Below are positions 1-64,000 of a stretch of 64,000 bases of DNA, piece by piece; position 1 is the first letter of the stretch; the number at the start of each line of letters is the position of its first letter. A model generated the notes under the pieces. That model was not told where the DNA came from. It worked only from the letters and a program-made list of their open reading frames with translations, and did not search any database. The stretch lies in assembly GCF_009914755.1 (NCBI RefSeq), contig NC_060943.1, one strand, 5' to 3'. The stretch comes from the human T2T-CHM13v2.0 reference genome, Homo sapiens. The translations under genes and the position numbers were made by a program.

Positions 1-167
1 TTTAGACAGTGTTGAGAAAACCAAACTTTGGCCATAGAAACCATTCCCCTCCCGGGCCCGCAATGGGGACCAGACCACGCCCCCTGATGCCCTGAGTGGT
101 CCCAGATCTCCGGCGGTACCTCCAGACCACGTCCTCGCGCTCCGATTGGCTGCCGCTTTTGGGCGGA

Positions 168-430
168 TTAGAAGCTGGATTGTAGCAGAGTGACTCGCAG
201 AGGCCATGCCCCCTCGTCTTGTGGCAGGACCGGAGGGGCGATCCCGGCATCCCACGCGGGCCCCCAGGGGGTGGGACCTCCTCCACGCCCACTCCCTCGG
301 CGAGAGAACCCCGTGGAACCCGAATTAGCCACCGGGGGAGATCTGGGGGGAGGGGTCTCCTGGCGCGTGGGGTCCGAAGGAGGCAGCGGCACACCGGGAA
401 GAGGGTCTCCCTGGGAGTCCAAATTTCCAC
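168..430 (-). CDS. PLEKHA4: PLEKHA4 exon 20 coding part (GNLDSQ...VTLLQSSF*)
   Basis: Acceptor ctctccag at 431-432; TAA at 168-170; C-terminal SSF fits a class I PDZ-binding motif. Confidence 0.95.
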
Positions 431-474
431 CTGGAGAGGATGAGTGGGACATGAGAATGGCAAACCTCAGCGCT

Positions 475-660
475 AGGACCCCGGATTCCCAGCCCCTCCT
501 CCCTCAGACCCAGGACTCCGGATTCCCAGCCCCTCCTCCATCAGACCCAGGAGTCCAGGCCCCCAGCCCCTCCTCCCTCAGACCCAGGAGTCCAGGCCCC
601 CAGCCCCTCCTCCCTCAGATCCAGGAGTCTGGATACGCCAGTCCAGTCCTCTTTGAGACT
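475..660 (+). repeat. MSR1 37-bp minisatellite in PLEKHA4 intron 19
   Basis: About 4-5 units of CCCCAGCCCCTCCTCCCTCAGACCCAGGAGTCCAGGC; degenerate copies also near 35520-35940, 58030-58210, 59520-59660, 60440-60590 and 63240-63610. Confidence 0.85.
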
Positions 661-895
661 CAGTTGTCGGCCCTCTCCCCGCCCCCTGACCTCTTCCTCC
701 CCTCCTCCCAAGTGTCCCGGACCCCAGTCACCTCTTGCCTGAGACCTAAAACTCCCAAACCCTGCCCAACTCTTTACTCACCAAGATAAAAAATTCTCAC
801 CGGCCCCCAGACCCCTCCTCTCCAGGACCTGGGATTCCAGGTCTCCAGCTCTCTCCTCCCTAAAACCCAGAAGTCCAACATCCCCAGCCAGTCAC

Positions 896-1008
896 CTGTC
901 ATCATTCTGTGCCACTGCGACGCCTCAGTAGCCAGGGCTTGGGAGAGGCTGAGAACCCGCTCCCGGTGACCTTCGGAAGTCGGCAAGTAAGGGGTGGTGT
1001 TCCTTGGA
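896..1008 (-). CDS. PLEKHA4: PLEKHA4 exon 19 (PRNTTPY...HRMMT)
   Basis: ttttctag acceptor, GTGACT donor, 113 nt in frame with neighbours. Confidence 0.93.
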
Positions 1009-1050
1009 CTAGAAAAAAAAAGAAGATTGGGGGTGGGGGTGTGTACATGG

Positions 1051-1340
1051 GGGAGAGGTGGGGGATGGTTAATTGGTACAAAAAGAAAAGGATGAATAAG
1101 ACCTACTATTAGATAGCACAACAGAATGACTATAGTCAATAATAATTTAATTGTACATTTTTAAATAAATTAAAGGGTGTAACTAGATTGTTTATACATC
1201 AAAGGGTAAATCCTTGAAAGGGGATGGATACCCTATTCCCGATGATGTGCTTATTTCACATTGCCTGCCTGTATCAAAACATCTCAATTATCTCGTAAAT
1301 ATATGTATACCTAGTATGTACCAACAAAAATTAAAAATTA
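1051..1340 (+). mobile_element. L1MA-type LINE-1 3' end fragment
   Basis: gaataagacctac...gatagcacaacag...gactatagtcaataataattta...gatggataccc...A tail; similar fragment at 14021-14185. Confidence 0.75.
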
Positions 1341-1769
<429 letters not shown>

Positions 1770-2082
1770 TTAAACATGGCACCGCCCTCATACCGCCCAC
1801 ATGCATTACGGGATTTGTAGTCCACTCGCGCGTCACTATCACCCAATTTCCTTGATGCAGAAGTAGGATCTGCTATTGACCAAGGGAATTTGAGGAACTA
1901 AAGATATCACTACGGATCTAGGGCTTTCTGGTTTTGTTGCAGATGCCCCGGGAACTTAAGCATCTCTAGAAGGGTTGCGATTTGTACTTCCATATTCAGG
2001 AGACTTTAATAATAATGCTACTCCCCTTTGCTTTTGCAAATTTTTTTTTCCTGCTCCCTTGATACGCCCTCCAGTTCCTTAC

Positions 2083-2141
2083 CTACTCCAGGACCCAGAG
2101 CTTCTGAGCCATTTCTGGGCTCCCGAGTGTCCTACGACAGG
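2083..2141 (-). CDS. PLEKHA4: PLEKHA4 exon 18 (PVVGHSGAQKWLRSSGSWS)
   Basis: cctttccag acceptor, GTAAGG donor, 59 nt matches the phases on both sides. Confidence 0.9.
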
Positions 2142-3018
2142 CTGGAAAGGAATTGGGGCATTAGAACTCCTCACCTGGAAGCCCCACGTTCTCATTTTGA
2201 GGGTGAAGTGAAGGGGGCTCCAAAAGAGAATGAAATTGCCCAAAAACACTGGCAATGTTTTGTTTTGTTTTTCCTATGCTTCTGTAGGCACTGAATTTTT
2301 AAAAATTAATTTATTTTATTTATTCATTTTTTAGAAAGGATGGAGTACAGTGGTGTGATCATAACTCACTGTAGTCTCGACTTCCCAGGCTTGGACTAAT
2401 CCTGCTTCAGCCTCCTGAGTAAATAGAACTACAGGCTCGCACCACCATGCCTGGCTAATTATTTTTATTTTTATTTTTAGTAGAGACAGAGTCTTGCTAT
2501 GTTGCCCAGGCTGGTCTCTTACTCCTGCCTCGGCCTCCCAAAGTACTGGTATTACAGGGGTGAGCCATAGCACCCAGTGACTGACAATGTTTAACTTTAC
2601 CTGTGTTCCTATAAAGCAGCACATGAGTTCAGAAATCCCACCTCCACCACCACCACCTGTGACTTGTCTAAATCCTTTCTATAAAAGTCTAAGGGGCCGG
2701 GTCTGGTGGCTCACACCTGTAATCCCAGCACTTTGGGAGGCCGAGGTGAGCAGATCACTTGAGGTCAGGAGTTTAAGAACAGCCTGGTCAATATGGTGTA
2801 AACCCCGTCTCTACTAAAAATACAAAAAAAAAAAAATTAGCAGGGTGTGGTGGCATGGGCCTGTAATCCCAGCCACTTGGGAGGCTAAGGCAGGAGAATC
2901 GTTTGAACCTGGGAGACAGGGGTCGCAGTGAGTCGAGATTCCACCACTATACTCCATCATGGGCAACAAAGGGAGACTCTGTCTCAAAAAAAGAAAAAAA
3001 AAATCTAAGGGGAGGTTA

Positions 3019-3618
<600 letters not shown>

Positions 3619-4026
3619 TAAGGGGAAACCATCCTGAGATATCTGAGACACTCTGATGTTCAGATCTGGGACGTTCTTCCTATTGAAAGGGCATGAATAA
3701 AATCAATTTTCTTCCTGGCTTACATTTTCTTTTTTGCTTTCTTGCTATTGACAACACATAGCAACTGAGAAGAAAAACTAGGCTTCCAATCCAGATGTGT
3801 GACCCCCGCCCCCACCCACTGTCCTCCCCTCACTGCCACTCCTGTCCACCCACCACTATCCAGGCGAGGAAGCTGACTCTAGCACAAGTACAAACTGGGG
3901 TAAATTCGGAAATCCAGTTTGGAGGAAGGAGGTAGTGATTATCTCCATTTTACAGAAAGGGACTCAAAGTAGGCGAAGAGGACCTACTACCACCCCACCG
4001 CCCAGCCCCAGCCCTCCTCCCCTCAC

Positions 4027-4188
4027 CCTTTGCTCCACGTCAGGCTGGCGTCTGGCTGGGGACAGTGTCCTTCCCAGGGTGAGAAGCCGGGGGGAGGTCG
4101 GGCGAGGGAAGGGCCGTCCACATTCCTGGTTTCTGCGCATCCGCTCCAGCTGCTCCTGGGCACTCATCCGGGGCCGGGCCACCGGGGC
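4027..4188 (-). CDS. PLEKHA4: PLEKHA4 exon 17 (APVARPRMSAQEQ...VEQR)
   Basis: ctccctag acceptor, GTGAGG donor, 162 nt. Confidence 0.93.
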
Positions 4189-4398
4189 CTAGGGAGGCGA
4201 GAAACGTCCCAAGACCCAACCTTTAGGCCAGGCACAGTGGCTCGTGTAATCCCAGCACTTTTGGGAGGCTGAGTAGAGAGGATCACTTGAGGTCAGGAGT
4301 TGAAGACCAGCCTGGCCAACTTGGCGAAATACCATCTCTACTAAAAATACAAAAATTAGCTGGGCGTGGTGGCAGGCACCTGTAATCCTAATTACTCA

Positions 4399-4665
<267 letters not shown>

Positions 4666-4989
4666 CTACAAAAAATAAACTTGTTAGATGTGGTGGTGGA
4701 TGCCTGTCAGCTACTCAAGAGGCTGAGGCAGGGGGATCACTTAAGCCCAGGAGTTCAAGGCTTCAGGGAGCTATGATCGTGCCACTGCACCTCACTCTGG
4801 GTGACAGGGCAAGATCCCGTATCTAAAAGTAAAAAGTAAAGACAGAGAGAGCACTCATTGCTGAAGCTTCCAGTTAAACATCCCAGTGAGATAGCATGGA
4901 TCTGTGCTTATTGTAGAACCAGTCCCTGCAGTTTCCTCTGCTTTGACCAATCCTGAGTCCTGTTTATATAAATGATGGCCAGTGGCCAC

Positions 4990-5820
4990 TGTATATTACC
5001 CTATGTTGTTAATTTATTTTCTTTTTTTTTTTTTTTTTTTGAGACAGAGTCTCGCTTTGTCACCTAGGCTGGAGTGCAGTGGCGCAATCTCTGCTCACTG
5101 CAACCTCCGCCTCCTGGGTTCAAGCACTTCTCTGCCTCGGCCTCTCAAGTAGCTGGGATTGAGTAGGTGGCACCCGCCACCACGCCCAGCTAATTTTTTT
5201 GTATTTTTAGTACAGACAGGGTTTCACCATCTTGGCCAGGCTGGTCTTGAACTCCTGATCTCGTGATCCACCTGCCTCGGCCTCCCAAAGTGCTGGGATT
5301 ACAGGCGTGAGCCACCGCGCCCAGCCAATGTTGTTAATTTCTTCACAGCAGGCCAGACCATTGGCCTAAAAGCTTGGTAGCAGCACACTCAGATTTCTAC
5401 ACATCCAATTGTTTTAAACATAGTCTTAATAAGCAGGTATTTTTAGCTATGCAGTCTGCCTGCTTTGTATACCCTGAAACTGTGCCCAACATCTGCTACC
5501 CATAGATAAGATGAGCCCCAAGCCCCTGCTGCTCTTTGGACCTCTCTGATCCAGAGAAACCTCCACATGCTGGTGGCTGGCATCACCCAGAAGTAAGCCC
5601 CTTCTCCAGTCCCTTTCTCTTGGGAGCTCCCTTGCCTTCCTCCCTTCCTGTGCAGTGGTCCTCACCCTCACACAGTAACCTCTGGAGGGTCTCACACTGG
5701 GTGTGACTCCCCCATAGACAAATCTGTCAGTGTCCACCAAATAAAGCTCCTGTGTGCTACTGCCATCTGGTGGTCATAGCTTTTTCTTTGCTAAACCCTG
5801 AAATCCCTGGAACTCACTAG
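4990..5820 (+). mobile_element. ERVL LTR (LTR41-like) interrupted by an antisense Alu
   Basis: AATAAAGCT...CTGCCATCTGGTGGTCA 3' region; Alu at about 5021-5327 with TSD ATGTTGTTAATTT (5003-5015, 5328-5340); family from memory. Confidence 0.55.
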
Positions 5821-6010
5821 ACCACCCCTGTGCTCTGGACCTTGGCAGCCCCTGAAACCACCCGGTTGGGGTGAGGGAGGAGCATGTCCCAAGATAAGTG
5901 ATGTTCCCAGCAGGCTCCAATCATCCATGCCCATGACACACCACTGAGAATCAAAAAGTGCCTCTCCTCTCTTCCTAGGAAAGGCTCGATTGCTTTTGTA
6001 TCCATGATAA

Positions 6011-6293
<283 letters not shown>

Positions 6294-6377
6294 TGATCCG
6301 CCTACCTTGGCCTCCCAAAGTGCTGGGATTACAGGCGTTAGCCACCGCACGCGGTCTTTTTTCTTTTTTTTTTTTAA

Positions 6378-6754
<377 letters not shown>

Positions 6755-6775
6755 TGAACTCCTGACCTCAGGTGA

Positions 6776-7198
<423 letters not shown>

Positions 7199-7373
7199 TA
7201 GAGACAGGGTTTTCACCATGTTGGTCAATCTGGTCTCAAACTCCTGACCTCAAGTGATCTGCCTGCCTCGGCCTCCCAAAGTGCTGGGATTACAGGTACG
7301 AGCCACGGTTCCCAGCCCCAAGAAGTGCTTTTAAATCTATTTGATCAAGTAATCCCAACAGGTACCCCAAAGA

Positions 7374-7540
7374 CTTCTGAAAGCCAGCCAATCAGTGATG
7401 GAGCCAAGCTTCTGAAAATCAGCCAATCAGTGATGGTCACATGCTTCTGAGGGCTGGCCAATCAGTGATGGATCCGTACTTCTGAAAATCAGCCAATCAT
7501 TGATAGCTCCATGCTTCTGAAAACCAGCCAATCAGCAACA
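7374..7540 (+). repeat. 35-bp tandem array containing CCAAT boxes
   Basis: Units at 7374, 7409, 7444, 7479 and 7514; consensus CTTCTGAAAATCAGCCAATCAGTGATGG + 7 variable nt. Confidence 0.9.
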
Positions 7541-7621
7541 GACACAGAGCACAGAGCTTCCACAGCTTAAAGTCAACCAATTCCTAAACATTCCTGCCAC
7601 TAGAAGTCAACCAGTTTCTGA

Positions 7622-7955
<334 letters not shown>

Positions 7956-8230
7956 TAGTTTTCATCTTGATGTCAGCTCTAGGTGGTAGGTTCTGCTATT
8001 AGCCCCATTTTAGAGAAGAAAAAATGAAGGCACAGAGAGGTTTAATAACTGACCCAAAGTCACACAGCTTAGAAGCGACAGAGACAAAAATCAATCTCAA
8101 TGCTCTTAACAAGCAGTGCTCTCTCTGCTCTGAGTATGGCCTTAGAACGCTCTACTCCTAGCTGTTTCCCAGAAGTGTGGGGGTCCCTGATGGTCAGATG
8201 CAAGGATTACAGGATGGACCTACAGCTTAC

Positions 8231-8307
8231 CTTGGTTCCTAGCTGTGGGGAAGGGAGGTGGCGACCCTCAGGGCTGGAAGCCCGGGAGACCCTCGGAGAC
8301 CCAAGAC
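8231..8307 (-). CDS. PLEKHA4: PLEKHA4 exon 16 (LGSPRVSR...LGTK)
   Basis: tctttccag acceptor, GTAAGC donor, 77 nt. Confidence 0.92.
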
Positions 8308-8377
8308 CTGGAAAGACAGAACGGGACTTGGTGAGGACGGGAATTTCCGTAAAGTCCCACCCAACCAGGATGCTCAC

Positions 8378-8979
<602 letters not shown>

Positions 8980-8983
8980 CTAG

Positions 8984-9118
<135 letters not shown>

Positions 9119-9474
9119 TAAAACGGTGAAACCCCGTCTCTACTAAAAATACAAAAAAAAAATTAGCCGGGCGTGGTGGCAGGTGCCTGTAGTCCCAGCT
9201 ACTCGGGAGGCTGAGGCAGGAGAATGGTGTGAACCCGGGAGGTAGAGCTTGCAGTGAGCCAAGATCGAGCCACTTGCACTCCAGCCTGAGCAACAGAGAG
9301 AGACTCCATCTCAAAAAACAAAGCAAAACAAAACAAACGTTTTAGGCTGGGCACAGTGGGTTCACGTCTGTAATCCCAGCATTTTAGGAGGCCGAGATGG
9401 GAGGATCACTTGAGACCAGGAGGTCAAGACCAGCCTAGGCAACATAGGGAGACCCCGTCTCTACAAAAAAGTTA

Positions 9475-9693
<219 letters not shown>

Positions 9694-10089
9694 TTATTAG
9701 CTGTGTGACCTTCGGCAAGCTGCTTTACCTCTCTGAGCCATATTTTATTTTATTTGAGACACAGTCTCGCTCTTTCAGCCAGGCTGGAGTACAGTGGTGC
9801 AATCTTGGTTCAGCTTACTGCAACCTCTGCCTCCCTGGTTCAAGCGATTCTCCTGCCTCAGTCTCCCAAGTAGCTGGGATTACAGGTGTGCACCACTGTG
9901 CCTGGCTCATTAACATTTTACTTTTTGATATTAGGATTGAGTCCATATATATGTGGCACTTAGAACAGTGCCTGGTGTCTAAGTGCATTATATATATAAT
10001 CATATTAGGGCTGGGTGCGGTGCCTCACTCCTGTAATCCTGGCGTTTTGGAATACTGAGACTGGAGGATCATTTTAAGCCAGGAGTTTA

Positions 10090-10326
<237 letters not shown>

Positions 10327-10760
10327 TCACGCCTGTAATCCCAACACTTTGGGAGGCCGAGGCAGGCGGATTACTCAAGGCCAGGAGTACATGACCAGCC
10401 TGGCCAACAAGGTGAAACTCCGTTTCTACTAAAAATACAAAACTTAGCCAGGCTTGGTTGTGGGCACCTGTAATCACAGCTACTTCGGAGGCTGAGGCAG
10501 GAGAACCACTTGAACCCAGGAGGTGGAGGTTGCAGTGAGCCAAGATTGCACCACTGGACTCCAGCCTGGATGACAGAGTGAGACTACGTCTCAAAAAAAC
10601 CCCCGAAAAAAAAGAAAACAAAGGCTTCCAGAGGTTAGGACACTTGTACCAGGTGGGTTAGCTGATCAAGGAAGAATTAAAGAGGTGGGTGGGGAATAGA
10701 CTGAGTCAAGGACAGGTGGGACATGAAGCTTGGGGTGGGGAGGAATTATGTGCGTCTTAC

Positions 10761-10901
10761 CTCCCTCTCTGAGGACTCCTCGCCCTGGAGCACGGGAGAT
10801 GGGGAGTCAGGCTCAGTGTGTGGGGGCGGTTTCTGGGGGCCACCCAGACCTGCCAGCGTGTCTTCCACCATCCACAGCTGCTGCTGAGCAGACACTCTGT
10901 C
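10761..10901 (-). CDS. PLEKHA4: PLEKHA4 exon 14 (DRVSAQQQ...SSERE)
   Basis: ccctgcag acceptor, GTAAGA donor, 141 nt. Confidence 0.92.
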
Positions 10902-11159
10902 CTGCAGGGAGGAAAGGAATTTGTTACTTAAAGGTGGGAAAACGCAGGAGGGTTTCAGCTAATAGGCCCCTGCAAAGGTCTGAAATCAGCTGGGCTATAT
11001 TTATGGAGTTGGGATTTATTTTTTTTCCCATGTGGTTATCCAGTTGAATTGAAAAAAACTGTCTTGGCTGGGCGCGGTGGCTCACGCCTGTAATCCCAGC
11101 ACTTTGGGAGGCCGAGGCGGGCGGATCACGAGGTCAGGAGATCGAGACCATCCCGGCTA

Positions 11160-11979
<820 letters not shown>

Positions 11980-12122
11980 TAGCCTCAAACTCCTGGGCTC
12001 AGGTGATCCACCTGCCTCATCCTCCTAAAGTGCTGGGATTACAGGTGTGAGCCACTGCAGCTGGCATGGGTCTGTTCTTGCCAAGTCTGGATTGTAGATC
12101 TAGTGGGAGCAGCTTAGAGTGA

Positions 12123-12406
<284 letters not shown>

Positions 12407-12885
12407 TGATCCACCTGCCTTGGCCTCCCAAAGTGCTGGGACTACAGGCGTGAGCCAACACGCCCGGCCGTGTCAATGTTTTTAAAGATACATGATTTAG
12501 AACTTGATGGCTAGATTTAGAGTGAAAAAGCAGGTCTGAGGCTAAGCAATGAGGTTTATATTTTAGGAGCAGAGCTTGCACTAAAGGAATGGGTTCAGAA
12601 CTGGAACTCCAGAGGATAAATTTAACAGCAAAAGTCAGGATGCAGGATGCAAGAGATGAACTTGCAAGATGGAAAAAAGGCTGAGGGTTGGAGTTTTGCT
12701 GGTGAGAGCATGGCTTCAACAAGAGGAGAGATTTAGAACCAGGGGAGAGAGCAGCTCTGGATCTGAAGTAGGTATTAAAACGAAAGGCATTGGCCGGGCG
12801 CAGTAGCTCATGCCTATAATCCCAGCACTTTGGGAGGCCGAGGCAGGCGGATCAGAAGGTCAGGAGTTCAAGACCACCCTAATCA

Positions 12886-13354
<469 letters not shown>

Positions 13355-13523
13355 CTATGTCTCACACACACAAAAAAAGAAAATAAAAAATAGAAGGGCT
13401 GTGTGCGGTGGCTCACGCCTGTAATCTCAGCACTTTGGGAAGCTGAGGCGGGTGGATCACCTGAGGTCAGGAGTTCAAGACCAGCCGGACCAACATGGAG
13501 AAACCCCGTCTCTCATAAAACTA

Positions 13524-13670
<147 letters not shown>

Positions 13671-13678
13671 CTATCTCA

Positions 13679-13997
<319 letters not shown>

Positions 13998-14152
13998 TCA
14001 AAAATAAAAATAAAAAATAAAAGAGTATAATGGATTGTTTGTAACACAAAAGATAAATGCTTGAGGGGATGGACACCCCATTTTCCATGATGGGATTATT
14101 ATACATTGCATGCCTGTACCAAAATATCTTATGCACTTCATAAATATATTCA

Positions 14153-14800
<648 letters not shown>

Positions 14801-15088
14801 TTAAAAACAAACAAATAAACAACTTTACAGCAGAAATTAGATAACAGCTCGAGAAAACGGCATTCAAAATTGAAGCTTAATTAAAATTTTAATGAGAGAA
14901 TTTAAAAAAAAACCCCAAAGGGCATGGTCTTAACTAAAATAAGGGGCTTAGATTGAAAGGACAGAAAGGAGGCTAAGGGTCAACTGGGCGGGGCCTCGAT
15001 TCTGTGGGCGAAGATTAAATGCTAAAAGGATTTCCAGGCAGAACTTGGAGTTGGGGGTGGGTCTTGGGGTCTCCAAGCAGCGATTTAC

Positions 15089-15187
15089 CTGGGGAGAACC
15101 AAGGTGCAGCAGGTACTCCAGCGTCTCTCTTAAGGTGCCCAGCTCCTGCTCCAGGCCACTGTACGTGTCCCAAACCCTCTCTCGCTC
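15089..15187 (-). CDS. PLEKHA4: PLEKHA4 exon 13 (ERERVWDTY...LGSPQ)
   Basis: Unusual cctgag acceptor, GTAAAT donor, 99 nt. Confidence 0.88.
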
Positions 15188-15495
15188 CTCAGGTTGCATA
15201 AAGGGGGAGACATAGGTTAGGTCCCTCTCCCACCAGATCCTTCCCCACCCCATCATTTGTCAGCTAAGGAGGAGATAAGGGAGTTTGGTCCCTGGAGCCC
15301 TGCAGGCGTATGGACTACAATTCCCATGGGCCTCTTTGCTTGGACTACTGGGAACCCCAAAGTCTGTATGGAACCTGCAATTCCAGTACACTGCTAGTGT
15401 AGACAAATAACAGCATTCCCTGAATCCCCAGGATTACTTCTGCTCTCTCCTAGGTAGCAGAGTCTACAGATCTAATGAATTTCATTAGACAGTTA

Positions 15496-15876
<381 letters not shown>

Positions 15877-16542
15877 CTAACACTTATTGGGCACTGATCA
15901 TGTGCTAGGCATTGTTCTCAACTCTCATTTAATTCCTATGAGGTAGTTACTATTATTGTCTCCATTTTACAGATAATAATTATAGCTGACACTTAAGTAT
16001 TGCTTTACCAAGTACCAAGTACCTTAAGTGTTAAATATTCATTCATTCATTCATTCATTCATTCACTCATTTTCACGTATCACATATAATAATTCTCAGA
16101 GTTACTTAAGGCCGGGCGCAGTGGCTCATGCCTGTAATCCCAGCACTTTGGGAGGCTGAGGCAGGCTGATCACCTGAGGTTAGGAGTTCGAGACCAGCCT
16201 GGCCAACATGGCAAAACCCCATCTCTACTAAAAATACAAAAATTAGCCAGGTGTGGTGGCACATGCCTGTAATCCCAGTTACTCAGGAGGCTGAGGTTGC
16301 AGTGAGCTGAGATGGCACCACTGTACTCCAGCCTGGGCGACAGAGCAAGACTCTGTCCCCCCCAAAAAAAAAAAAATTAGAGTGGTTACAAGACAATGAG
16401 GAGAGAGAAAAAATAATAAAATTTGGAGTGTAGACTTCTGAAGAACGATCTTCCTATGAGCCCTCTGGGGCAGGTCCCCTTCGTAACGACTTGCATAGTC
16501 CTGGGGCCTCCTAGGAGGGCAGGCCCCTTCCCAGGTGCTCAC

Positions 16543-16692
16543 CTGAGTCAAGTGACAGAGGGTGGCCCTCACACTGACCAGCCGGTCCTGCAAGAGGCGC
16601 TGGCGACCCCAGGCCCTCCCGGGAGCCCCAGCCTCCCTGGTGGCTTGGCCCAGCTGTTGCCGGGTCAACTCCAGAGCTGCTTCTAGTTGCTC
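16543..16692 (-). CDS. PLEKHA4: PLEKHA4 exon 12 (EQLEAALEL...CHLTQ), coiled coil
   Basis: gtgcag acceptor, GTGAGC donor, 150 nt. Confidence 0.93.
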
Positions 16693-16867
16693 CTGCACCA
16701 AGACAGAAGGTGGTTAGACTTCAGAAGCCATGCCTAGCCCCAAGAAGAAAGAAAAGATGTCCTTTCACGTCCTGGACGTCCAGTCAGCATCCTGACTTCC
16801 GCATTCAGGAAGGGCTCAGGGCAGGCAGAGAGGCCAGGCGCCCTGTCCTTGGCCCAGGGCCCCGCAC

Positions 16868-16948
16868 CTTCTCCTCCTGCTTCTGGTCTATCTCCTCCTG
16901 CAGCCTCCGCAGAAGCCGGTCCTGCCCGCACAACTTGGTCAGCAGCGT
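16868..16948 (-). CDS. PLEKHA4: PLEKHA4 exon 11 (TLLTKLCGQD...QEEK)
   Basis: tttctccag acceptor, GTGCGG donor, 81 nt. Confidence 0.92.
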
Positions 16949-17077
16949 CTGGAGAAAGGAGAGCGGGAGCTACTGATGGTCCAGATCTGGCTCTTCCCCT
17001 GCCGCTCCTCCCATCATCTAGAACATTCTCTCCCCAACTCTGGGAACTCAGCAAGGATTAGATCAGTGACAACTTAC

Positions 17078-17125
17078 ATCTGTCTCCAAGCTTTGGTGGA
17101 AAGTTGACTCCAGGGGAGGACCCGG
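17078..17125 (-). CDS. PLEKHA4: PLEKHA4 exon 10 (PGPPLESTFHQSLETD)
   Basis: ctcttcag acceptor, GTAAGT donor, 48 nt. Confidence 0.9.
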
Positions 17126-17181
17126 CTGAAGAGAAGGAAAAAAGTCAGGGGTCAAAGGGGACAGGCTGGTCATTCTTGTAA

Positions 17182-17825
<644 letters not shown>

Positions 17826-18118
17826 TGAAGTCCTGGGATTACAGGCATGAACCACCAAGCCTAGCGACCCCTCTCCTTATCAGCTTCCTTCTAAGCATTA
17901 GCAAATTTCAGTAGACCAACTTCCACATTCTTGGCTTCAGAAAGATCAATAATGGGCTCTTGATCAAGCAGCCATGGCAAATATTATAATTAATGGAGAA
18001 ATTTAGACATTTTATTTATGACTAAGAATAAAACAAAGTGCAGGGCACAGTGACTCACTCCTGTAATCCCAAAGCTTTGGGAGGCCAAAGAGGGAAGATC
18101 ACTTGAGCCCAGGAGTTA

Positions 18119-18745
<627 letters not shown>

Positions 18746-19472
18746 CTAGGTGGCCAGGCGCAGTGGCTCATGCCTGTAATCCCAGCATTTTGGGAGGCCG
18801 AGGCAGGCAGATCACCTGAGGTCGGGAGTTCAAGACCAGCCTGACCAACATGGAGAAACCCTGTCTTTACTAAAAATACAAAATTAGCAGGGCGTGGTGG
18901 TGGGTGCCTGTAATCCCAGCTACTCGGGCAGCTGAGGCAGGAGAATCGCTTGAACCCAGGAGGGGAGGTTGCGGTGAGCCGAGATCACGCCATTGCACTC
19001 CAGCCTGGGCAACAAGAGTGAAACTCCTTCTCAAAAAAAAAAAAGAAAAAGGAAGGAAAGAAGGAAAGAAAGAAAGAGAGAGAAAAAGGAAAGGAAAGGA
19101 AAGAACGAGGAGGGGAGGGGAAGGGGAAGGGGAAGGGGGAAAGAAAGAAAGAAAGGAAGGAAGGCCAGTCGCGGTGGCTCACGCCTGTAATCCCAGCACT
19201 TTGGGAGGCCGAGGCGGGCAGATCACAAGGTCAGGAGATCGAGACCATCCTGGCTAACACAGTGAAACCCCATCTCTACTAAAAATACAAAAAAGTTGGG
19301 CCAGGCGCAGTGGCTTACGCCTGTAATCCCAGCACTTTGGGAGGCCGAGGCGGGAGGATCACGAGGTTAGGAGTTCGAGACCAGCCTGACCAACATGGTG
19401 AAACCCCGTCTCTACTAAAAATACAAAAATTATCCAGGCATGGTGGCACGTGCCTGTAATCCCAGCTATTCA

Positions 19473-19610
<138 letters not shown>

Positions 19611-19649
19611 TTAGCCGGGCGTGGTGGCGGGCGCCTGTAGTCCCAGCTA

Positions 19650-20158
<509 letters not shown>

Positions 20159-20282
20159 CTACCCAGGGTCTTTGAAATATCTACAGTTCTCTAGGCACCC
20201 TAGGCCAAGAGATGACATTCCTCATAGAGAAGAAAGGAAGGGAGGGGGCTCCGGTAGATTTAGGGTACTCCAGGATACCTAC

Positions 20283-20357
20283 CAATAAAACCATGGAGGC
20301 CCGGGTCCCAGGGGGCCGCGGGGGGAGCTGGAGATAAGTGGGGGAGCCAGAGTGTGC
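20283..20357 (-). CDS. PLEKHA4: PLEKHA4 exon 9 (AHSGSPTYLQ...SMVLL)
   Basis: cctcccag acceptor, GTAGGT donor, 75 nt phase 0-0. Confidence 0.88.
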
Positions 20358-20402
20358 CTGGGAGGAACGTTGAAATGGAGATGTTTAGAAACTGGCATGT
20401 CT

Positions 20403-20803
20403 GGGAGACTTTTCATTTTGTTCTGTACTAAGAAAAATTCTTCTGCCTTGGGATCCTGTTGATCTATGACCTTACCCCCAACCCTGTGCTCTCTGAAACA
20501 TGTGCTGTGTCCACTCAGGGTTAAATGGATTAAGGGCAGTGCAAGATGTGCTTTGTTAAACAGATGCTTGAAGGCAGCATGCTCGTTAAGAGTCATCACC
20601 ACTCCCTAATCTCAAGTACCCAGGGACACAAACACTGCGGAAGGCCGCAGGGTCCTCTGCCTAGGAAAACCAGAGACCTTTGTTCACTTGTTTATCTGCT
20701 GACCTTCCCTCCACTATTGTCCTATGACCCTGCCAAATCCCCCTCTGCGAGAAACACCCAAGAATGATCAATAAAAAAATAATAATAATAATTAAAAAAA
20801 AAA
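20403..20803 (+). mobile_element. 5'-truncated SVA retrotransposon (SINE-R portion + poly-A)
   Basis: HML-2 LTR-derived sequence lacking the 367 bp found at 52825-53191 of the full LTR; AATAAA and A-tail; 16-bp TSD AGAAACTGGCATGTCT (20387-20402, 20804-20819). Confidence 0.93.
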
Positions 20804-21270
20804 AGAAACTGGCATGTCTTAGTGACAAATAGTAGAGTGGGCATGTCCATAATTGAAGTGCTTTAGGAGATATTTTGAGGTTCAGAACTGGGCCCTCTCA
20901 ACTTCCTCAACTACCTGCTCTCCAGCTGTGTGCCACTGTGGGGACACAGAGGGTGATAATAAATGCACCAGCCTGGCAAAACAGCCCCACAAGATGATGG
21001 AATTTGCTACTCTCATTCTCAGACTTGCAGTCAGCTGTGGATATTCTGAGCTACCGTCCCATGATGCTCAGACAAAACAGCAGGCAACCAACTTGCAAGG
21101 TGAACTGGGGACACAAGGGAGATGCAAACCTCTCACCGCACTGTCTTGGCACAGAGTATCCAGGACTACAATCCCCATGATGCTTAAAGAGCAATGGCTG
21201 GGCCAGGCGCGGTGGCTCACGCCTGTAATCCCAGCACTTTGGGAGGCTGAGATGGGCAGATCACCTGTCA

Positions 21271-21480
<210 letters not shown>

Positions 21481-21720
21481 TCAGTCTCAAAAAAAAAAAA
21501 AAAAAGCAATGGCCGAAGACCAGCCTAGAAAGACAGCCCAGACACCTGAGAGGAGCTGGACACCTGATAGGTTCAAGCTCTCTCTCACCTGAGCCCAGCT
21601 GAGATCATTATGGACTACAATACCCATGACACCCAGGGAGCAATGGCCTTGAGAATACGGAAAGACAGCCCTGAGGCCTGATGGGAAACGTAGTCCCCTC
21701 CTTCTCACCTCTCTGCTCAC

Positions 21721-22000
21721 CTGTGTTCTGGGCTCCTGACTCCAGTGCTGGGGACTCCTGGGGGGCTTTCCTCCCCCAGCCTCAGAGGGAGGTCCTCGGC
21801 GGGGAGTAGGGGGTCGGGAGAGGGTCTGGCGTTGGGGGCCCCAATCCAGAGGAGGTCGGACATCAATGCGACTCAACGGGGTGTGAGGTCGGGCAGGGGG
21901 TGCTGTGTCTCCTGAGGGGGCAGGGGGTCGCCGCGCAGGGGCAGAACGGGGACGGGGGAGGCTCAGAGGCGAGGGAGGGCGAGAGAGGGGGGTGAACAGG
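21721..22000 (-). CDS. PLEKHA4: PLEKHA4 exon 8 (LFTPLSRPP...EPRTQ), proline-rich
   Basis: cccacag acceptor, GTGAGC donor, 280 nt. Confidence 0.93.
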
Positions 22001-22329
22001 CTGTGGGAAGGAGAGAATCGGGGAACTGAGTCAACTAGAGCCCTCTCCATCCACCTCCTTACCCATCAAGTCAGCCTCAAGGACATGTCTCACTTCACTG
22101 TGTCTTACTGTCCCACTGGGTTAGAATCCTCCTCTACTGTCCAAATCCTCAGTAATGTCCGCTTTGTGGCATCTTCCCCTCCAGTCTTCTCCCCGACAGG
22201 CTGTGACCCCCACGGGAGCCCCAGCAAGTCACACACACTCAAGCAGAAAGCGCTAAGGCCCGCCCCCAACCAGTTTCCGGCCCTGCCCTTCTCTTAGGCC
22301 ACGCCCACAACCATGTCCTCCCTACTCAC

Positions 22330-22545
22330 TCGGGGCTCCTCGCCCTCCGCATCTGGAGTCCAGAGTGGAGGTCGGTTGTGGGGCTGGGAGTGAGCAGCCT
22401 GGGTCTACCACGACCTCTGGAGAGTCGAGTCACTTCCGGTGATTCTGAGATGCGCCCCTCTTCCCCTCTGCTCACCTCCGGGGGACCACCGGGGCCGCCG
22501 GGGCCCTCCCCGGGCTGGGGTCGTGCAGGTGACCTGGGTTGCCCA
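22330..22545 (-). CDS. PLEKHA4: PLEKHA4 exon 7 (GQPRSPAR...RARSP)
   Basis: ctcgctag acceptor, GTGAGT donor, 216 nt. Confidence 0.92.
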
Positions 22546-23210
22546 CTAGCGAGTGGACATAGACAAGATATCACTCCTTCGAACTTCATAACAGCCCTAT
22601 TCTCTTGTCACAGGTGAGAACACAAGGATGCACCCAAAAAAGGAAAGTTGTGCACTATAAATCATCGTCCCCCTTCTTCAGAAGGGGAAACTGAGGCCTC
22701 CAATGTGAAACTGACCTGTGCGCCAGGCCACAACGTCTATCCAGGTTGCTGGACCCAATGCCCCGGAATATGGGATAGACTCAGCCAGGTAGTCCAGTTT
22801 CCAGCCTGATAATTGGCGCAGGCCATGTCAGAGCCTAAGAGATAGTCTGACATTTTTTTAAAATCTGATACTATCTTTTACCTGGCATTGTTTAGGTGGC
22901 AGCTCAGGGGACTTCAGAAGGAGCCAATCAGAGAGTGTGCAATATTGATCATTCCTGGAGCAGAGCTGAGTGCGTGACTGAAGGGTCAGCTTGGGGGCGG
23001 GGACGGACAAGGTGGTGGGCGGAACTTAAGGGAGAAAGACTTTTGCTGATTGGAAAAGTTCCCTGGAGGTGGGGCCTAGAAGACGAGGCGCCTTAGCTAG
23101 AAGACTGGTGATTGGACACTCAAGGGGGCAGGGCCCCAAAGGGGAGGAGTTGGGATGACGAGACTGACTCAGGGTGGAGGGTCAGGAGCATGGCTTGGAC
23201 CTCTACTCAC

Positions 23211-23320
23211 TAGTCGTCCCCCTCCGCACGGGAGGCCCGGCCCAGCGCCCGTAGCCAGCCCCGCAGGTCTTCTAAGGTGTCAGCGGCCAAAACGTAGGTC
23301 CTCATGCCCGGGTGCTCTGC
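23211..23320 (-). CDS. PLEKHA4: PLEKHA4 exon 6 (AEHPGMRTYVLAAD...EGDD), end of PH domain
   Basis: ttcccgcag acceptor, GTGAGT donor, 110 nt. Confidence 0.95.
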
Positions 23321-23631
23321 CTGCGGGAAGAGAAGGCTTGGAATCCGGACTCCCGGGCCTTGTAAAAAGGAGGACAGGCCGGACCGGTGACTCATTCCAG
23401 TAAACCCAGTGCTTTGGGAGGCCGATGCGGGAGGATGGCTTGAGACCAGCCTAGGCAACATAATGAGACACCCCCCTCCACCTCCTTCCGCCCCCGTCTC
23501 TACAAAAAAATCAAAAAATTAGCCGGACGTGGTGGAGCGCACCTGTAGTCCCAGCTACCGGGGAGACTGAGGCAGGAAGACTGCACTTTGCGTCGCTGCA
23601 CGCCAGCCTGGGTGACAGAGCAAGACCGTCA

Positions 23632-24172
<541 letters not shown>

Positions 24173-24261
24173 TTAGGACTTGGAGTTTCCTCGACAGATA
24201 TCTACCCGCCCTCATCTCCAGTTCCCATCGCCTGGTGCACAACATGGATGGATGGACTCAC

Positions 24262-24362
24262 GGTGAAGGTGAAGCGCCGCCCTCGGGGGGCTCCCGGCCC
24301 ATCTGGTCTAATATTGTAGCTGGGGAGCAGGACGCTGCCTAGGACACTCTCCTCGCGGCTGT
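24262..24362 (-). CDS. PLEKHA4: PLEKHA4 exon 5 (SREESVLGSVLLPSY...FTFT), PH domain
   Basis: tttgcag acceptor, GTGAGT donor, 101 nt. Confidence 0.95.
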
Positions 24363-24480
24363 CTGCAAAGAGGGGCTGGGGTCAAGGATCACACAGGGAT
24401 CAGAAGGCCAAGATGCTAGAGAGAAGGGCAGACTGGGCGGGGGGGCCCTCCCACCCCAAGCCAGCCAGCCAGCCACTGAC

Positions 24481-24553
24481 CCTTGTAATAAAAGAGGCAA
24501 TGGCCGGAGAGGACGAACCAGCGGCGTTTCCAGAGACGGAGCCCCGAGCTGTC
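24481..24553 (-). CDS. PLEKHA4: PLEKHA4 exon 4 ([24 protein letters not shown]), PH domain
   Basis: ctccccag acceptor, GTCAGT donor, 73 nt; [10 protein letters not shown] signature. Confidence 0.96.
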
Positions 24554-25101
24554 CTGGGGAGAGAGATGGGAGGAGGGGCCTGAGTAAAGGGAAACAGAAA
24601 AAGGGGATGAAGGCAGTGACGATGGGGACAGAGAGCCAGAGAGAGAAAGAAACTTGGAGAGAGGAGAACAGAGACATAAAGTAGGGATCAAGAGAGTGGG
24701 GTGAGGCCGAGCACAATGGCTCACGCCTGTAATCCCAGCACTTAGAGAGGCCAAGGCAGGTGGATCACTCAATTCCAGGAGTTTGAGACCAGCTTGGGTA
24801 ACATGGCGAAACCCCATCTCTACTACTAAAAAAAAAAATTAGCCAGGTGTGGTGGCGCGTGCCTGTAGCCCCAGCTACTCCGGAGGCTGAGGAGGGAGGA
24901 TCACTTGAGCCTGGGAGTGGGGTGGAGGCACAGGAGAAAGACCCAGAGAGACAGAAGAGACAGAGACACATGTTTGGGGCAATGGAGTGGATAAGAAGGA
25001 GAGCTGGAAGCCCTCTGAACATGATAGAATAGAATAGTAGCCCTACTTCTTTTCTTTTCTCTCTCTTTTTTTTTTTTTTTTGACAGAGTCTTGCTCTGTA
25101 G

Positions 25102-25610
<509 letters not shown>

Positions 25611-26019
25611 TGATCTGCCTGCCTCGGCCTCCCAAAGTGCTGGGATTACAGGCGTGAGCCACCGCACCCAGCCCCCACTTTCAAACTATGCTCTGGAACA
25701 AGTCATTTCCGCCTAGAATCCACCTTCATGTTTTCTCGTCTATCCGCTGGAGATTGAGAAGTTTTAGGGAGGTTTGGATGAGACATGGACCACATATGGG
25801 CAGACTTTAGCTGCAGAGACTTAGTCCAATTATTCTGGAGCCTGAGACACAGAGAGGCCAGGAAGGTGGCAATGAGCCATGACCCAAATGCAGCGTCTCC
25901 ACCTGCCTGAACTACTCATCGCCTCTGCCTGAACTACTCCACTAACTATCTCCAACCTCGTGTGCCTCTTCTCCTCAACCCATTCCCATAGAAGCCCACA
26001 TGATCTTTTAAAATTATAA

Positions 26020-26238
<219 letters not shown>

Positions 26239-26285
26239 TGAGTAGCTGGGACTACAGGTGCCTGCCACCATGCAGGCTAATTTAG

Positions 26286-26535
<250 letters not shown>

Positions 26536-26746
26536 TGATCCGCCCACCTCGGCCTCCCAAAGTGCTGAGATTACAGGAGTGAGCCACCACGCCCAGCCTA
26601 ATTTTTGTATTTTTAGTAGAGATGGGGTTTCACCATATTGGCCAGGCTTGTCTCGAACTCTTGACCTTGTGATCCACCTGCCTCGACCTCCCGAAGTGCT
26701 GGGATTACAGGCGTCAGCCATCGTGCCCAGCCCATGTACTGCTTTG

Positions 26747-26934
26747 CAGAGAGTTTTGAGTTTGAAGGTGCATAAGAATCACCAGGAAGGTGTGTTAAAA
26801 CACAGATTCTGGGGCCCCATCCCCAGAGTTCCTGATTTGGCAAATCTATGATGGTACCTCATCATTTGCCTTTCTAGCAAGTCCCCAGATGACGCTGATG
26901 CTGCTGGTCTGGGACCACACTTTGAGAACCACTG
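26747..26934. mobile_element. MER5A-type hAT DNA transposon MITE
   Basis: agaatcacc...gttaaaacacagatt...ctgctggtctgggaccacactttgagaaccactg. Confidence 0.75.
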
Positions 26935-27481
26935 CTCTGCTGCTCCTCCTGGCTTCTTCCCCTGGCCTCACTTGACACCAAGGTTTTGCCTGCTGCAGAC
27001 CTTTTCCTTTTGGATGCGATCTGCCTCCAGGTCTTTTTTTTTTTTTTGACATGGAGTCTCACTCCATCATCCAGGCTGGAGTGCAATGGCGCAACCTCGG
27101 CTCACTGCAACCTCCACCTCCCAGATTCAAATTTTCCTTGTCTCAGCCTCCCAAGTAGTTGGGATTACAGGCACCCCCAAGCTGGCCCGGCTAATTTTTG
27201 TATTTTTTAGTAGAGCCAGGGTTTCGCCATGTTGACCAGGCTGGTCTTGAACTCCTGACCTCAGGTGATCCGCCCGCCTCAGCCTCCCAAAGCGTTTGAA
27301 TTACCGGCATGACCCACTATGCTCAGCCAGCTCAAATGTCACCTCAGAGATAATTTTCCCTGACCAAATGTCAAATTGAAGTTCTCCTCTCTCAGCCACG
27401 TTCAAGCACATCATATTCCGTTTTTTTGTTTTTGTTTTTGAGACAGGGTCTCACTCTGTCACCCAGGCTGGTGTGCAGTGA

Positions 27482-27619
<138 letters not shown>

Positions 27620-28363
27620 TGAGGTTTCTTCATGTTGCCCAGGCTGGTCTAGAATTCCTAAGCTCAAGCGATCTTCCCGTCTTGGCCTCCCAAAATGCTG
27701 GGGTTACACCACTGAACCTGGACCCTATGTTACTTCTTCATAGCCCATCCTGCGATCTGAAATGACCAAGTCCATTTATTTATTTACTAATTTATTATCC
27801 ACCCATGCTCCACCCAATCTGGAATGTAATATAAATACTTTTGTGTTATTTGCATGGTGTGTGCCCTGGGATTGGGAACACTGTAAGTGTTCAAGAAGTA
27901 GTCAAGAAAGAATGAATGAATGGGCCAGGCACGGTGGCTCACGCCTGTAATCCCAGCATTTTAGGGAGCCGAGGCGGGTGGATCACTTGAGGTCGGGAGT
28001 TTCAGACCACCCTGGCCAACATGATAAAACCCCATCTCTACTAAAAATACAAATATTAGCTAGGCATGATGGTGCATGCCTGTAAGCCCAGCTACTCGGG
28101 AGGCTGAGGCACGAGAATTGCTTGAACTGGAGGCCAGAGGTTGCATTGAGCCGAGATCATACCACTGCCCTCCAGCCTGGGCGACAGAAAGAGACTCTGT
28201 CTTAAAAATAAATAAATAAACAAACAAACAAACAATGACGGACTAAGGGGAGGGGCAGTGATAGCAAGAAAAAGAAAGCCTATTTGGGGACTTGCAAGGA
28301 GAGAGACAGAGGACAGCCGGGGCACAGACTTCAGTGTCCTTTTCCTTCTCCTACTGACCCCAC

Positions 28364-28471
28364 CTGCTTATGAAGCCAGCCTCGGATGTGCACGGGAAGG
28401 TTGGGATCCCTCCTGAGCGCATTGCCTCTCTTCCCAAAGGCGTGGATCTTGTTTACTGCCCGGGTGGGCTT
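28364..28471 (-). CDS. PLEKHA4: PLEKHA4 exon 3 (KPTRAVNKIH...GWLHKQ)
   Basis: ctcctcag acceptor, GTGGGG donor, 108 nt. Confidence 0.95.
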
Positions 28472-28687
28472 CTGAGGAGAGAAGGGGACAGAAGTGAACA
28501 GGGAGAGCCTAGGATGGTCCTGGGAGGGGGTGAGGGTGGACACAGGCAACCGTAGGCTCTCGCTTGGCTGCCCTGAGAAATGGGTCAAGGACCAGCCGGG
28601 CGCAGTGGCTCACACCTGTAATCCCAGCACTTTCGGAGGCTGAGACGGGTGGATCACGAGGTCAGGAGATCGAGACCATCCTGGCTA

Positions 28688-28951
<264 letters not shown>

Positions 28952-29187
28952 TTATTGCAGAGTTAAGAGACTCTTTTTTTTTTGACAGGCTCTTTGGAGT
29001 GCAGTAGCCTAAACACTGCAGCCTTTACCTCCTGGACTCAGGTGATCCTCCAGCCTCAGCCTCCCATGTAGCTGGGACCACAGGCATGTCCCACCATGCC
29101 CAGCTAATTTTTTTACTTTTTGTAGGGGACGGGGGTCTCACTTTGTTGCCCAGGCTGGGAGAGACTCTTTTTTTCTTTTTCTTTTGA

Positions 29188-29295
<108 letters not shown>

Positions 29296-30397
29296 TAGCT
29301 GAGATTGCAGGCACGTGCCACCACGCCTGGCTAATTTTTGTATTTTTAGCAGAGACGCGGTTTCGCCATGTCAGTCAGGCTGCTCTTGAACTCCTGACCT
29401 CAGGTGATCCACCCGCCTCAGCCTCTTAAAGTGCTGGGATTATAGGCGTGAGCCACTGCGCCGGGCCGAGACTCTTTTTTTGATGGGCAGAGGGAGGTGT
29501 TCAGAGGCAAGGAAGAGGCTGTAGGGAAGCAATTTGGGGATCAAGCATCCACTGCCAAGAAGCAGATGCCCTTGGCCACCAGAGCCAGAGCTGTAGTAGG
29601 TCCTTTGGGATCTGAACTGGGACTATGGGCTGGGAGGGCCCCATAATCAGGGGGAACTCTCACGCTGAGTCTCCAGTGAATCAAAGGATGCCCTGGTGCC
29701 CTGCGGTCACACCCCTTAGCAACCAAGTACAAGGAGAGGAAGCCTCAAATCCCTCCATCCTGCCCGGATGGAGCCTCATCTCCTGATGCCCACAGATATC
29801 TCAGGCATCCTTAGCCAGGTCCCGACAATATGCCCTTCCTTGGAAGCGGTGGTACTGACCAAGGCTGAGATCAGATCTCTGGGCTCTGAACTTGAGAAAC
29901 AATATGTGTGGAACGGCAGGAGGAAAAAGAAATGAGTGTCTCCCTAAGCTTTTGGCTGGGATGCCGATTTGGGATGCAAGTATCTGGAGGCCCCTTGGGT
30001 CTTATTGTCAGAGAAGGGTCTCTCCTTATAGGATTTCATTAGTGGGTAGATTGGATGGCGAGAGATAGGACAGCAAGTTCTGGCACTAATCAAGAGCAGC
30101 CACTACTTCTCAGAACTCGAGGGGCCTCATGGCTGGGGAGCGGCTTTATCTTAGCAACCAGGGTCAAGGGAGGTTGTTACTCTGGTTTAGAATTAGGAAA
30201 ATACAAAGGGTGGGGACAGAGCTGGGAGTGCCTCTGAATTCCTAGCTGCGGTGTGTAGGCAATTTGGGACCTTACTATGTCTGGCAGACCCCGTTGCTAA
30301 GGATCTTTGTCCTTAACAACCAGAGTCCTTGGGGAAACAGAAGGATGGGCGGCCCAGAGCCCCACCTTCCTCCCCATCCCCGCCAGGAAGCTCAAAC

Positions 30398-30481
30398 CTT
30401 GGGGCTCAGGCTGCTGAGCGAGGAGATGGTGGAGGCGCTGCTGGCCAGGCTCAGGCTGCTGCGAGGTCGGCTCCCCTCCAT
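30398..30481 (-). CDS. PLEKHA4: PLEKHA4 exon 2 coding part (MEGSRPRSS...LSPK)
   Basis: ATG at 30481-30479, acceptor at 30488-30489, GTTTGA donor. Confidence 0.93.
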
Positions 30482-31019
30482 CAAGGGCTGGGGGAGAGAA
30501 AGAAAGGGGCTGTGTCTCTGCAGTGACGGGTGTGAGACAGAGATGGGGTCAGGGGCTTGGAGGTCGGAGGAGGCTGCAGAGAAAGAGCCTGTTGTTTCGG
30601 GACTTGGGGGGCTGGGGGAGGCCATGGCCCGTGACCACATACCAAGAGTGGTGCCAAGAGAGGTAGGCGGCCCTGGCAGCTGCGGGAGGGGGCAGCTGTC
30701 TGCAGCCCAGGCCAGAGAATAGGGGCTTCTTTATTCCTGCCCACTGCACTCAGGCCAGGAATTTGACCCTCTCTGTGCTTAGGGACTCCCCATTCCCTGC
30801 CTCCTTCCGGCTGCCCCAGGCTACCTGTCTCCCGCCCTCCCACATGCACCCCCAAACCACCCCTGCCAACTCCCCAAGCCAAGCCCTGCGGCACCAGGAA
30901 TGTGAACCCAGAGAGCCCCTCCCAGCCCAGCCAGGGAACTTACCCAGCTCTGGGGTCCCAGTGACGGGGGGGCAAGAGGACGGTGTGGGTGCTGCGGCAC
31001 CTAGGCAGTCTCCCGCCTC

Positions 31020-31475
31020 CTTTGTCTCTTAGCTGCTGTCTCTCATAGTTCTCAGTCTCTCTCCTCACCTGCTCACTCACACTTTTTGTCTCTTTGTCTC
31101 CTGTCTCTTACGGTCTCTCTCTCTCTCTCTTCCTTTTACACTACCTCTCTCCCCACTCTCACTTTCTGTGTCTCCCTCTGATCTCTGTCTCTTCCAGTCT
31201 CTCTCTCACTCATTCTCTCCCTCTCTCTCTCTCTCCAATCTTTCTGTTTCTGTCCAAATCTTTTATTGTCAGACTCACAGGGTCTCTTCCTTAAGTCTCT
31301 GTCTCATTCTCTCTCTCTCTCTCTCTCTGTCTCTCAGTCATCCCCTGTGTCCTCTCTCCTTCACACTCAGTCTCTTCCTCTTTCTCTCTGGCTCTGCCGT
31401 TTCCTCCCTTTTCTCTTTCCGATTTCCCTTCTCACTTTCTCCCTTCCTCCCTCTCCCAGTTTCTCTTTCCTCTCT
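31020..31475 (+). repeat. CT-rich homopyrimidine low-complexity tract
   Basis: About 450 bp dominated by C/T with (CT)n runs. Confidence 0.9.
31458..31470 (+). promoter_or_regulatory. ISRE-like element near PLEKHA4 TSS
   Basis: AGTTTCTCTTTCC matches AGTTTCNNTTTCC, but lies in a pyrimidine-rich background. Confidence 0.45.
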
Positions 31476-32345
31476 GCTGGTCTTTCCCTGCCTCTGCCAG
31501 CCGCCCACGCTGCTGTTCTCCCCTCCCAATCCCGGCTGTCCCCGCCCCTTCTGGCCTCCCCACTACAGCCTGACCTCTGGCTCAGCTGCCCCCATAGCTG
31601 AAGGGAGGGGCTTGGGCCCCCCAATTCCCAGGTCCCCTAAGGACCAAGGTTGGGACTTCTCAGTGTTTGGAGAGTTGGACTTGAGGCCTGCACTCCAGGG
31701 CCCCCGTGGGTTTGCTGCTGTGGTTGGGGGCCTGAGCCACTGGTGTCCTAAACGGAGGAGGCTTGTGTCCTGCAAGGGGTGGGGACTCAAATTTCCAAAG
31801 CCCTGGAGGGAATGGGTTAGGGATCCAGACTCCTGGGTGCCCGAGAAGGTCTGAGCTAGGATCAGGACTCCTGAGTCGTGAAAGAGCTGGGGGTCTGGAA
31901 ACATGGCTGTGCTTGGAAGGGGCCAGGGACGGTTTGTCCAGGTCCCCTAGGGAGAAAAGGGGATGGTCCCAGTAGGGCAGGGTGAAATGGAGAGTTCCAA
32001 ACCTCCACCTCAGATCCAGGTGAGAATTCTCTTCTAGACTGAGGACAACTCCCTCAGGAGAGAGACATGATTCCTTGGTATATTTTGAGGAACAAGATTA
32101 TGCATCCGTAGGCAGGGGAGGAGAGCGGGGGGCTGGAACTGTCACCCAGGGCCTGGAACTTGTAGCAGAAGCGCCCCCACCCGCACAAAGAGTGCCACCC
32201 AGGCAGAATCGCGGCTTGTGGGGGCAGAGCTACTGCCTAAGTCTGAAGCAGATGACACCCAGGAGTGGAGCCTTGTGCCTGTGACCGGGAAGGAATCTGA
32301 GCTTTCGGTTTAACTGCCATTCACCATGCACCTGTTGAGCACCTA

Positions 32346-32516
<171 letters not shown>

Positions 32517-32527
32517 TTAGAAAATGA

Positions 32528-32653
<126 letters not shown>

Positions 32654-32656
32654 TGA

Positions 32657-32941
<285 letters not shown>

Positions 32942-33117
32942 TGATCCACCTGCCTCAGCGTCCCAAAGTGCTAGGATTACAGGCGTGAGCCACCGCGCTC
33001 AGCCTAATTACTTTTTTTTGAAAAGCATTGAGCCCAGCAAAGTGCCTGATCTCATAGTGCTTACATCCTCATTCTCATTTGCAAGGAATCTGGACCCTGC
33101 TGTGACTATCTTGGTCA

Positions 33118-33531
<414 letters not shown>

Positions 33532-33629
33532 TCACCTGAGGTCAGGAGTTCAAGACCAGCCTGGTCGGCCGGGTGCGGTGGCTCACACCTGTAATCCCAG
33601 CACTTTGGGAGGCCGAGGCGGGTGGATCA

Positions 33630-33974
<345 letters not shown>

Positions 33975-34259
33975 TCAGGCAGGAGAATCGCTGGAACCCA
34001 GGAGGTGGAGGTTGCAGTGAACCGAGATGGCGCCACTGAACTCCAGCCTGGGCGACAGAGTGAGACGCCTACTCAAAAAATAAATAGGCTGGGTGCAGTA
34101 GCTCACGCCTATAATCCTAACACTTTGGGAAGCCGAGGCAGGCAGACTGCCTGAGCTCAGGAGTTCGAGAACAGCCTGGGCAACATGGCGAAACACTGTC
34201 TCTACTAAAAATACAAAAAATTAGCTGAGTGTGGTAGTGCGTGCCTGTAATCCCAGCTA

Positions 34260-34979
<720 letters not shown>

Positions 34980-35100
34980 TCAAAATAACTAACTAAATAA
35001 ATAAATAAATTGGGGTGGGAAGGCATTGACCCTGAGCTGAGAGAGAACTGGCTCGCTGTTGAAGCAGGGCCACGCATTTGATTGACAGTTCGTTTGTTGG

Positions 35101-35260
35101 AGGGGCGTGGTCACGCTCGGAAACTCCGCCGTGACGTTGCAAAAGCTGGAATCTCCGCGAGAAGTCCTGTCTTACTTCCACTTCCCACCCTTCGGGTTGC
35201 GGTCTCGAAACCCCGCCTCTCTTCGTGACGTCAGCACGCCGGGCGCGGTAGGCTATAAAA
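35101..35260 (+). promoter_or_regulatory. PPP1R15A: PPP1R15A promoter: GC boxes, TGACGT/TTGCAA composite, palindromic CRE/ATF site, TATA box
   Basis: TGACGT 35132-35137 overlapping TTGCAA 35137-35142; TGACGTCA 35226-35233; TATAAAA 35254-35260; CpG-rich. Confidence 0.88.
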
Positions 35261-35317
35261 GCCTAGTGGCCATTGTGTTCGTTGCTCTTATCGGTTCCCA
35301 TCCCAGTTGTTGATCTT

Positions 35318-35386
35318 ATGCAAGACGCTGCACGACCCCGCGCCCGCTTGTCGCCACGGCACTTGAGGCAGCCGGAGATACTCTGA
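35318..35386 (+). CDS. PPP1R15A uORF1, 22 aa (MQDAARPRARLSPRHLRQPEIL)
   Basis: ATG 35318 in weak context, TGA 35384-35386; GADD34 5' leader uORFs are established. Confidence 0.8.
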   Translation: MQDAARPRARLSPRHLRQPEIL

Positions 35387-35416
35387 GTTACTCGGAGCCC
35401 GACGCCTGAGGGTGAG

Positions 35417-35497
35417 ATGAACGCGCTGGCCTCCCTAACCGTCCGGACCTGTGATCGCTTCTGGCAGACCGAACCGGCGCTCCTGCCCCCGGGGTGA
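35417..35497 (+). CDS. PPP1R15A inhibitory uORF2, 26 aa (MNALASLTVRTCDRFWQTEPALLPPG)
   Basis: ATG 35417; ends Pro-Pro-Gly-TGA, the known inhibitory uORF bypassed on eIF2-alpha phosphorylation. Confidence 0.88.
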   Translation: MNALASLTVRTCDRFWQTEPALLPPG

Positions 35498-36096
35498 CGC
35501 GCAGCTCCCAGCCGGTGAGTAAGGGGTCGGAACGCCTGGGTCCCCACGGGGCTGGGGGCCCGGATTTAGAAAGGAGAAGGGGTTGGGAGCCTGGAGTCCT
35601 GAGCCTGAGGGAGGAGGGATCTGGAAGCCAGATTCTTGGGTCCCCCGTGAAGGAATCATCTGCCAAGTAGGGGGTCGGGTCAGAATGTTTCAGTCTGCGA
35701 GGGAGGAGGGTGTGAGGGTTTGATTTGTCAATCTTCAGCAGAATGAGAGAGCTAGGGACTATGACTTTGTCGCCAAGGGAAGCAAGTAAAGACTTTTGTT
35801 CTTGGTTCTTGGGACTGGGAGTTCTGCGTCTGAAGAAAGAGAGGGCTGGGGGCTTGGACCCTTGGATCTAAGGCAGAACTAGGGGCTCAGACTCCTGGCT
35901 ATTGAGAGATAAGAACAGAGCCAAGGGACAGAGATGGGCGTGGCCGAGATCAGAAAGGAATTTGGGACTCTCGCGTTGCTATTTACAATAGTTGTGTTAC
36001 TATTTCCGTTGCTATGACTCATAGTCACGCCCGGATGCCATCCTCTAAATGGCCCCTAAACTTTATTTTTTTCTCCCCCTTTTCCAGCCCAGACAC

Positions 36097-37761
36097 ATGG
36101 CCCCAGGCCAAGCACCCCATCAGGCTACCCCGTGGAGGGATGCCCACCCTTTCTTCCTCCTGTCCCCAGTGATGGGCCTCCTCAGCCGCGCCTGGAGCCG
36201 CCTGAGGGGCCTGGGACCTCTAGAGCCCTGGCTGGTGGAAGCAGTAAAAGGAGCAGCTCTGGTAGAAGCTGGCCTGGAGGGAGAAGCTAGGACTCCTCTG
36301 GCAATCCCCCATACCCCTTGGGGCAGACGCCCTGAAGAGGAGGCTGAAGACAGTGGAGGCCCTGGAGAGGACAGAGAAACACTGGGGCTGAAAACCAGCA
36401 GTTCCCTTCCTGAAGCCTGGGGACTTTTGGATGATGATGATGGCATGTATGGTGAGCGAGAGGCAACCAGTGTCCCTAGAGGGCAGGGAAGTCAATTTGC
36501 AGATGGCCAGCGTGCTCCCCTGTCTCCCAGCCTTCTGATAAGGACACTGCAAGGTTCTGATAAGAACCCAGGGGAGGAGAAAGCCGAGGAAGAGGGAGTT
36601 GCTGAAGAGGAGGGAGTTAACAAGTTCTCTTATCCACCATCACACCGGGAGTGTTGTCCAGCCGTGGAGGAGGAGGACGATGAAGAAGCTGTAAAGAAAG
36701 AAGCTCACAGAACCTCTACTTCTGCCTTGTCTCCAGGATCCAAGCCCAGCACTTGGGTGTCTTGCCCAGGGGAGGAAGAGAATCAAGCCACGGAGGATAA
36801 AAGAACAGAAAGAAGTAAAGGAGCCAGGAAGACCTCCGTGTCCCCCCGATCTTCAGGCTCCGACCCCAGGTCCTGGGAGTATCGTTCAGGAGAGGCGTCC
36901 GAGGAGAAGGAGGAAAAGGCACACGAAGAAACTGGGAAAGGAGAAGCTGCCCCAGGGCCGCAATCCTCAGCCCCAGCCCAGAGGCCCCAGCTCAAGTCCT
37001 GGTGGTGCCAACCCAGTGATGAAGAGGAGGGTGAGGTCAAGGCTTTGGGGGCAGCTGAGAAGGATGGAGAAGCTGAGTGTCCTCCCTGCATCCCCCCACC
37101 AAGTGCCTTCCTGAAGGCCTGGGTGTATTGGCCAGGAGAGGACACAGAGGAAGAGGAAGATGAGGAAGAAGATGAGGACAGTGACTCTGGATCAGATGAG
37201 GAAGAGGGAGAAGCTGAGGCTTCCTCTTCCACTCCTGCTACAGGTGTCTTCTTGAAGTCCTGGGTCTATCAGCCAGGAGAGGACACAGAGGAGGAGGAAG
37301 ATGAGGACAGTGATACAGGATCAGCCGAGGATGAAAGAGAAGCTGAGACTTCTGCTTCCACACCCCCTGCAAGTGCTTTCTTGAAGGCCTGGGTGTATCG
37401 GCCAGGAGAGGACACGGAGGAGGAGGAAGATGAGGATGTGGATAGTGAGGATAAGGAAGATGATTCAGAAGCAGCCTTGGGAGAAGCTGAGTCAGACCCA
37501 CATCCCTCCCACCCGGACCAGAGGGCCCACTTCAGGGGCTGGGGATATCGACCTGGAAAAGAGACAGAGGAAGAGGAAGCTGCTGAGGACTGGGGAGAAG
37601 CTGAGCCCTGCCCCTTCCGAGTGGCCATCTATGTACCTGGAGAGAAGCCACCGCCTCCCTGGGCTCCTCCTAGGCTGCCCCTCCGACTGCAAAGGCGGCT
37701 CAAGCGCCCAGAAACCCCTACTCATGATCCGGACCCTGAGACTCCCCTAAAGGCCAGAAAG
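36097..37761 (+). CDS. PPP1R15A: PPP1R15A/GADD34 exon 2 coding part (aa 1-555; N-terminal membrane-targeting region and PEST repeats)
   Basis: Acceptor tttccag at 36086-36087, ATG 36097 (MAPGQAPHQATPW), donor AAG|GTAGGT; FLKAWVY.PGEDTEEEED repeats. Confidence 0.98.
37102..37590 (+). repeat. GADD34 PEST repeat array (4 canonical units)
   Basis: Units start near 37102, 37243, 37372 and 37528; the first three share CCTGGGT.TAT..GCCAGGAGAGGACAC.GAGGA.GAGGAAG, the fourth is more diverged. Confidence 0.9.
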
Positions 37762-37786
37762 GTAGGTGCTGAGAGCCCAGATTCTA

Positions 37787-38115
<329 letters not shown>

Positions 38116-38476
38116 TAGAAAGAAAGGGGGCTGGGGGCCGAGACTTCTGGGTCCCTGTATGTTGCAGAGGGTTGCATGTCATCTCCATGGAGAAGGCTGT
38201 GTACGCTGTCACGCAATCCCTTGTAAGAGGCCAGGCCCCTGGGGGAGGAGGGAGCAGCTGTGGCTCACAGCAGCCCCAGGAAACCACCTCTTCCTTCAGT
38301 GAGTCAGATAGATAGAGAATCCCGTGACAGTGACAGGCAAGTGACTAGCCAGATAGAAAGCATTTTTGTGTAATAACTAATTTTTGTTTGCTTCTCTCTC
38401 TCTCTTCCCCGCCCTCCCCATCCGGATTCCCGTGGCTGTGTGCATCTCCTGCCTGTGTCCCCATGTCTGCCCGCAG

Positions 38477-38836
38477 GTGCGCTTCTCCGAGAAGGTCACT
38501 GTCCATTTCCTGGCTGTCTGGGCAGGGCCGGCCCAGGCCGCCCGCCAGGGCCCCTGGGAGCAGCTTGCTCGGGATCGCAGCCGCTTCGCACGCCGCATCA
38601 CCCAGGCCCAGGAGGAGCTGAGCCCCTGCCTCACCCCTGCTGCCCGGGCCAGAGCCTGGGCACGCCTCAGGAACCCACCTTTAGCCCCCATCCCTGCCCT
38701 CACCCAGACCTTGCCTTCCTCCTCTGTCCCTTCGTCCCCAGTCCAGACCACGCCCTTGAGCCAAGCTGTGGCCACACCTTCCCGCTCGTCTGCTGCTGCA
38801 GCGGCTGCCCTGGACCTCAGTGGGAGGCGTGGCTGA
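38477..38836 (+). CDS. PPP1R15A: PPP1R15A exon 3 coding part (VRFSEKV...LSGRRG*), PP1/eIF2-alpha binding ICP34.5-homology domain
   Basis: ccgcag acceptor; K|VRF RVxF motif spans the junction; RARA motif; total 674 aa. Confidence 0.98.
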
Positions 38837-38856
38837 GACCAACTGGTTTGCCTATA

Positions 38857-38906
38857 ATTTATTAACTATTTATTTTTTCTAAGTGTGGGTTTATATAAGG
38901 AATAAA
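38857..38906 (+). terminator. PPP1R15A: PPP1R15A 3' UTR AU-rich element and poly(A) signal
   Basis: ATTTA at 38857-38861 and 38868-38872; AATAAA at 38901-38906. Confidence 0.88.
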
Positions 38907-39084
38907 GCCTTTTGATTTGTAGCGAGCAGCGTCTGTATGTGTCAGAAACTGACAGCATTCTACTTACAGGTCCCTGAGGGAGCTGGGAAGAGAATAGCAT
39001 AAAACAAAGCACTTCAATGGCGGATAAACCGCTTTTCCTCAAATTTGCTACCACTCATCCTGAGGCTTCTTTTGAACCTAACAG

Positions 39085-40080
39085 TGCAGGGACCAGCCCC
39101 ACAGGGTCGGTGGGCTTCTCCCTGTGTGCGGCGACGAGAGAGTGTAGAAATAAAGATACAAGACAAAGAGATAAAAGAAAAGACAGCTGGGCCCGGGGGA
39201 TTACTACCACCAATGCGCGGAGACCAGTAGTGGCCCCGAATGTCTGGCTGCGCTGATATTTACTGGATACAAAGCAAAAGGGGCAGGGTAAGGAGTGTGA
39301 GTCATCTCCAATGATTGATAAGGTCACACGAGTCACGTTTCCACCGGACAGGGGGCCCCTCCCTGTTTGGCAGCCCAGGTGGAGAGAGAGAGGAGACAGC
39401 TTATGCCATTATTTCTGCATTTCAGAGACTTTTAGTACTTTTACTGATTTTGCTACTGCTATCTAGAGGGCAGAGCCAGGTGCACAGAGTGGAACAGGAA
39501 AGTGAAACAGGAGCGTGACCGCTGAAGCACAGCATCACAGGGAGCCGGTTAGGCCTCCGGATAACTGTGGGCCAGCTTGACTAATGTCAGGCCCTCCACA
39601 AGAGGTAGAGGAGCAGAGTCTTCTCTAAACTCCCGCAGGGAAAGGGAGACTCCCTTTCCTGGTCCGCTAAGTAGCGGGTGTTTTTCCTTGACACTGAGGC
39701 TACCGCTAGACCATGGTCCACTTGGCAACGGGCGTCTTCCCAGATGCTGGCGTTACCGCTAGACCAAGGAGCCCTTCTGCTGGCCCTGTCCGGGCATAAC
39801 AGAAGCCTCGCACTCTTGTCTTGTGGTCACTTCTCACTATGTCTCCTCAGCTCCTATCTCTGTATGGCCTGGTTTTTCCTAGGTTATGATTATAGAGCGA
39901 GGATTATTATAATATTGGGATAAAGAGTAATTGCTACAAACTAATGATTAATGATATTCATATATAATCATATCTAAGATCTATATCTGGTATAATTATT
40001 CTTGTTTTATATTTTATTATACTGGAACAGCTCATGTCCTCGGTCTCTTGCCTCGGCACCTGGGTGTCTTGCCGCCCACA
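39085..40080 (-). mobile_element. LTR13 (ERVK-class) solo LTR
   Basis: TG...CA termini, minus start TGTGGGCGGCAAG, 996 bp, 6-bp TSD TAACAG (39079-39084, 40081-40086). Confidence 0.85.
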
Positions 40081-40102
40081 TAACAGCTGGTGGGTTTTAT
40101 AG

Positions 40103-40339
<237 letters not shown>

Positions 40340-40386
40340 TGATCCACCTGCCTTGGCCTCCCAAAATGCTGAGATAACAGGCGTGA

Positions 40387-40611
<225 letters not shown>

Positions 40612-40889
40612 TGATCAGGCTGGTCTCGAACTCCTGACCTCATGATCCACCCGCCTTGGCCTCCCAAAGTGCTGGGATTACAGGCGTGAGCCACCGCACC
40701 CAGACCCGGCCTGTAGTTTTTCTTTGACATCTGCCTAAATTGTATTAAACTTGGGACAATTATCACCACCCCCCCAAGGGAGCTGGAGAATTGAGTCACG
40801 GATCCCTAAAAGGAGGCAGAATTGTCTGTGCCTTGCTGGACCATTAAGGCTCAATCTCTACAGGCCTTTACATTCTCCTCCGTTGCTTT

Positions 40890-41780
<891 letters not shown>

Positions 41781-42425
41781 GCCTGATTTTACATTTATAA
41801 GCCCTGTGTCCATAGGCCTAGTTTCCTTATCTGTAAGCTGACTAACAATTGTACATATCTTATGGGATTGTAAGGCCCCAAAGGAGTTAAAACAATGCTC
41901 ATGAAATAAATGCTATAATACGGTAATTATTCTATATACCGTTATTCTTTTTTTTTTTTTTTTTTTTTTCCTGATACGGAGTCTCACTCTGCTGCCCAGG
42001 CTGGGGTGCAGTGGTGGGCTCTCGGCTCACTGCAACCTCCACTTCCCAGGTTAAAACAATTCTCCTGGATCAGCCTCCCAAGAAGCTGGGACTACAGGTG
42101 TGCGCCACCACTTCCAGCTAATTTTTTTTTTTTTTATGGAGTTTCACTCTTGTTACACAGGCTGGAGTGCAATGGCACGATCTCAGCACACCAGCAACCT
42201 CCGCCTCCTGGGTTCAAGCGATTCTCCTGCCTCAGCCTCCTGAGCAGTTGGGATTACAGGCGTGAGCCATCACGCCCAGCTAAGTTTTGTATTTTTAGTA
42301 GAGAAGGAGTTTCACCATGTTGGTGGTCAGGAGTTTGAGACTCCTGACCTCATGATCCGCCCACCTCAGTCTCCCAAAATGCTGGGATTATGGGCATGAG
42401 CCACTATGCCCACCTCTACCTCTAA

Positions 42426-42653
<228 letters not shown>

Positions 42654-43846
42654 TAATGGCCTTTCATTAGCTTTACAAAAGCAGCTTAGTTAAACTAGAA
42701 ATCCTAGCACTTTGGGTGGCCGAGGTAGATGGATCACTTGAGGTCAGGTTTTTGTTTGTTTGTTTGTTTTGTTTGTTTATTTTGAGGCAGAGTCTTGCTC
42801 TGTCGCCCAGGCTGGAGTGCAATGGCAGGATCTTGGCTCCCTGCAACCTCCGCCTCCCGAGTTCAAGTGATTCTCCTGCCTCAGTCTCCTGAATAGTTGG
42901 GATTATAGGGGCCCGCCACCACACAGGGCTAATTTTTGTATTTTTAGTAGAGACGGGGTTTCACCTTGTTGGTCAGGCTGATCTCTAACTCGAGGTCAGG
43001 AGTTTGAGACCCCCACTCCTGCCATATAATCCTTTCATTTCCCCAAGGCAACCAAGCCTAATTCCACCTAATTAAAAACCTTTGTATGAGTGCTACCTGC
43101 TGCCTGAGGATCCCAACCCTGAGGCCTCTTGCTCAGCTAGTTGCTCCTGATTCTTCAGATGTAGTGTGAAAATTCCTTTTTTTGGTGGGGGGATAGAGTC
43201 GCATTCTGTTGCCCAGGCTGGAGTGCAGTGGCACGATCGGGTCACTGCAACCTCCGCTTCCCAGATTCAAGCAATTCTCGTGCCTCGGCCACCGGAGTAG
43301 CTGGGATTACAGGCATGCGCCACCATGCCCAGCTAATTTTTGTATTTTTAGTAGAGACGGGGTTTGCCATATCGGCGAGGCTGGTCTCGAACTCCTGACC
43401 TCAAGTGATCCTTCCGCCTCGACCTCCTAAAGTGTTGGGATTCCAGGTGTGAGCCACCGCGCCCGGCATTTTTTTTTTTTTTTTTTTTTTGAGACAGAGT
43501 CTAGCTGGAGTGAAGTGGAGCTATCTCAGCTCACTGCAGCCTCCGCCTCCCAGATTCAAGTGTTTCTTCTGCCTCAGTCTCCTGAATAGCTGGGATTACA
43601 GGTGCCTGCCACCACGCCCAGCTAATTTTTGTACTTTTAGTAGAGACGGGGTTTCACATGTTGGCCAGGCTGGTCTCGATCTCCTGACTTCAGGTGATGC
43701 ACCAGCTTCAGCCTGCCAAAGTGTTGGGATTACAGGCGTGAGCCACCTTGCCCGGTCAGTGTTGGTTATTAAGGTGGTGCAAAAGAAGGCATGTCGGGGC
43801 CCTTCCTCCAAATGAGGAGGCACAGAAGCTGGCAAGGGTATGGTAT

Positions 43847-43852
43847 TTTATT
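43847..43852 (-). terminator. TULP2: TULP2 poly(A) signal
   Basis: AATAAA about 22 nt after the stop codon; very short 3' UTR. Confidence 0.8.
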
Positions 43853-43873
43853 GAGTTATTCAACAGCCAGCTT

Positions 43874-43989
43874 CTAATTGAAACTGGACAAGCAGATGCT
43901 GAAGGCCTGGAGCGGGCTAAATGGAAAGCAGAAGTCCATGGTGAATGTGTCTGGGCCCACTCGGCCGAACTGGAGCACCAGATGTTCTT
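43874..43989 (-). CDS. TULP2: TULP2 exon 13 coding part (EHLVLQFGRV...SSFN*)
   Basis: cttctcag acceptor, TAG at 43874-43876. Confidence 0.95.
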
Positions 43990-44019
43990 CTGAGAAGTGA
44001 ATCAGGAACAAAGCCTTAG

Positions 44020-44388
<369 letters not shown>

Positions 44389-44894
44389 TGACCACCACTA
44401 CACCCAGCTAATTTTTTCTGTGTTTTTAGTAGAGACGGGGTTTCACCGTGTTAGTCAGGATGGTCTCAATCTCCTGACCTCGTATCCGCCCGCCTCGGCC
44501 TCCCAAAGTGCTGGGATTACAGGTGTGAGCCACAGTGCCCGGCCTAATTTTTGTATTTTTAGTAGAGACAGGGTTTCACCATGTTGGCCAGGCTGTTCTT
44601 GAACTCCTGACCTCAGATGATCCACCCACCTCGGTCTCCCAAAGTGCTAGGATTATAAGCGGGAGCTACCGCGCCAGGCCGAGAATGGAGACTTTTAAGA
44701 GGCTGAGCGGTGCCCTTACTAAGCCAGAAACCCTGAGGGTGTGTAAACTACAATTCCCAATAGGCTTTGCAATAGGGTGGCATCTGCCCTGCCTAGAAAA
44801 ACGCTCAAGTGATGATGGGAGATGTAGTTCCCTTCCGTTCACACCCTAACCCCCACCCCACCTGGCCCGGCTAAACTGGTTTCCAGGAGCTCAC

Positions 44895-45066
44895 GGTGTT
44901 TGGGATCCACGATTTGGAAGTTCTTCACCGAAGCCCGAGTGACTCGACCATGGAAATTGAGCGTGTAGACACCGTTCTCCTTGTCCCACGACGGGGTTTT
45001 GTTGTGCAACAAAAGCAACCCTTGTTTGTCCCCACGTTGGTAACGACTCAGTAGCGACTCCTGTTC
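44895..45066 (-). CDS. TULP2: TULP2 exon 12 (EQESLLSRY...VDPKH)
   Basis: ccttctag acceptor, GTGAGC donor, 172 nt. Confidence 0.95.
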
Positions 45067-45095
45067 CTAGAAGGTAAAGAAGGGGCTGTGGTTTT

Positions 45096-46387
<1,292 letters not shown>

Positions 46388-46616
46388 GTTTGTTAACCTA
46401 CCATCAAACCTTTTTTCTCCAGATGCAAATGTTTTGAGTCTCTAGTCTTTTACTCCCTGAGACATGGAAGGCTAACAAAGTCCTTCAGGCTTCATGTGAC
46501 ACCTGCAACCCACTGGCCTCCTCTTCCTCCTCTTCTTCTTCCTCCTCTGGGATCTAGGAGGACCGGCCCCAGCCCCTTCTCCATTGACCCAGAGATTCCT
46601 GATGTCAGGGACTCAC

Positions 46617-46715
46617 ATTTAGTGGCTGGACATTGATTCGCTGGTTCTGGCTGTTGGTTCCTGGGAGAATCACAGTCATTTTCCGAGGCCCCAGGTATCC
46701 TAAGACGTTGGGCTC
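46617..46715 (-). CDS. TULP2: TULP2 exon 11 (EPNVLGYLGPRKM...QPLN)
   Basis: ccccag acceptor, GTGAGT donor, 99 nt. Confidence 0.95.
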
Positions 46716-46794
46716 CTGGGGGTATTACATTCCAGTTGGCCTGGTTCCTTCTTCTGACTATCCTACCCCATTCTCTCATCCCCAGGACACTCAC

Positions 46795-46909
46795 ATAACA
46801 CACAGCCCCCAGCTCCTGTCTGATCCGGGCAGTATTCCTGGTTAAATGCTCCCGGTCAGGATTCACCCCATTGTCAAAGATGGTGAACTTGGTGCTGAAG
46901 ACATTGGAT
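46795..46909 (-). CDS. TULP2: TULP2 exon 10 (SNVFSTKFTIFDNG...AVCY)
   Basis: gagcag acceptor, GTGAGT donor, 115 nt. Confidence 0.95.
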
Positions 46910-47308
46910 CTGCTCCAGGAAGGGAATGGATAGAATAAAAATACTAAGTGTTACTCTTTGAGTAAGTGTCACTCATCGCATCGACTCTTCCCATCAATCC
47001 CCTATGTCTAAGACTATGTCCGAATGTCTAAGAATCATGTTCCTGGCTGGGCACAGGGGCTCACACCTGTAATCCCAGCACTTCAGGAGGCAGAGGCAGG
47101 AGGATAGCTTGAGCCTGGGCAAAATGGCAAAACTCCTTCTCTACAAAAAATAGAAAAATTAGTTGGGCGTGGCAGTTTGTGTCTATGGTCCCAGCTCTCA
47201 AGAGGCTGAGGTGGGAGGATCACCTGAGCCCCAGAGGTCAAGCCTCCAATGAGCCGTGATCTTGCCACTGCACTCCAGCCTGGGTGACAGAATGAAACCC
47301 TGTCTCTA

Positions 47309-47650
<342 letters not shown>

Positions 47651-47662
47651 TTAAATAAATGA

Positions 47663-48121
<459 letters not shown>

Positions 48122-48310
48122 TAGGAATCCCAGTCCCTTGCCTGTCAAGGAGTCAAATGCCTTAAATGCCAGCCTACGTTCCAAACCCTTCAGTTCTTCT
48201 GGTCCCTGAGCAGGTGGAAGGTATGCTCTGTGGCCTGCTGGGAAATGGAGTCCCCCTGTCCCTAAGCTCCCTGCTACCTGCTCCTCACCACATGTCAGAG
48301 CTCTACCCAC

Positions 48311-48903
<593 letters not shown>

Positions 48904-50170
48904 TCATGCCTGTAATCCCAGCACTTTGGGAGGCCCAGGCGGGCAGATCACGAGGTAAGGAGATTGAGACCATCCTGGCTAACACGGTGAAACCCCGTCT
49001 CTACTAAAAATACAAAAAATTAGCCAGGCGTGGTGGCGGGCGCCTGTAGTCCCAGCTACTCAGAAGGCTGAGACAGGAGAATAGCGTGAACCTGGGAGGC
49101 GGAGCTTGCAGTGAGCCGAGATCGCGCCACTGCACTGGGCGACAGAGCAAGACTACGTCTCAAAAAAAAAAAAAAAAGACTTACTGGGAAATGTGGTTCT
49201 CACTGAGGGAAGCCATCAGCTGGGTCCTGAATGGAAGCTTCCTATCTTAATATCTCCTCCTCATTCCTTCTGCCTATGGGTCCAGAGTTGAAGCTTAGCC
49301 CAGGAAGGGTCTGGCTTTGGAGAATGGGGAGCACCCTCACTTGCAATATTGCAGCAGGACTTTGGTAGGCGTTTCACCAAGAAAAATGGGTTTGGTTGGC
49401 TCTGAGTAGGGCAAAAAACCTCTTTCTAGGGGGAGAGAGGATACCCCGAGGAGAGGAGACCATACTTGCAGGGTAAAGGCCAGAAAGACTAGATTGAGAG
49501 AAGTGGGGCTTGGATCTGGAAAGACAAACCAGGGGAGGGACCTGGTTGCTGGGGGCAGGATTTATCTCAGGATTGAGTGAGGCCTGATAGCTTATAGCAA
49601 GAAAGGCTCAGTGAGGGAGGGTCCAGACTATTTTTTTTTTTTTGACACAAGATCTCCACCTCCTGGACTCAAGCCATTTTCCCTCAGCCTCAGCCTCCCA
49701 AGTAGCTGGGACTACAGGTGGGCACCACCAGGCCTGGCTAATTTTTTTTTTTTTTTTGTAGAGACAGGGTTCCACCTTGCTGCCCAAGCTGATCTGGAAC
49801 TTGTCAGCTCAAATGATCCACCTGCCTTGGCCTCCAAAATGCTGAGATTACAAGCGTGAACCACCGTGCCCGGCCTTTTTTTTTTTTTTTTGAGATGGAG
49901 TTTCGCTCTTTCACCCAGGCTGGAGTGCAGTGGTGTGAGATCTCAGCTCATTGCAACCTCCGCCTTCGAGTTTCAAGCATTCTCCTGCCTCAGCCTCCTG
50001 AGTAGCTGGGATTACAGGCGCCCACAACCACGCCTGGCTAACTTTTGTATTTTTTAGTAGAGACGATGTTTCGCCTTGTTGGCCAGGCTGGTCTCGAACT
50101 CCTGACCTTGTGATCTGCACGCCTCGGCCTCCCAAAGTGCTAGGATTACAAGTGTGAGCCACCGCGCCCA

Positions 50171-50210
<40 letters not shown>

Positions 50211-50275
50211 CAGAGTCTAACTCTGTCGCCCAGGCTGGAGTGCAGTAGCGTGATCACATCTCACTGCAGCCTTGA

Positions 50276-50545
<270 letters not shown>

Positions 50546-50813
50546 TGAGTAGCTGGGACTACAGGCGCCTGCCACCACTCCCGGCTAATTTTTGTATTTT
50601 TAGTGGAGACGGGGTTTCACCATATTGGTCAGGCTGGTCTTGAACTCCGGACCTCAGGTGATCCACCCGCTTCAGCCTCCCAAAGTGCTGGGATTATAGG
50701 CGTGAGCCACTGTGCCCAGCCCCAGGCTGGTCTTGACCTAGCTCAGAAAGGAGTGGGATTTTGCCTGGGAGGTGGGGGCTTACTCCCAAAGCTGTTGGGC
50801 TGGCTTACTGCAC

Positions 50814-51125
50814 CTGCAGGCTGTCAGAGGTCTCCAGGTAGAGGTAGTAGAGGGGGAACAAGCCCTTGTCCACGCCGTGCTTGTCACGGGTGAGGTAGCA
50901 CTGCATCATGGTGCCCGGGAGCGCTGGCCGCAGCACGTAGGCTTCCATGTCCTCCTCCAGCCCAGGGCAGGGGGAGCGGATTGCCAAGGAGGCTTCGTGC
51001 CTCATATGGTCGCTGTCCGTGCCACCCTCGCCTTTCAGGGCCTTGGACAACTCTTCGTTGTGTGCTGCTGAGGAGTTCGTCCCTGTAGACTCAGAGGCCT
51101 CTCTCTTCTTTTCCAAGTCTTCTTC
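50814..51125 (-). CDS. TULP2: TULP2 exon 8 (EEDLEKKRE...SDSLQ), start of tubby domain
   Basis: ggctag acceptor, GTGCAG donor, 312 nt. Confidence 0.93.
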
Positions 51126-51393
51126 CTAGCCCAGGCACCAAATTTAAAGTCGAGGGACAACCACCGGCCCAGCCTTGCTTACTACTGATTGACCATCCCA
51201 GCCCTAGGGTCCCGCCCTTGCCCATCCACATTTTCTGCTTATTGGTCAAAAATCTCATTCAGTCCACCCAGTCACGCCCTCCTCTGTTGACTGGCCAGTC
51301 TATTCGCTTTCCTCTGCAGCCACACGCATTCCACCTGCTGATTGGAAAATTCCTTTCTGAAAGCAAGGCCCATTCCGTTAAAATGGCTGTTAG

Positions 51394-51822
<429 letters not shown>

Positions 51823-51945
51823 TGAAGCTCGCTGTCTTTCCATGGCTGCACCTATTTTTTTTTTTTTTTGGACAGTCTCACTCTGTCTCCCGGGCTGGAG
51901 TGCAATCTCAGCTCACTGCAACCTCCGCCTCCCAGGTTCAAGTGA

Positions 51946-52179
<234 letters not shown>

Positions 52180-52369
52180 TGATTTGATGAATGGTACACA
52201 CACACACATGCACGCACGCACGCACGCACACACACAAGTCTCTGCCAGCTTAATCACCACCAGGAAAAAGAGCTTCTGATTGGGTGGCAGAATTTTAGCC
52301 CCACCCTCACCAGAGGTCCGAGGCTAGCCCTCTTCTTCCAATATCCTGAGTGATTGTGCATTTTCCTAC

Positions 52370-52491
52370 CTTTTGGAAGGCCAAGTTTTCATATACACAG
52401 TCACCATCCATTCCAGGGTTTGGTCCCATATTGGGTGACTTGTGTGCATCTCCCATATCCTGGGAGTCACTCTCACCCTCTGCACGGGTCC
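52370..52491 (-). CDS. TULP2: TULP2 exon 7 (TRAEGESDSQDM...LAFQK)
   Basis: Acceptor ttttccccacattag (LTR-derived tract), GTAGGA donor, 122 nt in frame with exons 6 and 8. Confidence 0.92.
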
Positions 52492-52495
52492 CTAA

Positions 52496-53458
52496 TGTGG
52501 GGAAAAGCAAGAGAGATCAGATTGTTACTGTGTCTGTGTAGAAAGAAGTAGACATAGGAGACTCCATTTTGTTCTGTACTAAGACAAATTCTTCTGCCTT
52601 GGGATGCTGTTAATCTATAACCTTACCCCCAACCCCGTGCTCTCTGAAACATGTGCTGTGTCCACTCAGGGTTAAATGGATTAAGGGCGGTGCAAGATGT
52701 GCTTTGTTAAACAGATGCTTGAAGGCAGCATGCTCCTAAAGAGTCATCACCACTCCCTAATCTCAAGTACCCAGGGACACAAACACCGCGGAAGGGCGCA
52801 GGGACCTCTGCCTAGGAAAGCCAGGTATTGTCCAAGATTTCTCCCCATGTGATAGTCTGAAATATGGCCTCGTGGGAAGGGAAAGACCTGACCGTCCCCC
52901 AGCCCGACACCCGTAAAGGGTCTGTGCTGAGGAGGATTAGTATAAGAGGAAGGCATGCCTCTTGCAGTTGAGACAAGAGGAAGGCATCTGTCTCCTGCCC
53001 GTCCCTGGGCAATGGAATGTCTCGGTATAAAACCCGATTGTACGTTCCATCTACTGAGATAGGGAAAAACCGCCTTCGGGCTGGAGGTGGGACATGCGGG
53101 CAGCAATACTGCTTTGTAAAGCATTGAGATGTTTATGTGTATGCATATCTAAAAGCACAGCACTTGATTCTTTACCTTGTCTATGATGCAAAGACCTTTG
53201 TTCACGTGTTTGTCTGCTGACCCTCTCCCCACTATTGTCTTGTGACCCTGACACATCCCCCTCTCGGAGAAACACCCACAAATGATCAATAAATACTAAG
53301 GGAACTCAGAGGCTGGCGGGATCCTCCATATGCTGAACGCTGGTTCCCTGGGTCCCCTTATTTCTTTCTCTATACTTTGTCTCTGTGTCTTTTTCTTTTC
53401 CAAGTCTCTCGTTCCACCTAACGAACCCACAGGTGTGGAGGGGCAACCCACCCCTTCA
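52496..53458 (+). mobile_element. HERV-K(HML-2) solo LTR (LTR5_Hs-like, 963 bp)
   Basis: TGTGGGGAAAAGCAAGAGAGATCAG...CCACCCCTTCA, TATAAAA, AATAAA; 5-bp TSD CCTAA (52491-52495, 53459-53463). Confidence 0.96.
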
Positions 53459-53955
53459 CCTAAAGGATGAAAGAAGCCTGGACTAAGCTCAGGACAGCTG
53501 GATCCCAGGAGTGTGGGACACCATCATCAGTGCTAGCCAGAGATGGCCAGAACTCCTGGGTTCTCAGTCCCTACTCATGACTCAGCGCCCTCACTTGCAA
53601 CAACCTCCTCCTCCTCCAGGTGCACGGAAGTCTACAAGGGCCAGAGTTTCTGATTACCCTGGATCTAAGGACAGGGAGGGGTTAGGGTCTTTCCTTTTCC
53701 TTATCTCAGACAAAGCATCACAGAGACTGAAGATGGGGGGATGGAGTTTGGGGTGATAATAATTCTGTCATTGAAATCATTGGCCATCTCATGAAAATAA
53801 AAGGAAACGTCACCACAATGGAATATTATAAGGGAATAAAAAGGAATGAAGTACTGATAATACTACCACACGGATGAACCTTAAAATTTTATGGCCGGGC
53901 ACGGTGGCTCACGCCTGTAATCCCAGCACTTTGGGAGGCCGAGGCGGGCGGATCA

Positions 53956-54227
<272 letters not shown>

Positions 54228-54465
54228 TCATGCCTGTAATCCCAGCACTTTGGGAGGCGGAGGTGGGCGGATCACGAGGTCAGTAGTTCAAAATCAGCCT
54301 GGCCAACATAGTGAAACCGGTCTCTACTAAAAATACAAAAATTAGCAGGGCGTGGCAGCGTGCACCTGCAGTTCCAGCTACTCAGGAGGCTGAGGCAGGA
54401 GAATCGCTTAAACCCAGCCAGGCAGAGGTTGCAGTGAGCCGAGATCGTGCCACTGCGCTCCAGCC

Positions 54466-55754
<1,289 letters not shown>

Positions 55755-56011
55755 CAGCCTAGGTGACAGAGTGAGACTCCGTCTCAAAAAAAAAAAAAAT
55801 CATTAGGTGAATGAGGTGAATGAAGACACACGGTGGCTCACACCCGTAATCCCAGCACTTTGGGAAGCCAAGGTGAGAGGATCACTTGAGCCCAGGAGTT
55901 CAAGACCAGCCTAGGCAACATAGTGACACACCATCTCAAAGCAAAAGAGGCCAGGTGCATTAGCTCACGCCTGTAATCCCAGCACTTTGGGAGGCCGAGG
56001 CAGGCAGATCA

Positions 56012-56391
<380 letters not shown>

Positions 56392-57284
56392 CTAATTGAT
56401 GCACTATTTCTTTCTTTCTTTTTTTTTTCCTTGAGACAAAGTCTCGCTCTTTCACCCTGGCTGGAATGCAGTAGCCTGATCTCAGTTTACTGCAACCTCT
56501 GTCTCCTGGGTTCAAGCAATTCTTCCACCTCAGCCTCCCCAGCAGCTAGGATTACAGGTGCATGCCACCACGCCCAGCTAATTTTTGTATTTTTAGTAGA
56601 GACTGGGTTTCACCATGTTGGCCAGACTGGTCTTGAACTCCTGACCTCAGGTGATCCACCCACCTTTGCCTCCCAAAGTGCTGGGATTACAGGCGTGAGC
56701 CACCGCGCCCAGCCATGATGCAGGATCTCTATCTGGGGTGATACAAATGTTCTAAAATTGATTGTGGTGACGGTTGCAGAATTATATAAATATAGTTAGC
56801 TTCTCGTATCCTACAGGCTCCACATCCCCACTGCTGACCCAAAATATTCAGGAAAGAAATTGAAAAACAACAAGATGACAATAAATAACAGAACCAATTT
56901 TTTTTTTCTTTGAGACAGAGTATTGCTCTGTCACCCAGGCTGGAGTACAGTGGCATGATCTCGGCTCACTGCAACCTCGGCCTCCTGGGTTCAAGTGACT
57001 CTCTTGCCTTGGCCTCCGGAGTATCTGGGATTACAAGCCTGCACCCCCTTGCCTGGCTAATTTTTGTATTTTTAGTAGAGACATGGTTTCGTCACGTTGG
57101 CCAGGCTCGTCTCAAATTCCTGGACTGAAGTGACCAACCAGCCTCAGCCTCCCAAAGTGCTGGAATTACAGGCACTTTATTTTTAAAAATTTTTTTAAAT
57201 AACATATAACAGCTATTTACGGGCCAGGCATGATGGTTTATGCCTGTAATCCCAGCACTTTGGGAGGCTGAGGTGGGTGGATCA

Positions 57285-57711
<427 letters not shown>

Positions 57712-57858
57712 ACTGGAAACCATGGAATTGTGAACTTTAAATGGGTGACTTGTATGGTTTGTGAATTATACTTCAGTGAAGCTGCTGCCTAAGAAAGGGG
57801 AAGATTTGCTGCATGAACCAGGAGATCCCAGGTTTCACCCCAATGTCCCCTAAATTAC

Positions 57859-58023
57859 CAGGTCGTTGGTGGGCTTGCCAACCCTTGCGTCGGATTCTCG
57901 GAGACTGTTTAAAAGGTGGGGGAGAGACGGAACCATTCTCCACGGAGACTTCCTCCAATTCTGCATCGGAATTGTCTGGGAGCCAGGATAAGAAAGGGGA
58001 CTGGAGACCGAGATTCCTGAACA
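57859..58023 (-). CDS. TULP2: TULP2 exon 6 (FRNLGLQSP...HQRP)
   Basis: cttcctcag acceptor, GTAATT donor, 165 nt. Confidence 0.93.
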
Positions 58024-58226
58024 CTGAGGAAGGAAGGAGGGGAGAGTTGGATTTCTGGATGCTGCAGGAGGAGGCGGCTCAGGACCTGAACTCCTTGGTG
58101 TGAGGAAGGAGTGGGTGCGGTCCTGAGCTCCTGAGTATTTTGGACAGATGGATTGAGGCACCAGACTCCTGGGTTTTAGTGGGGACGGAGTTCTGGGGTC
58201 TAGGAGGTCGGTGGACTCGCAAATAC

Positions 58227-58364
58227 CTGCTTCTGTCCGCGGTGTCGGGAGGCCGCGCTCGCCCCTGCCGTCTCCACCACAGCTCACGGTGCCCAGGGCA
58301 CTGTGGATGCCAGAGGGCAGATGTGCCTCTGACACTTTCTTCCGGAGGAAAGGGTTCCCAAGGC
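58227..58364 (-). CDS. TULP2: TULP2 exon 5 (LGNPFLRKK...RTEA)
   Basis: ctcccag acceptor, GTATTT donor, 138 nt. Confidence 0.92.
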
Positions 58365-58579
58365 CTGGGAGAAGGTTCAGCGAGCCCATGAAAACGATCT
58401 ACAAATTCCGGTCCTCAACCAAAATCCACCCCGTCACTGGGCTCCCAAATATCACCCCCGCCAGGCGCCGTGGCTCACGCCTGTAATCCCAGCACTTTGG
58501 GAGGCCGAGGCAGGCGGATCACCTGAGGTCGGGAGTTCGAGACCAGCCTGACCAACATGGAGAAACACCGTCTCTACTA

Positions 58580-58726
<147 letters not shown>

Positions 58727-59290
58727 CTAAACTCCGTCTCAAAAAAGAAAAAAAAATCACCCTGTTTCGCGGACCGCCCAAACCTTGAGACCCAGGTCCC
58801 AAACTGCATCCTAAGCCTCAAACAAGCACAGCCCTGCCGCTGGATTGTTGCGGGCTCCGCACGTAAAGAATCTCGCGCCAGGCTCTCGTAATGAGACCGC
58901 GCCCCGCCCCGGACCCCTAGACCCCGTCTCCGCAATCCCGGGTTTGGGGTGGGGGTCCCGGCTTTCCCAGGCTCCACCACCGAGCTCTGCCAAGCCCAAT
59001 CATCACATTCTCTTGCCCCTTTCCCCTGCTAGTTGTACCATGCCCCGCCCCTGCGCTCTGTAGCCCTGCCCCGAACCCCTCCCTCACAGGTCCTGCCGCG
59101 GGGGGCCCCCACAAGCCTCTCCCCTGGGCGCCCACAGGCCCTGTTCTAAAGCTCTCCTGGGCCAAGGCCCGCCCCCATCCACTGCCAAGTCCCCACCCTA
59201 AGGCTCCACCCCTTCATCCACTAGGCCCCGCCCACAGACTCCCACAGGCCCCTCCCCTCCAGGCGAACGCCCCCAGGGGTCTTTGGTCAC

Positions 59291-59417
59291 CTCTGTCACC
59301 TAAAAGGCGCTCCTCCCGCAGACAAGAGCGCCAAAGCCACGGGGAAGCGTCAGGATTGGCCTGAACCATGAGGAGCTCCTGGCGCTTCTGTCGCTGCTTC
59401 TTTTCAAACAGCCGCCG
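59291..59417 (-). CDS. TULP2: TULP2 exon 4 (RRLFEKKQRQKR...LGDR)
   Basis: ctccccag acceptor, GTGACC donor, 127 nt; conserved TULP N-terminal helix. Confidence 0.92.
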
Positions 59418-59616
59418 CTGGGGAGATGGGAGAGGTGGGTGTCCGGGACAGGAACCAGATGGGAAGACAGAAGTGAGGTGGGGCCTGGGGCAAGGGCTCG
59501 CATCGGCGCGAGAGTTCGTGAACCCCTTCCTCCACTGGGGCCCACACGTCCAGGCCCTCAGTTCTTCAGCAGCTCCTCCCTTATTCCACCGTTGGACTCA
59601 GATCCAAGAGTCCTGA

Positions 59617-60093
<477 letters not shown>

Positions 60094-60205
60094 TGAGAGA
60101 CAGCCAACACGGGCTGGGAGTCCTAGAGCAAGACCTGGTGGAGAGGCCCCTGGGGAGGCACAGAAGGCGGAAGAGTTGGAGTGGTGAGATTCCTGGGCAC
60201 AATAC

Positions 60206-60257
60206 CTGCTGTTCCAGCTTCTGCAGCCTCATAGCAGCGAGCTCATGCCCCAGGATG
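60206..60257 (-). CDS. TULP2: TULP2 exon 3 (ILGHELAAMRLQKLEQQ)
   Basis: ctctctcag acceptor, GTATTG donor, 52 nt. Confidence 0.92.
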
Positions 60258-60697
60258 CTGAGAGAGACACAGGCCCATGGTGACAGTGCACAGGGAACCT
60301 CGGTTGCCCAAGAGAGTCCCTCCTTCCCCCATCCTGCCCCTATCTCAGCTTGGGTTCTGGGCACCTGTGAGGTCACAGGAGGTGCAGAACCTGAGCCTGC
60401 TCCACCAGTTATAGGGCCCTTTCTCCTGGCACTGGCCCACAGAAGCCGGGACCCAGAGATCCCAGGTCCCTCCTGTCTCAGGATTCAGGAGTCTGGGGCC
60501 CCCAACCCCTTCTCTTTCAGACCCAGAAGTCTGCACCCTAGCCCCATCCCTTCAGGACACAGGAGTCCAGGTCCCCAGCCCCTTCCTGCAAGGCCGATGG
60601 TGCTGAACCTGCAAACATGGTTATGAAGCCAGAGCCGAGTGCACGGGGTCCCCAGCCCTTTCCACCTCCACCCCTACCCATCTGTTTCCCTACTCAC

Positions 60698-60729
60698 TCT
60701 CTCATCAATGTGTCATTATCCTGAGACAT
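60698..60729 (-). CDS. TULP2: TULP2 exon 2 coding part (MSQDNDTLMR)
   Basis: ttctgcag|A ATG at 60729-60727, GTGAGT donor. Confidence 0.9.
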
Positions 60730-60809
60730 TCTGCAGAAGCAAGAATGAGGAGTCAGGATCAGAACCAACATCCCAATGGATCCTGCCCACCAGCACCTAA
60801 TCTTTAGCC

Positions 60810-60840
<31 letters not shown>

Positions 60841-61450
60841 TGTATTTAGAGACAGCTGAGCCTCGCTCTGTCGCCCAGGCTGCAGTGCAGTGGCGCCATC
60901 TCGGCCACTGCAACCTCCACCTCCTGGGTTCAAGCGATTCTCCTGCCTCAGCCTCCCGAGTAGCTGGGACTACAGGCGTCCGCTATTCTGCCTAATTTTT
61001 TTGTATTTTAGTAGATACCGGTTTTCACTATGTTGGCCAGGCTGGTGCCGGACTCCTGACCTCAGGTGATCTGCCCGCCTTGGCCTTCCAAAGTGCTAGG
61101 ATTACAGGCATGAGCCACAGTGCCCGGCCTGATCCTTACCTTTAAATTTGCTTCCGGACCCAGGCAGCCCGAATCCCAGCACCCACTCCTGTCGGGATCT
61201 AGTAGCCTGTTTCCAGCTTCCCACGGGGGTCCGCAAGTCCGCTTCTCTCTCCCCCAAATATCTAATTCTCCAGCACCCAGGCATCAGAACTCAGGACTGT
61301 GCACTTCAAACACCCAGCCCCCAGCGGCCTAGAACTCCACTGCCCACCTGCCTGGGATCCGGGAGACTTGTTCTCCTCACCAGGTGCCTGGAGAGGCTGC
61401 TCACATTGATGCCTCGGTACCTTGCCTCTCTGGCCAATCTCTAAACATAC

Positions 61451-61595
61451 CTGATCCTCTCTTTGGAAGCTGGGGACCTAATCTCGGGATATCTGCGAAA
61501 TAGGGAGGAGAAGAAAGACGGCTCAGAGGGAGGGAGGATTCCCTCTGGGACCTGAACTGGTCCACTCCCTTCTGACCCTCCACTCTCCACTTCCA
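61451..61595 (-). other. TULP2: Probable TULP2 non-coding exon 1
   Basis: Donor CAG|GTATGT at 61449-61450 in unique sequence upstream of exon 2; TSS approximate. Confidence 0.5.
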
Positions 61596-61789
61596 ACAAA
61601 GTAACGAACTCGGTCACTGATGCAGCCAGGCAACCCTGCTCCGGGGGTTCTGAACACGAATGCCGTGTGGGGGTTCCTTAAAGAGACCAGAGACCGGCCC
61701 GGCGCGGTGGCTCACGCCTGTAATCCCAGCACTTTGGGAGGCCGAGGCGGGCGGATCACGGGGTCAGGAGATCTAGACCATCCTGGCTA

Positions 61790-62080
<291 letters not shown>

Positions 62081-62614
62081 TTAAAAGAGGCGGGGCGCAG
62101 TGGCTCACGCCTGTAATCCCAGCACTTTGGGAGGCGGAGACGGGGAGGCAAGATTGCTTGAGTCCAGGAGATCCAGATCCAGACCAGCAACACAGAGATT
62201 TTTTTTTTTTTTTGAGACGTAGTCTCACTCTGTCGCCCAGGCTGGAGTGCAGTGGCGCGATCTCGGCTCACTGCAACCTCCGCCTCCCGGGTTTAAGAGA
62301 TTGTCCTGCCTCAGCTTCCTGAGTAGCTGGGATTACAGGCATGCGCAACCACGCCTGGCTAATTTGTATTTTTAGTGGAGGCGAGGTTTCTCCATGTTGG
62401 CCAGGCTGGTCTCAAACCCTTGACCTCAGGTGATCTGCCTGCCTCAGCCTCCCAAAGTGCTGGGATTACAGGAGTGAACCCCCAAGCCCGGCTTGACATC
62501 CGTCTCTTTAAAAAACAACAACAACAAAGTGTGAGAAGTGTGAAAGACAGAACGTTAAAAAAAAAAAAAGGCTAAAAAAGAATTAAAGATTTAAATATTT
62601 GTATTAAAAATTTA

Positions 62615-62830
<216 letters not shown>

Positions 62831-62859
62831 CTATAACTTCCAGGCACTTCGTGGGGCGA

Positions 62860-63170
62860 AAATAAATGGGAAAACTACAGCTCCCATGAGGCGAAGGGGC
62901 CACGATGCCCGCGGAAGTTATTTTTCCCCCGGCCGGCAGGGAGTTGTAGTTATCTTTGAAAGCCTTCTCTCTCTTTTGGCATAGGCGGGAAATGTGGCGT
63001 CAAGAGGCTGGGATTCCGAGAAAGAAGCGAGGCTTTCACGAAAATGCGAGCGGCTTCGGCAAGGGGCGGGGCCGCTGGACGTGGATGAAAGCTACAGAGC
63101 CAGCGTGGACCAATCAGACCTCTTTGGGGCGGGGCCTCTGTGGATAAGTGGGCGTGGTCTAGGGGGGAAG
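62860..63170 (+). promoter_or_regulatory. NUCB1: NUCB1 CpG-island promoter with paired ZNF143 motifs, GC boxes and ERSE-II
   Basis: ACTACA..TCCC motifs at 62872-62892 and 62932-62951; GGGGCGGGGC at 63063 and 63126; ATTGG-T-CCACG (minus) at 63104-63114. Confidence 0.85.
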
Positions 63171-63172
63171 TC

Positions 63173-63233
63173 ACCAAGAACGCACCGGAGGTCCTTGCCC
63201 GCCCTGGAAAACGCCCTCTGCGGTGAAGGAGAG
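63173..63233 (+). other. NUCB1: NUCB1 non-coding exon 1 (start approximate)
   Basis: Donor GAG|GTGAGA at 63234 downstream of the promoter elements. Confidence 0.7.
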
Positions 63234-63657
63234 GTGAGAGGCCAGGGTTCCCATACTCTTGGGTCCTAGGGAGGATGGGGGCCAGAGGGCTGGAAAACTG
63301 GGTCCCGGAGGAGGATGCACTGGGTGCCAGTACTTTAGGTCCTGGGAAAAGAGGAGGCTGGGACCCTGGACTCTTGGGTCTGGGGGAGGAGGCGGCCGAG
63401 ATCCCGGATTCCTGAGTGTGAGAGAGGAGCGTGTTGGGAGCCAGGACCCCTGGGTCTGAGGGCCCAGACTCCTGTGTCGGAGGAAGGGAAGGCCGGAGGC
63501 CTGGAATCCTGGGGCCTGGGTAACAAAATGCTTGTGTCTTGATTCTTGGAAGTGGGGGCGGCGCTGGGGGCCCGAACTCCTGGTTCCAGGGGAGGAAGAG
63601 GCTTGGGACAGACATTATGCATTATCCAGCCCTCCATCCCCCACAGACCACACTGCC

Positions 63658-63792
63658 ATGCCTCCCTCTGGGCCCCGAGGAACCCTCCTTCTGTTGCCGC
63701 TGCTGCTGCTGCTCCTGCTTCGCGCCGTGCTGGCTGTCCCCCTGGAGCGAGGGGCGCCCAACAAGGAGGAGACCCCTGCGACTGAGAGTCCC
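63658..63792 (+). CDS. NUCB1: NUCB1 (nucleobindin-1) exon 2 coding part: signal peptide MPPSGPRGTLLLLPLLLLLLLRAVLA...ESP; gene continues beyond the window
   Basis: ccccacag acceptor 63645-63646, GCCATG start, poly-Leu signal peptide, donor CCC|GTGAGT. Confidence 0.96.
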
Positions 63793-64000
63793 GTGAGTGG
63801 CCCTGCCCTGCTATCCAGCCAGGTGTTTGCAGTGGTACTACAGCTCCTGCAGACCCCGGTGCCCGTAGGGCGGATGCTCCAGTGACTTCCTGGCCCTACA
63901 GTTGTAGCTTGTTTTTTGCCCACCATTCCTCCCAGCAGCAGGGGTTTGACTTGGTGAAAAACTGGAGGTCCCTGACTCTGAGGTGTGGAAAATCTGCATC

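What the first reader, a model, noticed from the sequence alone, without database searches (positions are those of the whole stretch)
52491..53500. HERV-K LTR inserted exactly in the TULP2 exon 7 splice acceptor: duplicated AG|G makes the LTR a precisely removable, intron-like unit
Seen, on the TULP2 (minus) strand: ...CTTCTTTCATCCT-TTAGG-[TGAAGGGG...963-bp antisense LTR...CTGATCTCTCTTGCTTTTCCCCACA]-TTAGG-GACCCGT (exon 7). The 5-bp TSD TTAGG contains the acceptor AG|G, so the 3' splice site exists twice. The in-frame exon 7 acceptor (AG at 52492-52493) takes its whole pyrimidine tract and likely branch point (CTGAT or GTAAC) from the LTR end. The apparent ancestral tract and AG survive 968 nt upstream (53460-53476). 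There the TSD G plus the first LTR base T give AG|GTGAAG, a 3' site directly followed by a GT donor. Removing GT(53459)..AG(52492) restores the pre-insertion mRNA exactly. Inference: an LTR-created recursive splice site or introner-like element that rescued a coding exon. Using the old AG without re-splicing would hit a stop after about 55 LTR-encoded codons. The reconstituted donor CTG|GTGAAG lacks +5G and is weak.
Basis: partly seen in the sequence, partly recalled or inferred. Interest (0 to 1): 0.85.

Follow-up and report, generated by a model that had tools for sequence, protein, structure and literature searches.

The report
Retroviral LTR rebuilt TULP2 exon-7 acceptor
A young human endogenous-retrovirus LTR landed exactly on the splice acceptor of a coding exon of TULP2, and the gene survived because the insertion's target-site duplication regenerated the AG and the LTR end supplies a usable branch point and pyrimidine tract; two-step "recursive" splicing is possible but unproven and not needed.

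Summary
A 963-nt LTR5_Hs solo LTR lies at 52496-53458, antisense to TULP2. It is flanked by a 5-bp target-site duplication (TSD), TTAGG, made of the last 4 intron bases plus the first exon-7 base. It is already catalogued as HML2.LTR809, published age 5.6 My.

The annotated exon-7 acceptor (AG 52493-52492) is the exon-side TSD copy. Everything upstream of TTAG is LTR: CTGAT with its A at -26, 15 of 18 pyrimidines, and 34 nt without an AG. These bases are standard for the family (24 of 29 other copies identical), so they were not adapted afterwards.

Primate TULP2 proteins from chimpanzee to Cebus keep the same exon 6/7 register, so the acceptor position is ancestral.

The old acceptor survives 968 nt upstream as AG|GTGAAG. 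Removing GT(53459)..AG(52492) would restore the mRNA exactly. But the LTR lies inside an existing intron, so ordinary one-step splicing of the 5,367-nt intron 6 explains the annotated mRNA. Nothing I could run shows use of the old AG.

My verdict: this is a real and neat case of splice-signal replacement by a transposable element. I found it in no paper I could search. The recursive or introner-like reading is geometry only, at about 12%. Interest is moderate.

The parts
52496..53458 (+). LTR5_Hs solo LTR (HML2.LTR809), 963 nt. Its own sense is the + strand, so it is antisense to TULP2.
   Evidence: termini TG...CA; 40 of 40 scored genome copies are 96-100% identical over essentially the full length. 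Subramanian 2011 supplement lists chr19 + 49392892-49393855 (hg19), span 963, LTR5_Hs, 5.57 My (4.39-6.75). Gray 2019 lists it as antisense intronic LTR #809 in TULP2.
52491..52495 (-). Exon-side TSD copy TTAGG. It carries the AG (52493-52492) of the annotated exon-7 acceptor and the first exon base (52491).
   Evidence: hub annotation (exon 7 = 52370-52491); (acceptor context and phase 1).
53459..53463 (-). Upstream TSD copy TTAGG. It holds the old AG (53461-53460). Its last G (53459) plus the first LTR base T (53458) form AG|GT.
53462..53476 (-). Ancestral pyrimidine tract of the pre-insertion exon-7 acceptor (cttctttcatccttt), now stranded 968 nt upstream.
   Evidence: 14 of 18 pyrimidines, 16 nt free of AG, no perfect yUnAy at -15..-50.
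52496..52520 (-). LTR-derived 3' splice signals of exon 7: CTGAT (52520-52516, A at 52517 = -26), then a pyrimidine-rich tract to the LTR end.
   Evidence: 15 of 18 pyrimidines, 34 nt free of AG, perfect yUnAy; 24 of 29 other copies have the same 25 nt; no private substitution in the last 89 nt.
52370..52491 (-). TULP2 coding exon 7 (122 nt, phase 1), with donor AAG|GTAGGA.
   Evidence: Hub annotation; (7 of 9 positions, -9.2 kcal/mol).
57859..58023 (-). TULP2 exon 6. Its last bases CTG would precede any reconstituted donor. Native donor is CTG|GTAATT at 57858.
53176..53459 (-). Hypothetical 284-nt cryptic 'poison' or RS exon inside the antisense LTR, running from the old AG to donor AAG|GTAAAG (GT at 53175). 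It contains the in-frame stop.
   Evidence: 7 of 9 positions, -6.8 kcal/mol; stop after 54 codons. There is no transcript evidence.
53425..53425 (-). Site of a private 5-nt deletion in this LTR copy, after antisense position 34.
   Evidence: all 29 other copies carry the 5 bases.

Best explanation
An HML-2 provirus, now reduced to a solo LTR5_Hs, integrated a few million years ago antisense into TULP2. Its 5-bp staggered target was TTAG|G, the last four bases of intron 6 plus the first base of exon 7.

The target-site duplication left a complete AG|G next to exon 7. The complement of the LTR's U3 start happens to read as a consensus branch site (CTGAT, A at -26), then a pyrimidine-rich, AG-free stretch. 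A working 3' splice site was therefore present at once.

Intron 6 simply grew by 968 nt, to 5,367 nt. It is removed in one ordinary step from the exon-6 donor to AG 52493-52492. This choice is helped by exon definition with the good exon-7 donor 122 nt downstream.

The old acceptor is left as an intronic decoy.

Shown: the anatomy, the family identity, the family-standard terminus, the annotated use of the exon-side AG, and the conserved protein register. Inferred: one-step use, the branch point, and that the decoy is largely ignored.
For: -: exact anatomy.
- Hub annotation: the single RefSeq transcript uses 52491 as the exon-7 start.
- the LTR-borne acceptor scores at or above the median of the 34 annotated acceptors in the window. 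It has 15 of 18 pyrimidines (median 14.5), a perfect yUnAy at -26 and a 34-nt AG-free zone. It is slightly better than the old acceptor (14 of 18, 16 nt, no perfect yUnAy).
- the 25 terminal nt are identical in 24 of 29 other copies, and TGAAGG starts 27 of 29.
- none of this copy's 9 private substitutions lies in the last 89 or first 34 nt, so no adaptation after insertion is needed.
- 9 of 11 aligned primate TULP2 proteins read ...QRP-(G/E)-T.AEGE... with no gap at the junction. These include Macaca, Nasalis, Piliocolobus and Cebus. The other two lack or garble exon 6 but still start the block at GTRAEGE.
- the exon-7 donor is strong (-9.2 kcal/mol against a median of -8.05).
- 6 proteins carry the LTR-encoded peptide, and none carries TULP2 exon 6.
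Against: - I had no RNA data, so use of the old AG cannot be excluded.
- The old acceptor is a complete, formerly functional 3' splice site. It is transcribed first and could compete.
- My splice-site measures are crude: pyrimidine counts, consensus matches and U1 duplex energy. 36 of 374 AGs in intron 6 reach 14 of 18 pyrimidines, so these measures do not discriminate well.
- Absence of the LTR from other primates was not checked at DNA level. No primate genomes are held.
Confidence: 0.75

Rival explanations
1. Recursive (two-step) splicing. Exon 6 is first spliced to the old AG (53461-53460). The reconstituted donor CTG|GTGAAG is then spliced to AG 52493-52492. The LTR plus one TSD copy is removed as a 968-nt unit and the ancestral mRNA is restored.
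For: - The geometry is exact.
- The old acceptor keeps its native tract.
- The reconstituted donor pairs with U1 about as well as the native exon-6 donor: -5.4 against -5.1 kcal/mol, and 6 against 7 of 9 consensus positions.
- Of the 20 AG|GT sites in intron 6, 53459 is one of only three with at least 13 of 18 pyrimidines.
- Recursive splicing has been reported over a wider range of intron sizes than first thought (PMC10156609, abstract seen in the listing).
Against: - It is not needed to explain the mRNA.
- The donor lies in the lower quartile: only 8 of 34 annotated donors are as weak or weaker by energy.
- In the RS-exon model (PMC6224609, abstract) it would compete with a somewhat better donor 284 nt downstream (AAG|GTAAAG, -6.8 kcal/mol). 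That predicts a poison exon rather than clean rescue.
- TGAAGG is family-standard (27 of 29), so there is no sign of selection for a donor.
- TULP2 is absent from the supplements of two human recursive-splicing studies. This is a weak negative; I did not check which tissues or cells they used, and TULP2 is mainly testis-expressed (recalled).
Confidence: 0.12
2. The old acceptor acts as a decoy that drains output. A fraction of transcripts splice exon 6 to 53459 and either read on or use the LTR-internal donor at 53175, giving a 284-nt exon. Both carry a premature stop and are degraded, so the LTR lowers productive TULP2 expression. This can coexist with the best explanation.
For: - The old 3' splice site is intact.
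- A stop follows after 54 codons.
- Donor AAG|GTAAAG scores 7 of 9 positions, and 284 is not a multiple of 3.
Against: - RefSeq has no such isoform (hub table: 1 transcript).
- None of the 6 proteins found with the LTR peptide carries exon 6.
- van de Lagemaat 2006 found no mRNA splice events in antisense HML-2 (PMC1794541, abstract and passages). That screen looked at the internal parts of full-length elements.
Confidence: 0.15
3. The exon-side AG is not the ancestral acceptor. On this view the LTR created a new acceptor and changed the protein, and the flank match is chance.
For: None beyond the fact that no LTR-free orthologous DNA could be fetched.
Against: - 28 of 30 copies have perfect 5-6-bp TSDs.
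- A chance 5-bp match has probability 1/1024.
- The protein register across the junction is unchanged from Pan to Cebus.
Confidence: 0.03

Closest known systems
Splice signals derived from transposable elements (TEs), for example the antisense Alu poly-U tract used as a 3' splice site in exonization (recalled, not from a call)
   Same: A TE in antisense orientation supplies the pyrimidine tract and branch point of an acceptor that is actually used.
   Different: In this case no new exon is made. The TE replaces the signals of an existing, conserved, constitutive coding exon. The AG itself is host sequence regenerated by the TSD. A screen that looks for splice sites inside repeat annotation would therefore miss it.
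Introner elements, meaning transposon-derived introns (PMC11282704, passages read)
   Same: One splice site is co-opted from the TSD (3' AG). The element plus one TSD copy is bounded by GT...AG, and removing it restores the pre-insertion sequence.
   Different: Introners land in exons and create new introns, and they are mostly short DNA transposons in many copies. This is a retroviral LTR at an existing intron/exon boundary. No new intron is annotated.
Recursive splice sites, ratchet points and RS-exons (PMC6224609 and PMC6110456, abstracts in the listing)
   Same: A pyrimidine tract, an AG and a GT are juxtaposed, so that a 5' splice site is rebuilt after the first step.
   Different: No intermediates are known. 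The intron is only 5.4 kb. The donor is weak. The motif arose as a by-product of integration, not as a conserved element.
Catalogued HML-2 solo LTRs in introns (Subramanian 2011, PMC3228705; Gray 2019, PMC6916052)
   Same: This is that very element, HML2.LTR809. It is antisense, as are about 80% of intragenic HML-2 elements (passage).
   Different: Neither paper's text that I saw mentions its position on the splice acceptor. Gray 2019 calls it 'located within introns' and tested only its RcRE (the Rec-responsive RNA element), which was inactive with Rev and Rec.

Membership tests
HERV-K (HML-2) LTR5_Hs solo LTR | Full-length similarity to the genomic LTR5_Hs family, with TG...CA termini | tested here: met
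   40 of 40 scored matches are 96-100% identical, and 38 cover positions 1-963; sense termini TGTGGGG...CCCCTTCA.
HERV-K (HML-2) LTR5_Hs solo LTR | A 5-6-bp target-site duplication | tested here: met
   TTAGG on both sides. 28 of 30 copies have perfect 5- or 6-bp TSDs.
HERV-K (HML-2) LTR5_Hs solo LTR | Solo state, with no internal proviral sequence adjoining | tested here: met
   both ends abut TSD and TULP2 intron or exon sequence; listed among the solo LTRs as LTR5_Hs.
Recursive splice site | Juxtaposed 3' and 5' splice-site motif (Y-tract, AG|GT) | tested here: met
   ctttcatcctttag|GTGAAG, with 14 of 18 pyrimidines.
Recursive splice site | A reconstituted 5' splice site strong enough to be used | tested here: inconclusive
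   6 of 9 consensus positions and -5.4 kcal/mol. This is similar to the native exon-6 donor (-5.1) but falls in the weakest quarter of 34 annotated donors.
Recursive splice site | Splicing intermediates: upstream exon joined to the RS site, and lariats starting at the RS site | not testable with these tools
   No RNA data are held. TULP2 is absent from the supplements of PMC10156609 and PMC6110456; I did not check which samples those studies used.
Introner / transposon-derived intron | The element plus one TSD copy is bounded by GT...AG, and removing it restores the pre-insertion sequence | tested here: met
   53459..52492, 968 nt.
Introner / transposon-derived intron | Insertion creates a new intron at a site where there was none | tested here: not met
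   The target was the end of the existing intron 6. In the annotation, exon 6 is followed directly by exon 7 at 52491, with no extra intron.
TE-derived acceptor signals of a used exon | The branch point and pyrimidine tract of an annotated acceptor lie inside a TE | tested here: met
   By annotation, everything upstream of -4 is LTR. One search gives the features. The branch point itself is predicted, not mapped.

The most novel reading that the evidence does not exclude
The young LTR made TULP2 intron 6 a natural two-acceptor system in the human lineage. On this reading a measurable share of testis transcripts use the old acceptor. They are then either re-spliced from the TSD/LTR-built GT, which would be true recursive splicing created in one step by a retroviral integration. 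Or they are lost through an LTR-encoded poison exon. Either way TULP2 dosage would be tuned in a lineage-specific manner.
Probability: 0.12. Interest if true: 0.7.

Novelty: new member of a known kind. Interest (0 to 1): 0.4.

Why it matters
It is a clean natural experiment. A retroviral insertion directly on a constitutive coding-exon acceptor became fixed or common rather than being removed. This happened because TSD formation keeps the AG|G and the LTR5_Hs terminus is by itself a competent branch-point and pyrimidine-tract module.

It shows that the splice signals of a conserved exon can be swapped wholesale for retroviral sequence within a few million years.

It also shows that such cases are invisible to screens that ask whether the splice site itself lies within a repeat.

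Finally, it offers a ready-made human locus for testing competition between tandem acceptors, recursive splicing in a short intron, and the splicing behaviour of antisense HML-2 LTRs.

It is not a new mechanism.

Tried and rejected
**Adaptation of the LTR's first bases.** I asked whether TGAAGG is a TULP2-specific change that improved a GT donor. From memory I expected TGTAGG. Rejected: 27 of 29 other copies have TGAAGG and only 2 have TGTAGG.

**Adaptation of the LTR-borne tract.** Rejected: there is no private substitution in the last 89 nt, and 24 of 29 copies have the same 25 nt.

**Predicted proteins that read from exon 6 into the LTR.** I searched 'longer' proteins with the 53-aa LTR-encoded peptide and found 6 hits. 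None carries TULP2 sequence. The tool itself calls such a blank weak evidence.

**Published recursive-splicing tables.** TULP2 is not in the held supplements of PMC10156609 (3 files) or PMC6110456 (6 files).

**Literature on this locus.**
- TULP2 + HERV-K, TULP2 + LTR5 and TULP2 + solo LTR: 2 papers held, 1 work listed, Gray 2019.
- TULP2 + endogenous retrovirus: 5 papers held, 3 listed, two of them the unrelated Tex10 work.
- 19q13.33 + HML-2 + solo LTR: 0.
- Recursive splicing + target site duplication: 0.
- A five-term search on TSD, splice acceptor, LTR, polypyrimidine tract and antisense: 2 unrelated papers.

**Tool failures.**
- The repeat finder on the minus strand returned an error. 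I did not repeat it; TSDs were measured by script instead.

- No primate DNA is held, so the empty-site check could not be run.
- MaxEntScan and SpliceAI are not available, so only crude splice-site measures were used.

Full report
**1. What is in the sequence**

On the TULP2 (minus) strand the window reads ...cttctttcatccT-TTAGG-TGAAGGGG...CTGATCTCTCTTGCTTTTCCCCACA-TTAGG-GACCCGT.
- The element runs from 53458 down to 52496 and is 963 nt long.
- The two TTAGG copies lie at 53463-53459 and 52495-52491.
- RefSeq exon 7 (52370-52491, hub table) begins with the last G of the exon-side copy, so the acceptor AG in use is 52493-52492.
- The other copy puts an AG at 53461-53460, followed by G(53459) and the first LTR base T(53458).
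- The span 53459..52492 is 968 nt, starts with GT and ends with AG.

I rebuilt the 520-aa coding sequence from the annotated parts. Exon 7 starts in phase 1. Reading on from the old AG meets a stop after 54 sense codons. Every coordinate and motif in the finding is therefore right.

**2. What the element is**

A search of the window's own genome with the 963 nt gave 2608 first-look candidates. All 40 that were scored are 96-100% identical. Of these, 38 cover positions 1-963 and the other two cover 2-963 and 4-963. The boundaries are therefore those of a repeat family.

I extracted the 30 best copies with their flanks.
- 28 of 30 have a perfect 5- or 6-bp target-site duplication: 16 of six bp and 12 of five bp, including this one.
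- 27 of the 29 other copies begin TGAAGG on the antisense strand.
- 24 of 29 end with the same 25 nt, CTGAT...CCCCACA.

In print the element is HML2.LTR809: chr19 +, hg19 49392892-49393855, span 963, LTR5_Hs, age 5.57 My (95% range 4.39-6.75). This comes from the supplement of Subramanian 2011, PMC3228705. [quoted passage not shown]

Gray 2019 (PMC6916052, passages) lists it as an antisense, intronic element in TULP2 that carries an RcRE (the Rec-responsive RNA element). Their construct gave no signal with Rev or Rec.

My own count gives 9 private substitutions and one private 5-nt deletion at 53425 against the majority of its 29 nearest copies. That is about 0.9%. The figure is biased low, because the copies were picked for likeness to this one. 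It fits an insertion within the last several million years. Whether chimpanzee or gorilla carry the LTR is open.

**3. Is the acceptor ancestral?**

TSD logic says the empty site read ...catccTTTAG|GGACCCGT. That is a normal acceptor using the tract now at 53476-53462.

As an independent check I searched the protein database with the exon-7 peptide. It returned 31 TULP2 proteins, from Homo to Cebus. I aligned 11 of these 31 with the exon-6 and exon-7 translations.
- 9 of 11 read ...QRP-(G/E)-T.AEGE... with no gap at the junction. These are Pan, Gorilla, Pongo, Symphalangus, Hylobates, Nasalis, Macaca, Piliocolobus and Cebus.
- One Pongo isoform skips exon 6, and the Nomascus model is garbled upstream. 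Both still begin the block at GTRAEGE.

Most of these proteins are predicted models, and I could not verify at DNA level that the LTR is absent from these species. However, LTR5_Hs activity is dated to the last ~20 My (passage), and HML-2 is restricted to catarrhines (recalled). At least the New World monkey should therefore lack the LTR.

**4. Where the splice signals now come from**

Upstream of the four bases TTAG, everything is LTR.

| Feature | Exon-side acceptor | Old acceptor | Median of 34 annotated acceptors |
|---|---|---|---|
| Pyrimidines at -20..-3 | 15 of 18 | 14 of 18 | 14.5 |
| AG-free zone upstream | 34 nt | 16 nt | not computed |
| Perfect yUnAy at -15..-50 | CTGAT, A at 52517 = -26 | none | not computed |

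None of this copy's 9 private substitutions lies in the last 89 or the first 34 nt, and the terminus is the family standard. The LTR end was therefore a competent branch-point and pyrimidine-tract module on arrival. I see no sign of later tuning. I had suspected from memory that TGAAGG was a local change that improved a donor. rejects this.

**5. One step or two?**

The recursive reading is geometrically exact. Several points bear on it.
- The reconstituted donor CTG|GTGAAG matches 6 of 9 consensus positions and pairs with the U1 5' end at -5.4 kcal/mol.
- The native exon-6 donor CTG|GTAATT gives 7 of 9 and -5.1.
- The medians of the 34 annotated donors are 7 and -8.05, and only 8 of 34 are as weak or weaker. 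The donor is weak, but no weaker than the one this intron already uses.
- Among the 20 AG|GT sites in intron 6, 53459 is one of three with at least 13 of 18 pyrimidines. As a bare motif it is not rare.
- 36 of 374 AGs in intron 6 reach 14 of 18 pyrimidines, several of them inside the LTR. My measures therefore cannot decide usage.
- If the old AG were used, a better donor lies 284 nt downstream (AAG|GTAAAG at 53175, 7 of 9, -6.8). Under the RS-exon model (PMC6224609, abstract) it would compete. It would give a frame-shifting exon that contains the stop.
- The real exon 7 has a strong donor only 122 nt from its acceptor (-9.2 kcal/mol). That favours its definition as an exon.
- Because the LTR lies within an existing intron, nothing has to be 'rescued' by a second step.

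I therefore put one-step splicing at about 0.75, recursive splicing of a meaningful share at about 0.12, and decoy or poison-exon leakage at about 0.15. The last can coexist with the first.

The direct negatives are weak.
- None of the 6 database proteins with the LTR peptide carries exon 6.
- TULP2 is absent from the held supplements of two human recursive-splicing studies. I did not check which samples they used, and TULP2 is mainly testis-expressed (recalled).

**6. More than chance?**

This is a rough inference.
- Four offsets of a 5-bp TSD keep the AG next to the exon.
- I took roughly 200,000 acceptors (recalled) in 3.12 Gb, and 944 solo LTRs.
- Random integration without selection would then give about 0.2-0.3 such hits genome-wide.

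One case is thus not statistically odd. What is notable is that it survived.

**7. Comparison with what is known**

- It works like TE-derived acceptor signals, such as antisense Alu tracts (recalled). The difference is that it replaces the signals of a conserved constitutive exon rather than making a new exon, and the AG is host sequence from the TSD.
- It shares TSD co-option of the 3' AG with introners (PMC11282704, passages). It fails their defining feature, because no new intron is created.
- It has the motif of a recursive site but none of the evidence.
- van de Lagemaat 2006 (PMC1794541, abstract and passages) found no mRNA splicing events in antisense HML-2. Their screen looked at the internal parts of full-length elements and would not register this case, where the AG lies just outside the repeat.
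- None of my ten literature searches turned up a description of this acceptor architecture. Supplements of papers I did not open, and papers outside the held library, may hold one.

**8. Verdict**

The LTR-donated acceptor and the TSD-regenerated AG are well supported. The recursive or introner-like function is speculative and unnecessary. This is a new, instructive member of a known kind, namely splice signals exapted from a transposable element. Interest is moderate.

Noticed in passing
window 54466-55367 and 55653-55754 (minus strand, sense to TULP2): A second, older HML-2-type LTR lies in the same intron 6, about 1 kb upstream of the old acceptor. It is 74% identical to the LTR5_Hs copy over positions 86-963 and 87% over positions 1-102, and the two pieces are split by about 285 nt. 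By coordinate offset it matches HML2.LTR810 (LTR5B, minus strand) in the Subramanian 2011 supplement. It is sense-oriented and carries an AATAAA at 54645 on the TULP2 strand.
   Followed up: partly
window 20404-20775 (PLEKHA4 intron): Fragments similar to LTR5_Hs: 94% over LTR positions 62-329 and 87% over positions 694-798, on the + strand. This may be part of an SVA SINE-R region or a truncated LTR. I did not examine it.
   Followed up: no
window 57850-57861: The native TULP2 exon-6 donor CTG|GTAATT lacks both -2A and +5G. It is among the weakest U1 pairings of the 34 annotated donors in the window (-5.1 kcal/mol).
   Followed up: partly
window 53425: This LTR copy alone lacks 5 nt that all 29 other copies carry, 34 nt into the antisense LTR. 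No consequence for splice-like motifs was evident.
   Followed up: partly
proteins P0004 and P0005 (Gorilla, Pan), alignment A1 columns 500-510: The Pan and Gorilla TULP2 models carry an extra ~10-residue block (RELLETSLAGP) in the tubby domain. It is absent from the human annotated protein and from most other primates aligned. It is probably an alternative or mis-predicted splice site.
   Followed up: no
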